Notes under the pieces: model-generated | Database searches by the model: none | Seen by the model: the letters and a program-made list of their open reading frames with translations, nothing else | Told to the model about the DNA's origin: nothing | Shown here: one piece after another, positions 1-64,000 of the stretch | Position numbering within the stretch: position 1 is the first letter of the stretch | Layout of the letters: every line of letters begins with the position of its first letter | DNA from: Candidatus Limnocylindrales bacterium | GTDB taxonomy: Bacteria; Moduliflexota; Moduliflexia; Moduliflexales; JAUQPW01 | DNA length: 64,000 bases | Assembly (NCBI GenBank): GCA_035559535.1 | Contig: DATMBG010000036.1 | Coordinates: forward strand, 62,001-126,000 | Reading direction: 5' to 3' | Program-made: the position numbers and the translations under genes

Positions 1-1020
1 ATTGCCCAAGTAGCTCCCTTAGTGGAGAGGGTTCCGCCGGAAATGTACGGGGGAACCGAGAGGGTCGTTTTTCACCTCACCGAGGAGTTGGTGAAAAGGG
101 GACACGAGGTAACCCTGTTTGCAAGTGGAGATTCTCTCACCTCGGCTCAACTGGTTCCAGTCCATCCAAAAGCATTACGGCTGGACCCAACTGTGAAAGA
201 TTATCTCCCCTATCATATGCTGGAATTGGGAATGGTCTATGACCGGGCCAGGGAATTTGACCTGATCCACGCTCATCTGGATTTTATTACCTTTCCCTTT
301 ACCCGGTTAGTTTCCACACCCACCGTTCACACGCTTCATGGCCGCCTGGATATTCCAGATATCCATAAAATCTATCACTATTATCGGGATGGCAATTTCA
401 TTTCGATCAGCAATGCCCAAAGGAAATTTCTTCCCGACCTAAACTGGTTAGGAACCGTTTACCATGGATACCCCTTGGAGAAATTTCCGTTCAATCCGGA
501 ACCCGAGGATTATCTGGTTTTTGTAGGGAGGATCTCACCCGAAAAAGGTCCCGTAGAAGCCATCCAGATTGCTAAAAAGGTCCGTATGAAGCTGGTGATA
601 ATCGCCAAGGTGGACCCCACGGATCGGACTTACTATGAAGAAATGGTCAAGCCCCTCATCGAGCCCCCCTTTATCGAATACGTGGGGGAAAAGGGTGAAG
701 AAGAGAGAAATGAAATTGTCAAAAGGGCCAGGGCGTTTATTTTTCCCCTAGACTGGCCAGAACCTTTCGGATTGGCTATTATCGAGTCGCTGGCGTGTGG
801 AACTCCCGTAATCACTCGGAACCGCGGCTCCATTCCAGAGATCATGATCCATGGAAAGACCGGTTTTATCTGTGAAACCTGGGAAGAAATGGCCGATGCC
901 GTTCAAGATATCAAATATATCGATAGACAGGCCTGCCGTCATCACGTTGAAGAGAATTTCTCTGTTTCTCGAATGGTCAATGGATACGAAAGAATCTATG
1001 AACAACTGGTAAACCGCTAG
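1..1020 (+). CDS. Glycosyltransferase family 4 (GT-B), 5' end outside window
   Basis: Frame open from base 1 (IAQVAPLVERVPPEMYGGTERVV), GRISPEKG motif and EX7E motif EPFGLAIIE. Confidence 0.9.
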   Translation: MAQVAPLVERVPPEMYGGTERVVFHLTEELVKRGHEVTLFASGDSLTSAQLVPVHPKALRLDPTVKDYLPYHMLELGMVYDRAREFDLIHAHLDFITFPFTRLVSTPTVHTLHGRLDIPDIHKIYHYYRDGNFISISNAQRKFLPDLNWLGTVYHGYPLEKFPFNPEPEDYLVFVGRISPEKGPVEAIQIAKKVRMKLVIIAKVDPTDRTYYEEMVKPLIEPPFIEYVGEKGEEERNEIVKRARAFIFPLDWPEPFGLAIIESLACGTPVITRNRGSIPEIMIHGKTGFICETWEEMADAVQDIKYIDRQACRHHVEENFSVSRMVNGYERIYEQLVNR

Positions 1021-1082
1021 GTGGAGAACGGAGATCGGTTGATTTCTACCCTCCAGACCCTCCTGGGAATTTGCCACGGAAA

Positions 1083-1106
1083 GTAAGGGCACAAAGGTGC
1101 CCTTAC
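1083..1106. repeat. REP-like palindrome or hairpin between convergent genes
   Basis: GTAAGGGCAC-aaag-GTGCCCTTAC, perfect 10-bp stem. Confidence 0.6.
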
Positions 1107-1248
1107 GGAGCCTCCTTAAAAGTCTTGGAGAACCCCATTCTAAAGAAAAGATCTATTCCGATAAATCCCCCAAAGGGATCTTCTTGAGTTCCTCTTCAAC
1201 TTTTATTCTCCACCCGTTCTGCTTCAAGCAGGAAAAACATTCCAAAGG

Positions 1249-2951
1249 CTACCCCCCGGCGTGGAGACCTAGACCCCCTTCCTTTTCGGATAACTCGGAT
1301 TTAAGCCTGATCCCTGCCTCACCCCCCGGAAGAGCCAGTACAAGCGTAAATTCTTTGAGAGCAATGGAAATGGTCTGGGGGACCTCAAAAGTACCTAATA
1401 TTTGATCATTGACATACGGAGAAACAATGCCGGGTTCAGCATCTGGAAGTACCAAAAAAGTAACCCGGATCTTATAAAGACCTCCCTCTTTAACGTTTAC
1501 TTCCAGAAAGGTCGTTTTCTGAGGCCAGACAAAGGCCCTTTCAGTGAACATTTCACTGTAATAATCCCCATCGTTTTCTTTTATTTTCAGGTAAGCCCTG
1601 GATTTAAGAGAAGGAAACCTATGAACATAATATTGATAAAAGAGCCTGTAAGCATCTTTAAGGTTGTAGGCTTTTCCGTCCTGGAGAGATTGCTTAAGAT
1701 GAGAGGACTGGTCATAAACTTTATAGAACCAGGGGGTAGAAAGCATTACATTTCGATAACTTACCCAATGGAATATGTTACTCAGGATTATAACAAAGAG
1801 GAAAAAATTCAAAAACGCCACCTGCCTGCTATTCAAAGCAGGCATGAATCTGTTTAAGAGTAGCAAAAGGCTGAAAACTAAAACAGCCTGAAACGGTAAA
1901 GGATAGTACCAGAGTCTGGGATCGGGCCAGAAATAGACCGGGGCATACCTCATGATCATGAGAGCAAACAGGATAATGTGAGAACCTACCCCAAAACAAC
2001 CCAGAAGCAAGCTTAAATAATCAATCCGCCTTCCAAAAGTAGATACAATGGGTTGATAGCCTATATGGGTCCTTTTAAAGGGAAGAAAAGAGCCAAAAAT
2101 AGGCCAGAACTTCCAGATGAGGATCAAAACTCTGAGGAGCCCATAAATCCACAAAAGAAAGCTACCCGTCAGGATATGGACACTTTGTATAAGTATCTCT
2201 GAAGCGGCCAGGTAAAAGTTAAGATTCGTCAGGAAAATGGGTTCTATTTTTTAATAGGAAAAGTCCGGGCGGTATCCATTGATAGACTGAATGATCCAGG
2301 GTCCCAAATAAAGGTTGTAAGCGATCATTGCACAGACAGAACAAAAAGTAGCTGAGAGAAGTAGAAGTGCCCGATACAAGTCGGATTGGCTCCTTCGTAG
2401 AAGGTAATAGAGGGCTAAGCCAGCTAACACAAACAGGGTATAGAAAAAACCTTGCCTATCTAGCAGGCTCATCCAACAACCCAATAGAAAAACCTAGAGA
2501 AATGAGATAATTTCTTTGGATGGATTTCTCGGATGAGAAAGGTAAAGAAGAGAGGTGATATAAAACAGAGTGGTCAGCAGAACCGGAATCAAAAAGGGTT
2601 TCGCTGAGCGATAAAATACCCCCGCTGAGCGATAAAATACCCCCATCGTTAATATATAAGTATAAAGGTATATTTCCCAGATTTTTCTATAGCTATGAAC
2701 CCATTCCACTCAACACTGAATCGATTTTCCGGAAATTTCTCCCCACGATCTTTTAGAAGTTCACTGGAGATTTCTGAATCAAGGGTTACATACTGGGGAT
2801 TCCCAGACCAATAGGGATTTGCATAATACTTCCCTATCAATCCATGGGAAAGGGTTAGGGATTGGTCAAGTTTGTGTATTCCTAAGAAAATAACAGAAAG
2901 GCCTAACAGGGAAAGAATCCACCGGTTTCTCACATGGTGAATCGCCTTCAT
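1249..2951 (-). pseudogene. Decayed PA14-domain multi-pass membrane protein (paralogue of 5261..7447)
   Basis: N-terminal TM plus truncated PA14 (HGLIGKYYANPYWSGNP...FSVEWNGFIAIEKSGKYTF), then a frame change. ORF pieces 2494..2709, 2251..2484 and 1249..2154 share one frame, split only by TAG (2494-2496) and TAA (2251-2253). 21-bp tandem duplication at 2602-2643. Confidence 0.75.
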
Positions 2952-3019
2952 TTTTAACTATTAACCCATTTTAACTATTAATCCATGGGATCTAAAGAAG
3001 CTTTCTTTTTACTACTGTC

Positions 3020-3280
3020 TGCGTAGTTTAGGATCCAGGAGATCCCGAAGGGCATCTCCCAATAAGTTAAAGCCAAAAACGGCCAGGCTGATAGCCAGTC
3101 CGGGAAAGATAACCAGCCAGGGAGCCTTCTGGGCATATTCAACCGCGGAAACGGAGAGCATGCGTCCCCAGGAGGGATAGGGTTCCGGCACTCCCATTCC
3201 CAGGAAACTCAAGGAGGCTTCCACTAAGATGGCACTTCCCAGTTGGGCCGTGGTCAGTACGATAAAAGGTCCCAGGGTAT
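3020..3280 (-). repeat. Direct-repeat copy 1: duplicated 3' end of the dppC-like permease (gene fragment, stop at 3012-3014)
   Basis: 261 bp matching 8245..8505 with a single mismatch seen (AVEY vs AAEY). Confidence 0.95.
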
Positions 3281-4086
3281 AAGGAGCAGCTCTTGCCGGT
3301 TGTCTGCCACGTCGTGGCACTTCTATCCCCACCCAAGCTGCCAGAGGTTTGGCTTTCACACTGGCTCAAAGATATTTCTCAGAATGGTCTACCCGGCGAT
3401 CCCACGCGGCCCGAACCAACAAATCCGTATTATCTGGGCGCTCCACCAAGAACAAGTCGTACCCATCTACTTCTCGATCCCCTACGCTGACGAAATCTCC
3501 CTCGAGATGCTCTTGGCTGATCTCGATGACGGCACAAAGACTCCTCAACCCTTTGTGGCTTTCCTTTTCCTCTATAGGTCGAGTTTTACGAGTCCTTTTC
3601 TTACCCTTCTCATTGGGATCCCGGGCCCGAACCTCTTGGGCCAGAATCCCCAAGGCTACCCGCTCCGGTGTCATGGCCAGCGTCGTATGGGCCATGAGCC
3701 TTGGGGATGACTCCCAGACAAAGACCCCAGACCCACCGTGGCCGGATGAGGAGTCCCGTTAAACCCTGTAGTATCCTGTACAGCCAACCCCACGGGCACT
3801 GTCTTTATTCGACGGCTTGTAGCCACTATGTGGTGAATCCTCGATGTTGTTGGGGTCGATGGCCTCATGGTCGAAAAGTCGATAGGTTGCTTTCCTCATG
3901 GCTTTACTGCCCACAGGCTTCAGGAAACGAAGTTCCAGACTTGTCAGCAACAACGGTAGCAATCTCTATCAACCGCTTGGTACGTTGGGCATCCTGAAGA
4001 TCCGCATCGGCAAATTCAGTGACGGCCCAACCTTCTTCCTCTTCTATTTGGTTATCTTGGATAGCTCTCTCTTCGATGACTTTCAT
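3281..4086 (-). mobile_element. IS4-family (IS50/Tn5-like) transposase remnant, frameshifted and 3'-truncated
   Basis: Fragments in several frames: WAVTEFADADLQDAQRTKRL, KATYRLFDHEAIDP, LAVQDTT, RPIEEKES, VSVGDREVDGYDLF, LLVRAAWDR, EVPRRGRQPARAA. Confidence 0.85.
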
Positions 4087-4354
4087 AGATTTGTTGTTTA
4101 TGAGTTTAAAAATTATGACGGGTTAAGGTTTAGTGATGGGTTAGATCTTTTTCATTTGAGAAAATTATCTTTAATTTTAGCTATTATTAGCTATTATAGG
4201 ATTATCAACTATTATTGGATATCAAATTTTAGATGAAAAGCGTGCTTTTGCCCATGCCTGCAACTTTGGAAGCCCATATCAAACCAAAATCACTCATGGA
4301 AATAGTTTATACTCACCATTTTTATTAAAAATAAACAGTACATATTATTTATTT

Positions 4355-5113
4355 GTGGGTGGTTTTCATAGTGACCTACAAGCAACTCCATTATATGGAG
4401 ATGCAATTTACATAGCCCAGTGTACTAATCCTTATTGTACTAGTTTAATCAATAGGCAGATGATTTTTGGTCCACAAACAACTAATCCTAGTCTTATTTT
4501 GAATGATCCAACAATTGTCCAACGTCCCTCAGATGGACAATATATTATGTACATGACTGGTTACAGAGCTCAGCAGACTACATGTTCTTCAAATTATGGC
4601 GATGCCATATATTATTCAATATCACCGAATGGCGTCAATAATTGGTCCCCACCAGCGCAATTAATTCCTCATGCATGGTTGCCATCAGCAACTAGAGTAG
4701 GTAATACTATATATCTTTATGGGATGATCAACCAGGGTGCATCCACAAACAGAGGTTACGTTCAAAGGGTTGATTTAGGATCAAATGGTACTACAATAGG
4801 TACTGTAAATACAATATGGACCGCCCCAGCTCTTTATTCAACTTTTAAGGTAAAGTATGATTCATCAGCAGGTTATTACCACATGTTTGCTAACAATTTC
4901 GGGTCTAATATTGATTATCTGTTCAGCTATGATGGCATCGTATGGAGTTGGCCAGTGGTTACTGTAGCTGTTTTAGATCCGGATAATTATGTAATTGGAG
5001 GTGGATTTCCGCATCCAGATGATCTTCACCGGATATATTTTGGTCATACCGAAAACGGTTGCTATGATGGGGTAGTCCACCATTTCCAGAATGTTTTTAC
5101 CACGACATGGTAG
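4355..5113 (+). CDS. AT-rich orphan, probable beta-propeller glycoside-hydrolase-like protein; start uncertain
   Basis: NDPTIV...YIMYMTG first-blade-like motif and S-x-[DN]-G-x2/3-W turns (SPNGVNNW, SYDGIVW). Confidence 0.5.
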   Translation: MGGFHSDLQATPLYGDAIYIAQCTNPYCTSLINRQMIFGPQTTNPSLILNDPTIVQRPSDGQYIMYMTGYRAQQTTCSSNYGDAIYYSISPNGVNNWSPPAQLIPHAWLPSATRVGNTIYLYGMINQGASTNRGYVQRVDLGSNGTTIGTVNTIWTAPALYSTFKVKYDSSAGYYHMFANNFGSNIDYLFSYDGIVWSWPVVTVAVLDPDNYVIGGGFPHPDDLHRIYFGHTENGCYDGVVHHFQNVFTTTW

Positions 5114-5260
5114 TAAATGTTTACCCTGAGTGCTTCAAAACTGGTTAGCATATATATCTCTTCTTTAGGTACAGTTTGAATTTTTGATAATAACACATCT
5201 CATTGTTAATAAAGTGAGATTTATTCATTATAATTCTCTGACTGTTTATTTCCATATAAA

Positions 5261-7447
5261 ATGTGGATTAAAAGATTAAAAATTATTTTCCTTCTTTTGC
5301 TCTTTGTTGCAACCGTTCTAGGTTATATCTTAACCAAGAGGTTTAACCCTCCCCACGGTTTAAAAGGCTATTATTATCCTAATCCTTCCTGGCAAGGCCA
5401 ACCTGCGTTCGTCAAACTGGACTTAGAAATTTCTCCTTCCCTTTTAACAAAACGAAAAAAGGAATTAGCCGCTCATACTAATCAGTTTAGTATAGAGTGG
5501 CAGGGATATCTGGTCATAGAGAAATCTGGAAGGTACACCTTTGCAACTACTTCGGATGATGGCTCTTCAGTTTATATAAATGATCAACTGGTGGTAGATA
5601 ATGGAGGAATCCATAAATTAGAAGAGGCGAAAGGTCAAATTTACTTAAAGGCAGGCATTTATCCTATTAAGGTTCGATATTTTCAAGCTGGAGGGTCTTA
5701 TGGAATGGACCTTTCCTGGGCACCATGGAATCAAAACCTGAAGAGACTCCCTTCCTACCTCTTACTCTCTCAATTTACTCATTATCGTGATTATAAAGCT
5801 GGTCAGAAGTTAAAGTATTTCCTGTTATTCCTGAAATTGACCTGGTTAGGGATTTTCGTTTATTTTATCGGCTTTCTGATGTATAAACGGATCTTCCCTT
5901 ATAAAGTATATCTACAACTTTTTCCTGAAATTGGGAAGAGTCGAGAGGATGTTCATAGCGAACGGAATGGCGTAGGCAATTCCTCATTTTTATCCTATCT
6001 TCCCTCTCTTATATTACCCGGCTTAGTATTTTTTAGGTATTCTTATGTTTTGAACGGCTGTTTTGGAATGGATGACTATATTTATCTCTTTGATTTACAC
6101 TGGATGAATCTCATCGAGTATCTCTCTGCCTCCCTGGGAGGGCATTTTTACCCTCTTTTCAAGTTAGAAGTCCTGGGACTTTATAAACTGTTTGGGTACA
6201 ATAGTCGTTCTTTCTTTGAAACGCTTTTAGTCATTCATTCCATAAATTCAATTCTTCTCTATTGGATTTTGAGAAAAATGAACATTCATGAGCTCCTTGC
6301 CATTTCTTTCTCAGGATTATGGGCTACAAGTGCTGTATTTTTCAGAGGATTAGAGTGGTTCGCAGCTTTTGGAGGTATTACCTTTTCAGTTTTATTCTTT
6401 CTTCTGGCTCTGCTTGCCGCGATGAAAGCTTTTGACTCTGATACGGTCTCCTTAAAATATTATGTTTTGGGACTTGGACTGGCTCTTTCGCCGATTTTTT
6501 TTATTTCAAATTATATATCTGCAATTTTAGTATTTCCTCTGGTCTGGAGTTTGAGACCTGACTATGAGAAAATTTCATGGGCTTTATTTCCTCTGATCCC
6601 TACTTCTACCATAGCCCTGACAGAAACCTACCTAAATCATCTTTCCGGCTTGATGGATGGTAAATTAATTCTTACCTATTTTCCGCAAGTATTCCTCTAT
6701 TTAGTTTCGAACGGATGGGCCGGCTTATTGGGATTTCCTGAGCATAGCATTTTAGCCGGTATTGTAATTATTTGTGCATTTCTTATCGGTATTTGGATTC
6801 TTCCTTCTAGCCGAATCATCCAATTTAGAATGATCGTTTTATTTGTGGCCATGACCTGTTTTTATTTCCTAATCCATGTGGGAAGAACCACCATGCAGAT
6901 GAATTTTTCCGGTTTTAATATAGAAGCAACATCAAAAGCTTTGTCAGCTTATGATAGATACCATTATTTTCCGTCCTTACTCATAGCTATATCTCTGGCT
7001 TTATTCATAGAACAATTGCGTTTAGTTTTGATTAATAAGAAAGTATCAAAAAGAATCATAACAGGTGGGGTTATCGTCTTATTTACGTCTAGTTTTTTAG
7101 CCAATACGGGTATCGTAAAAACCAGTATTATGACTACGCTCTGTACGATGGTTCATGGAATTAATGAGGATTTTATTTTCCTTGTGCGCTCAAAAGGTAT
7201 AGATAAAGTTCTTTATTTCTATAACCGTAGCGAACCCATAAATGCCTTTGTGGGTAAAAATGAATATCCAGGGCTTGCGGCAAAATTTTGGGTCATGAGG
7301 CACAAAGTTGGGACCGATTATGATATTCGATTCGTCAAATCTGATGCTGACATTGTTACTTACTGGCAAGAAGTTTACCCAGAGTTTGGAAAGTTATTAG
7401 TTACAAAACCTCCAGAAAATGTTGAAGTCATATCCCTTCTCTTCTGA
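5261..7447 (+). CDS. PA14-domain multi-pass membrane protein (possible GT-C-like C-terminal part)
   Basis: N-terminal TM; PA14 hallmarks GLKGYYY, FSIEWQGYL, YTFATTSDDGS, VVDNGGIH, YPIKVRYFQ; then many TM segments after a GMDDY loop. Confidence 0.8.
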   Translation: MWIKRLKIIFLLLLFVATVLGYILTKRFNPPHGLKGYYYPNPSWQGQPAFVKLDLEISPSLLTKRKKELAAHTNQFSIEWQGYLVIEKSGRYTFATTSDDGSSVYINDQLVVDNGGIHKLEEAKGQIYLKAGIYPIKVRYFQAGGSYGMDLSWAPWNQNLKRLPSYLLLSQFTHYRDYKAGQKLKYFLLFLKLTWLGIFVYFIGFLMYKRIFPYKVYLQLFPEIGKSREDVHSERNGVGNSSFLSYLPSLILPGLVFFRYSYVLNGCFGMDDYIYLFDLHWMNLIEYLSASLGGHFYPLFKLEVLGLYKLFGYNSRSFFETLLVIHSINSILLYWILRKMNIHELLAISFSGLWATSAVFFRGLEWFAAFGGITFSVLFFLLALLAAMKAFDSDTVSLKYYVLGLGLALSPIFFISNYISAILVFPLVWSLRPDYEKISWALFPLIPTSTIALTETYLNHLSGLMDGKLILTYFPQVFLYLVSNGWAGLLGFPEHSILAGIVIICAFLIGIWILPSSRIIQFRMIVLFVAMTCFYFLIHVGRTTMQMNFSGFNIEATSKALSAYDRYHYFPSLLIAISLALFIEQLRLVLINKKVSKRIITGGVIVLFTSSFLANTGIVKTSIMTTLCTMVHGINEDFIFLVRSKGIDKVLYFYNRSEPINAFVGKNEYPGLAAKFWVMRHKVGTDYDIRFVKSDADIVTYWQEVYPEFGKLLVTKPPENVEVISLLF

Positions 7448-7514
7448 GAATCTGAAATCAATTAAAACCCTGAGTTTCAAAGATTCCTTTTTTTTATTTT
7501 ACCCGATGAAAAAA

Positions 7515-8047
7515 TCAAGGTTTCTTGGCAGTATCAGAACTTTTATGAATCTCTTGAACACCCTTTAACCCGGTAGATACTCGTTTTATCAGTTGTAAAT
7601 TCTTTATATAGAAAGACTGACTGACGAGGGGAGCCGAAATTAGAATAACTCCAAAGTTAATCATCATTCGATAAAGAGGAAAAAGAGAGGATAGGACGCT
7701 CTCTTTGATAGGATGATGGTTTGCAGGGTAAAAATTCCAATAATAAAACCGAAGATTAAAGCGGAAGCAGTATGACCCAAAAAGGTAACACCTAACAGGA
7801 TCCCAACTGCGAGACACCATCAGTACTTTTCTGCATATAAGGCTCTCTTATAAACTGCAAGTGTAAAATAAAACCTTGATTGAACAAAATTTCCTGGGAA
7901 CAGTCATGGTAAATAGGTAACAGAAGCCCAGGAGGGAGCATGGTTACTGACTATAAAGAGAAACCCGAATGTGCCGGCTATTGCTGTCCATCTATTAAAT
8001 AGATAAGCGATCAGGATATAAAAACTGATCAAGACCTGGAGTTCCAG
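7515..8047 (-). pseudogene. Degraded multi-pass membrane protein fragment
   Basis: Hydrophobic frame LISFYILIAYLFNRWTAIAGTFGFLFIVSNHAPSWASVTYLP*LFPGNFVQ...AEKY*WCLAVGILLGVTFLGHTASALIFG with TGA at 7904-7906 and 7820-7822, then a frameshift. Confidence 0.55.
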
Positions 8048-8236
8048 CCCTTGAAGCCAGTTTGTTACAGATTCTCTTCACTTATTTTTTACTATACTTT
8101 TGCAGCTTTTAAATATTCCTCCACTCGCGTTACATTCCACAGCCTTTAAAACCCAGGGCAGTAATTATGAAACAAGGTACCGAGTAATTCTTCGTGGCCC
8201 TTGGTGAATAAATAAAATCCATAACAAAGAGCTTCC

Positions 8237-9100
8237 CTATTGCTTGCGTAGTTTAGGATCCAGGAGATCCCGAAGGGCATCTCCCAATAAGTTAAAGCCA
8301 AAAACGGCCAGGCTGATAGCCAGTCCGGGAAAGATAACCAGCCAGGGAGCCTTCTGGGCATATTCAGCCGCGGAAACGGAGAGCATGCGTCCCCAGGAGG
8401 GATAGGGTTCCGGCACTCCCATTCCCAGGAAACTCAAGGAGGCTTCCACTAAGATGGCACTTCCCAGTTGGGCCGTGGTCAGTACGATAAAAGGTCCCAG
8501 GGTATTGGGCAGGATATGGCGGAAAGCGATACGACCCTCTTTGCTTCCAAGGGCCCTTGCCGCCTCAACGTAAGCCATCTCCCGGATGGTCAGGGTACTG
8601 GCCCGGATGACCCGCGCAGCACGAGGGATAAGGGGAACCGAGATGGCCAGGATGACATTCCACACCGAAGGACCCAGAGCCGCAGACATCACCAAAGCCA
8701 GAACAAGAAGGGGAAGCCCCTGCATAATGTCAAGAAATCGTTGACTAATCAGATCTACTTTTCCTCCCAGATAGCCACTCAGGAGTCCTACGATACCTCC
8801 AATGACCGAACCCAACAAGGTAGAGCCCAATCCCACCAGTAAGGAAAGCTGGCTTCCATAAACAATCCGGCTGTAGACATCTCTTCCCAGATTATCCGTT
8901 CCTAGCCAAAAAGTTCGGTTGGGAGGGACCAGGGTTTGGGCCGGATGGGTTCGCGTTGGATCCTTGGTAGCCAGGAAATCGGCAAAGGCAGCCGTAAAAA
9001 CCAGAAGAAATACGATGATTCCTCCTGCAGCCCCTAAGGGTTTCCTTCGTAAAAATCGCCCGGCCCGGCGAAGTATTTGTAGCCACTTTCCTTCTTTCAT
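8237..9100 (-). CDS. dppC: Peptide/nickel ABC transporter permease (DppC/OppC family)
   Basis: LGTDNLGRDVYSRIVYG, EAA loop YVEAARALG, LGDALRDLLDPK. Confidence 0.9.
   Translation of the reverse strand: MKEGKWLQILRRAGRFLRRKPLGAAGGIIVFLLVFTAAFADFLATKDPTRTHPAQTLVPPNRTFWLGTDNLGRDVYSRIVYGSQLSLLVGLGSTLLGSVIGGIVGLLSGYLGGKVDLISQRFLDIMQGLPLLVLALVMSAALGPSVWNVILAISVPLIPRAARVIRASTLTIREMAYVEAARALGSKEGRIAFRHILPNTLGPFIVLTTAQLGSAILVEASLSFLGMGVPEPYPSWGRMLSVSAAEYAQKAPWLVIFPGLAISLAVFGFNLLGDALRDLLDPKLRKQ
8245..8505 (-). repeat. Direct-repeat copy 2 (within intact dppC 3' end)
   Basis: Matches 3020..3280 at an offset of 5225 bp. Confidence 0.95.
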
Positions 9101-9104
9101 GGTA

Positions 9105-10391
9105 TTAACTTTCTAAAATTCTTTTAATCTGTCCCTCGGCCCATGTAATGGCCTGATCATAGGAAGAACCGGTTACCACCTTGGCCACCATGTTGGGCAA
9201 AATGAAGAGATCGTTAATTCGCTGGATATAAGGGTTTGGAGGAGAAGGCCATCCCAGGGCATGACCAAATCGGGCCTCTCCGGGGAGAATCCTGAACCTG
9301 GGATTTTGGGTCCAGATGGGATGATTTTCATATCTGCGGGAAGGACCATGGTTAAAGCCACCCCCTGCTTCGATCCACGCATTATAGTTTTCCGGCTGCA
9401 TAAGATAAGCCAGAAAAGTTTGAGCCAGTTCTTGATTTTTTGAAAATTTCCAGATGCCGAGGCTGTAAATCCCAACGGCACTATGCCTTCCGGCAGGCCC
9501 GGCCGGAGTTGAATAAATGCCGATTTTATCGGCCACTTCCATTTTCTTTTCTACTGCAGTCAGATAAGCACTGATGGGATTCTGGGTCCATGAGCCTTTC
9601 CCTGAGAGGAGGAATCGATTATTACTGGCATCATCCCACGAAAGGACTTCCGGCTCCATCCCTTCTCGATATAGATTTTCGTAATACTCGAGGGTCCTCC
9701 TGGTTTCGGCAGAACTCAGGGCGATGGTTTTTCCATCCGACTCCAGGACTTTACCCCCAAACCCCCAAAGAATAGACCAGAAGGCGTTATAAGCATCATT
9801 ACACTGACTGATGGCAATTCCTACCGGATGTCCTTTCGGTTTCAGGATGCGCCCGGCAGTTAAAATATCTTCCCAGCTATCGGGGGCCGGAAGACCGGCC
9901 TCTGCAAAGAGATCTTCCCGATATAGGCTGGGTCGGGTTAGCCAACACCAGGGAACCGCTTTCCAGGATCCCTTCACGTAGAGACTCTCCTTGATGAAAG
10001 GATAAAACATTCCTTGATCTTCTTCCATGCGGGCAACCACGGCATCCACATCGGTTAAATGTTCATGGTAAAGCCAGGCCGACTCCCCAAGTAGCCAGAT
10101 GATATCATGCCCGGCCTGAGCATGGATCTCTGCCGCTAATTTACGTGGGATTTGCAAATGGGGCATGGTATCTACCCGGACGATGACGCCGTGTTCTTTA
10201 GCAAATGCGGCAGCCTGTTCTTTTAATTTTTCATCGGAAGCCGGAACAAAATGATTTAAGGTCAGTATACTCAGCTCGGGGGTTGCCGCATGAACCCGAG
10301 GAGGTCGGAAGATGGAAAAGCCGGACAGGCCAACGGCTGCATGGGTTATTTTTTTAATGAATTGACGGCGGGTTAGGGATGAAGGGTCCAT
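9105..10391 (-). CDS. Tat-exported ABC substrate-binding protein, carbohydrate-class (SBP_bac_1-like)
   Basis: Twin-arginine signal TRRQFIKK...VHA; SWDDASNNRFLLSGK and PAGPAGR motifs typical of sugar-type SBPs. Confidence 0.8.
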   Translation of the reverse strand: MDPSSLTRRQFIKKITHAAVGLSGFSIFRPPRVHAATPELSILTLNHFVPASDEKLKEQAAAFAKEHGVIVRVDTMPHLQIPRKLAAEIHAQAGHDIIWLLGESAWLYHEHLTDVDAVVARMEEDQGMFYPFIKESLYVKGSWKAVPWCWLTRPSLYREDLFAEAGLPAPDSWEDILTAGRILKPKGHPVGIAISQCNDAYNAFWSILWGFGGKVLESDGKTIALSSAETRRTLEYYENLYREGMEPEVLSWDDASNNRFLLSGKGSWTQNPISAYLTAVEKKMEVADKIGIYSTPAGPAGRHSAVGIYSLGIWKFSKNQELAQTFLAYLMQPENYNAWIEAGGGFNHGPSRRYENHPIWTQNPRFRILPGEARFGHALGWPSPPNPYIQRINDLFILPNMVAKVVTGSSYDQAITWAEGQIKRILES

Positions 10392-10415
10392 AATCTCTCT
10401 GTGACTTCCTTTAAA

Positions 10416-10503
10416 TATTCATCCACGAAGCATGGGGGCGTATGGGGGTATGGGGGTATGGGAGAATCTACACCCATACGCCCCCATGCTTCGTGGATGA
10501 ATA
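10416..10503. repeat. Perfect 31-bp inverted repeat with GTATGGGG octamer tandem
   Basis: Arms 10416-10446 and 10473-10503 are exact reverse complements. Confidence 0.9.
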
Positions 10504-10532
10504 AAATAATCAAAGGTAAAGTATCGCATTAT

Positions 10533-11489
10533 CTATGAGCCTGCATACCGTATCCGGGGGTCGAGCCAGGCATAGAGGAAGTCTACAACCAGATTGGAGA
10601 GTACCACGATCACGGCGATAAACATCACCAGGTTCTGTACAATGGGATAATCTCGACTTAAAATAGCCTCTACTAAAAAGCGGGCCACTCCGGGCAGATT
10701 AAAGACCGTTTCGGTTACCACCAATCCTCCGATGAGGAAAGCGAACTCGATACCGATAACGGTAATAACCGGGAGAATGGCATTTTTCAGAGCATGTCGA
10801 AAAATCACCAGGATCTCACGTTGCCCTTTGGCCCGGGCGGTACGGACATAATCTTCTCGCAGGACCTCCAATAAGGCGGAGCGTGTAATCCGCATGATCA
10901 AGGCAGAACTTCGATAGCCTACGGCCAATGCCGGAAAGAGAAATTGAAGAAGATGATCCTTAAAATTTTCAAAGGGGGAGATATAGAGCAGGGAAGGAAC
11001 CCAACCCAGATTTCGCACCAACAGAAGAATAATGAGCATTCCCAGCCAGAAAGCAGGCATCGAAAGGCCTGCCAGACTGAAAATACGAAAAGTATAGTCC
11101 AACCAGGTATCCTGTCGAACGGCACTGATGACCCCTGAAGGGACCCCCAGGGCAATGGCAACCAGGATGGATAAAATACCCAATTCTACGGTAACCGGAA
11201 TCCTGGGTTTGATAATCTCCCAGGCAGGAACATCGTAATGATAGGACTTTCCCAAATCTCCTTGAAAGAGATGAACAATCCAGCTTCCATACTGGCTGAT
11301 AAGAGGCTTATCAAACCCTAACTCATGAACCAGGGCTTTTTTATCTTCCGGGTCTACATATCCTGCCGAAGCAAAAATAATATCTACAATATTTCCCGGT
11401 GCTAGGCGTAACAATACGAATATGACAATAGACATCCCGAATAGGGTAATGAATCCGATCAAAAGCCTTTGTAAAAGATAGACTCGCAT
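10533..11489 (-). CDS. dppB: Peptide ABC transporter permease (DppB/OppB family)
   Basis: GDLGKS, LEVLREDYVRTARAKG, HALKNA, ETVFNLPG, RDYPIVQ, LDPRIR. Confidence 0.9.
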   Translation of the reverse strand: MRVYLLQRLLIGFITLFGMSIVIFVLLRLAPGNIVDIIFASAGYVDPEDKKALVHELGFDKPLISQYGSWIVHLFQGDLGKSYHYDVPAWEIIKPRIPVTVELGILSILVAIALGVPSGVISAVRQDTWLDYTFRIFSLAGLSMPAFWLGMLIILLLVRNLGWVPSLLYISPFENFKDHLLQFLFPALAVGYRSSALIMRITRSALLEVLREDYVRTARAKGQREILVIFRHALKNAILPVITVIGIEFAFLIGGLVVTETVFNLPGVARFLVEAILSRDYPIVQNLVMFIAVIVVLSNLVVDFLYAWLDPRIRYAGS

Positions 11490-11703
11490 AGTTGCTTACT
11501 CTAAATGGGACATCTTACGCTCGAATCAGCCTTTGTAGCCCCCTACACGTCAGAATCAGGATTAAAAGCTCCGACAGGGTGATCTGGTAGTAACCTCCGG
11601 AATTAATCCTCACAAAGGGTAATAACTTATTAAAAAATCTCCTATAAACTCTAGACCCGGGTCAAGGAAAAATGTAATTATTCCACCCTGAAAACACCTG
11701 TCC

Positions 11704-13317
11704 TTATTTATCTAACCAGACCTCCTGCATCCGACCGTAGTTATAAACACTTTGATGCGGCACTAAGTTTTTAACATACGGCCACATGGCAAAGTAATCG
11801 AGAGCCCAACCCAGGATAGGTCTGGCCCCGTCTATCTGGAGTTTTTTATCGATCTCCTGGACCAGTTTGAGACGTTCGGCGAAATCGAGGGTTTGAGATT
11901 GCTTCTCAATCAATTCATCGATTTCTTTGTTGCAATAACCCGAATAATTACGGGGCGAACCGCATTTGTAGTTTTCAAAGTAGTTGGCATCGGGATCATC
12001 GGGACCAATACCGGTTCGATTGGCAGCAAGGGTATACTCCCTCCGTGTAACTTTCGGATGCCAGACTCCCGTCTCCACCTGTTCCAAAGTTGCTTCGATT
12101 CCTACTTGTTTGAGCTGATCAATGACAAAGTTAGCCGGGTCTAAATAACTCGCCGTGGCCCGTGTAGATAAGACGACTTTTAAGGGATTATCCGGGCCAT
12201 ATCCCAGTTCGGCCAGGATTTTTTTCGCTTCCTCCTTCTGTTTGACCGGATCTCCATAGCCCGGCAGTTTAACCAGCTCTTCTTCCGGAAGTCCCCAAAC
12301 TCCATAAGGTTTAGGGAGCATCGCTCCGCCTATAACCCCTCCTCCCTGATATACAGCCTGAACATAAGCTCTACGATCCATGGCCAGGTTAATGGCTAAT
12401 CGCAACTTTGGGTTATCAAAGGGAGGTTTCTCAAAATTAATCAAGATGTTCTCATTAACGTTTTGACTGGTCTCCACGATAACCATATCCGGATTGGTCT
12501 TCTTCAAGGTCTCGGCAATGGTTTTTGTGGTATCAAAGGGAAAAGCAATATCGACCTGTCCGGCTTGTAGGGCGGCTGTGCGGGTGGCCCGATCCTTGAT
12601 CATGATATAACGAATACCGTCCAGGTAGGGACGTCCCGGAATAAAGTAATCGGGATTTTTCTCCAACTCCAACACCTCGCCCGGACGATGTTCTTTCATT
12701 TTGAAGGGACCGGTTCCTACACATTTGGTGCGAAGTTGGGCAGGGGGGATATGGGCGGGATAAACAGGAGAGTATCCTGAGGCCAGCATCATCAAGAGCG
12801 AGGGTTGGGGTCGTTTCAGGCGGAAAATAACTGTAGCTTCATCAGGAGCATCGATAGCTTCTACATTATCATACCAGAGTTTACGGGGATTTACCCGTAA
12901 TTTGACCGTCATGCCGGGAGCCTGACGAACCAGGTCAAAGGTATACTTTACATCTTTGGAGCTGAAAGGCTGGCCGTCGTGCCACTTGACCCCTTTTCGT
13001 AGATGAAAAACCAAACTCTTTCCCTCATCCTGCCACTCCCAGCTCTCGGCCAGTTCTCCAATGATAGTCTCCATACTCTCTTGTTTTTTCAATGGATCAA
13101 AGAGTACCAGGTTATTATAGCAGGGCATCATGGGCCATACGGTAGAAGCCGTTGCTTCTTCGTGGATGCTTAGACTGGGAATGTCTGCAATGTGGGAAGC
13201 ATTAAGAATTCCTCCATACTTCGGTTCAGCTTGAGCCCCTGAAGCCGGAGAGGATAAAAGTAACCAGAGAGCAGAAATTCCCACCAAGACAGAAAACACC
13301 TTTGGATACTTTTTCAT
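11704..13317 (-). CDS. Peptide ABC transporter substrate-binding protein (family 5)
   Basis: Signal peptide; LAESW, LRKGVKWHDGQPFSSKDVKYTF, VGTGPFK, PFDNPKLRLAI. Confidence 0.9.
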   Translation of the reverse strand: MKKYPKVFSVLVGISALWLLLSSPASGAQAEPKYGGILNASHIADIPSLSIHEEATASTVWPMMPCYNNLVLFDPLKKQESMETIIGELAESWEWQDEGKSLVFHLRKGVKWHDGQPFSSKDVKYTFDLVRQAPGMTVKLRVNPRKLWYDNVEAIDAPDEATVIFRLKRPQPSLLMMLASGYSPVYPAHIPPAQLRTKCVGTGPFKMKEHRPGEVLELEKNPDYFIPGRPYLDGIRYIMIKDRATRTAALQAGQVDIAFPFDTTKTIAETLKKTNPDMVIVETSQNVNENILINFEKPPFDNPKLRLAINLAMDRRAYVQAVYQGGGVIGGAMLPKPYGVWGLPEEELVKLPGYGDPVKQKEEAKKILAELGYGPDNPLKVVLSTRATASYLDPANFVIDQLKQVGIEATLEQVETGVWHPKVTRREYTLAANRTGIGPDDPDANYFENYKCGSPRNYSGYCNKEIDELIEKQSQTLDFAERLKLVQEIDKKLQIDGARPILGWALDYFAMWPYVKNLVPHQSVYNYGRMQEVWLDK

Positions 13318-13447
13318 ATCTGTCCTACCAAATTTGGATGATTACTTCGCCCCGGTCAAGACAGCAAAGCGCGAATTATTCAAACAAATTTGGTGTCGTC
13401 CCTAAAAATAAATAAAGGTCCTCAAAGGACACTTACCATCTTTTGGA

Positions 13448-13476
13448 GTTATAATATAACCTAACGTAAAAGTCAA
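13448..13476 (-). promoter_or_regulatory. Sigma70-type promoter of the peptide ABC operon
   Basis: TTGACT-17-TATAAC on the minus strand. Confidence 0.6.
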
Positions 13477-13493
13477 GAAATGGCCTGTGAAAA

Positions 13494-13551
13494 GTAACTG
13501 TAACCCTTTAATAGGGGTCACTTTTTCCGCCTACTAAATCGATACAGATAC
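13494..13551. mobile_element. MITE family M1, internally deleted copy (both ends only)
   Basis: Ends GTAACTGTAACC... and ...CCTACTAAATCGATACAGATAC match 26615..26768; flanks ctgtgaaaa / ctgcgaaaa (9-bp TSD, 1 mismatch). Confidence 0.8.
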
Positions 13552-13762
13552 CTGCGAAAAAGTTACCCGGCCGGTACTGAGAACCCAACGCTTTCTGGAG
13601 GTAACCCGACAGGAAGGAGGAAGGCTATGGTATAATGAAGGGATGGAGGTAAGTGGAGGATCTTTTTATAAAGGACCCTCCGAATTCTACCTGGTTCAAA
13701 AAAGCGAATTCTATCGAAGCTTTCCCTGCTGAGTAAGCAAGATAATTTTTCACGGAAGGCCC

Positions 13763-13791
13763 TTGACAATAAAATTTAGAAGAACTAGTTT
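13763..13791 (+). promoter_or_regulatory. Sigma70-type promoter of tRNA-Asp
   Basis: TTGACA-17-TAGTTT about 60 bp upstream of the tRNA. Confidence 0.65.
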
Positions 13792-13850
13792 ATCTCATGC
13801 AGACAGGATTAGTTAAAGTCTAAGATCTTCCCCTTTTATCCTTCCGAATC

Positions 13851-13924
<74 letters not shown>

Positions 13925-14049
13925 TTCCTTGGATTTATTTCTCTACCTTAAAGGTCCTTTTTTCTACTTTCCTGACCAATCAAATAATATTCCCTGGCCG
14001 GTATTTCTTTATTTAATACTATTTCTACGTGGAAACACCGCATGCCTCA

Positions 14050-14290
14050 TCCTCCCTTCCCCTTATGGGCCAGGTTAAGGGTAAAAAGCCCCGCCAGGGG
14101 CTATCTACGGGTCGTGCTCCGCTGGGGCTAACCTTCTGCGCGTATGCCTCCGATTCCTCTCCCACGCTGGGGAGGGGGGCCGGCGGATTTCCGGACCAAT
14201 TTCCCAAGTACGCCCTTCTCCCGAAGCTTCGGAAGAGGGGCCGGGGGCGAGGGCAGAACGGTTATTCAAATTTAACTTTACAAGGTAGTA
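14050..14290. repeat. Composite REP/MITE-like repeat array (copy A)
   Basis: Colinear similarity to 16270..16610: gccaggttaagg, ctcccac..gggag, gaagcttc hairpin, actttacaag end. Confidence 0.7.
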
Positions 14291-14338
14291 TTTTTAGATA
14301 AATTTTAGTTTTGTAATAAATTAAAATAGAGATTTTTT

Positions 14339-15730
14339 ATGAAACCTCATCTCGTGATCTTTTTCATTTTATTTTTTATTATGCCGGTTTTATCTGCACA
14401 ACCTTCTATGAAAGCCATTGTGGGCGGAACTCTTATCCAGACAGATGGAACAGATCCCCTGGAGGACTCGGTTGTTTTAATAGAAGGAAACAAGATTATA
14501 AAAGTGGGGAAATTAAAGGAAATCCCGATTCCACAGGATGCACAGATCATAAACGCTAAAGGAAAGTGGATTATTCCAGGGTTAGTAGATGCCCATGTAC
14601 ATTTTTTTCAATCGGGAGGGCTTTATACCCGCCCGGATATTCTGGATCTCAGAAAGTATCGACCTTACCAAGAAGAGTTATCCTGGATTAAAGCCCATTT
14701 GACGGACACCTTTGCACGGTATTTGAGATGTGGAGTTACTTCGGTGGTCGATGTAGGAGGACCCCTTTGGAATTTCAAGGTACGCGAGCTGGCCCAAAGA
14801 ACCGCTTTGACCCCTCGTGTAGCCGTAGCAGGTCCTTTGATTTCTACCTACCAACCTGAAGAACTGACGACCGAGGATCCTCCTGTTATTAAAGTAAATT
14901 CTCCTGAAGAAGCCCGGGCCCTGGTACGGCGCCAGGCAGAATGGCAACCCGACTTAATCAAAATCTGGTTTATCCTCCTTCCGGGTCATAAACCGGAGCG
15001 TTATTTTTCTTTGATTCAGACAATTATAGAAGAAAGCCACCATCATGGAATTCGGGTAGTTGTTCACGCCACCGAGCTGGAAACGGCCCGGGTAGCTGTA
15101 AAAGCAGGTGCAGATATTCTGGCCCATAGTGTGGATGATGAGATCGTTGACCGTGAATTTATTCAACTTCTCAAGGAGAATCATGTCATCTACACATCGA
15201 CTCTGATGGTTTCTCAGCGGTATCGTGAGGTTCTGAGCCAGCAAATTCGACTGACAACCCCTGAACGGGAAATAGCCAATCCCTATATCCTCTCAACCCT
15301 CTTTGACCTTGGAAAATTGCCTCCAGAGGATATTCCCCCACATATTTTAAGCAGAATAAGGAATCCAAAACCCATTTTCCCCAACCCCATTCCCTTAAAA
15401 AACCTGAAATTACTTCAAGATGCTGGAGTCACCCTGGCAGTCGGTACCGATGCCGGAAATATAGGAACCCTTCATGGACCGGCCATATTTAGAGAGTTGG
15501 AATTGATGGCAGAGGCCGGACTCTCTAACCAGCAGATTTTGACGGCTGCTACGATTCATGGAGCCGAACTCATGGGACGATCCCAGGAATTGGGTTCCCT
15601 GGAAGCAGGCAAGCTTGCCGATATGGTTATCCTCCATGCCAATCCCTTAGCCAGGATTCAGAATACCCGTTCCATTGATCTGGTTATTAAAGACGGCCAG
15701 GTCTATACGCCGGATCAAATTCTGAAATAG
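14339..15730 (+). CDS. Exported amidohydrolase family protein
   Basis: Signal peptide; IPGLVDAHVH metal motif, GTDAG, GSLEAGKLADMVIL. Confidence 0.88.
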   Translation: MKPHLVIFFILFFIMPVLSAQPSMKAIVGGTLIQTDGTDPLEDSVVLIEGNKIIKVGKLKEIPIPQDAQIINAKGKWIIPGLVDAHVHFFQSGGLYTRPDILDLRKYRPYQEELSWIKAHLTDTFARYLRCGVTSVVDVGGPLWNFKVRELAQRTALTPRVAVAGPLISTYQPEELTTEDPPVIKVNSPEEARALVRRQAEWQPDLIKIWFILLPGHKPERYFSLIQTIIEESHHHGIRVVVHATELETARVAVKAGADILAHSVDDEIVDREFIQLLKENHVIYTSTLMVSQRYREVLSQQIRLTTPEREIANPYILSTLFDLGKLPPEDIPPHILSRIRNPKPIFPNPIPLKNLKLLQDAGVTLAVGTDAGNIGTLHGPAIFRELELMAEAGLSNQQILTAATIHGAELMGRSQELGSLEAGKLADMVILHANPLARIQNTRSIDLVIKDGQVYTPDQILK

Positions 15731-15746
15731 AAGTTCTTTAGGACCC

Positions 15747-16040
15747 TTAAATGAGTTGAACCTCTACGGTGACCGGGCTCGGGAAGACAACCTCCTGATC
15801 CCCCTTATCCGAGGTAATATCCACAATTTTACCCCGCGGAACTATGTTGACATAGAGGGGATCCTCAAAGGAAAAGGTCTTCGAATTCTCTCCGGATATG
15901 AGGTTTATAACAACGGTTACCTTGGATTGTTGGGTCAGCAAAACAACCTCGACAAATCCATCGGAAGCTACCTGGACCGCATTTGAACCCACAACAATCC
16001 CAACGGCGCCGGGATCCGTAAAAACATACTTTGGTTCCAT
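15747..16040 (-). CDS. Hypothetical beta-rich protein
   Basis: 97-aa ATG-start ORF with natural composition, convergent with the amidohydrolase. Confidence 0.6.
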   Translation of the reverse strand: MEPKYVFTDPGAVGIVVGSNAVQVASDGFVEVVLLTQQSKVTVVINLISGENSKTFSFEDPLYVNIVPRGKIVDITSDKGDQEVVFPSPVTVEVQLI

Positions 16041-16269
16041 AGCATCTTATACGAAAACCTTCTGGATTCCATTATTTCTTACCTTAGCATAAGCCGATAA
16101 GAAAACTATTTTCAATTAAAATTTTCATAATATTTTACTATTTCTACATTGAAAAGGGTAAGGACCTTCCATACAGCGGTTCGATCTCAGGACGACCTGA
16201 TAGAATCCCCTACTCATCTGATAAACTTTTTATAGGGTTTGCAAGGGGAGTTCCGTGTAATTCTCGGCC

Positions 16270-16625
16270 CTCCCCCCGGTCCCCATAGGCGCCAGGTTAA
16301 GGTGCCCTCACCCGGTCCCTCCCCCGTTTCCCAGGGGAGGGAATTTCGCTTCAAAGTACCTTCCCCAGCCAAGTAGTGCTTTGTTACTTTAATTTTGCTT
16401 AATGTTTAAGTGGTCCTCACCCCCGGCCCTTCTCCCACAGCGTGGGAGAGAGGAGCTGAGGGATCTCCAGGCCAAATTCCCAGGGGCCTTTTCTCCCCTT
16501 TCTGGAGCAGGTAAAAAACCTTCCTTAAAAGCCTCCTTCCCCCTCCCCTGAAGCTTCAGGAGAGGGGTGCAGGGGGAAGGGAAAAACGATTATTTGACTT
16601 TACAAGATGCCCCTTTCAGGGGAGG
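16270..16625. repeat. Composite REP/MITE-like repeat array (copy B)
   Basis: Several CCCTCACCCC/CCCTCTCCC...GGGAGAGGG palindromes; homologous to 14050..14290. Confidence 0.7.
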
Positions 16626-16867
16626 GTCTTCGTTAATTGTTATTGACATCCAGAGAAAGGAGGGTATAGATTTTCTGTTAACTTTGAAGTGAATCGGGGA
16701 ATGTCAATGCAGGATAGTCTAAAAGAATAAAAGAGGAGTAACCCTTACCCTATGAAATTAAAGGGTTCTTAGAGATGTGTAGAAGTCCGGATAGGAAGTA
16801 AGAGTACGTTGTAAGACGGCTTTTATTTAGTATCCGCTTTAAAGGTGCACAAAGGAGGCATAGGATT

Positions 16868-17647
16868 GTGAAAGTTGAAGAAGCTGCAGAGATACTCTGG
16901 CAGTCTATTCAGAGACGTATTCATTTTCCTGAAGTCCTGAAGGGGAAGTTAACTTTAAAGGAAGCTTATCAGGTACAGAAGGCGATACGAGATCGCTGGC
17001 TTGCCAGGGGAGAGAAGCAGGCAGGGTGGAAGATCGGTTTAACGGCCGATGCGGTACGTAATCTTTATCGTGCCCAGGCTCCGGCTTTTGGTTATCTTTT
17101 AGAAAGTCGGCAGTTTCCCAGTGGTACTACGTTTCAATTCGATGAGATGATCAGTCCTGCCCTGGAATCCGAATTGTGTTTCAAGCTTAAAAGTGATTTA
17201 AAAGGACCGGGAGTTACCAGGGAGCAGGTACTCTCGGCTATCGATTCCGTTGCGCCCGCCTTTGAGATCATTGAGCGTCGGGGGGATATGGCGGCTGACC
17301 TTCCGCTGGGAATCGCCGATAATGTGGCTCAAAGGGCCTATGTGGTGGGAGCCGAGATAACACCTTACCCTCAAAATCTGGATCTCGATCTGGATCTCGG
17401 TCAGGTGACCGCCGAGGTTATGCGAAATGGGAAGTTGGAGGTAAAAGCCGTGGGGGCCGAGGTTATCGATCATCAGCTTCAATCTATCGCCTGGCTGGCT
17501 AATCAACTCGTGGAATACGGAGCCTATCTGGAAGCCGGCCAGCGTATTATGAGCGGTTCCTTTACCAAGCCTTTACCAATCCAAAAAGGGGATCGATGGG
17601 AAACTCGATTTTCTTCCATAGGTTCTGTTTCGGCTATTTTTATTTAA
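16868..17647 (+). CDS. 2-keto-4-pentenoate hydratase-like protein (FAH superfamily)
   Basis: GWKIGLT, LESELCF, PAFEIIE, IADNVA, MSGSFTKP; RBS AGGAGG upstream of GTG. Confidence 0.85.
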   Translation: MKVEEAAEILWQSIQRRIHFPEVLKGKLTLKEAYQVQKAIRDRWLARGEKQAGWKIGLTADAVRNLYRAQAPAFGYLLESRQFPSGTTFQFDEMISPALESELCFKLKSDLKGPGVTREQVLSAIDSVAPAFEIIERRGDMAADLPLGIADNVAQRAYVVGAEITPYPQNLDLDLDLGQVTAEVMRNGKLEVKAVGAEVIDHQLQSIAWLANQLVEYGAYLEAGQRIMSGSFTKPLPIQKGDRWETRFSSIGSVSAIFI

Positions 17648-17947
17648 AGCTGAGATTTTTATCGAGGTTTTTCCCCCACAGGCCCTCCGACAGGACTTCA
17701 TGGGAATTAAAGAAGGTTTGTGAAAATCTTTATTAAACAGACTCTGGCCGGCAGGGAAAACATTATATATTTTATCTATGGAAGTAAATGAGGTATAAGA
17801 TACACGGAGATATTCTTATTTTTTCTATGGAAGAATCCATAAATCCAATTTAAATAAAACCGGATTCAGGAGGAAACTTGAACCAGGACCTGCTGTTTTG
17901 AGGTATGGACCGGTGTTTCTTCTTGATCGGATCAAAGGAGGTCAGGT

Positions 17948-18499
17948 ATGCATGAACTTAGAAACTGGGGTATGCGGGTCGGAATCTTAGTAGTTGGTGT
18001 TTTTTTAGGACTTGCTCTTTATCTATCTCTATCGATTTCTAAGACAGAGGCTGCAGAAGAAAAAAAGGGAGATCCGGCGGCCGGTGAAAAGCTGTTTTTT
18101 GATACTCAGGGTTTAGGGGCTTTAGCCTGTGTCAATTGCCATAAGGTAAATGGGAAAGGAGCCGATGTAGGCCCTGATCTTTCCCATGTCGGTCAGAAGC
18201 CTGTGGAATATCTTCGGGAATCCATTGTTAAACCCAGTGCTTATATCGTTCCGGGCTATGAAATACTTTCCATTAAAATGAAGGACGGTAAAACGATGGA
18301 TGGGCTCAAAAAAGGGGAAACCGATAAGGAATTAAAAATCATGGATATTACCGATCCAGATCTTAAAATCCAGACAGTTCAAAAGGATCAGATTGAAAGT
18401 ATCACTCCCCAGCCGGATTCTTTTATGTTCAGTTTTGAAAAAATCCTTAAGGAAGATCAGTTGAACAATATCATAGCCTATCTTCAAACCCTAAAATAG
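17948..18499 (+). CDS. Membrane-anchored or exported monoheme c-type cytochrome (putative heme-binding domain type)
   Basis: CVNCH, GDPAAGEKLF, VGPDLSHVG, LRESIVKPSAYI, IIAYLQTLK; RBS AGGAGG. Confidence 0.88.
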   Translation: MHELRNWGMRVGILVVGVFLGLALYLSLSISKTEAAEEKKGDPAAGEKLFFDTQGLGALACVNCHKVNGKGADVGPDLSHVGQKPVEYLRESIVKPSAYIVPGYEILSIKMKDGKTMDGLKKGETDKELKIMDITDPDLKIQTVQKDQIESITPQPDSFMFSFEKILKEDQLNNIIAYLQTLK

Positions 18500-18522
18500 G
18501 TCGATCAGATCTTTAACTCTAA

Positions 18523-18557
18523 AGAGTGAAGAATGAAGTCCCGTCATTCTTCACTCT
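18523..18557. terminator. Hairpin between convergent genes, probable terminator
   Basis: AGAGTGAAGAATGA / TCATTCTTCACTCT perfect 14-bp stem. Confidence 0.6.
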
Positions 18558-18582
18558 GTTGTTAAGATGCTTCTCTTGTCTT

Positions 18583-19809
18583 TTACTTCCACCAGGATTT
18601 CAAAATCCCAGAGATAGAGAAGACCATGCGTGGATCTATGGTTTCTGCCAGGATCCCGGTAAAGGCCTCCCGTAGAAATCTGCTTTTGCGGGCGCGTTGC
18701 ACCATAAAATCGTTGAGCCAGGCTTTGGCCAGCCAGTTTTCTGCGATTTGATATCCCAGGTATCGGGGTTTTAATTTTTCCTCTAAAAGACGTGGAAATT
18801 CTTGCAGATATTCACTCTTCCTTTTTGCCAGGGCTTTATGTATAACCAACGCCGCTAATTCTCCTGTCTCCATAGCTTTACCGATACCTTCTCCGGTACA
18901 GGGAAAGGTTGCGCCAATACTTTCTCCAATGGCCAGTATCTTTTCACCTTTAAGAGGCTGGGAACCGGTCAGACCACATCTCAGCATGGCTCCTTGAAGG
19001 GGGGTTATCATTTCGCCCTGGCTTAACAATGCCTGCGCCAGGGGAAATTCGGCTGTGAATTTATAAAACATTTCTTTTAAGTTGATCTGATCGGTGGAAG
19101 TTCCCCGGTAAAGTAGGCAACACCCCATGTTATATTCGTTGTTAGCCAGGGGAAATATCCATGCGTAGCCGGGAATAATGGCACGATCAAAAGAGACAAT
19201 CATGCGGTCCAGATGAAACGAAGAGCGGAGATAACTGCGGATGGCTATTCCGCTTGCCTTTGGACGCGAGACCATATCCAGTTGACGTAAAAGGGAAACG
19301 TCGGCTCCCATGGCGATAACTGCTATCCGTGTACGGATCTGTTGGGGAGAGTCTGAAAATGAAGCGGTGATCATACCCTGGGAATCCAGGGAAAGACTTT
19401 TAACTTTCCCTTGACAAAAGGTAGCCCCTCGGGAGACAGCTTCTCTGGCAAGAATCTCATCCAGAATCTGCCGTTTGATCGTCAGAAACTCTCCCGAAAC
19501 CTCGAGATCTATCCTGGACGGACTAAAAACGGTAGCCATTTTCGTCTGTCGACCGGCCTGACAGACTTTCTCATATATGCCTGCCCTTTGGAGACACCGT
19601 ATGGCATCGGGAATGAGACCATCTCCACAGGTCTTATCTCTGGGAAATCTATATTTATCCAGTAAGAGGGTCCTATGGCCCTGAGAGGCTAAATGAATGG
19701 CTGCCATGGAACCTGCAGGGCCGGCGCCTATAACCAGTACGTCCCATAACAAATCTGGAAGTGAATCCACCGGGGCTTGCCAGCTATTTTGATCTTGTTG
19801 TTTAAGCAT
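18583..19809 (-). CDS. Geranylgeranyl reductase family FAD-dependent oxidoreductase
   Basis: GAGPAG, FPRDKTCGDGL, PGYAWIFP, PCTGEGIGKAMETG. Confidence 0.88.
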   Translation of the reverse strand: MLKQQDQNSWQAPVDSLPDLLWDVLVIGAGPAGSMAAIHLASQGHRTLLLDKYRFPRDKTCGDGLIPDAIRCLQRAGIYEKVCQAGRQTKMATVFSPSRIDLEVSGEFLTIKRQILDEILAREAVSRGATFCQGKVKSLSLDSQGMITASFSDSPQQIRTRIAVIAMGADVSLLRQLDMVSRPKASGIAIRSYLRSSFHLDRMIVSFDRAIIPGYAWIFPLANNEYNMGCCLLYRGTSTDQINLKEMFYKFTAEFPLAQALLSQGEMITPLQGAMLRCGLTGSQPLKGEKILAIGESIGATFPCTGEGIGKAMETGELAALVIHKALAKRKSEYLQEFPRLLEEKLKPRYLGYQIAENWLAKAWLNDFMVQRARKSRFLREAFTGILAETIDPRMVFSISGILKSWWK

Positions 19810-19963
19810 AAGTCCGGTCTCCTCCTATAACAAGAACTGGTTTATGATTCAAATTACTGTCAATCTACCTTTCTCTCCATCTAAAATATCCTGATTTTAA
19901 ACTACCGTCGATCCAGAACCCTTTTATCATTACTTTTTTCTTGCTTTGATAGATAAATTCTGG

Positions 19964-19993
19964 TTGACAGGTTCTAAGTCTCTCGCCTATAGT
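19964..19993 (+). promoter_or_regulatory. Sigma70-type promoter of paaK
   Basis: TTGACA-18-TATAGT. Confidence 0.6.
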
Positions 19994-20043
19994 CAGAACT
20001 AGACCGATTTTAAACGAATTGTCCGGGGAAGGAGAGAGAAAAT

Positions 20044-21351
20044 ATGCCTATTTGGAATCCCCAATACGAGATGATGCCGCGGGATCAATTGGAAAAGCTG
20101 CAGGTTCAACGGCTTCGAGAAGTTATGATGCGGGTGGCAGGTGTCCCTTTTTACAAAAAAAAGTTCGCCGATGCCAACATATCTGCCGACAAGATTAACT
20201 CCCTCGATGACGTGAGGCGTCTTCCCTTTACTGAAAAGGGTGATCTACGTGACCATTACCCCTTCGGGATGTTTACTGTACCGCTGGAGCAAATCATCCG
20301 TATCCATGCCTCATCGGGTACTACCGGTAAGCCTACCGTTGCCGGTTATACGCGGGCCGATCTGGAAGTATGGACTGAGGTGATGGCACGTACGGTAACC
20401 AGTGCCGGCGTGACCGGCCGGGACATTGTCCACAATGCTTATGGTTATGGCTTATTTACCGGTGGACTGGGGTTTCACCTTGGGGCGGAAAAGGTCGGAG
20501 CCATGGTCATTCCTATATCCGGCGGATTGACCAAACGACAGGTTATGCTTATGGAAGATTTGGGCGCAACGGTCCTGTGTTGTACACCATCCTATGCACT
20601 TGTCATTGCAGAGGAAGCCGCTGAAATGGGTGTGGACTTTAAAAAACGGATGAAAGTCCGGATAGGAGTCTTCGGTGCAGAACCCTGGAGTGAAAAGATG
20701 CGTCAAGAAATCCAGTCCAAACTGGGGTTAGAAGCCTTCGATATTTATGGCTTGACCGAAATTATAGGACCCGGCGTGTCGGTGGAATGTGAATACCACC
20801 AGGGTCTGCACATCCAGGAAGACCACTTTCTGGCCGAAATTATTGATCCAGATACCGGAGAACAAATCCCTCCCGGTGAAGAAGGTGAACTGGTCTTAAC
20901 AACCTTAACCAAGGAAGCCATGCCGGTTATTCGCTATCGGACCCGCGACCGTACACGCTTATATACCGACCAGTGTCCTTGTGGGCGGACCACGGTCCGT
21001 ATGGATAAAGTGTTGGGTCGCACCGATGATATGCTTATCATCCGGGGGGTTAATGTTTTTCCCCAGCTCATCGAGAGAACCCTGCTCTCCCTGGAAGATA
21101 TCGAACCGCATTACCAGATCGTAATCGACCGTCCCAAAGATCAATTGGATACCATAGAGGTATGGGTGGAAGCCTCCCCCAGGCTCTTTCAACCCATCGA
21201 TCCAGATAAATTAAATGAACTCCAAAAACGGGTGGCCAGAGAGCTGACCCAAACACTTGGTATCTCGGTCGGGGTAAAGTTAATGGGACCCAAATCCATC
21301 CAACGCTTTGAAGGTAAAGCGAAGCGGGTGATAGATAAAAGAGAGTTGTAA
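20044..21351 (+). CDS. paaK: Phenylacetate-CoA ligase
   Basis: [66 protein letters not shown]. Confidence 0.9.
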
Positions 21352-21526
21352 AGACAAGGGACAGAGACCAGGTATCAGGATCTAAAGATGAAAAGGAATA
21401 GAGCACTCGATTTTTCTGGGATACTTAGGGAGAAGGGGTAAAATTTGTCGGACTTTATTCCGATTCCAAACCCTTGAACTCTGACTCCTGAGATACCCCA
21501 TTCTTAATCCAATAAAGGAGATCAAC

Positions 21527-23167
21527 ATGCCGCAAGTTACCGGTGGGCAAGCCGTTGTGCAGGCTTTGGTGGAGGAAGGTGTAGAGGTAGTGTTTGGACT
21601 TCCCGGAGTCCAGATTATGCATATTTTTGATGCCTTTTATAACCGTTCAGATATTCGATTGATAACCGTACGTCATGAACAGACCACCACCTATATGGCC
21701 GATGGTTATGCCCGGGTTAAAGGAACTCCTGGAGTAGGTCTGGTAGTACCGGGTCCGGGCGTTCAAAATGCCTCCGCCGGGTTGGGAACCGCTTTTTCGG
21801 TTTCTTCTCCGGTGCTCCTCCTGGCAGGTCAAATCGAGAGCTCCCTGATAGGGCGCGATACGGGAGCACTCCACGAAATCAACGATCAGTTGGATGTGGT
21901 TCGGCCTGTGACCAAGTGGTGTTACCGGGTTCGGGAAGTTGAGGAGATTCCATCGGCCCTCCATGAGGCGATGCGCCAAATGAAGACAGGACGTCCCCGC
22001 CCCACCGTGTTGGAAATCCCGCCCGATATCCTTGCAAAAACAGCCCAGGTCACCTTCCTCAAAGCTGAAAAATATCCTCCCTCTCCTCCAGATCCCGAAC
22101 AGGTATATAAGGCGGCTGCTTTACTGGAGAAGGCCCAAAAGCCGATTATTTGGGCAGGTGGAGGAACCATCATTTCCCATGCGTCCCCGGAGGTGGTCAC
22201 CCTGGCAGAAATGCTAGGGGCCGCCGTTGCAACCACCGTGGAGGGAAAAGGTATTATCCCGGAAGATCATCCTCTCGCCTTAGGCGTAGGATATTACGGA
22301 CAGGGTGCCCCGGCCTGGGCCTCTTCCCAGGCAGATGTGGTGATTGCCATTGGAACTCGCCTGACCAGCCAAATGTATGGACCAACCCGACTGCGAATAC
22401 CTCAACGACTCATTCATATAGACATTGATCCCACCGTCATAGGTAAGAATTATCCGGCAGAAGTTGCTCTGGTGGCCGATGCCAGGATGGCACTCCAGGC
22501 ACTCACGGCAGAAATCCGGCCACGACCTCCAGGAAATCCGGCATGGTCTGCCCAGGAAATCGCTGAAATTCGCCGGTCCCATCAACACTGGCTAGATGAG
22601 AAAATTCCTCTCCAGCAGCGCATTATTTCCCAAATCCGACAAGAGCTCGTAGAGGATGCGATTCTTATCAGTGGAATTACAAATGTGGGCTACTGGAGCC
22701 ATCTGGCCTATCCGGTTCGACATCCCAGGACCTATTTTAGTTCCTCCTACTTTGCTACCCTGGGCTTTGAGTTCCCAACGGCCTTAGGAGCAAAAGTGGC
22801 CGCTCCCAACCGACCCGTGGTATGTATCGTAGGGGATGGCGGATTCATGTACGCTTTACCAGAACTGGCAACGGCGATCCAGTATCATATTCCGGTCATA
22901 ACCCTGGTCTTTGTAGATAACGCCTTCGGAGCTTCGAATAATGACCAGCAAACTCGCTTCAAAAAACGGATCCTAGGAACGGAATTGTATAATCCCAGCT
23001 TTGCTCAGATAGCGGAAGTCTTCGGAGCAAAGGGAATCCGGGTGGGAGTCGAACAGGTAGGCAAAGCATTAAGAGAAGCCTTGGAAGCAGATCGGCCTAC
23101 GGTGATAGAGGTCCCTATCCCTACCCTACCACCTCCCTTCCAACTTCCCTATGGATGTGAAAAGTAG
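21527..23167 (+). CDS. Thiamine pyrophosphate-dependent enzyme (acetolactate synthase large subunit-like)
   Basis: VFGLPG, RHEQ, MADGYAR, TPP motif GDGGFM...DNAFG. Confidence 0.88.
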   Translation: MPQVTGGQAVVQALVEEGVEVVFGLPGVQIMHIFDAFYNRSDIRLITVRHEQTTTYMADGYARVKGTPGVGLVVPGPGVQNASAGLGTAFSVSSPVLLLAGQIESSLIGRDTGALHEINDQLDVVRPVTKWCYRVREVEEIPSALHEAMRQMKTGRPRPTVLEIPPDILAKTAQVTFLKAEKYPPSPPDPEQVYKAAALLEKAQKPIIWAGGGTIISHASPEVVTLAEMLGAAVATTVEGKGIIPEDHPLALGVGYYGQGAPAWASSQADVVIAIGTRLTSQMYGPTRLRIPQRLIHIDIDPTVIGKNYPAEVALVADARMALQALTAEIRPRPPGNPAWSAQEIAEIRRSHQHWLDEKIPLQQRIISQIRQELVEDAILISGITNVGYWSHLAYPVRHPRTYFSSSYFATLGFEFPTALGAKVAAPNRPVVCIVGDGGFMYALPELATAIQYHIPVITLVFVDNAFGASNNDQQTRFKKRILGTELYNPSFAQIAEVFGAKGIRVGVEQVGKALREALEADRPTVIEVPIPTLPPPFQLPYGCEK

Positions 23168-23195
23168 GGTCCTTCTGCAGCATCCACCCCCTTAG

Positions 23196-23262
23196 GGGAT
23201 GCGGGGACAGGGAGACGCGGGGACAGGGGGACACGGAGAAATGTCCCTGTATCCCCGCGTCT
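23196..23262. repeat. Octamer tandem repeats (GGGACAGG/GGAGACGC-like) with inverted counterpart
   Basis: gggatgcg gggacagg gagacgcg gggacagg gggacacg ... tccctgta tccccgcgtctc. Confidence 0.7.
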
Positions 23263-23279
23263 CAAAATCCCGGGGTAGC

Positions 23280-23741
23280 TTACCGGGTCATCCTCTCCCA
23301 CTCCCAGGATACATTATAAGCACGGGCCAACTCATCGAGATCAGCTTTTACAGCGGCCCAATCCCCTTGCATTTCAGTACTGACTAGATGGCGTTGCATA
23401 AACCGATCCATGAGAACGGCACGACGGAGTACCGCTTCCACATCGGCAGATACCATTTTATGATCGCCAAAACGATCCTTGAGTCGATCTATCTCATCTT
23501 CAAAGTCTTTGACAAATCTGTTTATGTCATCTTCCCGATTCGTACTGTCCAGACGGCTTTTGTCCAGGGTTTTATCTACACTTTTACGGAATTTATCAGA
23601 ATCCTTCTCTAACCGATCCAGGAGCCGTTTCACGTCTTTGTCACTTAGCCGATAAGGTGCATTCTGACCTTTTGCAAAGGTTTCCATGCCTACCCATACA
23701 AAAATGAAGCAGAATACTATCCAGCCTATCTTCTTATACAT
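23280..23741 (-). CDS. Secreted alpha-helical hypothetical protein
   Basis: Signal peptide then charged helical body, 153 aa. Confidence 0.75.
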   Translation of the reverse strand: MYKKIGWIVFCFIFVWVGMETFAKGQNAPYRLSDKDVKRLLDRLEKDSDKFRKSVDKTLDKSRLDSTNREDDINRFVKDFEDEIDRLKDRFGDHKMVSADVEAVLRRAVLMDRFMQRHLVSTEMQGDWAAVKADLDELARAYNVSWEWERMTR

Positions 23742-23921
23742 ACGGTTCTCAGGAAAACTATCTCAAAACCTTTTCTAAACCTCCAAAAATCCAGGAGATT
23801 TAACTAGCTTTCAAGATAGCTTTAAGCAGGTTAATCTTACAACGAGCCTAAGCTCTTCGTAGATGAACACTTGAAACTGTCCCAGGATGAAGGAGAGACA
23901 AAAAAGCATCTCCCCTCCCAT

Positions 23922-23966
23922 CAGCCCCCCTTCCTCCCCTCGCATGCGGGGGAGGAAGGGGGGCTG
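23922..23966. repeat. GC-rich REP-like palindrome
   Basis: CAGCCCCCCTTCCTCCCC-tcgcatgc-GGGGGAGGAAGGGGGGCTG. Confidence 0.75.
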
Positions 23967-24041
23967 TCAACTCTCCAGAGTCCTTCAAATTGATGGGAGA
24001 TATTCTCTGCTCAATTTGACAGGATAGCTCTTTTAGCTTGC

Positions 24042-24533
24042 CTACCGATTGTATTGTCCTGAGCTGGTATCCTGTTGCGGTTGTTCAGAAGCACCGGGTT
24101 GCTCCGAGGAAGTTCCTTGACCAGAGGTAGTACCCTGTTGACCGGCAGCGCCCGATCTCTCCATCCCACCCTCACCTGGCATATAGTAACCCAGTCGCAC
24201 ATGGATGGTTTGGCCTTCTTTAAGATTCTGGGAAGCACCGGGTAAATGAAGCATTAAATTCCCATGATCGGTTTTCAAGGTTACCATATCATTCTTATCG
24301 ACCTTGCTGACCGTACCCATCATGATATGGTCCCCTCTAAGGCCTTCTTCTTTAATGGGAGTCTGGACTCCCGTTTCCCTCTGGCCGCCCATTTGTTGGG
24401 AACCCTGAGTCGTAGTACCACCTGCTGGACTTTCCTGAATCTGCTGGGCTATGGCCATGGTGGTCATACCAGCCACAAAGAAGACTACCCATAAAAGAGA
24501 AAATATCTTTTTCATAACTTCACCTCTCCCCAA
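24042..24533 (-). CDS. Secreted small protein with Q/G-rich tails around a short OB-fold-like core
   Basis: Signal peptide MKKIFSLLWVV...AIA (likely true start); core GTVSKVDKNDMVTLKTDHGNLMLHLP...LKEGQTIHV. Confidence 0.7.
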   Translation of the reverse strand: MGRGEVMKKIFSLLWVVFFVAGMTTMAIAQQIQESPAGGTTTQGSQQMGGQRETGVQTPIKEEGLRGDHIMMGTVSKVDKNDMVTLKTDHGNLMLHLPGASQNLKEGQTIHVRLGYYMPGEGGMERSGAAGQQGTTSGQGTSSEQPGASEQPQQDTSSGQYNR

Positions 24534-24709
24534 ATGGCTGTAAAGAATACCTCTAGAACTCCTATCGGCTTCTCTACTTTCTTGAGACAGGTTTAAATTT
24601 TTACTTATCCTTACAAAAAGTTACCTCTTATACCAATAAGGTAACCAAAAATACAATCTATTACAGTCAGATTTTTCGTCAAGCCTTCAATTTCAGAATG
24701 GAGGATTAT

Positions 24710-25690
24710 TTACATACTGAGCCAACCTCCAGAGGAAGATCTTACGTATACCGGTCTACGTTCATCGAAACGGGATAAGCCCGCTTCTCGCGCAATCCGA
24801 AAGGCTTCGGCGACTTCCTGAGAAGTCGTACGACGGTTAATTTCCTTGTATTTTTCTTCTAATTTGACCTTCCCGGCTGGATAGTACTGATCCATAATAT
24901 TTACATAGGTAAGAGGTGAAATTTCGGTGGCCAAAAACCGCATGATTTCTCGGGTCTCGTCTAACCCTCCTGGCATGACCAGATGGCGTACCAGCAATCC
25001 CCGGCGTGCCAACCCATTTTCGTCGAATGTTAGGTCTCCTACTTGGCGATACATTTCTTTGATGGCTGCCCTTGCAGCGGCCGGATATTTTGGAGATTTA
25101 AGGTAAAACTTTGCTTTATCCTCATGCCAATACTTGAAATCGGGTAGATAGATATCTACAATCCCTTCCATCTGACGGAGACTCTCCAGGGAGTCGAAGG
25201 CACTGGTGTTATAAACAATGGGCAAACGCAATCCCCCCCGAACTGCATAGGGAAGGGCCTCCAGGATTTGTGGGACTACGTGCTCGGGAGTGACCAGATT
25301 GATATTATGGCAGCCCATGTCCTGAAGCTTTAACATCATGTTGGCCAGTTGCTGGGGTTGTACTTCGAATCCTGCTTCGTTCTGGCTGATCTCATAGTTT
25401 TGGCAGAACACACATCGTAGATTACACCAGGCAAAAAAGATGGTTCCGCTACCTTTCCAACCCCGCAGGCAATCTTCTTCACCAAAATGAGGAAAGTAAC
25501 AATCCACTCGGGCATAGCGACCTGTTCGACAGACTTTCTTTTGATTCTCCAGGCGATTGACTTCACAATTCCATGGACAAACCCTACATTTTTCCAGATA
25601 GGCTAAGGCCTGTTCGGCCCGCCTCCCCAGTTCACCGGACTCATAGAGCCGGACATAATTAGGTACATAGTCCTTGATTGTTAGCGTCAT
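24710..25690 (-). CDS. Radical SAM protein, PflX-like
   Basis: CRVCPWNCEVNR, PHFGEEDCL, GSGTIFF, CNLRCVFCQNYEIS, LLVRHLVMPG. Confidence 0.88.
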   Translation of the reverse strand: MTLTIKDYVPNYVRLYESGELGRRAEQALAYLEKCRVCPWNCEVNRLENQKKVCRTGRYARVDCYFPHFGEEDCLRGWKGSGTIFFAWCNLRCVFCQNYEISQNEAGFEVQPQQLANMMLKLQDMGCHNINLVTPEHVVPQILEALPYAVRGGLRLPIVYNTSAFDSLESLRQMEGIVDIYLPDFKYWHEDKAKFYLKSPKYPAAARAAIKEMYRQVGDLTFDENGLARRGLLVRHLVMPGGLDETREIMRFLATEISPLTYVNIMDQYYPAGKVKLEEKYKEINRRTTSQEVAEAFRIAREAGLSRFDERRPVYVRSSSGGWLSM

Positions 25691-25896
25691 AAAGGATATT
25701 AGCCTCCTTTATAAGTTCATCGTTCTGGTTTTTGTTTTTATGTTTTGATAATCCTTCAGACCGCCTTTGTCTTCAATTTTCATCTAACTTCTGCCCTTTT
25801 TCTTTATTTGTATGGCTTTAGAGCTTCCTTTCGTCTTCTGATCAAAGGCAGTTTTTGAGATTTTATTCCTCTACTCCTTTCTTTTGGAATTTTATT

Positions 25897-26535
25897 TCAG
25901 GCCGGTACTTTGAATCGACTTCGATTGCGAACACGTTCCACAAGGGTTGCCGGGGCTTTACTGGGCGATCCTGTGTTAAAAGGTGGTTGGGGATCGTATT
26001 CCAGGCTGAGCTGAATGGTCTGAGCAACTTCCTCTCCGTACTCAAGTGCCGTCAAAGTGAGGGCCATATCGATTCCCGCCGAGACTCCGGCTGCTGTAAT
26101 AATCTTACCCTGGACCACCACACGTTCCGATACAGCCTCAGCTCCTAGCTGGCGTAAAACATGAAGGGCCAGCCAATGGGTAGTAGCCCGTAATCCTTGA
26201 AGTAAACCCGCAGCGGCCAATATTAAAGCTCCTGTACAAACCGAAGTGGTCCAGCGGGTCGTGGCATGAACCTGACGAATCCAATCCAACACAACGTGAT
26301 CCTCCATTAAATCAGCCTGTCCCGGTCCTCCTGGAATCACGATAATATCCGGTGAAGAAATATCTTTAAGCGCATAATCGGCCATTAAAGCAAGACTTCC
26401 GGCATCGGTACGTTTAGGGCCCGGTTCTTTTGCGACAAAACGTATCTGAGCCCCGGGAATCTGTCTCAAGACCTCATAGGGTCCCACGGCATCCAGGGCG
26501 GTTAATCGATCAAAAAGAAGAATAGCTGCTTCCAT
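25897..26535 (-). CDS. DJ-1/PfpI family protein (isonitrile hydratase-like)
   Basis: TALDAVGPYEVL, SVCTGAL, ATTHW, TAAGVSAGIDMAL, LEYDPQPPF. Confidence 0.9.
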   Translation of the reverse strand: MEAAILLFDRLTALDAVGPYEVLRQIPGAQIRFVAKEPGPKRTDAGSLALMADYALKDISSPDIIVIPGGPGQADLMEDHVVLDWIRQVHATTRWTTSVCTGALILAAAGLLQGLRATTHWLALHVLRQLGAEAVSERVVVQGKIITAAGVSAGIDMALTLTALEYGEEVAQTIQLSLEYDPQPPFNTGSPSKAPATLVERVRNRSRFKVPA

Positions 26536-26568
26536 AAAGATACCTCCTGTATCAGGGAGTTTTATTAA

Positions 26569-26597
26569 GTTTTAGAGTCCTTCCAGCTGAGTGTCAA
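26569..26597 (-). promoter_or_regulatory. Sigma70-type promoter of the DJ-1 gene
   Basis: TTGACA-17-TAAAAC on the minus strand. Confidence 0.55.
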
Positions 26598-26614
26598 GGG
26601 AACCTGCTTAAATG

Positions 26615-26768
26615 GTAACTATACCAATTTAGTAGGTGTCACTTTTTCTGTCTGAACACCCCCCCATCCCCCCAGGGGGGACTGACATAGGGTTGCTGCT
26701 GCTGAATCCCCCCTGGAGGGGGATGGGGGGGGCGTTTCTTTTTCCACCTACTAAATGGATACGGATAC
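26615..26768. mobile_element. MITE family M1, full-length copy (154 bp)
   Basis: Imperfect 24-bp TIRs (GTAACTATACCAATTTAGTAGGTG / GTATCCGTATCCATTTAGTAGGTG); perfect 9-bp TSD gcttaaatg at 26606-26614 and 26769-26777. Confidence 0.9.
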
Positions 26769-27001
26769 GCTTAAATGGAAAAAGATCAACAACTCTGAAA
26801 AACCCCCTGTTTTTTGAAAGTTATGAATAAAAAGTTTTTATTAATGTCCGAGATTAATCTTTCTTCCCCTTTACTTTGTCTATGAATGTAGAAAGATTCC
26901 GGGTCGTTTTTATTTTTTAATCAATCTATTGGAAGTGCAAGGGGTAAAAGCTCAATATTTCTCTTTACTTTATGGCTATTATTCCAAATAAGGGAGTTTT
27001 T

Positions 27002-29299
27002 ATGGTGGAGTTCTTAAAAAAGCTTAGGGTCAAACTTATCCAATTTCTCAGGAAAATTTATCGAACCCTTTGCCACATACAGGCAACCATCGAAAGCTGG
27101 AGGATTGCTGATATCTGGCAAGTAGTTAAACAGGGGGTAAAGCTTTGGATAAACCTCAGCAGGCTGCTCCTGCGGGACCAATCCGGACGTCTCAATGTGC
27201 TTTCAAAGGGAGCTCAGGATCTTACCCTGCGTAGGCGAACGCAGAGCCTTTTAGCCGGACAAAAACGGGTGCTCGAGATGATTGCCATGGGGGCTCCCCT
27301 TCCCAGGGTATTAGAAGCCCTCACCAGGACCATTGAACAGCAGTCCCCGGAACTCTTCTGCTCTATCCTTCTCCTGGACGAAGAGGGAAAACACCTTCGC
27401 CTCATGGCTGCACCCAATCTTCCGGAAGAATTTAATACCGCGATTGATGGGATTACTATGGACGCAGGCAGTAATGGGTTTAACGCAGCAATCCGTCGAA
27501 AAGGGTTGGTAATTGTAAGTGATATCAGCACAGATCCTTTATGGGTAGACTTTCGTGATCTGGCTTTGCGGTACGGACTAAGAGCCTGTTGGTCTGTACC
27601 GATCTTTTCCCGAAGTAATGAAGTGTTGGGAACTTTCGCACTTTATTATCAGGAATCCCGCAGCCCCAATCCCTACGATCTGGAACTCATCGAAACCGCC
27701 GCTCACCTGGCGGGTATTGTAATCGAACTTAAGCGAGCAGAAGAAGCCCTGGCCAAAGAGAAAGAATACCTTGCGGTAACTTTGCGTTCAATAGGTGATG
27801 GGGTTATCACTACCGACACCGAAGGAAGGGTCGCTTTAATCAACGAAGTAGCGGAAAAACTTACAGGATGGACCCAGGAAGCCTCCAAGGGTAAACCCCT
27901 TGCAGAGGTTTTCTACCTGGTTCATGAAAAAAACCGTCAAACCGTTGAAAATCCCGTGAAGAAAATACTGGAAGTCGGTGGAACTACCATCCTCCCCAAT
28001 CATCTGGTCCTGATGGCTAAAGATGGAACAGAGCGTTTGATCGCAGGAAGTGGTACTCCCATTCGGGATAAAAATGGAAAGGTCATCGGAGCCGTCCTGG
28101 TATTTCAGGATATTACGGAAAAGAGAAAAATAGAAGAAGAACGTATAAGAGCCAATAACCTGGAATCTCTGGCTCTTCTGGCCGGGGGTATTGCCCATGA
28201 TTTTAACAATATTCTGGCAGCGATCACGGTTAATATCTCCCTGGCAAAGTTATCTGTAGCTCCTGAAACCGAGATGTTTAAACGATTGACCGAGGCAGAG
28301 AAGGCCTCCTTACGGGCCAGAAATTTAACCCAACAGCTTCTAACCTTTTCCAAGGGCGGGGAACCCATCAAGCGCATCACTTCTCTGACCGAATTAATTA
28401 AAGATACGGCCGGCTTTGCCCTGGGGGGCTCCAAAATTCGGTGTGAACTTTCCATTCCTGGAAATCTATGGCCGGCTGAAGTGGATGAAGGTCAGATCAG
28501 CCAGGTCATCCATAATCTGATCCTCAATGCCCGACAGGCCATGCCCAAAGGAGGAATTATCAAGATAAGGGGTGAAAACATAACTATCGGATCGGAAAAA
28601 ATTCAACCAGGATGGCCTCTCCAACCGGGAAAGTATATCAAAATATCCGTAGAAGATCAAGGAATCGGCATACCCGACGAGCATCTGCCGAAGATCTTCG
28701 ACCCTTATTTTACAACCAAGCGGAAAGGGACCGGACTCGGACTGGCCACCACCTATTCCATTATTAAAAGGCATGAGGGTTATATCCATGTGGAATCCAA
28801 GCTGGGCGTAGGAACCATCTTTACCCTCTATCTGCCGGCGTCCCAAAAAGAGACCGAAATCCAGGAAGACGCCATCCAGGTGGAAACCCTGATCCATCCA
28901 AAGGGTGACAAAGGGCGGATTCTCATCATGGACGATGAAGAAATCGTCAGAGAGGCTAACCGGCGGATGTTAAATTATCTCGGATATGACGTCGAATTTG
29001 CCAAAGAGGGTACCGAAGCCATTGAACTTTATCAAAAGACTAAAGAATCTGGAAAACCCTTCGATGTTGTTATCCTGGATTTAACCATACCGGGAGGTTT
29101 AGGGGGCCATGAAACGATTCAGAAACTCTTAGAAATTAATCCTCAGGTTAAAGCGATTTTATCCAGTGGCTATCTGGATGATCCGATCATGGCCGATTTT
29201 AGAAAATGGGGTTTTAAAGGGGTTATTCCTAAGCCTTATAAAGTCGAAGAGCTGGATAGGATCTTGCAAAAGGTCCTCTCATCGGATCAAACCTCCTAG
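27002..29299 (+). CDS. Hybrid sensor histidine kinase GAF-PAS-HisKA-HATPase-REC
   Basis: GAF (ACWSVPI), PAS (SIGDGVITTD), H-box AGGIAHDFNNIL, N/G boxes, receiver MDDE...ILDLTIPGG...PKPY; start chosen by the AGGGAG RBS (ORF track starts at 26972). Confidence 0.92.
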   Translation: MVEFLKKLRVKLIQFLRKIYRTLCHIQATIESWRIADIWQVVKQGVKLWINLSRLLLRDQSGRLNVLSKGAQDLTLRRRTQSLLAGQKRVLEMIAMGAPLPRVLEALTRTIEQQSPELFCSILLLDEEGKHLRLMAAPNLPEEFNTAIDGITMDAGSNGFNAAIRRKGLVIVSDISTDPLWVDFRDLALRYGLRACWSVPIFSRSNEVLGTFALYYQESRSPNPYDLELIETAAHLAGIVIELKRAEEALAKEKEYLAVTLRSIGDGVITTDTEGRVALINEVAEKLTGWTQEASKGKPLAEVFYLVHEKNRQTVENPVKKILEVGGTTILPNHLVLMAKDGTERLIAGSGTPIRDKNGKVIGAVLVFQDITEKRKIEEERIRANNLESLALLAGGIAHDFNNILAAITVNISLAKLSVAPETEMFKRLTEAEKASLRARNLTQQLLTFSKGGEPIKRITSLTELIKDTAGFALGGSKIRCELSIPGNLWPAEVDEGQISQVIHNLILNARQAMPKGGIIKIRGENITIGSEKIQPGWPLQPGKYIKISVEDQGIGIPDEHLPKIFDPYFTTKRKGTGLGLATTYSIIKRHEGYIHVESKLGVGTIFTLYLPASQKETEIQEDAIQVETLIHPKGDKGRILIMDDEEIVREANRRMLNYLGYDVEFAKEGTEAIELYQKTKESGKPFDVVILDLTIPGGLGGHETIQKLLEINPQVKAILSSGYLDDPIMADFRKWGFKGVIPKPYKVEELDRILQKVLSSDQTS

Positions 29300-29326
29300 C
29301 CGAGGGGAGATCTTTTAGTTTCTATT

Positions 29327-31015
29327 TCACCGGGAGGAACCTTCTTCCAAGGTCAAGCGTCGTCCTTCTTGTAAAAGCTGGGCGATGGCCTCTGCCGACA
29401 GGGGTCGACTAAAATAGTAACCCTGGATCTCGTCACATCGGTAAGAACGTAACACCGATAATTGCTCCTGGGTTTCCACCCCTTCTGCAATCACTTTCAA
29501 ATTCAAAGTTTGGGCTATGGCAATAATCGCAGCCGTAATGGCTACATCATCCTGGTCAACCGGAAGATCTCGTACAAAGGATTGATCGATCTTCAGGGCA
29601 TCGATGGAAAACCGCTTCAGATAACTTAAGGAAGAATAACCGGTACCAAAATCATCAATGCTCAGAAGGACCCCCCTTTCTTTTAATTTGCGTAAGGTCT
29701 TGGGAGCTATCCCGGCACTCTGCATAATGGTACTCTCGGTCAGTTCTAAAACCAGGTAGCGGGGATCAAGTCCGGTCTCTGTAAGTATCTTATCGGTCAT
29801 TTTGATCAGATCTTTATGCATGAAATGACGGGCGGAGAGGTTTACCGTTACCCGCAGAGGAGGAAAACCGGCTTCTTGCCAGGCCTTGATCTGCCCACAA
29901 GCGGTCCGTAAGATCCATTCACTCAAAGGAATGATGAAATCCGTTTCTTCGGCCAGCGGAATAAATCTCATGGGAGAGATCAGTCCCAGATCCGGGTGCT
30001 GCCACCGTACCAAGGCTTCCACACCGACAATCTGACCCGTATGCAGATCTACCTGAGGTTGATAGTAAATCTTAAATTCTCCTCGCTCTAAAGCCCGATT
30101 TAAGCTGTTTTCTAGAGCTATTCGCTCAAAGGCCCTGGCATTCATTGTCGGCGTGTAGAACTGATAGGTGTTCGGACCCTGTTCTGTGGCCTGGCGTAAA
30201 GCCAGATCGGCATTTCTTAACAGGGTCTGGGCGTCTTCTCCATCATTGGGATAAAGGGCGATACCTATATTTGCTTTGACCTGAAGTTCATGGCCGTTGA
30301 CACGAAAAGAAGGATGGAGGATTTTGAGAACCCTTTGGGCAACGGTGACGGCGTCTCTGACTTGAGCAATACCTAATAACAGGAGCGTAAATTCATCCCC
30401 TCCGGGATAAGCGACCGTATCACTTTCTCGTAAGGAACTGGTTAACCGGCTGGCAACGTCTTTGAGTAACCGATCTCCCAAGGCATGGCCCAGGGTGTCA
30501 ACCGTTCTCTTGAATTCTTGCAGGTTGAGGAACATGATCGCCAACATTTCCTGGTTCCGATGGGCATGGGCTAATACAATATTCAACCGATCTTTAAACA
30601 ACTTCCAACTAGGCAGGTTCGTGATGACATCGTAATAAGCCAGGCGACGAATGGTCTCCTCCTGACGTCGACGTTGGGAAAGATCTTCTTTAACCATAAG
30701 GAAGTGGCTGATGGCACCTTCTGGATCTTTAATCGGTAAGAGGGAAGCAAAGGCCGGATAAGGTTCCCCTTCCTTCTTCTTACCGGAAAGCTCCCCTTCC
30801 CAGGGCCTTCCTGAAGTCAAAACTTCCCAAATGGCTTGATATTGCTCGGGAGATAGTTCCATGAGGTCCCGAAGATTGACCCCCTGGATTTCTTCGGAGG
30901 TATAACCGGTAACCTGGGTGAATATAGAATTAACATATTTCACGTGACCAGTGGCATCGGTGAGCACGATAATAAATGAACCCTGTTCTACCCTTTCTCT
31001 GCCTGTCTGCTCCAT
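29327..31015 (-). CDS. PAS-GGDEF-EAL c-di-GMP turnover protein
   Basis: PAS; GGDEF motif; EALVRW, ELTES, IDDFGTGYSSLSYL, IAEGVET, IQGYYFSRP. Confidence 0.93.
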   Translation of the reverse strand: MEQTGRERVEQGSFIIVLTDATGHVKYVNSIFTQVTGYTSEEIQGVNLRDLMELSPEQYQAIWEVLTSGRPWEGELSGKKKEGEPYPAFASLLPIKDPEGAISHFLMVKEDLSQRRRQEETIRRLAYYDVITNLPSWKLFKDRLNIVLAHAHRNQEMLAIMFLNLQEFKRTVDTLGHALGDRLLKDVASRLTSSLRESDTVAYPGGDEFTLLLLGIAQVRDAVTVAQRVLKILHPSFRVNGHELQVKANIGIALYPNDGEDAQTLLRNADLALRQATEQGPNTYQFYTPTMNARAFERIALENSLNRALERGEFKIYYQPQVDLHTGQIVGVEALVRWQHPDLGLISPMRFIPLAEETDFIIPLSEWILRTACGQIKAWQEAGFPPLRVTVNLSARHFMHKDLIKMTDKILTETGLDPRYLVLELTESTIMQSAGIAPKTLRKLKERGVLLSIDDFGTGYSSLSYLKRFSIDALKIDQSFVRDLPVDQDDVAITAAIIAIAQTLNLKVIAEGVETQEQLSVLRSYRCDEIQGYYFSRPLSAEAIAQLLQEGRRLTLEEGSSR

Positions 31016-31327
31016 AGATAAGCCTGCAGAACCTATCGGAAAAATCCTTCATCAAGGTCTCCTTCCCTGGGGATCTGGATTTTCAGATAGGTCATCCTGC
31101 CGAATCGTTTCCTGCCAATTACTTTCGGATCTTCTTTTTATACCTGAGTTAATATACGTTTGTTAACTAACTGTCAAGAAAAATTATTTATAATAAATGA
31201 AAATTAATAACGGGGTCTGAATCTTTTCTTCTGAGGCTCTTGGAGTTTTTTGTCTGTCTTTACCCGGAAGTCGTCTGAAGAAAGGGGAATTCTTCCCTGA
31301 AAATTCCATCCATCCTGAATAATTTAA

Positions 31328-31356
31328 TTGACAGATGGGGCGAATCTTTTTACCAT
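31328..31356 (+). promoter_or_regulatory. Sigma70-type promoter of ddl
   Basis: TTGACA-17-TACCAT. Confidence 0.6.
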
Positions 31357-31416
31357 CTCCCCCGGTTGGAGGCTGGGGCAGAAAGCATTATATTAAAGTC
31401 AAAGGAGAAAGTAAAA

Positions 31417-32517
31417 ATGAAAAAGATTCGTGTAGGTCTGATTTTTGGAGGCAGGTCCGGGGAGCATGAAGTCTCCTTAGCTTCAGCGGCTTCGGTCCTG
31501 AAGGCTATCGATAAGGAGAAATACGAAGTTGTCCCCATCGGGATTACCCGGGAGGGAAAGTGGATCGTGGGAGGGGATCCGCTCAAAGTTCTTAAAGAGC
31601 ATACCGGGTATTCAGATACCTTACCGGCAACGCTTCTGGTCAATCCAGAAACGAAGGGATTACTCAAGTTAGACCATTCCAAACCGGACCCTACCCATAT
31701 GGATTCGCTGGATGTTATTTTTCCGTTACTCCACGGTACCTATGGGGAGGATGGAACGGTACAAGGATTGTTAGAACTGGCTGATATTCCCTATGTAGGG
31801 GCCGGCGTCTTGGCTTCTGCCGTAGGAATGGATAAAGCCCTTATGAAAAGTGTCTTTCGAGATCACGGTCTTCCCATCGTAAACTTCCTGGTTATCAAAA
31901 GGAAAGATCTGGAGAAAGATCCCGACCCCGTGTGTAAGCAGATTGAAGAACGGTTAGGGTATCCTTGTTTTGTAAAACCTGCCAACTTAGGATCCAGTGT
32001 GGGGGTTTCCAAAGCCAAGGATTTAGCTGATCTCCGTAAAGCTTTAACCCTTGCGGCCCAATATGATCGCAAAATCATCGTGGAACAGGCGATCAACTGC
32101 CGAGAAATAGAGTGCAGCGTCTTAGGAAATGATGATCCCTGGGTTTCGGTTCCCGGTGAAGTCATCCCCCAGGGAGAATTTTATGATTATACCTGCAAAT
32201 ATACCGAGGGGATGATGAAATTTATCATTCCCGCACCACTTTCCCCGGCCACGCAAGAAGAAATTCAACAGATTGCAATTCGGGCTTATCTGGCCATTGA
32301 CTGTGCCGGGATGGCTCGGGTAGATTTTTTTATTGATAAGGAGACAGGAAAGGTCTATCTAAATGAGATTAACACCATACCCGGTTTCACCGAGATGAGT
32401 GCTTATCCTAAATTATGGGAAGCCAGCGGGATCAGTTATCCTGAACTTATCGACCGACTGATCCAACTTGCCATTGAGCGCCATAAGGATAAGAGCCGAC
32501 GTATCTTTAACCGTTAA
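31417..32517 (+). CDS. ddl: D-alanine--D-alanine ligase
   Basis: GGRSGEHEVSLAS, LHGTYGEDGTVQG, FVKPANLGSSVG, NEINTIPGFT; start at ATG after AGGAG. Confidence 0.95.
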   Translation: MKKIRVGLIFGGRSGEHEVSLASAASVLKAIDKEKYEVVPIGITREGKWIVGGDPLKVLKEHTGYSDTLPATLLVNPETKGLLKLDHSKPDPTHMDSLDVIFPLLHGTYGEDGTVQGLLELADIPYVGAGVLASAVGMDKALMKSVFRDHGLPIVNFLVIKRKDLEKDPDPVCKQIEERLGYPCFVKPANLGSSVGVSKAKDLADLRKALTLAAQYDRKIIVEQAINCREIECSVLGNDDPWVSVPGEVIPQGEFYDYTCKYTEGMMKFIIPAPLSPATQEEIQQIAIRAYLAIDCAGMARVDFFIDKETGKVYLNEINTIPGFTEMSAYPKLWEASGISYPELIDRLIQLAIERHKDKSRRIFNR

Positions 32518-32541
32518 AGTTTTCACGAAGGAGATTTTTTC

Positions 32542-33030
32542 ATGACCCACGCCATCTTAACTCTACTGGTAGGTAGTATTGGAGGGTATCTAGGTTTACG
32601 TTTTAATCTCCCTTCCGGAATCATGATGGGAGCTTTAATAGCAGTAGCCATTTTTAAACTCACCGTTATGGAAGTAGGTCGATTTCCGGCTCCTTTGGAT
32701 TTCTTTATTCAGGTAGCGGTAGGAAGTGCCATCGGCTTATCTGTAACCCCCCGACTTCTTAAAGACATACGGGCAAATTGGTTTCTGGTTTTCTTTTCCT
32801 CGGCTCTTTTAATCGCTTTAGGCCTTTTGGTGGGTCTTATTCTGGCTAAGTTTAAAGGTATGGATCTGATTACAGCTCTTCTCAGCACGATGCCAGGTGG
32901 AATTGCCTCTTTAGGTGTTGTTGCCGTTAAAAGCGGGGCCAACGCTTCCATCGTGGCCCTGTTTCATTTTGTGAGACTTCTCTGTATTTTATTCTTTGCG
33001 TCTTTTCTGGTAAAATGGCTGGAGGGTTAA
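32542..33030 (+). CDS. AbrB-family membrane protein (single repeat)
   Basis: PSGIMMGAL, QVAVGSAIG, TALLSTMPGGI, VALFHFVR. Confidence 0.8.
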   Translation: MTHAILTLLVGSIGGYLGLRFNLPSGIMMGALIAVAIFKLTVMEVGRFPAPLDFFIQVAVGSAIGLSVTPRLLKDIRANWFLVFFSSALLIALGLLVGLILAKFKGMDLITALLSTMPGGIASLGVVAVKSGANASIVALFHFVRLLCILFFASFLVKWLEG

Positions 33031-33410
33031 TCAGATTTCGTTTTTTGAAGTAAGTTCTGGACGTGGGTCAGGAGTTTTTGGGAAGAAACCGGCTTGAGTA
33101 AAAAGAGATCAGCCCCGGCCTGATAGACTTCTTCCTCTTCCAGATCGCTGGCGCTGGAGACAATAACCGGAATATCTTTCAACTCTGGATCCTGTTTGAC
33201 ATACTGGCAAATCTCAATGCCACTGATATCTGGAAAACGAATATCCGTTAAGATCAGGCTCGGTTTATATTCTTTAGCCTTTGCCAGTCCGGTCATTCCA
33301 TCATCGGCAATAATGACCTCAAACCCCTGCTGCTTGAAAATCTCCTCTTGAACTTCCAACACTTCCTTACGGTCTTCAATGATTAAAATCTTTTCCAGTT
33401 TACCAAACAT
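33027..33410 (-). CDS. Single-domain response regulator
   Basis: ILIIEDR, LILTDIRFPDISG, GADLFLLKP; ATG at 33410 chosen over 33431. Confidence 0.85.
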   Translation of the reverse strand: MFGKLEKILIIEDRKEVLEVQEEIFKQQGFEVIIADDGMTGLAKAKEYKPSLILTDIRFPDISGIEICQYVKQDPELKDIPVIVSSASDLEEEEVYQAGADLFLLKPVSSQKLLTHVQNLLQKTKSD

Positions 33411-33478
33411 GCCGTCCTTTCTTTTATTCAACTCTTTCAGAATATTTTCTCTATTTTAATTAAAGATAATCTTATAAA

Positions 33479-33507
33479 AGAATAAACACTTTACCCCTAC
33501 CTGTCAA
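33479..33507 (-). promoter_or_regulatory. Sigma70-type promoter of the response regulator
   Basis: TTGACA-17-TATTCT on the minus strand. Confidence 0.6.
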
Positions 33508-33511
33508 GTTT

Positions 33512-33735
33512 GTATCCGTATCCATTTAGTAGGTGGAAAAAGCCACACCTCCCTGGCCCCATATGGGTCAGGATAAGAAGGTTGACTCCGGTGGGGCAAC
33601 CTGTGGATAGCCCCTGGCTTACGCCAGGGGAGACAGGATCATAGGATCCTCTAAGCTCCAGGTCTGATCCTTAGCTTGATGCGTATAAGGTTGCTCCTAC
33701 CCAGGATCCAGCCCCTTCAGAGGGGATGGATAAGA
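33512..33735. repeat. Partial MITE M1 end (33512-33549) followed by nested REP-like repeats
   Basis: GTATCCGTATCCATTTAGTAGGTGGAAAAAG identical to the reverse complement of the M1 right end; ggatagcccctggc segment is inverted-similar to 14093-14136. Confidence 0.75.
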
Positions 33736-33741
33736 GGCGAC

Positions 33742-34770
33742 CTATCCCAGCATCAAGCTCAATAGGGCCATCCTTACGCTCACTCCGTTCCTCACCTGCC
33801 GAAAATAAGCTGCCTGGGGGAGTTCATCGACCTCAGGTGAAAGCTCTTCGCGTCGAACCATGGGATGCAAAATTATAAGATTGCTTTGGCCCTTCTGGAC
33901 CAACTTTCGATCGATGACGTAATACTTCTTCTTCAACTGTTCCACCTGATGTGGATCTGAGATTCGATGATGCTGGAGCATTACCACATAGAGAATATCA
34001 ACGTCTCCGATAACACTCTCCAGATCCGGAGTTTCCACATAGTTCAGGTTTTGTTCTTCTAATTTCTTTAAAAAAGGTTCCGGGACTTTGAGTTCCGGCG
34101 GGGAAACTAGTTTGAGATCTACTTTAAATTTTGCCAGTCCCTTCAAAAGAGAATGAACCACACGGGCATGCCTGAGATCTCCCACGATGGCTATCTTTAA
34201 TCCATCGATGGAACCCTTCTCCTTTTGAATCGTGTAAAGATCTAAGAGTGCCTGGGTCGGGTGTTCATCGCAGCCATCCCCGGCATTGATAATGGGAACA
34301 GAAGAGTACCGGCAGGCTAATCCAAGGGCTTCTTCTGAAGGATGGCGCAGAATAATGACGTTGGCATACGCTCCCAGGACCCGGATTGTATCTTCCAAGG
34401 ATTCTCCTTTAGAAAGGGAGAGGTTTTCGACATCGGGTAATTTTAACACCTGTCCTCCAAGCCGTAGCATGGCAACCTCAAAACTAAGTCGTGTCCTTGT
34501 GCTCGGCTCAAAGAAAAGAGAGGCCAGGACCATTTGGGAGAATTTCTCCCTATCCACAGGAAAAAGGTTTGTTTCAAGTTCTTGCGTTCTCTTGAAAATA
34601 AGTTCTATATCTTCCCGTTGGAATTGGTCCATGCTGACCAGGTGGGAAGTTTCCCATGAAAACGGTTTTAAAGTCATGGTCTTATCTACGATAAATTTTC
34701 TTAGCGTGATCGATCGGAAAGTCCTGATCCGACAGGGTTCTAAACCAGGGGGCTGAACCCCTTTTGTCAT
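33742..34770 (-). CDS. pyrB: Aspartate carbamoyltransferase-like protein with substituted aspartate-binding residues; start may be 34677
   Basis: FFEPSTRTRLSFE, KGESLEDT, INAGDG..EHPTQALLDL, YFRQVRNG; but LYVVMLQHHR and HPMV replace LYMTRVQKER and HPLP. Confidence 0.75.
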   Translation of the reverse strand: MTKGVQPPGLEPCRIRTFRSITLRKFIVDKTMTLKPFSWETSHLVSMDQFQREDIELIFKRTQELETNLFPVDREKFSQMVLASLFFEPSTRTRLSFEVAMLRLGGQVLKLPDVENLSLSKGESLEDTIRVLGAYANVIILRHPSEEALGLACRYSSVPIINAGDGCDEHPTQALLDLYTIQKEKGSIDGLKIAIVGDLRHARVVHSLLKGLAKFKVDLKLVSPPELKVPEPFLKKLEEQNLNYVETPDLESVIGDVDILYVVMLQHHRISDPHQVEQLKKKYYVIDRKLVQKGQSNLIILHPMVRREELSPEVDELPQAAYFRQVRNGVSVRMALLSLMLG

Positions 34771-34820
34771 CTTCCTCTGCTTTCCACTGGTCGATCCGGA
34801 ATAAAAGGATTCTCCCTGTT

Positions 34821-36143
34821 CTATGGGGGTTGATTTTTGGAATTTTGAAGAGCCCGCAGTTTTTCCAGTAGAGCATAAGCCTTCTTTTGATAATCCCTGG
34901 CTTTTGGATTGTCTGGATTGAGGGCAAGCACCTTATCCCACTCGGCAATGGCTTTTTCCAGCTCCTGATCGTTGAAATACTGAATTCCCTGGTTTAAATG
35001 GAAGGCGATCTGCTTTTGCAGAGCTTCTCGGGTTTCCTCTAAATAAGCCTGGGCTTGAGGATGATGGGGGTCTAAGTTTAAGATTTTTTCAAACTCTGCA
35101 ATGGCCTCGGCATATTCTCCCTGTTCTTTATAGGAACGACCTCTTTCCAGGATCCTTTGAATCTGTTCCGAAAGATCGGGTGTCTTCGGACTCTCTTCTT
35201 TCATTGGGTTTTCCTCTTTGGGCATCGGTTCCTCTTTTGCCATGGTTTCCACAGGTGATTCCTGTACGCCCCGGCGGGATTCCTCTTTCAAGGCGACCGC
35301 CTTAAAATCCTGGAAGGAAGGGATGTGAAGGATTTCTCCCGGCCTCACCGGAGAGGTTACCCGAAGATGGTTAAAGTCTGCCAGAATTTTTACATCCTCG
35401 GCCTTCCCCATTTGGGTTTTGGCGATACCGGTCAGGGTATCTCCTTTTTTAACTCTATAGGGAACCGATTGGACCTTAGAAATAGCCTCCAGATATTGAG
35501 CTGCGTCGGGGTTATTGGGGTTAAGGCTTAAGGCTTTTTCAAATTCCCGTTTAGCCGCATTTAAAAGCTTTTGCCTGTAAAGCTCGACCCCTCGACGGTA
35601 AAAAACCTGATCATTGGAGTTCTCGATCCAATCTGTTTCCTTGAGACGTTGCCGGGCTTGAGTGTGGGAAGGATCCAGACGAAGAACTTTCTTCCACTGG
35701 GCTCTGGCGTTTTGATAATCTTTATTTTTAAAAAAATCCTCCCCCGACCGAAAAGCCCGTTCCATTAAGGCCTGCTTTTTGGCGGTGAGTTGAGTGATCT
35801 TCTGAGAGAGCTGATTTTTCTGGTAGGGTGCGACTTGAATTGCCTTTTCATACATCTCCATAGCCCCGCGTAAATCTTCCGCTTTTTCCAGCCGTTCTCC
35901 TCTACGAAGATACTGGGTATACAGGGTATCTTTTTGATCTAATTCTCGCTTTGTCTGACTGATTTTGAGCTGAGCCTGCAGGTAATTTTTATCCTGGGGA
36001 GGTACCTTTTCCCACTGGTAGATCGCTTCAAGGTATCTCCCCGAGTTGTAAAGGATCTGACCTTTCTGGAAAGGAGAATCGCCGGCACATCCAACAGGAA
36101 GAAGAGAAAAGCTGACTAAAAGAAGTCTATAAAATTTAGCCAT
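34821..36143 (-). CDS. TPR + LysM lipoprotein
   Basis: Lipobox-like LPVG-C after MAKFYRLLL; multiple TPRs; LysM YRVKKGDTLTGIA...PGEILHIP. Confidence 0.85.
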   Translation of the reverse strand: MAKFYRLLLVSFSLLPVGCAGDSPFQKGQILYNSGRYLEAIYQWEKVPPQDKNYLQAQLKISQTKRELDQKDTLYTQYLRRGERLEKAEDLRGAMEMYEKAIQVAPYQKNQLSQKITQLTAKKQALMERAFRSGEDFFKNKDYQNARAQWKKVLRLDPSHTQARQRLKETDWIENSNDQVFYRRGVELYRQKLLNAAKREFEKALSLNPNNPDAAQYLEAISKVQSVPYRVKKGDTLTGIAKTQMGKAEDVKILADFNHLRVTSPVRPGEILHIPSFQDFKAVALKEESRRGVQESPVETMAKEEPMPKEENPMKEESPKTPDLSEQIQRILERGRSYKEQGEYAEAIAEFEKILNLDPHHPQAQAYLEETREALQKQIAFHLNQGIQYFNDQELEKAIAEWDKVLALNPDNPKARDYQKKAYALLEKLRALQNSKNQPP

Positions 36144-36174
36144 ATCTGTTCCCGAATAGCCAGGCGGAGTCCCT

Positions 36175-36633
36175 TTAAACATCGGGACCATGCCGTTGTT
36201 TAGGCTTAAGGTATTTTATCATGGTAAGTTGGTTGTAACCCCAGGGGTCTGAGGTATAGTTGATCTCATCCATCAGGGATTGAAGCAGAAATAATCCCAG
36301 GCCGCCATCTCTTTTCTCTGTAATAAGTTTTGGAAGGTCCGGCGGCTTTATGGCGCCGGGGTTAAACGTCTTTCCATAATCTTTAACCGAGACCACTAAC
36401 CTGGAAGGGGTTACTTCCAGGCAGATCTGAATAGGTTTGCTTTCTTTCTCTCCTTCATAGGCGTGTTCAATAACATTGGCACAGGCTTCATCCACCGCCG
36501 TTTCAACCTTATAAAGTTCTTCTTCGGCCAATCCGGCTTCCGAAGCAACCTTAGATATCAGGGATCGAATCTGAATCAGATAATCGGTTTCACCGGGTAT
36601 GCTGAATACAATTCTTCTGCCTTCCTGCTTCAT
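36175..36633 (-). CDS. Anti-sigma factor / serine kinase (RsbW/SpoIIAB family)
   Basis: AVDEACANVIEHAY, VKDYG, GGLGLFLLQSLMDE. Confidence 0.9.
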   Translation of the reverse strand: MKQEGRRIVFSIPGETDYLIQIRSLISKVASEAGLAEEELYKVETAVDEACANVIEHAYEGEKESKPIQICLEVTPSRLVVSVKDYGKTFNPGAIKPPDLPKLITEKRDGGLGLFLLQSLMDEINYTSDPWGYNQLTMIKYLKPKQRHGPDV

Positions 36634-36738
36634 CTTTGAACGTAAAACCTGAAACGTAAAAGCTAAAACGAGATATCGGCATTTTGAGCCTTACCTTTGG
36701 GATTCCCTGGAGAGGCCCTCGGCTTCACGTCTTAGGTT

Positions 36739-37098
36739 TCATTCCTTAGTAAAGGCCAGGATGGCTTCTTCTTCTTGATTTAGCGTGGTAAAAATCTCGG
36801 TAAATCCCAAGAGATCAAACACCTTGAAGATCTTAGGCGGTATCCGGATGAGAATGATATCTCCGCGATTGTCTCGAATATCTCCAATGACACTCATAAA
36901 AACTCCTAATCCGGCACTACTAATGTAAGAAAGCTCCTCCAGATCCACAATCATTTTGTAGAGGCCTTTTTCTATCAGAGATTGCACAACCTCTTCCATT
37001 TCTGGAACCGTATGGGCATCTAAAAAGCCACTCACTTTTATTTTGACAATGTCCTTGTGAGGACCGACCACCTCAGTAGAAATTCTCAGTTTCTGCAT
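36739..37098 (-). CDS. Anti-sigma factor antagonist (STAS; RsbV/SpoIIAA family)
   Basis: GFLDAHT, LSYISSAGLG phospho-Ser motif, VFDLLG. Confidence 0.9.
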   Translation of the reverse strand: MQKLRISTEVVGPHKDIVKIKVSGFLDAHTVPEMEEVVQSLIEKGLYKMIVDLEELSYISSAGLGVFMSVIGDIRDNRGDIILIRIPPKIFKVFDLLGFTEIFTTLNQEEEAILAFTKE

Positions 37099-37497
37099 TA
37101 TGCAAAGTTCTGGGTTTTAGGTTCAAGAAGTAAGAAGCAAGAATGAGAAAGCAGGGAATTCTTACTTTTACTTCCTGGCTAAAGCACCGTCAGGTTTTTA
37201 GCTATAGAAACCTCGAGTCTGCCTTGGATGGATCTCCAGGCATTTTGCTCCTGCGTCAGGATCATAACACCGGCTTCTAATTCTAACAAAGATCGGATTT
37301 AAGGTTTTTTCTGGGCAACCAAAAACCGGAAGGCTTTTCAGAGCCTCCCTGGGTAGAAGGGAGGATGATTTTGACTCCCGGTAAACCTTCAAAACCCTTG
37401 AGGGGCTGCAAACCTTATGGAGAAGTTCTTTACCTTTTAGTTGTTTGTTCGTCATTCTTGTAACTCCTGGGGAGTTGTAAACCCCACGAAGAATTCT

Positions 37498-37683
37498 TTA
37501 CCCTAAGAGATCGTAAATCGCATAAATAAGGGTAATCATAACGGCAAAGGCGAAGATAGCCTGCCATAAAGTTGCATGGATAATCACCCCCACAAAAATC
37601 CTTGTAATTTTTAATACCGAGATAAGTAAAACGATGAGAATAACCAGAAATAAAATTTGTTGCTTGGTCAAGATTTGGTTCAC
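37498..37683 (-). CDS. Small two-TM membrane protein
   Basis: 61-aa strongly hydrophobic ORF with upstream AGGTGG, co-oriented with DUF350. Confidence 0.55.
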   Translation of the reverse strand: MNQILTKQQILFLVILIVLLISVLKITRIFVGVIIHATLWQAIFAFAVMITLIYAIYDLLG

Positions 37684-37744
37684 CCACCTGGTAGAATCCT
37701 TACCTGTAAAGGTTCAGGCAAGTCCACACCTCCTTTATTTTGTT

Positions 37745-37969
37745 TTATTTTGGCATCACAATTTGAGGAGCTGGCATGATTGTTGCTGCAATAATAATAG
37801 AAATACCGATGATCATACCGGCAATGACAATGCCGACGGCAATATTTTGATCTTCCTCCAGCTCTTTGGTTAAATCAAAGGGAACGATGAGATCGTAGAC
37901 CTTATAGGCCAGGATGAACAACAGAATTCCTAATAAGGCAGAGAAGACACTTGCAATAAAGGCTCCCAT
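37745..37969 (-). CDS. DUF350 family small membrane protein
   Basis: YKVYDLIVPFDLTKELEEDQNIAVGIVIAGMIIGISIIIAA. Confidence 0.85.
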   Translation of the reverse strand: MGAFIASVFSALLGILLFILAYKVYDLIVPFDLTKELEEDQNIAVGIVIAGMIIGISIIIAATIMPAPQIVMPK

Positions 37970-38482
37970 ATCAGGTAAGCGTAGCGATCAGCCTTTAGGG
38001 AATAAGACGTAAATCGTAAAAAACTAGAGACTCTTTGTTAGGAGGTTGATGCTTTAAGAATTACGTTTTACGTTTTATGCTGATAGCTAGCCGTTTACAG
38101 TATTTTCAGTTTCACGAGTTTTTACAAGGATGATCTAATGAGGATTTCCTCAAGCAAGATCCTCATATAGAGCAAGGCAGCTATAGAGAGCGGTCTGTAC
38201 AGGAAAAATGGACCGTATTGCTACCACCGTTCCGATTCAAGACTTAGGTAAGTGTTTACGGTATCAACTAATACAGGCCTCGTCAAGAGAAAAATATCGT
38301 CTTCTCCTTAGCCTTACAGGGTGTTATTTTTAGGTGAGTTCTTCGACCAGGTATGTGGGATCTGTTCGTAGCAGGCCAGGGATCCTGGATTCCGAGTGGG
38401 AATCTGGTTTGTTACAATTTCAGGATAATCAAAAACCAACATTTTCGGGTTTTCATAACTCTTTTCAGATTCGTTTTTAGAC

Positions 38483-38510
38483 TTGACATGAGGGAAAAAG
38501 ATGCTAATAT
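38483..38510 (+). promoter_or_regulatory. Sigma70-type promoter of the proteasome operon
   Basis: TTGACA-16-TAATAT with extended TGn. Confidence 0.6.
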
Positions 38511-38636
38511 ATCACTATAGATACTAGCAGGATCGGACTGTCAGAAGTTCACCTGTAAAAGCTTGATTTTATAAGACGAAAGAAGTTTTCCCCAAAAGGT
38601 AACTTCCTTCAATAAACTTTAAGAGGTGAGTAAGGT

Positions 38637-40466
38637 ATGGACAACTCCTACAGAGACCAGGATAAGAAAAGTTTCATGAGAGACACGATGAAAAAGCTAT
38701 CCTCCCATATTCCCATGAGCGAGGCCTCTTTGAGATATCGCCTATCTCAATGTGAACGGGAAAGCCAGGAACTCCAGAATCAAATAAAGCTTCTCGAGAG
38801 TGAATCTGAGGAGTTGACAAGAAAACTGGAAAAAAACCTCGGTGAATTTGAAATTTTAAGAAGGAAATATTACCGAACCAAAGAACAATTGGCGGAAGCC
38901 AAAAGGCAGAATGAGAAACTGGTAGGGATTCTACAAGAATCTAAGATTCAGATTCAAGAATTAAAGGAGGAGGTTGACAAACTTTGTGCACCTCCCAACA
39001 GTTATGGAACTTTTATAGAGAGTAATGATGACCATACCATCGATATCGACCTGGAGGGGAGAAGGCTCAAAGTAAACGTAAGACCTGGGATTGATACCAG
39101 TCAAATTCAGAGAGGTCAACAGTTAGTACTCAACGAAGCCCTGAATGTGGTGGATGTTGCCGGCTATGATACCAGAGGGGAAGTAGTCCAGGTTAAAGAT
39201 ATTTTAGGTGAAGATCGGGTTATTGTAATAGGTCGGGCCGATGAAGAGCGGGTGATTCAGCTCTCGGATAAACTAAGAAAGGAGAAGATCAATATCGGGG
39301 ATCATCTGATGATTAATCCTCGCTCCAACTATGCCATTGAAAAACTACCCAAATCCCAGGTAGAAGAAGTGGTTTTAGAGGAGGTCCCCAATATTACCTA
39401 TGCCGATATCGGGGGATTAGATAAACAGATCGAAGAGATTCGGGATGCCATTGAGCTTCCCTATATTTATCCTGAAGAATTCAAGAAACATAAATTGACC
39501 CCCCCGAAAGGGATTCTTCTGTATGGTCCTCCGGGGTGTGGAAAAACCCTTATTGCGAAGGCAGTAGCCAACAGTCTGGCTAAGCAAATGGAGAAGAAAA
39601 CGGGGGTTAAAACCAAGAGTTACTTCCTGAATGTTAAAGGCCCCGAACTCCTTAACAAGTATGTCGGAGAAACAGAGTATAAGATCCGAGAGGTCTTTAA
39701 AAAAGCCAAGGAGAAGTCCAAGGAGGACTCTCCGGTGATTGTTTTCTTCGATGAGATGGATTCTCTCTTCCGGCTCCGGGGTTCCGGGATTTCTTCAGAT
39801 ATGGAAGCTACGGTGGTTGCCCAATTCCTCTCGGAGATCGATGGAGTAGAATCCTTAGGGAATGTTATTGTAATTGGAGCCACCAACCGGCAGGATCTGA
39901 TTGATCCTGCAGTTTTAAGACCGGGTCGGCTCGATATCAAGATTAAAATAGACCGTCCTAATTTAGAGGGGGCCAAGGCCATTTTTGCGATTTATTTAAC
40001 GCCAGATCTTCCTCTCCATGAAGAGGAACTGGCACGATTCAACCATGATCGGGAGAAGACCGTTAAATATCTCATTGATAAAACTGCCGAGCGGATGTAT
40101 AGTACCGACGATGAGAACAAATTCCTGGAAGTGACTTATGCCAAGGGAGAAAAAGAGGTTTTCTATTTTAAAGATTTTGCCAGCGGTGCCATGATCGAAA
40201 ATATTGTCCGAAGAGCTAAGAAAAGAGCGTTGAAGCGATATATAGAAAAAGGAGAATGGGGAATCAAGTCTGAGGATCTTCTGGAGGCTGTTCGAGACGA
40301 GTACAAAGAGAATGAAGATTTACCCAACACCACCAATCCAGATGATTGGGCTAAGATTTCCGGTCGAAAGGGTGAAAAGATTGTCAATGTACGAACCCTG
40401 TTGGGGGGTGAAAAAGGTGGCGGTGGACGCAGCATAGAAAACATCACAGCAGGACAATATTTGTAG
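38637..40466 (+). CDS. arc: Proteasome-associated AAA ATPase (ARC/Mpa)
   Basis: N-terminal coiled coil ending PPNSYG, Walker A GPPGCGKT, KGPELLNKYVGETE, FFDEMD, RPGRLD, EDLPNTTNPDDWAKISG, C-terminal GQYL. Confidence 0.96.
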   Translation: MDNSYRDQDKKSFMRDTMKKLSSHIPMSEASLRYRLSQCERESQELQNQIKLLESESEELTRKLEKNLGEFEILRRKYYRTKEQLAEAKRQNEKLVGILQESKIQIQELKEEVDKLCAPPNSYGTFIESNDDHTIDIDLEGRRLKVNVRPGIDTSQIQRGQQLVLNEALNVVDVAGYDTRGEVVQVKDILGEDRVIVIGRADEERVIQLSDKLRKEKINIGDHLMINPRSNYAIEKLPKSQVEEVVLEEVPNITYADIGGLDKQIEEIRDAIELPYIYPEEFKKHKLTPPKGILLYGPPGCGKTLIAKAVANSLAKQMEKKTGVKTKSYFLNVKGPELLNKYVGETEYKIREVFKKAKEKSKEDSPVIVFFDEMDSLFRLRGSGISSDMEATVVAQFLSEIDGVESLGNVIVIGATNRQDLIDPAVLRPGRLDIKIKIDRPNLEGAKAIFAIYLTPDLPLHEEELARFNHDREKTVKYLIDKTAERMYSTDDENKFLEVTYAKGEKEVFYFKDFASGAMIENIVRRAKKRALKRYIEKGEWGIKSEDLLEAVRDEYKENEDLPNTTNPDDWAKISGRKGEKIVNVRTLLGGEKGGGGRSIENITAGQYL

Positions 40467-40472
40467 GGTTAC

Positions 40473-40538
40473 GTAGGGGCAAAGCATTCACAGGGAAAAC
40501 CATGGGGTATAACCCATGAGTGAATGCTTTGTCCCTTC
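40473..40538. repeat. GTAG-type REP palindrome between arc and dop
   Basis: GTAGGGGCAAAGCATTCAC ... GTGAATGCTTTGTCCCT. Confidence 0.75.
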
Positions 40539-40551
40539 AGACATTTTTTTT

Positions 40552-42036
40552 ATGGCTATTGAAAAGATCATAGGCACTGAGACGGAATATGGAATTACGA
40601 CTAAAAACGATGTGGAATTCGATGCAATATCCCATTCCATGCTCCTGGTAAATAGCTATCAACCGGACCCTACGGTTAAAATTATCTGGGATTACGACCA
40701 AGAGAATCCCCTGGTCGATGCCCGGGGGTTCAAAGTAGAAAGAAAGATAGAAGCCCCTCGAGAAAAAGACAATGCAGCCATCAACAAAGTCCTGGATAAC
40801 GGAGCACGGTACTATGTGGATCATGCCCATCCTGAATTTTCCACCCCGGAATGTTCCAATGCCCGAGATTTGGTTAAATATGAGAAAGCTGGAGAATGGA
40901 TCGTTAATGTCAGCCGGATGCAGGCCAACCAACTGATCCCGGCCGGGGAAGAGATTCTCATCTATAAGAATAACAGCGACCGGAAAGGGAACAGTTACGG
41001 ATACCATGAGAACTACCTCATGGATCGAAAAACCCCCTTCGAACTCATTGTTACTCACCTGACTCCTTTCTTAATATCTCGGCAGATCTTTACGGGAGCC
41101 GGCAAGGTGGGATTCGAAAATGACAGTGATCCGGTAGATTATCAGATTTCTCAAAGAGCCGACTTTTTCGAAACCGAAATAGGTCTGGATACCATGGTCA
41201 AAAGACCCATTATTAATACCCGGGATGAACCCCATGCAGACCGTGAAAAATACCGAAGGTTACATGTGATTGTAGGGGACTCCAACATGTCGGAGGTTAC
41301 CACGTATCTGAAAGTCGGAACCACGGCCCTGGTTCTCAAAATGATTGAAGATAAGTTCATTGATAAAGACCTGACGCTTCGTAACCCGGTGAAGGCGATC
41401 CGGGATATTTCCCACGATATCACCTGTAAGAAGAAGGTCCAGTTAGATAATGGTAAAAAATTCACGGCGATTCAAATTCAGAAGGAATATCTGGAGTTAG
41501 CTAAAAAGTATGCCAGTCAGCAAGAGAAGAATCCTATCACAGAAGATATTCTGGCAAGATGGGAAAGGGTACTGACCAAATTGGAAGAGGAACCGGACCA
41601 GCTGAACCGGGAAATTGATTGGGTAATTAAAAAATACCTGATCACAAATTATATGAAGAGTCGTGGCTGTAACTGGACGGATTCCAAAGTTCTTATGATG
41701 GATCTCCAGTACCATGACGTTCGTCCTGAAAAGGGATTATATTATCTATTACTAAAACAAGGAGGAGTTGAGCGTATTTTAAATGATGCGGAGATTTTAG
41801 AGGCCGTTGAGAATCCCCCCATCGACACCCGGGCTTATTTTCGCGGAAGCTGCTTACGAAAGTATCGATCGGAAATATTCGGGGTGAGTTGGAGTGCTTT
41901 GTCCTTTAGTGTCGATGAGGTTTCTATTAAGAGAGTTCTCATGTCAGAACCGGCGAAAGGATCCAAAGCCCATGTCCAGGAGCTTCTTGAACGCTCTGCA
42001 ACGGCTAAAGAATTGTTGAAGAATCTTGCAGCTTAA
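40552..42036 (+). CDS. dop: Pup deamidase/depupylase Dop
   Basis: GTETEYGI, Dop loop WDYDQENPLVDARG, NGARYYVDHAHPEFS, ISQRADFFE, TRAYFRG; start at MAIEK (the 40516 start lies inside the REP). Confidence 0.93.
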   Translation: MAIEKIIGTETEYGITTKNDVEFDAISHSMLLVNSYQPDPTVKIIWDYDQENPLVDARGFKVERKIEAPREKDNAAINKVLDNGARYYVDHAHPEFSTPECSNARDLVKYEKAGEWIVNVSRMQANQLIPAGEEILIYKNNSDRKGNSYGYHENYLMDRKTPFELIVTHLTPFLISRQIFTGAGKVGFENDSDPVDYQISQRADFFETEIGLDTMVKRPIINTRDEPHADREKYRRLHVIVGDSNMSEVTTYLKVGTTALVLKMIEDKFIDKDLTLRNPVKAIRDISHDITCKKKVQLDNGKKFTAIQIQKEYLELAKKYASQQEKNPITEDILARWERVLTKLEEEPDQLNREIDWVIKKYLITNYMKSRGCNWTDSKVLMMDLQYHDVRPEKGLYYLLLKQGGVERILNDAEILEAVENPPIDTRAYFRGSCLRKYRSEIFGVSWSALSFSVDEVSIKRVLMSEPAKGSKAHVQELLERSATAKELLKNLAA

Positions 42037-42137
42037 CCCCAGAGAAGGAACTAAAGTAAGCTAAAGTTTGCAAGTGCTTGAAGTTGGGTTTTCCACTTCA
42101 GACACTGTAGGCACTTTAGATTTTAAGGAGAATAACT

Positions 42138-42407
42138 ATGACATCTCTAAACTTTTTAGGTCGCCAACCGGAAAGTAACCCTGAGACTTTCTTCCATGTG
42201 ATAACTGCCAGTACCGATCAACAGAAAAAAGTTAAAAAACCCGAAGCACCTCAACAAGAGAAAAGTGAGAGAACCGGAACGGGAGTTGCCGAGAAAGGTG
42301 AAAAGATTAAAAAGGATCTGGATAAGCTCATGGATGAAATCGATGAGGTACTCGAAGAGAATGCAGAGGAATTCGTGAAAAGTTATGTCCAAAGAGGGGG
42401 AGAATAA
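42138..42407 (+). CDS. pup: Prokaryotic ubiquitin-like protein Pup (GGE type, 89 aa)
   Basis: LDKLMDEIDEVLEENAEEFVKSYVQRGGE C-terminus; AAGGAG RBS before the ATG. Confidence 0.95.
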   Translation: MTSLNFLGRQPESNPETFFHVITASTDQQKKVKKPEAPQQEKSERTGTGVAEKGEKIKKDLDKLMDEIDEVLEENAEEFVKSYVQRGGE

Positions 42408-42467
42408 TCTCTAGGTAGCAGATTACAGATCTTCAGGATCTGAAATCTAAAATCCTCAAAACTTGCG

Positions 42468-43259
42468 ATGATTCTCAAGACCCAATATGATGGTTCCAGC
42501 TTTTTTGAACTTTTAAAAATTGATTATCCTCACTTACTCCCTACCTACAGGAGTGATCCCACACTCCTGAGCGAGGATTCTGTGTCCGTACCTCACGGGA
42601 CTACCATCCTGGCCTTAAGGTATCAAAATGGAGTCCTCATTGCAGGGGATCGTCGGGCCATTGAAGGACCTCAGATTTCTTCCAGAACTATGGAGAAGGT
42701 TTATAAAACCGATGATTACTCTGCAATGGCCATCGCTGGCGCCGCAGGTCCTGCCATTGACATGGCGCGCTTGTTTCAAGTAGAGTTGGAACATTATGAG
42801 AAACTCGAAGGGGAGCGATTAACCCTGGAAGGTAAAGCGAATCGATTGGCCCAAATGATCAGGCAGAATCTCCCGGCAGCCTTTCAAGGCTTGATCGTGA
42901 TTCCTATTTTTGCCGGCTACGACCTCAAGCGAAAAGAAGGTCGGATCTTTAAGTACGATGTAGTCGGTGGAAAGTACGAAGAGGAGGAATTTTATGCCAC
43001 GGGTTCTGGTGGGAAAGACGCCCGCAATACCATGAAGAAGCTCTACCGGAGAGGACTCCAGGAAGAAGAAGCTCTTAAAGTAGCTCTGGAAGCTCTCATT
43101 GATGCGTCGGAAGAAGATGTAGGAACTGGTGGACCGGATCTGGTTCGAGGGATTTACCCTACCGTCAAAAAAATTACCGAACAGGGTATCATGGATGTAC
43201 CAGAAACAACCGTTGCATCTATTTGTAAGGCGATTATAGAAAGTCGCAAAAATCAATAG
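42468..43259 (+). CDS. prcB: 20S proteasome beta subunit
   Basis: Propeptide then PHG|TTILAL catalytic Thr, AGDRRA, ELEHYEK, LTLEGKANRL, TGSGG, TGGPD. Confidence 0.96.
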   Translation: MILKTQYDGSSFFELLKIDYPHLLPTYRSDPTLLSEDSVSVPHGTTILALRYQNGVLIAGDRRAIEGPQISSRTMEKVYKTDDYSAMAIAGAAGPAIDMARLFQVELEHYEKLEGERLTLEGKANRLAQMIRQNLPAAFQGLIVIPIFAGYDLKRKEGRIFKYDVVGGKYEEEEFYATGSGGKDARNTMKKLYRRGLQEEEALKVALEALIDASEEDVGTGGPDLVRGIYPTVKKITEQGIMDVPETTVASICKAIIESRKNQ

Positions 43260-43340
43260 TCCGCCGTCCGTTGTCCGTTGTTTTTATCCACTGCAAAGGA
43301 TCCTTTGCAGTAAACAACGAACAACGGATAACAGGTCCCT

Positions 43341-44030
43341 ATGGTTTTACCCTATTACGTCTCACCGGAACAGATGATGCAGGATAAGGCGGAGTACGCC
43401 CGAAAAGGAATCGCCAAGGGTAAATCTCTGGTGGCTATGGAATACCGAGATGGTATTATCCTCACCGCCGAGAACCCGAGTTCCTCCCTGCATAAAATAT
43501 GGGAAATCTACGATCGGATCGCTTTTGCCGGGGTAGGTAAATACAGCGAGTTTGAAAATTTGCGTAAATCCGGCGTGAGATATGCCGATACCAAAGGATA
43601 TATCTACAGTCGAGAAGATGTCACGGCGAAGTCCCTAGCGGAAGCCTATTCTCAGGCAATAGGAAATGTCTTCACCCAGGAAGTTAAACCCTTAGAAATC
43701 GAAATCTTGGTTGTGGAAGTCGGAGAAGTTCAGTCGGAAAATGCCATGTACCATATCCTTTTCGACGGTAGTATCAGCGATCGGAAGCAATTTGCGGTGA
43801 TTGGAGGTCAAGCGGAAGAAGTAACCCGTTTTTTAAAAGAACAGTATCGGGAAAATAGTTCCTTGGCAGATGCTTTGTGGCTGAGTCAAAAAGCCCTTAG
43901 AGTCGTGGAAAATAAACCGATCAGTGAAACGAATCTTGAGGTCGCGATCCTGGACAGGAATCGTCCAGGAAGGAAGTTTAAACGTATCCCCCCCGCGGAG
44001 ATACGAGACCTTATGAAAAGTTATCTTTAG
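43341..44030 (+). CDS. prcA: 20S proteasome alpha subunit
   Basis: PYYVSPEQMMQDKAEYARKGIAKGKS, EIYDRIAF, LEVAILDR. Confidence 0.96.
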   Translation: MVLPYYVSPEQMMQDKAEYARKGIAKGKSLVAMEYRDGIILTAENPSSSLHKIWEIYDRIAFAGVGKYSEFENLRKSGVRYADTKGYIYSREDVTAKSLAEAYSQAIGNVFTQEVKPLEIEILVVEVGEVQSENAMYHILFDGSISDRKQFAVIGGQAEEVTRFLKEQYRENSSLADALWLSQKALRVVENKPISETNLEVAILDRNRPGRKFKRIPPAEIRDLMKSYL

Positions 44031-44036
44031 TGGCGT

Positions 44037-45428
44037 ATGGAAAAACGAATTTACGGGTTAGAAAGTGAATATGGTATTATTTTTACCTCCAACGGACGTA
44101 AAACCCTCCCAGTTGAAAAGGTAGTCCGATACCTCTTTGAACAACTGGTCACAACGGAAGGATTTTTGAACGTCTTCCTGGAAAATGGAGCTCGATTCTA
44201 CCAAGATACCGGCTATCATCCCGAATATGCGACCCCGGAATGTACCAACCCCCTGGATCTCGTTCGATATGATAAAGCCGGGGAGCGTATTTTAGAAAAA
44301 CTCCTCAACTACGCTGAATATAAAATAGCCAAAGAAGGGATATCGGGAAACCTGGCCATCTTTAAAAACAATACCGACTTCATAGGTAATTCCTACGGCT
44401 GCCACGAAAATTACCTGGTCGATCGAAATGCCAATTTCTACTACCTGGCCGAGCAACTCATTCCCTTCCTGGTCACCCGACAAGTCTTTTCCGGCTCAGG
44501 TAAGGTTTTCCAGGATCGAAAGGGGGCCGATTATAACATCTCCCAACGGGCCCAACATATCTGTCAGAAAATCTCCGGAACGACCACCAACGACCGGAGT
44601 ATCATCAATACCCGAGATGAACCCCATGCCGATGAGGAAAAATACCGCCGACTTCACGTCATCGTCGGAGACTCCAATATGTCCGAGTTCGTGACCTATC
44701 TGAAAACCGGAACTACGGGTCTGGTTCTCCAAATGATCGAAGATGACTTCATCGACAAAGATCTCTCCCTGCGAAATCCGGTAAAATCCATCAAGGACAT
44801 CTCCTGTGATATTACCTGCAAACGAAAGATCAAGCTGGATAACGGAAAAAAACTCTCTGCCGTGGAAATTCAAAAAGAATATCTGGAACTGGCCCTCCGA
44901 TACTACAGCGCTCGAGACTTCAATCCCATGGTCAAAGATATTCTCCAAAAATGGGAATATATCCTGACCAAACTGGAAGAAAACCCGGAACAGCTCAATA
45001 AAGAACTCGATTGGGTCATGAAAAAGCAATTAATTGAAACCTATATCGACCGGTATAACCTCTCCTGGGGAGATGATCGGGTTCTCATGATCGACCTCCA
45101 ATACCATGATATTCGAACCGATAAAGGCCTTTACTATCTCCTGGAAAAAGAAGGGATGGCCACCCGCATCTGCAGTGATGCAGAAATCGAAGACGCCATG
45201 CAAAATCCACCCCAGGATACCCGGGCGAAACTTCGGGGCGACTTTATCAAACTGGCCAAGGAAAAAAACATCCACTACAACCTGGATTGGAGCTATATCC
45301 GAATCGGAAACCTCCTGGATGTTCGGGTCATGTGTGATAATCCCTTCCAAACCGAGAACCGCCGTATTACAGAACTGATGCGGCTGATTGAACGATCTCG
45401 ACCGGTTCGAAGACGATTCTTCTTCTAA
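44037..45428 (+). CDS. pafA: Pup--protein ligase
   Basis: RIYGLESEYG, NVFLENGARFYQDTGYHPEYATPEC, FKNNTD..GNSYGCHENY, TRAKLRG; no Dop loop. Confidence 0.94.
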   Translation: MEKRIYGLESEYGIIFTSNGRKTLPVEKVVRYLFEQLVTTEGFLNVFLENGARFYQDTGYHPEYATPECTNPLDLVRYDKAGERILEKLLNYAEYKIAKEGISGNLAIFKNNTDFIGNSYGCHENYLVDRNANFYYLAEQLIPFLVTRQVFSGSGKVFQDRKGADYNISQRAQHICQKISGTTTNDRSIINTRDEPHADEEKYRRLHVIVGDSNMSEFVTYLKTGTTGLVLQMIEDDFIDKDLSLRNPVKSIKDISCDITCKRKIKLDNGKKLSAVEIQKEYLELALRYYSARDFNPMVKDILQKWEYILTKLEENPEQLNKELDWVMKKQLIETYIDRYNLSWGDDRVLMIDLQYHDIRTDKGLYYLLEKEGMATRICSDAEIEDAMQNPPQDTRAKLRGDFIKLAKEKNIHYNLDWSYIRIGNLLDVRVMCDNPFQTENRRITELMRLIERSRPVRRRFFF

Positions 45429-45575
45429 AGGGCCGTTTCTGACTTATCTTCTGGGGCGAATGGATAAAATCCACAAAATCTCCCCATCGCCCCTTCATCT
45501 CCCTTATCCTGCCCCCAAGGATAGAGAAGGAAAGAAAAGGTGCCGACGGTGATTTCCTATGCGGTAAAATAAATT

Positions 45576-46733
45576 ATGTACTTACCTGACTACCAAAACG
45601 GAAGTATCGTCAACTTAATAAGCTCCATCTCAAAATCCTTAGGAGATACCCCCCTTTACGAACCTTTAGAAACCTTAAAACCAGAATTATGGTCCGGATC
45701 CAGAACTCTCCTCCTGATGGTTTTGGATGGATTAGGTTATGAATATTTAATCAATTACGGAAAAGGAAGTATCCTCTATGAAAATCTTAAAGATAAACTG
45801 ACTTCTGTATTTCCTTCCACCACAGCAGCCAGTTTAACCACCTTTGTCACCGGACTTGCACCCCAACAACATGCCATTACCGGCTGGTTTATGTATCTGA
45901 AAGAGCTGGGAACGGTTTCTGCCATCTTACCCTTTAAGCCGAGAAATGGTGGGGTTTCCTTTAGTCAAACCCAGGTTGAACCCAGAAAAATATTCGATCA
46001 ACCGTCCATCTTTGAGAAAATTAAAGTCCCTTCCTATGTGGTGACCCACAAAGATTTTGTCAAATCCGACTATACCTGTGCAACTACGGGAAAAACAAAA
46101 CGGGTCTATTATCGTAATCTGAAAGGATTCTTTAAAAAGATAAAAAGAATTATTCGCTGGCATCCCCATCGGAAGTTTATTTATGCCTATTGGTCCGAGT
46201 TCGATCGTTTGTGCCACAAGTATGGGACCAGAAGTAAAGAAGTTACCGACCATTTTGCCGATTTAAACAAAAGATTAGCGGCGTTTTTAAACTCCATAGA
46301 AGGGACCCATACCACCATAATTATTACGGCAGATCATGGCCTTTTGGATACCGATACCTCCCACGTTATCCAATTAAAAAACCATCCTAAACTCGCTGAA
46401 ACTTTGATACTTCCCTTATGTGGAGAGCCCCGGGTAGCCTATTGTTATGTTCGTCCATCCAAAACCAGGCAATTTGAAGAGTATATAGCGACCCATCTGG
46501 CTGAGTATGGGGAGCTTTATAGAAGTGAAGAATTGGTCGAGAAGAATTATTTCGGCTTATTTGAACCCCATAAAAATTTATTCGATAGAATTGGAGATTA
46601 CACCTTCATTCTAAAGGACCGGTATATCCTCAAGGATTTTCTTCTCGGTGAAAAAGAGCAGTTTAATATTGGGAACCATGGGGGTTTAAGTCGAGAAGAA
46701 ATATTTGTTCCTTTGATTGTTATCCAAAGGTAA
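45576..46733 (+). CDS. Alkaline phosphatase superfamily protein (nucleotide pyrophosphatase/phosphodiesterase type)
   Basis: LDGLG, TSVFPSTTAAS, DRLCH, ITADHG, GNHGGLS. Confidence 0.85.
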   Translation: MYLPDYQNGSIVNLISSISKSLGDTPLYEPLETLKPELWSGSRTLLLMVLDGLGYEYLINYGKGSILYENLKDKLTSVFPSTTAASLTTFVTGLAPQQHAITGWFMYLKELGTVSAILPFKPRNGGVSFSQTQVEPRKIFDQPSIFEKIKVPSYVVTHKDFVKSDYTCATTGKTKRVYYRNLKGFFKKIKRIIRWHPHRKFIYAYWSEFDRLCHKYGTRSKEVTDHFADLNKRLAAFLNSIEGTHTTIIITADHGLLDTDTSHVIQLKNHPKLAETLILPLCGEPRVAYCYVRPSKTRQFEEYIATHLAEYGELYRSEELVEKNYFGLFEPHKNLFDRIGDYTFILKDRYILKDFLLGEKEQFNIGNHGGLSREEIFVPLIVIQR

Positions 46734-46762
46734 ATTTATTTCCTTTACTTCGAGCCTGCTCT

Positions 46763-46804
46763 CCCTCACCCCCTCTCCTGAAGCTTCAGGAGAGGGGGTG
46801 AGGG
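46763..46804. repeat. Perfect 42-bp palindrome (REP-like, AAGCTT centre)
   Basis: CCCTCACCCCCTCTCCTGAAG|CTTCAGGAGAGGGGGTGAGGG; same hairpin core near 16540-16570 and 14213-14240. Confidence 0.85.
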
Positions 46805-46907
46805 GGAGACAAGGCGAAGGGCCTCCCCGTCCCCTTGTCTCCTCGTCCCTTTGTCTCAAAAAGGGGGCCGATCCTGCTCTTGATTCCTCTGATTTCCTGT
46901 TTTGATA

Positions 46908-47651
46908 CTAAAAGAGGCGTAAGGCGATGATAATCCCAAAACCTACCACAACCGCACGGAGCAGTTTAGGAGGTAAGCGCTGGGCCAGGCGGGCCCCGGC
47001 GTAGCCACCGACAATGGAGGCTCCGGCCATAATTCCGGCAGCACCGAGATCTGCCGCACCGGTTAAAATAAAATAAAAGGCAGCGATTCCGTTGATAAGG
47101 GTGGCAAAAAAAACCTTGAGGGCATTGGCAGATTGCAAATCTTCGGGCATAAAAATAGCCATAGCGGCAAGCATGAGAATGCCAATACCTGCACCAAAGT
47201 AACCACCATAAACGGAGATGAGGAACTGGACGATCCACAGGGCTCGTGAAGCCCCCTTAGGATTTGTTTTGGTTCGCCGGGTTACCCACCTTCCAACCTG
47301 CCCCTGTACAACCAGCAGGGCACAGGCAAGTAAAATAAGGTAGGGGACGATGAGTCGGAAGGCTTTTTCAGGAGTGTGTAAGAGAATAACAGAACCCAGA
47401 AGTCCACCCAGAAGTGAAGGAAGTGCAAGGGCCATGGCCTGTTTTCGTTTATACCAGATACGTAAGCGATAAGCCCAAACACTGGCCAGAGATCCAGGCC
47501 ACAGGGCCACCGTACTGGTAGCGTTTGCCATAACAGCAGGCAAGCCGCTCAAAAACAGAGCCGGGAAACTGATCAAGGAACCCCCACCGGCGACCGCATT
47601 TATAAAACCGGCTCCCAGCCCCGCAGCCACAATAAGCAAAAATTTTTGCAT
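46908..47651 (-). CDS. Sulfite exporter TauE/SafE family permease
   Basis: AGFINAVAGGGSLISFP, YGGYFGAGIGILML, ANALK. Confidence 0.9.
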   Translation of the reverse strand: MQKFLLIVAAGLGAGFINAVAGGGSLISFPALFLSGLPAVMANATSTVALWPGSLASVWAYRLRIWYKRKQAMALALPSLLGGLLGSVILLHTPEKAFRLIVPYLILLACALLVVQGQVGRWVTRRTKTNPKGASRALWIVQFLISVYGGYFGAGIGILMLAAMAIFMPEDLQSANALKVFFATLINGIAAFYFILTGAADLGAAGIMAGASIVGGYAGARLAQRLPPKLLRAVVVGFGIIIALRLF

Positions 47652-47673
47652 CTATCCATCGGACCTTCTCATT

Positions 47674-48522
47674 TTAAAATAGAAGTACATTATCTCCTTT
47701 TTTAACTCCCAGACTCCGGGCTACCGGTTCACAGTTTGCCCTGAGTAAACAGGCGATATTCTCTCGAACCCCAAACAGGGTCTGATAATAACTCATTCCC
47801 TTGGCAAGGACCAGGTCCGAGTTGTCCCATACATCGATGAATCCTTCCGACATGGTCTGGAGGGTTAAGCCTTCCTGGTCCCGGGTATGGGGAATAACTA
47901 CCCCGTACTCATCCAAACCCATCTCCATGACATCCTCTACCGTCGCATCATTCAGGATCGGCTCTTCTTTCGGGGAAATGACCACCGTTTTGCCCATCTC
48001 AACCAATCGCTTTAAGATCAGCTTATCGAAAACAATCTCCCCACAGTTATCCGTTAAGAATAAAACACTATCGACCCCTTGAAGGACTTCTTCCAGTTTT
48101 TTACTCTCATCAATGGCAAAACCGGTTTGTAAGCCCTGTTGGATAAGTTGAATGAGATTTTCAGCTACCTCAAAGCTCGTATAGTCGGCCACCGTTGCAT
48201 CGATGGCGTTACTGGTAGTAGCTACAAGGAAAGCCTCTCTTAGAGTTTTTACCTTCGGTGAGATGATTTCAAAAACCTGTTTGGCGACCTCATTACTTTT
48301 CTTTTTAAACTTCAGATAAGGGTCCCCGGTGGCCGCATTTTTGATCATTCTATGAATCTCGGTGCCCAGTAAGGCGGGCGTGGCACCTTGAAAGGAATTC
48401 TGGAGTTTATCGATGGCCCATAACATGGTTTCATAGCGGGAATTCCATTCTTCAAAGGCCAGATCACAAGCTTCTCGAGCCTGACGCATCAGGCATTCTG
48501 CACAGATATAGGTCGTTTCCAT
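47674..48522 (-). CDS. DUF89/ARMT1-like damage-control phosphatase family protein
   Basis: CAECLMRQ, DPYLKFKKKSN, TDNCGEIVFD, PILNDAT, AKGM, C..VARSLGV. Confidence 0.8.
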   Translation of the reverse strand: METTYICAECLMRQAREACDLAFEEWNSRYETMLWAIDKLQNSFQGATPALLGTEIHRMIKNAATGDPYLKFKKKSNEVAKQVFEIISPKVKTLREAFLVATTSNAIDATVADYTSFEVAENLIQLIQQGLQTGFAIDESKKLEEVLQGVDSVLFLTDNCGEIVFDKLILKRLVEMGKTVVISPKEEPILNDATVEDVMEMGLDEYGVVIPHTRDQEGLTLQTMSEGFIDVWDNSDLVLAKGMSYYQTLFGVRENIACLLRANCEPVARSLGVKKGDNVLLF

Positions 48523-48532
48523 ACCTTACCTC

Positions 48533-48721
48533 CTACTCTTCTTCCGGGGCTTCCCGGATAAAGAAAATAAAAGCCATCGAGGGTCTCCGCGAAGCCGGTG
48601 TAACCACAAAATGAATCCCTTCAAAGTTCCAACCTTTACGTACCCACTCGTTGACGGAAGCTTCAATGGTTTCATCGGTGACAATATTTAGCTCTACCAC
48701 TTTGTAGGTAATCGTAGCCAT
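48533..48721 (-). CDS. DUF4177-like small protein
   Basis: YKVVELNIVTDETIEASVNEWVRKGWNFEGIHF; RBS GGGAG. Confidence 0.75.
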   Translation of the reverse strand: MATITYKVVELNIVTDETIEASVNEWVRKGWNFEGIHFVVTPASRRPSMAFIFFIREAPEEE

Positions 48722-48777
48722 AACCGTTTTAACTCCCTATGAAAATTCGGAAAAACCTTAAAAATAGTAATATTCAA

Positions 48778-48805
48778 ATTTTATGCCGAATCTAAGGAGT
48801 GTCAA
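48778..48805 (-). promoter_or_regulatory. Sigma70-type promoter of the DUF4177-DUF89-TauE operon
   Basis: TTGACA-16-TAAAAT on the minus strand. Confidence 0.55.
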
Positions 48806-49134
48806 GGTAAAATTTAAATAACAGGCAGAAAAGGATTTATACCCTATTTCAATACCGACCTGATATAAGGTGGATAGGTTTTGGATATGCGATGAGGAAG
48901 TGGAAACCGAATGAGGGATGGAAAGTTCCCGGGAGTTTGCCGGCCAGGAGGCAATTCTATCCCGTAGAGCGTGTCTGAAAAGCTACGGTTTCTTCTTATT
49001 GCGAATATTCAGTTTCGAGCATAAAGGTCCGATTCCCCTCTCCTGTCAACCGGAACAGTACGAAGTTATTGTCAAAACCTTTTAAGCACTAAAATCTTGA
49101 AACTTCCCAAGTATAACTTCCAGATTCATCCGGG

Positions 49135-50457
49135 TTAAAGCAATTCCAGGGTGGTTAAGTCCATGGTTTCCAGATTTTGTTTAACTTTATCGATAAATTG
49201 AGCGGCTATGATTCCGTCGATGATCCGATGATCAAAGGAAAGAGACAGGTACATCATGGAGCGGATGGCGATGGCCTCATTTTCCAAAACTACAGGCCGT
49301 TTCACGATGGCTCCTACGCCTAAAATTGCCGCCTGGGGTTGATGGATAATGGGGGTTGCAAAGAGAGTTCCATACATGCCCGTATTGGTGATACTGAAGG
49401 TTCCCTTTTCCACATCGGCGGGAGTTAATTTACGTTCTCTGGCTCTTCGGGCCAGGTCCTCTACTTCCCGGGCCAATCCTAAAATACTCTTCTCATCGGC
49501 AGCTTTGATCACAGGTACCAGAAGTCCATCTTCCAAAGCTACGGCAATTCCTATATGGATATCCTTATGTAGGATGATCCCTTCGTCGGACCAACTGGAA
49601 TTGACCATTGGATAAGCTTTTAATGCACCCACCGTTGCTTTAATGATAAAGGGAAGGTAAGTGAGATTAACCCCTTCTTTCTGGAGAAATTGTTCTTTGA
49701 TTTTCTCCCGGAATTTGACAATGGCAGTCATATCGACTTCCACAACGGCTGTGACATGGGGGGAAGTGTGTACGCTACGGACCATATGTTCGGCGATGGC
49801 CTTACGCATCGGGGTCAGGGGAATTAGCACATCCCCTTTTTCAAGGGTTACCCGTGGAGTAGGAGTAACGGGAGGTTTTTCAGGCATTTTGATGGCCGGT
49901 TCAACCGGAGAAGGAATGACTTCTTTTTCTGCTTCTGCTTTTTTCTTCTGGGCCCGTACTTGGATATATTTTAGGAGATCCTCTTTGGTGACTCTTCCTC
50001 CGAGACCGCTTCCCTGGATTTGCTCCAATTCTTCCAGGCTAATTCCTTCTTTCTGAGCGATATTTCGAACCACCGGAGAATAATAATGCCGGGGTTCCCT
50101 TCCCTTACTTTCCGGTTTAAATTCGGTAAGCTTTTCTGCAGAGGGTTTCTCAGGCTGCGGAACCCCTGCCTGGGGAGGAACCGATTCTAGAGGAGGCGGC
50201 TTAGCCATAACTTGTTCGCCGGAGGGGGCAATTTCGGCCATTTCTTTGCCGACCTGGACCACACCTCCTTCTGGAACCATAATTTTGGATAAAATTCCAC
50301 TCGCCGGGGAAGGTATTTCAGAGTCGATTTTATCTGTACTGACTTCCAGGAGCGGCTCATCTTTCTCTACCCGTTCCCCTTCTTTCTTCAACCATTTCAA
50401 GACGGTTCCCTCTGCAATACTTTCCCCCAGTTGTGGCATCACAACCTTAACAGGCAT
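49135..50457 (-). CDS. 2-oxoacid dehydrogenase E2 (dihydrolipoamide acyltransferase)
   Basis: Lipoyl domain MPQLGES...STDKID, E3-binding SPVVRNIA...GSGLGGRVTKED, catalytic DHRIIDG; start at MPVKVV. Confidence 0.93.
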   Translation of the reverse strand: MPVKVVMPQLGESIAEGTVLKWLKKEGERVEKDEPLLEVSTDKIDSEIPSPASGILSKIMVPEGGVVQVGKEMAEIAPSGEQVMAKPPPLESVPPQAGVPQPEKPSAEKLTEFKPESKGREPRHYYSPVVRNIAQKEGISLEELEQIQGSGLGGRVTKEDLLKYIQVRAQKKKAEAEKEVIPSPVEPAIKMPEKPPVTPTPRVTLEKGDVLIPLTPMRKAIAEHMVRSVHTSPHVTAVVEVDMTAIVKFREKIKEQFLQKEGVNLTYLPFIIKATVGALKAYPMVNSSWSDEGIILHKDIHIGIAVALEDGLLVPVIKAADEKSILGLAREVEDLARRARERKLTPADVEKGTFSITNTGMYGTLFATPIIHQPQAAILGVGAIVKRPVVLENEAIAIRSMMYLSLSFDHRIIDGIIAAQFIDKVKQNLETMDLTTLELL

Positions 50458-50561
50458 AATGAGTGTCTGGTATCCGTTCTCCATTGTCCGTTGTAAGCGG
50501 TTCCTTATCTGTTCCGACAATCCCTTAATCCCCTACAACGGACAGCGAATAACGGACAAAA

Positions 50562-51524
50562 TTAGTCAGCATATACACCTTCCAGGGCCTCTTCGGGTTC
50601 CGGCCAGGGACTATTCTCGGCGAACTGGACGGCCTCTTCGATCTCTTTTTCTATACGGGTCTCTATTTCGCTCTGGATGGTTTTATTAAGGATTTTATGA
50701 TTCCTCAGATATTTTTCAAATCGATCGATGGGATCCTTTTTAGCCCATTCTTCCAGCAATTGCTTGGGTACGTAGAAAGCATCGTCATGTTCTGCATGGC
50801 CCCGCATTCTCATGGTTTTTGACTCAATAAAAGTAGGACCCTTACCGCTCCGAGCGTTTTCTACGGCTGCCTTCGTTACTTCATAAACGGCCAAAACATC
50901 GTTACCGTCGACAACGACGCCAGGTATTCCATAAGCCTTGGCACGATCCACCAGATCCACAAGGGCCGTTTGTTTGCTTAGAGGCGTCGAGTAGGCATAT
51001 TGATTATTTTCGCAGATTACCACCAGGGGGAGTTTATGAACCCCGGCGAAGTTCATCCCCTCATGGAAGAGTCCTGTGCTGGTTCCACCATCTCCGATGT
51101 ACGTCAAAACGACCCTTTTTTCCCGTCTTAATTTGAAAGAAAGGGCAATTCCAGAACAAACTACGATGGTTTCTCCTAGCATACTGATGGGGGCAATAAC
51201 CCCGAGTTTCAGATCTCCCATATGAAGGTTAAGGTCTTTTCCACGGGTATAACCGGTTTTTTTGCCCATATATTGGGCAAAAATTTTGGCCGGGGTAAAC
51301 CCTCGGACGAGGGCTGCGCCGACATCCCTTTGCAGGGGAGCCAGAATATCCTCTTTCTCTAAAGCCCAGGCTGAGCCAATAGCCGTAGCCTCATTACCCC
51401 AACCACTGTAAACTCCGCCATAGAGCTTCCCCTGGCGATACAACTTTGAGGCCCGATCATCTATGGCCCGAATGAGTTTCATGTAATAATAGATTTTTAA
51501 AAGCTCATCTTTTTTAAGATTCAT
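50562..51524 (-). CDS. 2-oxoacid dehydrogenase E1 alpha subunit
   Basis: TPP motif GDGGTSTG...ENNQYAYSTP, DGNDVLAV, RMRGHAEHDD. Confidence 0.92.
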   Translation of the reverse strand: MNLKKDELLKIYYYMKLIRAIDDRASKLYRQGKLYGGVYSGWGNEATAIGSAWALEKEDILAPLQRDVGAALVRGFTPAKIFAQYMGKKTGYTRGKDLNLHMGDLKLGVIAPISMLGETIVVCSGIALSFKLRREKRVVLTYIGDGGTSTGLFHEGMNFAGVHKLPLVVICENNQYAYSTPLSKQTALVDLVDRAKAYGIPGVVVDGNDVLAVYEVTKAAVENARSGKGPTFIESKTMRMRGHAEHDDAFYVPKQLLEEWAKKDPIDRFEKYLRNHKILNKTIQSEIETRIEKEIEEAVQFAENSPWPEPEEALEGVYAD

Positions 51525-51618
51525 AATTTAAGAAAGAATGAAAATGTAAAGAGAACGAGAGTTTGGGAGTTTAGTTCTGTCTTTTGCTCTCCCATTCTCC
51601 CTCTTCTCCCTTATCCCT

Positions 51619-52593
51619 TTAATAGGCTGCCAGCTTCTCCAGCGCTTCGACAATATCCTCCACCTGAGGTAAGAAGAAGTTCTCTAAAGGGGGACTATAA
51701 GGCACGGGGGTATCAATGGAAGCTACCCGCAGAACGGGTCCATCGAGATATTCAAAGGCCTCCTCGGAGATAATCGCGGCAAGCTCAGCTCCAAATCCAC
51801 CGGTTTTGGTATCTTCATGGACGATCACAACCTTATTGGTTTTTTTGATGGATTCTAAAAGCGTTTCCTTATCCAGGGGAATGAGCGTTCTTAGATCTAC
51901 AACCTCCACACTGACCCCTTTTTCGGCCATTTTCTCTGCCGCTTCCAGGGACTTATGGAGGGTTCCCCCGTAGGTTAAAAGGGTGATATGATGGCCCCGT
52001 CTTTTTATATCGGCTTTTCCCAAAGGCACTATATAATCTTCATCGGGAATGGTTCCTTTAATTCTTCGATAAAGGAATTTATGCTCAAAATACAGCACCG
52101 GGTTATTATCCCGGATGGAAGCCTTAAGCAGACCTTTGGCATCATAAGGAGTAGCCGGAGCCACTACTTTTAGACCGGGAACATGGGTAAACCAGGCTTC
52201 TGGATTTTGAGAATGGAAGGGGCCTGCATTCATTCCTCCCCCGGAAGGACATCGAATCACAATAGGGACTTTAGCCCCCCACCGGTAATGGGCTTTAGCT
52301 GCCCAGTTTACAATGGGATCAAAGCAACAGGAGATAAAATCTGCAAACTGCATCTCGGCGACCGGCCGCATACCCATCAAAGCAGCTCCAATAGAGGCTC
52401 CCACAATGGCCCCTTCGGATAAAGGGGTATCGATAACCCGTTCTTCTCCAAACTCTTCCAGTAAGCCGGCGGTTACTTTAAAGGCCCCCCCATAAACACC
52501 GATGTCTTCCCCCAATAGGAACACATCTTTATCCCGAGCCATCTCTTCTCGAAGGGCTTCACGAATAGCTTCTAAATAGGTAACCTCTCTCAT
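51619..52593 (-). CDS. 2-oxoacid dehydrogenase E1 beta subunit
   Basis: GEDIGVYGGAFKVT, RVIDTPLSE, EMQFADF, GPFHSQ, DAKGLL. Confidence 0.93.
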   Translation of the reverse strand: MREVTYLEAIREALREEMARDKDVFLLGEDIGVYGGAFKVTAGLLEEFGEERVIDTPLSEGAIVGASIGAALMGMRPVAEMQFADFISCCFDPIVNWAAKAHYRWGAKVPIVIRCPSGGGMNAGPFHSQNPEAWFTHVPGLKVVAPATPYDAKGLLKASIRDNNPVLYFEHKFLYRRIKGTIPDEDYIVPLGKADIKRRGHHITLLTYGGTLHKSLEAAEKMAEKGVSVEVVDLRTLIPLDKETLLESIKKTNKVVIVHEDTKTGGFGAELAAIISEEAFEYLDGPVLRVASIDTPVPYSPPLENFFLPQVEDIVEALEKLAAY

Positions 52594-52616
52594 GATTTCT
52601 AACCTCCGATTTTTCC

Positions 52617-53975
52617 TTAAAACTTCGGAAGTTTTGCTAAAGACTCCTTGATTTTTTCTTCAGGATAACTATAATCTTCTAATTTACCGTTCAAATACGC
52701 ATCGTAGGCCGCCAGGTCAAAATGACCATGCCCGCATAAATTAAAAGCGATGACTTTAGCTTCTCCAGAAGCTTTACATTGTAAAGCTTCATCGATAACA
52801 CAACGAATGGCATGGGCTGGCTCAGGTGCCGGTACGATACCTTCTGTTCTTGCAAATTGTAAGGCGGCCTCAAAGATAGCCTTTTGGGGATAGGCCCTGG
52901 CTTCGATCACTTTTTCATCAACCAAAAGACATAAAGTAGGCGCATCGCCGTGGTAGCGGAGTCCACCGGCATGGATCGGAGGCGGAATAAAATTAGACCC
53001 CAGGGTATACATCTTAAGGAGCGGCGTGGTTCCGGCAGTATCTCCAAAATCATAGGTATAAATCCCTTTTGTTAAGCTGGGACATGCTGTGGGCTCTACG
53101 GCAATAATTCGGGTATTCTTCCGTTCTCCACTTAACTTATCCTTTACAAAAGGATAACTGAATCCCCCAAAATTAGAACCCCCTCCTACACAACCGATCA
53201 AGATATCCGGATATTCTCCTATCTTTTCAAATTGTTTTTTGACCTCTAAACCCACAATAGTCTGATGAAGCAGTACATGATTTAAAACACTTCCCAGGGA
53301 ATATTTGGTATCCTCCCGGCTAACGGCATCCTCAATGGCTTCACTGATAGCAATGCCTAAACTTCCCGGGGAATTGGGATCTTGCTCCAGGATCTTTTGA
53401 CCTGCCCGGGTTTGGGTAGTCGGGCTTGCAAAAACCTCGGCTCCCCAGCTTTCCATCATAATTCGACGGTAAGGTTTTTGCTGATAACTCACCTTTACCA
53501 TGTAAACCGTGCATTTTAAATCGAATACTTTACAGGCGAAAGCCAGGGCACTTCCCCACTGTCCGGCCCCGGTCTCGGTGGTCAAACGTTGAACTCCTTC
53601 TTTTTTGTTATAATAAGCCTGGGCAACCGCCGTGTTCGGTTTATGGCTTCCCGCAGGACTTACGCCTTCGTATTTATAATAAATCTTTGCAGGGGTATCC
53701 AGGGCTTTTTCGAGCCGATAGGCCCGATATAAAGGAGTCGGACGCCATAACTTGTAGACATCCTGAACCTCCTCGGGAATCTCAATCCAACGCTCTGAAC
53801 TGACCTCCTGTTTAATTAATTCCATGGGAAAGATAGGAGCTAAATCCTGCGGCCCAACCGGCTGACCGGTAGCGGGATGAATAGGAGGAGGAAGCGGCTT
53901 AGGCAAATCAGGTAAAATATTATACCACTGGGTCGGCATTTCTTTTTCTTCTAAAAGTATTTTGATTGTTTTCAT
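52617..53975 (-). CDS. trpB2: TrpB2-type stand-alone tryptophan synthase beta-like PLP enzyme
   Basis: [54 protein letters not shown]. Confidence 0.92.
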
Positions 53976-54255
53976 TTTCCCTCCTTATCCAGAATAACTG
54001 GCTCCCTTTACTTTATTTTCAAACAAAACCTTTTATTGTCAACAAAATTTATCACCTCTGCTGGCCAGGATGGAGATCCTAGGAGTCTCTAAAGAAGGAA
54101 AACCCAACCGGGCTTTTTAATCCAACGCTAACATGGCTATAGATCCCTTCGGGGACACAGAAAGAGTAACCAGACATAGGGCGATCGGATAGGATCACCC
54201 CTTTATCAACCCATGGATATAAGGTCTAAGATGATCAGTCTGAATGGATACCCGA

Positions 54256-55323
54256 TCAGGCGGTATTTTTCAGTTGTTCTGACTGGTAGTAAGCTATCAG
54301 AGGATCGATAATCTCGTCGAGTTCCCCGTTTAAAATTTTATCCATATTGTGGGTCGTAAAGTTGATCCGATGATCCGTTATACGATTTTGAGGGAAATTA
54401 TAGGTACGAATCCGCTCACTCCGGTCTCCACTACCGATCTGGCTTTTGCGAGACTGGGAGATTTTATCCTGTTGCTCTTGCTGGAGTTTATCCAATAACC
54501 TGGCCCGCAGGATCCGAAGTGCCTTGGCTTTGTTTTTATGCTGAGATTTTTCATCCTGACAAGAGATGACAATTCCGGTAGGAATATGCGTGACCCGCAC
54601 CGCGGAATCGGTGGTATTGACACTTTGGCCCCCTGGACCTGAAGATCGAAACACATCGATCCGAATGTCATTGGGATCGATCTCAACCTCTATCTCATCG
54701 GCTTCGGGTAACACGGCCACCGTCGCGGTTGAGGTATGAATGCGACCACTGGCTTCGGTAACCGGAACCCGCTGGACCCGATGCACACCGCTTTCAAATT
54801 TCAATCGGCTATAAGCCCCCTTTCCCTCAATAAGAGCTATAATTTCTTTAAACCCACCCACTTCAGAGGGACTCTGACTCATAATTTCAACCTTCCAGTT
54901 CTTACTTTCCGCATATTTGGTGTACATCCGAAAAAGGTCTGCAGCAAACAAACTCGCTTCGTCTCCCCCGGTTCCTGCCCGAATCTCCAGAAAGATATTT
55001 TTCTCATCATTGGGATCCTTGGGAAGCATCAGGATTTTTAATTGCCTTTCCAGATCCTCGCGCTTCAACTCCAGGCTCTTTAGCTCTCCTTCCGCCAACT
55101 CCCTCATCTCCCGGTCCTTTTCATTCTTGATCAATTCCCGGGCTTCCTCTATTTCCCGAAGAACCTTCTGGTACTTTCGATAGGTTTCTACAATCTCAGA
55201 TAATTCCGCATGGGATTTAGCATAGCTCCTAAATTTATCCTGCTGGGCTATAATCTTGGGATCACTGAGGAGTTTCGTGAGTTCCTCATACTTTTCTTCT
55301 AGGGCTTTCAGTTTTTCAAACAT
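54256..55323 (-). CDS. prfA: Peptide chain release factor 1
   Basis: [13 protein letters not shown]1-specific PVT in RVPVTE, GGQ in [16 protein letters not shown]. Confidence 0.97.
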
Positions 55324-55325
55324 AA

Positions 55326-56207
55326 TTAGATTAATTCAACCTCTCTTAACAGCTTTTTCAGATCTTCGATTTCTTCCTGATTGGGTGCTGGGAGAGGAGA
55401 TCGGGGTTTACCTCCGTAATAACCAACCAGGTCCATAGCGGCTTTGAGTCCTCCAATTCCATACTTAACCGTTACCCCCTTGGCCAGAGGCGTCATCCTA
55501 AACTGCTGTTGTCGGGCCCCTTTCAGGTCTCCCTGCTGATAGAGCTCCTGAATCCGAACCATCTCATCGGGAGCCACATTGGCCACAGCTACAATTCCTC
55601 CAACTGCTCCGACACAGAGGGCCGGTAATAAGACCAGCGCAGACCCTGTAAACGTACTAAAATGAGCCGGTGCCATTCGGACGATATCACTTAACTGGGC
55701 AATATTACCCGAGCTGTCTTTAATCCCTACAATGTTGGGGTGCTGGGCAAGCCGTGCAACCAGGTCGGCTTCTAGGTTGATCCCCGTGCACTGAGGAATG
55801 TTATAAAGGAGTACTTTGGTCTTGGCTTTGTCCGCTATGGTCATGTAGTGTTTATAGAGAATTTCCGATTTGGTCAGAGCGTTTTTGTAAAAACCGGGAG
55901 ATACAACCAAAACCCCATCAGCTCCAAGCTCTGCAGCCTTATTGGTTAACTCGATGGTTCCTTGAGTAGATTCTAAACCCGTTCCTACCAGTAAAACCTT
56001 CTCCTTAGGTACGACCTTTCGTGCGGTTTCGATGACCCGAAGTTTTTCCTGTTCGGTAAGATGAACCGGTTCACTGTTAGTTCCCAAAATCACATAACCG
56101 GCCAGCTTTGTCCGATTGAGCTTGGTTAAATTTTCCGCCAGTTTATCATAGGCAACCTCGTCCTCCTTAAAGGGAGTCGGAATAGGTGGAAGTATACCTT
56201 TAAACAT
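55326..56207 (-). CDS. DapA-family class I aldolase (HOGA-like)
   Basis: PPIPTPF, GTNSE in place of GTTGE, LLYNIP, Schiff-base Lys in [12 protein letters not shown]. Confidence 0.85.
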
Positions 56208-56437
56208 ATATGAGTCCGTTGCTATTGTCCATTGTCCGCTGTTACAGACAACTATCCAATGCTTAATAAAATTAATTAAAGGTACGATCTATTAAAAAAT
56301 CCAGAAGATAGAGGTAATTCCAACCAGATCTGGTCACAAAGATATCCTTATTACCTGCGTTTAAGAGAAAATTTTGTCTACCCCTATTTTCTTCAGTCTC
56401 TATGGCTAAATCTTGATCTGCAGGAGGATACTAAACT

Positions 56438-56467
56438 AAGTTATTACTTAATCTGTAAATATGTCAA
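56438..56467 (-). promoter_or_regulatory. Candidate sigma70 promoter of the aldolase-prfA operon
   Basis: TTGACA-18-TAACTT on the minus strand. Confidence 0.45.
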
Positions 56468-56483
56468 GCAAAACTTCCAGGCT

Positions 56484-56639
56484 GTATCCGTATCAATTTA
56501 GTAGATGGAAAAAGAAACACCCCTCAATCCCCCTCCAGGGGGGACTGACGTAGGGTTGCTGCTGCTGAAGTCTCCCCTCCAGGGGGGACCGGGGGGGTTC
56601 AGACAGAAAAAGTGACGCTTACTAAATTGTTACAGTTAC
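56484..56639. mobile_element. MITE family M1, full-length copy in opposite orientation (156 bp)
   Basis: Ends match the reverse complement of 26615..26768; flanks ttccaggct / ttcccggct (9-bp TSD, 1 mismatch). Confidence 0.88.
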
Positions 56640-56752
56640 TTCCCGGCTAAGGTCATCCGGGCTGGGAGAGGAATCATCTTTTTTGCTTGAAAATCGGTGG
56701 ATTTTAAGGTACTTTATTCCAGGGAATGCCCCTGGAGATCTTATACCTAAAA

Positions 56753-56780
56753 TAGGGCAGTCACAGAGGGCTGCCCCTAC
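56753..56780. repeat. GTAG-type REP palindrome
   Basis: TAGGGCAGTC...GGCTGCCCCTAC; similar small palindromes near 45452-45494 and 54177-54202. Confidence 0.6.
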
Positions 56781-56897
56781 AATTTAGGCCAGGTCTTCAT
56801 ATCGAACTGGTAGCAGGGATAAAACCACTAGGGGTTGTTTTTTATTGGGAGATTCCTCAAACCGATTTATGCTTAAAAGAGGGAGAAATATAAAAAA

Positions 56898-59396
56898 ATG
56901 AATTTATTTGGTTGGAGCGAAGTTAAACAGCTTCAGAGAGCTATCAAAAAGAATCCTAAGGATATAGGTTTGATTCTAAAGCTGGGCTGGTTATATCTTG
57001 ATGAGGGGAGATATGAGGAAGCTCGGGAACAATTTATGGCCGTCCAAAACCAGAACCCTGCTTCCTACTTTAAAGCCCAGGCCTGTCTGGGTCTGGCCAT
57101 CATTGACCTGAAGAAGGGAAATATAGATACAGCGAGGGAGAACCTCGAAACCCTTCTTCAAGAATCTGCCGAATTTCCAAGAAGTGCCGAAGCCCATTTC
57201 TATTTGGGAACCATCTACGAGAAGCAACTAAGGGAAGGTAAGGGCGACCGACCCATCGCCCAGGAGCCGGAAGTCCGGGATAAGAAACCAGAGGCAAGGG
57301 ATAGGAAGCCGGAAGTAAAAGACAGGAAACCGGAAGCAAGGGATAAAGGACCAAAAACCGAAGCCTCAGCGGGGATCTCTTTACTGGAAAAGGCCGCCCG
57401 GGAATATGAAGCTGCCATTGCACAGGGAGCCCAGGAGGCAAATAGAGCCAGATATCTGCTGGGGAAGCTTTATCTGGATTACGGACAGGGGGAGAAGGCT
57501 CTCCATTACCTGGAAACCGCCCTCAAAGAGGAGAAACTCGATAAAAGCTCGGCCACCAGACTCCCCCGGGCGGAAATCTATCATATCTTAGGAACTCTCT
57601 ATAAAACCCTTAAGGAGGACCTGGAAACATCCAAAAACTATCATCGCAGTGTTTTAGATCTGACTTCTCAACCGGCTTTATTGGCCTCCAGTCACAAGCA
57701 ACTCGGAGATATTTATCGAGAACAGACGCTCTATCCTCTGGCCCTGGATAGCTATCAAACGGCGATTAAATACTATGGAGAAAATCGATCCAGGGAAGCC
57801 TTAGAAGCCCATGTTGGTCTGGCCGAGATGTATCTCAAGGATGGTAACTTTAAGAAAGCTATCGAAAGTGGAGAGCGGATTTTATCCTTCGGAATTGAAT
57901 TTAAAGATCTTTTAACACGAATTTATGCCCTGCTGGCTCAGGGCTATCAACGGGTTGAGGCCTATGAGAAGGCCTTAGAGTTTCAGAAATTACATCTGGA
58001 ATCGGTCACCACGCCGGAGGAGAAGATCCTCTCCTTAACTCAACTGGCCCCCCTCCAGGAGAAGCTGGGTGAGTATGAGGAAGCCATAGAAATCTATAAA
58101 TCCGCCTTGAAACTCCAACCCGATCCTCAGACCGCTGCAGATATTCATCTGGCCCTTGGGCGGATTTACCTGTTGCAGGAGAAATATAGTCCGGCCATCA
58201 AGCAACTGGAAGATTCCCTCAAACTTCAAACCGTAGATGAAAAAAAGGCCGAAGCTTACCGTCTCCTGGGAGAGTGCTTTATAAAACGGGGAGACACCAA
58301 AAAAGGTATCGAGATGTTCGGGACTGTCATGGCCCGATATAAGGAACTGGATGTGGCCGCGGAAGTTAAAAGAGAGCTCAAAGATTTGAAAAAGGAGATT
58401 ACCCAGGAGGTAAAAGCTGAGAAGTTAGAAGAAAGTGAAGCCGAGCGACTCAAAACGATTGTTGACGAGGTTCTGGATGAGAAGGGGCTTTTTGAAAGAC
58501 TCAAACAAGGACTGGCCAGAACCCATCAAAATTTTATCAACAACCTGGAAGCCCTCTTAACCGGTAAAACCAGAATTGATGAGGATCTTTTGGAGCAGTT
58601 GGAAGAAGTCTTGATTCTGGCCGATTTAGGCGTCGATGCAACGCTTAAGGTTATTTCCAGTATTCAAAGTAAAGTCAAAAAGAAGGAACTTGAAGATCCG
58701 GCTCAATTGAAATCTCACCTGAAACGTGAGATTCTGGCTATTTTGAAAAATGGGGAAAAGGTAGTAGATATAAACCAGGCAACTCCTTTCGTGATCATGG
58801 TGATCGGGGTTAACGGGACAGGTAAAACCACCACCATCGGGAAGCTTGCCCATAATTTTAAAAAGGCGGGTAAACAGGTTCTTCTGGTCGCCGGAGATAC
58901 GTTTCGGGCTGCAGCCATCGAACAGTTGGAAATTTGGGGCCAGCGGGCCGGATGTGAAGTCATCAAGCACGAACCGGGGGCCGATCCCTCTGCGGTGATT
59001 TACGATGCCATGCAGGCTGCCAGATCCAGAAAAGCGGATGTCGTTATTATCGACACGGCCGGACGGCTTCACACTAAAAAGAATCTCATGGATGAGTTGA
59101 AAAAAATGAAGCGAATTGCCGGCAGAGAACTCCCCGGAGCTCCCCATGAAGTTCTCCTGGTGTTAGATGCCACAACCGGTCAAAATGCCATCTCTCAGGC
59201 GAAACTATTCCATGAAAACATCGGACTTACAGGGCTTATTCTAACTAAGCTGGATGGAACGGCTAAAGGTGGAATCATTACAGGGATTATCAACGAACTT
59301 AAAATCCCGGTTGCTTATATCGGGGTTGGTGAGAAACTTATGGATCTTCGACCTTTTAAGGCGGAAGAATTTGTGGAAGCTTTATTTGCAGAATAA
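56898..59396 (+). CDS. ftsY: Signal recognition particle receptor FtsY with a large N-terminal TPR array
   Basis: About 510 aa of TPR-like repeats in frame with [53 protein letters not shown]. Confidence 0.93.
57262..57352 (+). repeat. In-frame heptamer-periodic tandem repeat (PEVRDKK-type 7-aa units)
   Basis: aggagcc ggaagtc cgggata agaaacc agaggca agggata ggaagcc ggaagta aaagaca ggaaacc ggaagca agggata aaggacc. Confidence 0.85.
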
Positions 59397-59419
59397 AATT
59401 GGATTTTTACTTCATAAAA

Positions 59420-60433
59420 ATGACAAGTAGAGTAGGTATTATTGCAAATCCCTTATCTGGAAAGGATATTCGGCGGTTGGTTGCCCATGCGACGGTTGTA
59501 GATAATGTGGAAAAGGCTAATATCCTGCGTAAGATCCTCCTGGGACTGGATTCGATGGGTGTGGATGAGATTCTTATTATGCCGGATCAATACGGGCTGG
59601 GACATAGAGCTCTGAGTAACCTCTCGAAATTGAAAGCCACGGTCTCTTTTGTTGAAATGCCTGTAACCGGTTACCAGGAAGATACTGTAGAAGCCACCCG
59701 GATTATGCGGGAGATAGGAATCCATTGTTTGATTGTTTTGGGAGGAGATGGGACCAACCGGGCTGTTGCCAAAGAGTGTAGAGATATTCCTCTCATCCCC
59801 ATATCTACAGGGACCAACAACGTCTTCCCCTATATGGTGGAAGGAACCATTGCCGGGCTGGCCGGAGGTTGTATTGCCAGGGGGTGGGTCCCTATCGAGA
59901 CCATCACCTTCCCAACCAAGAAATTAAATATTTATAAAAATAATCGATGGATAGATCATGCCCTCATCGACGTAGTGGTTTCAAAAGATTTGTTTGTAGG
60001 GGCCAGGGCCATCTGGGATGTGAAAAGGATTTGGGAGATCATCTTAACCCGCGGAGAACCGACCCATATCGGAATGGCCTCCATCGTAGGAGCTTTTCAT
60101 CCGATTCCTGCAGACAGCGATACCGGCATCCATATAATCCTGGAAAACAGTCAAAGCGGGAGTAAGAAGCCCCCCTCTTTACAGATCCGATCTATGATTG
60201 CTCCCGGACTGAGTGAAGTCGTGGGAATATCCGAATACAAGATCTTGAATATCGGAGATCGGATTTCCCTTCATCAAAGACCGGCCACGTTAGCCTTGGA
60301 TGGGGAACGAGAGATTGAAGTTGGACCTCGGGATCGGATCGAGATAGAACTTTCAAAGGACGGTCCTCGGGTTGCGGATATCAAAAAAACCCTCCAGGAA
60401 GCCGTTGAAAAAGGGATTTTTCAGGTAAAGTAA
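59420..60433 (+). CDS. AcoX-like NAD(+)/NADH kinase family protein
   Basis: VGIIANPLSGKDIRRLVA, LGGDGTNRAVA, STGTNNVFP, LALDGEREI. Confidence 0.85.
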   Translation: MTSRVGIIANPLSGKDIRRLVAHATVVDNVEKANILRKILLGLDSMGVDEILIMPDQYGLGHRALSNLSKLKATVSFVEMPVTGYQEDTVEATRIMREIGIHCLIVLGGDGTNRAVAKECRDIPLIPISTGTNNVFPYMVEGTIAGLAGGCIARGWVPIETITFPTKKLNIYKNNRWIDHALIDVVVSKDLFVGARAIWDVKRIWEIILTRGEPTHIGMASIVGAFHPIPADSDTGIHIILENSQSGSKKPPSLQIRSMIAPGLSEVVGISEYKILNIGDRISLHQRPATLALDGEREIEVGPRDRIEIELSKDGPRVADIKKTLQEAVEKGIFQVK

Positions 60434-60471
60434 TTTTTCAGAATCCAAAGGAAAGGACCCAGATCGGCCTT

Positions 60472-62028
60472 CTAGGTCGATTTTTCTACGATTCTTCCTT
60501 CCACCTGGGGCGAAATGACCCCTTGTTTCTGAATGTATTCCTGGAGCAGATCGATCAAACGGATGTGAGTATCGTGGTAGTTTTTTCTATTCTCCAAAAA
60601 GATAATATAACCATCTCCCCCCTCCGCCAGGTAGTTGGTGGTTGAGACCTTATACAGGCGATCCGGTACCAGCGGGGTTCCGTGTACCTTGACTTCCAGA
60701 ACTCTTTTTCCCAGGGGAGCCTTAGCGTTATAGGTATAGGTCAGCCCGGAGACCTGCAGGAACCGTCCGGCTCCCTTTTCAACCTGACTCACACTGTTTT
60801 CCAGGGCTTCCCGAATGTCTGCCCCGGTGATCTGGAAGGTTACGAGGGTGTTTCCTAAAAAGGGGAATACCCGATAAAGATCTCCCAGGGTAATATCCCC
60901 TTTCTGGATAGACGCCCGAATAGCCCCTGCGTTAATGAAAGAAATATCCGTTTGGGTATGGCTTCGTATCATGTCGGCGATGAAATTTCCCAAATTAGAT
61001 TCCCGGGAACGAATCCAATCCCGCTCCCCGTTGAGTTCTACCTGGGTTTTTCCGATAACCCTTTTCAGATCCTGGTTTAACTGGTCGGAGTAAATCTTTA
61101 AAAGGTGGGCAACTTCCTCATCGGGCTGGAGAACCCGGCTGTTAATGGGAATATTTTCGGCTTTTGCCTTTAGGATCTTTCCGTTTTCAACGACCAGGTC
61201 CAATCTACCCAGCGTTTTTCCCTGTCTATGGGTTTTAACATAAATCGTTGGGGGGTTTTCCAATTCCCTCATCGAAGCGGTTGATACCCGGGGGGTGGAG
61301 GAATCAACAGGCAGAATCCCATCGAAACCTTCGGTATGACCTCCGATAATGACATCGATTTCCGGAACCGCCTTAGCTAAGGCAATATCATCCTCATTAT
61401 CCTGGTGGGTCAGGGCAATAATAAGATCTACCCGATGACGAAGGGTCGAGACCACTTGATGGGCCAGAGGGATAGGATCCAGGACAGTAATCTGCTTAAC
61501 CAGGGCAGGGTTCATGATCTCTCGAGCTTCTACCGTGGTAAGACCCAGTACCCCTACTTTCAGACCATCGAATTCTCGAATCATCCAGGGTTGCGCCAAA
61601 TTAGGTGAGGAGGAGGTGGTATCTCTTCGTTGGATATTCGCACTCAGGAAAGGAAATCGGGCCAGATCCCTTAAATTTTGAAAAGCCGTAAGTCCAAAAT
61701 CAAATTCATGATTTCCGACCGTTACGGCATCGTATTTCATCGAATTCATAGCCAGAACATCGGGAACTCCTTTAAAAACGGTCGACATTAAAGTCCCTAT
61801 CAGAAGATCTCCGGAATTCAAGAGTAACACATTCTTTTCCTTAGCCCGAATTTCCTTAATAACGGTTGCCTGATAGGCCAGCCCTCCCATTCCATCTTCA
61901 TCGGGTAAGGCAGTTCCGTGGTGCTCACTGGTATGGAGAATGGTTAAACGGGTTTCGGCTTCAAGGACGGCAGGAAAAAAGAATCTGATTAAAAGTAGAG
62001 TTATTATAAACAGGCGTTGAGTTCTCAT
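60472..62028 (-). CDS. Exported 5'-nucleotidase / UDP-sugar hydrolase family metallophosphoesterase
   Basis: Signal peptide; GD, GNHEFDFG, IIGGHT, ESNLGNFIAD, FLQVSG, YLAEGGDGY. Confidence 0.9.
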   Translation of the reverse strand: MRTQRLFIITLLLIRFFFPAVLEAETRLTILHTSEHHGTALPDEDGMGGLAYQATVIKEIRAKEKNVLLLNSGDLLIGTLMSTVFKGVPDVLAMNSMKYDAVTVGNHEFDFGLTAFQNLRDLARFPFLSANIQRRDTTSSSPNLAQPWMIREFDGLKVGVLGLTTVEAREIMNPALVKQITVLDPIPLAHQVVSTLRHRVDLIIALTHQDNEDDIALAKAVPEIDVIIGGHTEGFDGILPVDSSTPRVSTASMRELENPPTIYVKTHRQGKTLGRLDLVVENGKILKAKAENIPINSRVLQPDEEVAHLLKIYSDQLNQDLKRVIGKTQVELNGERDWIRSRESNLGNFIADMIRSHTQTDISFINAGAIRASIQKGDITLGDLYRVFPFLGNTLVTFQITGADIREALENSVSQVEKGAGRFLQVSGLTYTYNAKAPLGKRVLEVKVHGTPLVPDRLYKVSTTNYLAEGGDGYIIFLENRKNYHDTHIRLIDLLQEYIQKQGVISPQVEGRIVEKST

Positions 62029-62798
62029 GGGTTCCGTCTATATTTCCTTAAATTTTTGATCAAGATCTCCATATCTTTGGGGAGTTTGGCTTCAAAGGTT
62101 ATTTCTTTGCCCTCCGTCGGATGCACGATACAGAGACTGCTTGCATGGAGAGAAAGTCGGGCCATAAGGGGTCTTTCGGGCTCATCTGATTTAGGCTTGA
62201 AACCCCGCTTAAGCTGCGATAGGTATAAAACTCCCCGGTTTCCATATATAGGATCCACAGCTAAAGGATATCCAAAAGCTTGCAGGTGAATCCGTAGCTG
62301 ATGGGTTCGCCCGGTTTTGGGTTGTAACCTGAGCAGCGTAAAACCAATAAACCGCTCCATCACCTCATAATCGGTGATAGCCTCCCTCCCTGCTTTAGGA
62401 TCGATGCGCATCACTCCCTTTTTTTGGGGATCTGTTCCAATGGGGAGTTGGATGGTCCCCCGATCCTCCTTCACAACCCCTTCTACCACCCCTACATAGA
62501 TTTTTTTTACCTCCCTGCGGAGAAATTGCTGGCATAACCTAGAATGGGCCTGGGCTGTCTTTGCAAAAATCACAACTCCACTGGTATCCCGATCAATTCG
62601 GTGGACTATCCTTACTTTTTCAGGTAAAGGGGAACCTGAAGGAACAGAAGAGGAACCGAGATATTCATTGACCCTTGCAAACAGGGTATCTTCCTCTTTA
62701 TTCCATCGCCCTGGAATAACCGGAAGCCCCGCCGGTTTATCTACCACGATAAGTTGGGAGTCTTCAAAAATAACACGGATTTCAGAATGAGACCTCAT
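62025..62798 (-). CDS. RluA-family pseudouridine synthase
   Basis: DKPAGL, HRIDRDTSG catalytic Asp, TGRTHQLRIH, LHASSL. Confidence 0.92.
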   Translation of the reverse strand: MRSHSEIRVIFEDSQLIVVDKPAGLPVIPGRWNKEEDTLFARVNEYLGSSSVPSGSPLPEKVRIVHRIDRDTSGVVIFAKTAQAHSRLCQQFLRREVKKIYVGVVEGVVKEDRGTIQLPIGTDPQKKGVMRIDPKAGREAITDYEVMERFIGFTLLRLQPKTGRTHQLRIHLQAFGYPLAVDPIYGNRGVLYLSQLKRGFKPKSDEPERPLMARLSLHASSLCIVHPTEGKEITFEAKLPKDMEILIKNLRKYRRNP

Positions 62799-63012
62799 TC
62801 TTTTACCAAACTTTTCACTGGACAGATGTGTCTAATTTTAATAAGCTTTGTATGGTTTACAAATAACATGTATACCTTTTTTAATGAAGAAGGTCAAGTC
62901 CCTTCCCAAAGGGTTAAAGTAAAAAAATAATCATACGTGTTTACTATACTTTTATATTTTTACTTTTTTTCATAAGTTATTGATTTTGTTTATCCAGGAA
63001 GGGTCAAGAAAA

Positions 63013-63077
63013 GTGTGGGAGTATAGGTGTAAATTCTCCTATCCTCCCATCCCCCCATACGCCCACACTCCCATACT
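63013..63077. repeat. Octamer repeat hairpin (GTGTGGGA / CTCCCATA type)
   Basis: gtgtggga gtataggt ... ctcctatc ctcccatc ccccatac gcccacac tcccatac; related to 10416..10503. Confidence 0.65.
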
Positions 63078-63186
63078 TTTCTTTTCATGGCTTTTCGTGG
63101 CGTAAGGGCTAAAAAATGCAAAAGTAGAGCAAAAAAGTACCCGGTCCAGGTTTCCTGGAAACGACACACAGAGGGGAGAGATCGTT

Positions 63187-64000
63187 ATGAAAAATAAAAA
63201 TTTGTTCGGTAAACTTCATAAGAAATTGTTGTTCTTTTTTTTATTGGTAGGACTTACACCGGTTATTATTGGAGGGATTATTGCCTATTATTATACCACT
63301 GGAATATTAAAAGAAAACGTTATCGGCGATTATCAACAATTGGTAGAAAACTCCGCCGACAGAATCACGATCTTTCTTCAAGAGCGTCTGCATGCCTTAC
63401 AGGTTTTATCCGATAATCCACTTATTCTTGGAGGCCTGAAATTTCCGGCGACTCTCCCCCGGGTGAGTGAATTTCTTAAAAGTTATGTGACCAGTTCTGG
63501 AAATTACTATCTACTTGCTCTTTTAGACGAAAACAGAAACGTTCTGGCCTCCAGCGAGACGACCCTTCAAACCGGAGAAATTTCAGAATTTCATCTGGAT
63601 ACCCGGGTGGGAGATTTTTACCCCTCTCCCCTTATTCAGAAACTGTTTCCCGATAGCAAAGGTTACACGTTAACCTTTTCCATCCCCATTACGAAGATTC
63701 AGGAAAAAGGAGGTTACCTGGTAGCTTTTTTGAAGTGGAGTAAAATAACTGAGAAAGTCAATGAGCTAAAGGCCACCCAATCCGAGCCCATCTGGATCCT
63801 TAACCAACAGGGCACTTACATCCTGCACCGGGATGAAAATAAAATCTGGAAGGAGCAAATTCCAGATGGGATTTCCACCCAACTGAAAAAGAACCGTAAT
63901 GGCTATTACATCGAAAAGGGAGAGTTGACGGTTTATATGCAGGATTTGAGTTATCAAGATTTAGGGGATTTAGGATGGACGGTTGGGATTTCCAAATCCC
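63187..64000 (+). CDS. Membrane sensor with extracytoplasmic Cache-like domain (kinase or chemoreceptor), 3' end outside window
   Basis: Manual translation MKNKNLFGKLHKKLLFFFLLVGLTPVIIGGIIAYYY...; RBS GAGGGG; absent from the ORF track because no stop lies in the window. Confidence 0.8.
   Translation, partial: MKNKNLFGKLHKKLLFFFLLVGLTPVIIGGIIAYYYTTGILKENVIGDYQQLVENSADRITIFLQERLHALQVLSDNPLILGGLKFPATLPRVSEFLKSYVTSSGNYYLLALLDENRNVLASSETTLQTGEISEFHLDTRVGDFYPSPLIQKLFPDSKGYTLTFSIPITKIQEKGGYLVAFLKWSKITEKVNELKATQSEPIWILNQQGTYILHRDENKIWKEQIPDGISTQLKKNRNGYYIEKGELTVYMQDLSYQDLGDLGWTVGISKS

Follow-up and report, generated by a model that had tools for sequence, protein, structure and literature searches.

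FtsY of a Moduliflexota bacterium carries a TPR arm in place of an acidic A domain

The window analyzed here is a stretch of 64,000 nucleotides from Candidatus Limnocylindrales bacterium (contig DATMBG010000036.1; GTDB phylum Moduliflexota). According to the open reading frame listing and the translation, positions 56898..59396 (+) hold an ORF of 832 amino acids with an ATG start and no internal stop codon. The initial annotation had described a single uninterrupted frame of this length joining TPR repeats to a targeting helix and an NG GTPase, and the listing, the translation and Pfam matches all bore this out. The features of the gene are as follows.

56898..59396, + strand: whole ftsY gene, 832 amino acids plus stop codon; TIGR00064, 361.4 bits (cutoff 260.7)
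56898..57242, + strand: TPR block N, the cap helix plus ~2.5 repeats, residues 1–115; Pfam and AlphaFold2 helices within 2–112
56901..56951, + strand: basic amphipathic cap helix, residues 2–18; AlphaFold2 helix 2–18 or 4–18, pLDDT ~87–91
57243..57377, + strand: predicted disordered insert rich in Pro, Glu, Lys and Arg, residues 116–160; pLDDT about 30–36
57378..58337, + strand: TPR block C, a predicted superhelix of nine helix pairs, residues 161–480; Pfam TPR_16, TPR_12, TPR_19, TPR_2 and TPR_1, and AlphaFold2
58338..58478, + strand: charged helical linker, residues 481–527; AlphaFold2 helices 485–506 and 512–526
58479..58532, + strand: predicted membrane-targeting amphipathic helix at the N-domain junction, residues 528–545; alignment to E. 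coli GFFARLKRSLLKTKEN
58533..58784, + strand: N domain, helical bundle, residues 546–629; PF02881 and AlphaFold2 helices 531–554, 562–574, 579–594 and 601–617
58785..59393, + strand: G domain, SRP-type GTPase with P-loop, residues 630–832; PF00448, Foldseek and phmmer

The NCBIfam ftsY equivalog model TIGR00064 matched the protein at residues 560–830, and the ffh and FlhF profiles both fell below their own cutoffs (231.2 against 473.2 bits and 67.9 against 174, respectively). The SRP54 GTPase family PF00448 was found at residues 630–830 with 267.2 bits (cutoff 22.7), directly preceded by SRP54_N, PF02881, at residues 548–611 with 49.6 bits (cutoff 22.4). Pfam detected no M domain, the G domain being the C-terminal end of the protein. 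The P-loop, DTAGR and TKxD motifs (the last as TKLD) are present and are invariant across 36 proteins. The closest comparison was to E. coli FtsY, the NG structure of which (7o9h) matched the window NG in Foldseek with 54% identity and a TMt of 0.93. Alignment with phmmer paired residues 524–831 with E. coli residues 188–494 (E 8e-103) and included the targeting helix, where the E. coli stretch GFFARLKRSLLKTKEN aligned residue by residue with window residues 528–545. Outside the G domain no other stretch is as conserved as this helix, in which 11 of 18 columns are at least 90% identical among 34 proteins. It has a net charge of +2 and a hydrophobic moment of 0.41, and a membrane-binding role is predicted. 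As judged from sequence, residues 528–832 are a canonical FtsY membrane-targeting helix and NG GTPase. The N-terminus had been described as free of a transmembrane segment or signal peptide, and Kyte-Doolittle analysis in 19-residue windows agreed: the maximum, 1.65, fell at residue 571 within the N domain, and the five top windows (down to 1.26) all started at residue 568 or later.

The window gene is the single SRP receptor of this organism. Its genome contained two SRP54-GTPase matches, namely the window gene and an Ffh of normal size (442 amino acids) encoded on contig 50; a second ftsY, for which the initial annotation had recommended a search, was not present in this genome. The SRP RNA was found on contig 22 of the same genome, matching RF00169 with 69.9 bits and RF01854 with 206.2 bits over model positions 1–256. 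Each of eight other genomes of the phylum likewise encodes one long FtsY and one Ffh-sized frame.

Ahead of the targeting helix, TPR families exceeded their Pfam cutoffs across residues ~8–510. These were TPR_16 (107.2 bits; cutoff 32.7) and TPR_12 (91.7 bits; cutoff 30.1), along with TPR_19, TPR_2, TPR_1, TPR_8, TPR_14, TPR_7, TPR_6, TPR_17 and TPR_11. An AlphaFold2 model of the arm placed 25 helices between residues 4 and 526, with pLDDT mostly 88–97 except in the insert and a short loop at residues 211–220, and with a pTM of 0.71 for the arm alone. The model depicts a folded superhelix of about 12 TPR repeats, with a lysine-rich cap helix at the tip and a two-helix linker at the base. The ~510-residue TPR solenoid of the initial annotation thus stood as a folded TPR array but not in its extent: TPR occupies residues 1–480 in two blocks with a 45-residue disordered insert between them, and is followed by a helical linker (residues 481–527) and then by FtsY (residues 528–832).

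The cap helix has a hydrophobic moment of 0.60, among the highest in the protein (mean 0.27, S.D. 0.14), and its residues Lys-10, Lys-14 and Lys-18 are at least 90% conserved. The first 25 residues carry a net charge of +3 in the window protein and of +1 to +7 in 36 of 36 aligned proteins. Block N matched TPR_17 at residues 13–44, TPR_6 at 27–56 and YfiO at 34–114. The insert contains a 21-nt tandem repeat of 3.3 copies, detected by TRF at 57277–57346; at full length it is confined to the closest relatives of the window protein, and most of the phylum has ~10 residues there (alignment columns ~135–185). Block C is the best-predicted part of the model, with pLDDT mostly 90–97. The top Foldseek matches of the arm were the OGT TPR domain (1w3b; E 2.2e-13) and an 8-repeat consensus TPR (8chy; TMt 0.87), and SPINDLY matched with a TMq of 0.58; this fold search returned generic TPR superhelices only and gave no functional pointer. 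The linker is net acidic (pI 4.8), with Lys-495, Lys-499, Glu-514, Glu-516 and Arg-517 conserved. In the TPR blocks the conserved residues also include His-100, Arg-112, Tyr-170, Arg-341, Lys-376 and Glu-388. Conserved polar residues lie on both A and B helices and mark no obvious groove, and neither an asparagine ladder nor another groove signature was seen among the invariant or near-invariant columns of the alignment.

Misassembly or a gene-call artefact was rejected as the source of this architecture, since the parts are fused in relatives and in contigs of two other studies. TPR and NG are collinear in nine of nine genomes of the phylum (KSB3, Moduliflexus and Vecturithrix being among the relatives), and seven of these, the organism's own included, have complete open frames. 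In the eight other genomes, all of which have the two parts collinear, the check for fusion in relatives that the initial annotation had suggested was borne out: six have complete ORFs of 808–832 amino acids, one ORF is ended by a contig edge and one has a frame break, the last in an assembly that is 77% complete. Database clusters (n = 33; 802–832 amino acids) showed 39–96% identity across 97–100% of the query, and in the NG tree they group with the query in a single clade of 34 rows with an SH-like support of 97. The junction near 58400–58500, singled out for confirmation at the outset, is spanned without gaps by contigs of the two other studies, X3 covering 56892–59500 in one piece and X7 covering 57696–58813. 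Comparison with a genome of the same genus gave dN/dS values of 0.13 for block N, 0.08 for block C and 0.054 for NG, and by this sequence measure the TPR arm is under purifying selection. The fusion is real and old.

A phmmer search of residues 1–520 against 1.84 billion representatives gave four matches below 1e-30, these being an FtsY of 808 residues, a TPR-only protein of 505 residues and two giant multi-TPR proteins; the remaining listed matches were generic TPR proteins. A TPR-pattern scan of the genome contigs found at least 75 loci, and among the matches listed only four, each from the phylum of the window, combined the TPR pattern with an FtsY P-loop in one ORF.

Long FtsY proteins were also found in a second phylum, where 18 of 18 genomes (G009–G026) have one FtsY above cutoff (examples are P0110, P0117, P0087 and loci L093–L099). 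The open frames measure 624–772 amino acids in 16 of the 18, TPR-family matches were present at the N-terminus in every member examined, and the long protein is the sole FtsY in each of four genomes checked. As in the window protein, a basic N-terminus, helical repeats, a lysine-rich helix, the targeting helix and NG follow one another in the same order. The N-terminal parts of the two phyla matched profile to profile and collinearly from one end to the other (probability 97.4%, E 1.4e-11, 361 columns); the second-phylum proteins are, however, shorter, and the arms are only 21% identical. The tree does not resolve their NG domains as sister to the window clade. A common origin of the two arms is possible from these sequences but is not demonstrated, because repeat proteins inflate profile scores. 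With one long FtsY throughout the phylum of the window and the second phylum, and TPR-like N-terminal parts in every second-phylum member examined, the design is lineage-wide in at least two phyla.

Downstream of ftsY is an NAD-kinase-like gene in the window and in the same-genus relative, and upstream is a GFO/IDH/MocA oxidoreductase in two scanned loci of the other family of the phylum. The neighbors differ between the two families, so synteny gives no functional clue. Rfam search of the whole window detected only a tRNA (13851–13924) and nothing near ftsY. Promoter and terminator scans of 56100–60600 returned 6 and 4 sites, respectively, not above the numbers in shuffled sequence (means of 6.2 and 5.8).

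Comparison of the window protein with known SRP receptors locates the difference in the region before NG. The targeting helix and NG core of E. coli FtsY are 54% identical to those of the window protein, but the E. coli A domain, residues 1–187, has no counterpart there, the alignment beginning at the targeting helix. Where E. coli has this strongly acidic, disordered domain, the window protein has ~527 residues of predicted folded TPR and helical linker that are only mildly acidic. The claim that this part is not an acidic disordered A domain was sustained by its pI of 5.9, its net charge of −7 over 527 residues, its confidently predicted helices and its failure to align with E. coli residues 1–187. 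Some forms of FtsY carry an N-terminal transmembrane anchor; they share the NG core and the role of SRP receptor, but none of the five top hydrophobicity windows of the window protein starts before residue 568. In eukaryotic SR-alpha the NG core is also preceded by a folded domain, which makes a protein contact to the membrane side (SR-beta) and may be a functional analogue of the arm. That domain, SRX, is a small alpha/beta domain and not a TPR array.

TPR docking modules are known from protein targeting, in receptors of the Sec72, Tom70 and Sgt2 types. SRP72 of the eukaryotic SRP, in the excerpts of PMC5224484 and PMC5907831, also has TPR as a docking module in targeting, as the window arm may. 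However, SRP72, Sec72, Tom70 and Sgt2 are separate proteins that act on the SRP side or in post-translational routes, and none of them is known as a fusion with an SRP-type GTPase. These TPR targeting proteins did not stand out as specific matches by fold or by sequence, and in Foldseek Tom71 (3fp3) came only at rank 44 among generic TPR matches. The JGI label "fused signal recognition particle receptor" is presumably a generic name for the FtsY orthology group, not a reference to this TPR fusion. A literature search found no published description of a TPR-FtsY, in keeping with the initial view of the architecture as undescribed; it is widespread inside two phyla yet uncharacterized.

The excerpted text of PMC2572998 describes the E. 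coli A domain as variable in size and sequence, with roles in membrane anchoring, in translocon interaction and possibly in GTPase regulation, and reports membrane binding by a sequence of positive charge at the N-terminus. E. coli FtsY (PMC2572998, excerpt) and the window protein both have positive charge at the extreme N-terminus. According to the same excerpt, most bacterial and archaeal receptors consist of the NG core alone, targeting is still efficient, FtsY as such is not defined by having an A domain and the eukaryotic receptor has a separate membrane-anchoring subunit. NG-only FtsY has the same catalytic core and SRP-receptor role as the window protein but, in that text, no large soluble N-terminal domain.

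The explanation that we favor, and on balance consider probable, is that this protein is the sole FtsY of the organism, with a canonical NG and with a TPR arm doing the job of an A domain. Its two parts differ in strength. By homology, the C-terminal 305 residues almost certainly work as in E. coli FtsY. The NG part and targeting helix would bind the membrane and pair with Ffh and SRP RNA on a ribosome-nascent chain complex, and reciprocal GTP hydrolysis would then hand the cargo to the translocon. It is plausible, though somewhat doubtful, that the arm performs the A-domain job in structured form, as a docking or regulatory platform. Two membrane-proximal contacts would then come from the basic tip and the targeting helix, and the rigid solenoid between them would offer a docking surface for SecYEG, YidC or a ribosome feature; the arm could also gate the NG domain until docking. 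The basic N-terminus found in 36 of 36 aligned proteins and the amphipathic cap helix parallel the A domain and suggest docking. Against a membrane contact, TPR arrays usually bind proteins rather than lipids, and in the AlphaFold2 model the cap helix turns its hydrophobic face onto the solenoid, which would leave only the face with the lysines free. The efficiency of NG-only receptors (PMC2572998, excerpt) also tells against docking, making the arm an add-on that may not be necessary. The density of conserved polar residues rises in the last four repeats and the linker, a pattern as compatible with a cis contact with NG as with docking. Complex prediction of the arm (residues 1–527) with the SecY of this genome scored 0.00 in two runs without controls and speaks neither for nor against binding.

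A different function for the arm, which we regard as rather unlikely, is that of an adaptor that recruits a third component to the SRP receptor, such as a chaperone, a quality-control protease, SecA, a pole or septum landmark, or an SR-beta-like membrane anchor. This would link targeting to another process or confine it to certain membrane sites in these filamentous cells. TPR superhelices are protein-protein interaction modules, the nearest solved folds by Foldseek (OGT, SPINDLY, LGN/Pins and consensus TPR) all hold peptides or proteins as partners, and the arm is kept across the phylum under purifying selection. The N-terminal block is moreover a separate module of 2.5–3 repeats on a variable loop, just below the cutoff of the TPR chaperone family SctY (63.7 against 70), and FlhF, a further SRP-type GTPase, has a polar landmark protein as its anchor (PMC11236974, excerpt). 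However, no partner was identified, gene neighbors are not conserved and the conserved residues contain no asparagine ladder or groove signature; the initial annotation's proposal of a scaffold to a specific partner (translocon, chaperone, division protein or protease) is so far unsupported. An Hsp70 tail as the ligand was rejected, as neither DnaK paralogue has an EEVD-type tail (their C-termini read ...AEFEDIK and ...AEYTKKP), leaving the classical Hsp70 carboxylate-clamp mode without an obvious ligand. It is unlikely, too, that the arm recruits a dedicated partner (a membrane anchor, a chaperone or a positional landmark) across at least two phyla. If it did, these bacteria would have a three-part receptor with a logic like that of SR-alpha/SR-beta or of organelle TPR import receptors, and filamentous or thermophilic cells could choose the site or the clients of co-translational insertion.

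Quite unlikely, in our judgment, is a purely cis-regulatory arm that masks its own targeting helix or Ffh-binding face until the receptor encounters the membrane or translocon, with no dedicated external partner. It would be the structured counterpart of an autoinhibition that has been proposed for the A domain of E. coli FtsY; this domain possibly regulates the GTPase cycle (PMC2572998, excerpt). It is consistent with arm conservation that is highest next to NG, the lowest entropies being at residues 393–405, 430–443, 467–480, 485–506 and 512–526; entropies are lower still in helices 4–18, 96–112 and 162–175. Conserved charges (Lys-405, Arg-422, Arg-464, Glu-468, Glu-472, Lys-495, Lys-499, Glu-514, Glu-516 and Arg-517) and a linker modeled as a conserved pair of long charged helices, not a floppy tether, point the same way. 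On the other hand, the model of the whole protein has a pTM of 0.55, against 0.71 for the arm alone, so no confident fixed packing of arm on NG is predicted, and a solenoid of ~480 residues far exceeds the needs of a mask. That the cell instead relies on a short NG protein as its functional receptor, produced by internal initiation or by proteolytic cleavage, with the TPR part dispensable or acting separately, is highly improbable. In its favor, a 505-residue protein (P0124), a single member on a single 3,788-nt contig, consists of the TPR part only and ends at the targeting helix. An internal start yielding NG only, a possibility raised in the initial annotation, finds no support in the sequence among codons 401–641: none of the in-frame start candidates there preceded by a Shine-Dalgarno motif is an ATG, and the translation is free of Met between residues 485 and 634. 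This leaves GTG 486 (AGGA) and TTG 565 as the only candidates, the latter of which would remove the targeting helix, and the alignment has no conserved internal Met before that helix. The arm is in frame with NG in seven of the eight other genomes of the phylum and under purifying selection, and 16 of 18 second-phylum genomes have a long frame of at least 624 amino acids. A dispensable part would not stay in frame so long.

FtsY is a universal, essential protein, and few GTPases are as well understood as its NG core. What its N-terminal extension does is still debated, since in the model organism this part is disordered, variable and partly dispensable. Here a whole phylum, and apparently a second, has fixed a large folded domain in the A-domain position and maintained it by selection in the only receptor. 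For annotation this is a caution, as the database name "FtsY" hides an unexplained 500-residue domain in these lineages. Because the arm is predicted to be folded, it can be crystallized, deleted, mapped and used as bait, which makes the A-domain question tractable, and it may show directly what the N-terminal part of the SRP receptor contacts at the membrane.

The ftsY gene and the domains assigned to its product are as follows.

Features of the ftsY gene and its product
56898..59396, + strand: ftsY ORF, a single unbroken frame of 832 codons with an ATG start
Residues about 8-510: many TPR families (Pfam, every one above cut-off)
Residues 548-611: SRP54_N (Pfam)
Residues 630-830: SRP54 GTPase domain (Pfam)

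The purine-rich sequence AGAGGGAG is located 12-19 nt 5' of the ATG. The protein scored 361.4 bits against the NCBIfam FtsY equivalog model (cutoff 260.7) and was far under the cutoffs of the Ffh and FlhF models. Comparison with solved structures matched residues 524-831 to residues 188-494 of E. coli FtsY (E about 1e-102). This match begins exactly at the membrane-targeting helix, and no match to the E. coli FtsY A domain was found in the protein. No transmembrane segment or signal peptide was detected by hydrophobicity analysis over 19 residues; the top segment (1.65) lies within the N domain, and the five highest all start at residue 568 or beyond. The initial annotation, which described a single ORF joining TPR repeats to the targeting helix and NG domain and saw neither a transmembrane segment nor a signal peptide, is thus correct on ORF, Pfam, NCBIfam, and hydrophobicity evidence. 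The predicted role of the protein as an SRP receptor follows by homology from its canonical NG core with targeting helix.

The organism's own genome (95.8% complete) encodes two SRP-type GTPase domains, one in the ftsY product and the other in a canonical 442-aa Ffh, and contains no second ftsY. Its SRP RNA (contig 22, 317433-317699) fits the large Bacillus-type model with an Alu domain along the whole of that model (positions 1-256, 206 bits), and not the small 4.5S type alone. A collinear TPR-plus-NG match, together with one Ffh-sized frame, was present in all nine genomes analysed from the phylum, the organism's own included, which confirms the fusion in related genomes. Complete ftsY ORFs of 808-832 aa were observed in six of the eight other genomes; in one the gene runs off the edge of a 2.6-kb contig, and in one 77%-complete assembly it is split into overlapping 289- and 507-aa ORFs. 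A large protein collection yielded, among the matches listed, 33 clusters of 802-832 aa that cover 97-100% of the query at 39-96% identity. Candidatus Vecturithrix granuli and candidate division KSB3 are among the source names, and related loci carry the names UASB14, Vecturithrix, and Moduliflexus. The TPR-NG join is also bridged by contigs from sequencing runs of other studies: X3 spans 56892-59500 unbroken, with 128 differences and gap-free, and X7 spans 57696-58813. Contig X1, which may stem from the source sample, does not count as independent evidence. The dN/dS values against a same-genus genome (0.13 for the N-terminal TPR block, 0.16 for the insert between the blocks, 0.08 for the C-terminal TPR block, and 0.054 for NG) indicate that the arm is translated and under purifying selection.

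AlphaFold2 models of the whole protein (36 aligned sequences, mean pLDDT 84, pTM 0.55) and of residues 1-527 alone (mean pLDDT 86, pTM 0.71) gave the same order of parts.

Predicted parts of the arm (AlphaFold2)
Residues 2-18: N-terminal cap helix
To residue 112: about 2.5 TPR repeats after the cap helix
Residues 116-159: disordered stretch
Residues 162-480: nine helix pairs (pLDDT mostly 90-97)
Residues 485-506 and 512-526: two long charged helices
After helix 512-526: targeting helix, continuous into the N domain

The insert at residues 116-159 is rich in Pro, Glu, Lys, and Arg and is encoded in part by a 21-nt tandem repeat (57277-57346); at full length it is restricted to the closest relatives, with about 10 residues in most of the phylum. 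Among solved folds, the arm comes closest to TPR superhelices of a generic kind, namely the TPR domain of OGT, consensus TPR proteins, SPINDLY, and LGN. Superposition of the modeled NG part on that of E. coli FtsY gave TMt 0.93 at 54% identity. The part preceding NG is mildly acidic (pI 5.9; 5.2-6.7 across 36 proteins). All 36 begin with a basic stretch (charge +1 to +7 over the first 25 residues), and in 34 of them the linker of 42-61 residues that leads to the targeting helix has an acidic pI (4.4-5.3). The amphipathic moment of the cap helix is among the highest in the protein.

In a FastTree analysis of NG parts from the query and 120 listed matches (121 rows), 34 proteins of this type formed one clade with support 97, and five other TPR-bearing FtsYs (P0035, P0044, P0110, P0117, and P0087) fell in the same unresolved polytomy. 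When residues 1-520 were searched with phmmer against 1.84 billion representatives, four proteins came out under 1e-30: an 808-aa FtsY of the phylum, two giant multi-TPR proteins, and a 505-aa TPR-only protein. The last (P0124), known from one sequence on one 3,788-nt contig, is the arm of a relative alone, breaking off shortly after the targeting helix begins; it could result from a frameshift or represent a genuinely split gene.

A second phylum was reached via P0117, with 18 species-level genomes of 1.2-2.0 Mb and loci labelled Aquificales, Aquificota, Deferribacteres, or Thermodesulfobacteriota. Each of the 18 has one FtsY above cutoff; its open frame is 624-772 aa long in 16 genomes, and 507 aa (at a contig start) and 391 aa in the other two. 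FtsY was single, beside an Ffh, in the four genomes checked, one of which has an FlhF-sized frame. TPR-family matches were confirmed in three of these FtsYs, and the N-terminal parts examined, from six proteins that were aligned, are TPR-like and have the same order of parts as the window protein. Profile-profile comparison of the two phyla's N-terminal parts gave a probability of 97.4% (E 1.4e-11, 361 columns, 21% identity), collinear end to end; because repeat proteins inflate such scores, we regard a common origin of the arms as no more than possible. P0087 (493 aa) and locus L096, both from a "Deferribacteres bacterium" on 15,287-nt contigs, are presumed to be one gene. P0087 apparently begins at an internal Met, and the true start probably lies upstream of the annotated one, since the extra N terminus of the 699-aa frame at L096 aligns with relatives.

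Two further genes were assigned in the window.

Other genes in the window
59399-60433: NAD-kinase/diacylglycerol-kinase-like gene, 344 aa, TTG start by ORF finder
13851-13924: tRNA gene, the only Rfam match above gathering score in the window

The kinase-like gene begins 3 nt past the ftsY stop, and the two are probably co-transcribed; a same-genus genome has a 337-aa ORF at the equivalent position. At the two loci scanned from the phylum's other family, a GFO/IDH/MocA oxidoreductase lies upstream of ftsY instead. The 690-bp gap 5' of ftsY carries a repeat of about 140 bp that is dispersed in the genome and in which a CCCCTCCAGGGGGGAC-like palindrome occurs twice (56500-56640, and also about 26615-26752). 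The repeat has 57 matches in the genome, about 30 of them near full length (73-87% identity) on many contigs, and X1 depth rises there from 29 to 388. Partial matches on the opposite strand coincide with these copies, which points to inverted symmetry within the repeat; it looks MITE- or REP-like. A second short repeated stretch (56745-56794), with a GGGCAG...CTGCCC hairpin, is the sole matching piece for several unrelated contigs from four runs.

PMC2572998 describes the FtsY A domain as variable in size and sequence, aiding membrane anchoring and translocon interaction and possibly regulating the GTPase cycle; membrane binding is ascribed to an N-terminal sequence with positive charge, and NG by itself can suffice. 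The window protein retains a basic N terminus and the targeting helix, with a predicted rigid solenoid between them. We tentatively favor the view that the arm would stand in for the A domain in folded form, as a docking and gating platform near the membrane. The main rival, that the arm is an adaptor bringing a third component to the receptor, seems to us less likely. The DnaK tails provide no ligand of the EEVD type, and the genes neighboring ftsY are not the same in the phylum's two families. Polar residues that are conserved cluster more densely toward the end of the arm, in its last four repeats and the linker, a pattern that does not discriminate between the readings of the arm. A purely cis-regulatory arm is more doubtful still. 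A functional form consisting of NG alone is hardly to be expected, as no ATG was found among the Shine-Dalgarno-preceded in-frame start candidates of codons 401-641. These comprise GTG 486 and TTG 565 only, Met is absent between residues 485 and 634, and a start at TTG 565 would lose the targeting helix.

Among the papers listed by full-text searches of mostly open-access literature, no description of a TPR-FtsY fusion was found in titles and abstract starts, and the terms FtsY, "signal recognition", TPR, and tetratricopeptide have 0 occurrences in the main text of the paper on the KSB3 genome (PMC4312070). The fusion is real and its gene well defined, and the idea in the initial annotation that the arm might scaffold the SRP receptor to a partner is a reasonable hypothesis. 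This form of SRP receptor, in which a conserved TPR arm takes the place of the A domain, is fixed in one candidate phylum and, it appears, in another; the arm offers a tractable way to approach what the N-terminal region of FtsY does, a question that has long been unclear.
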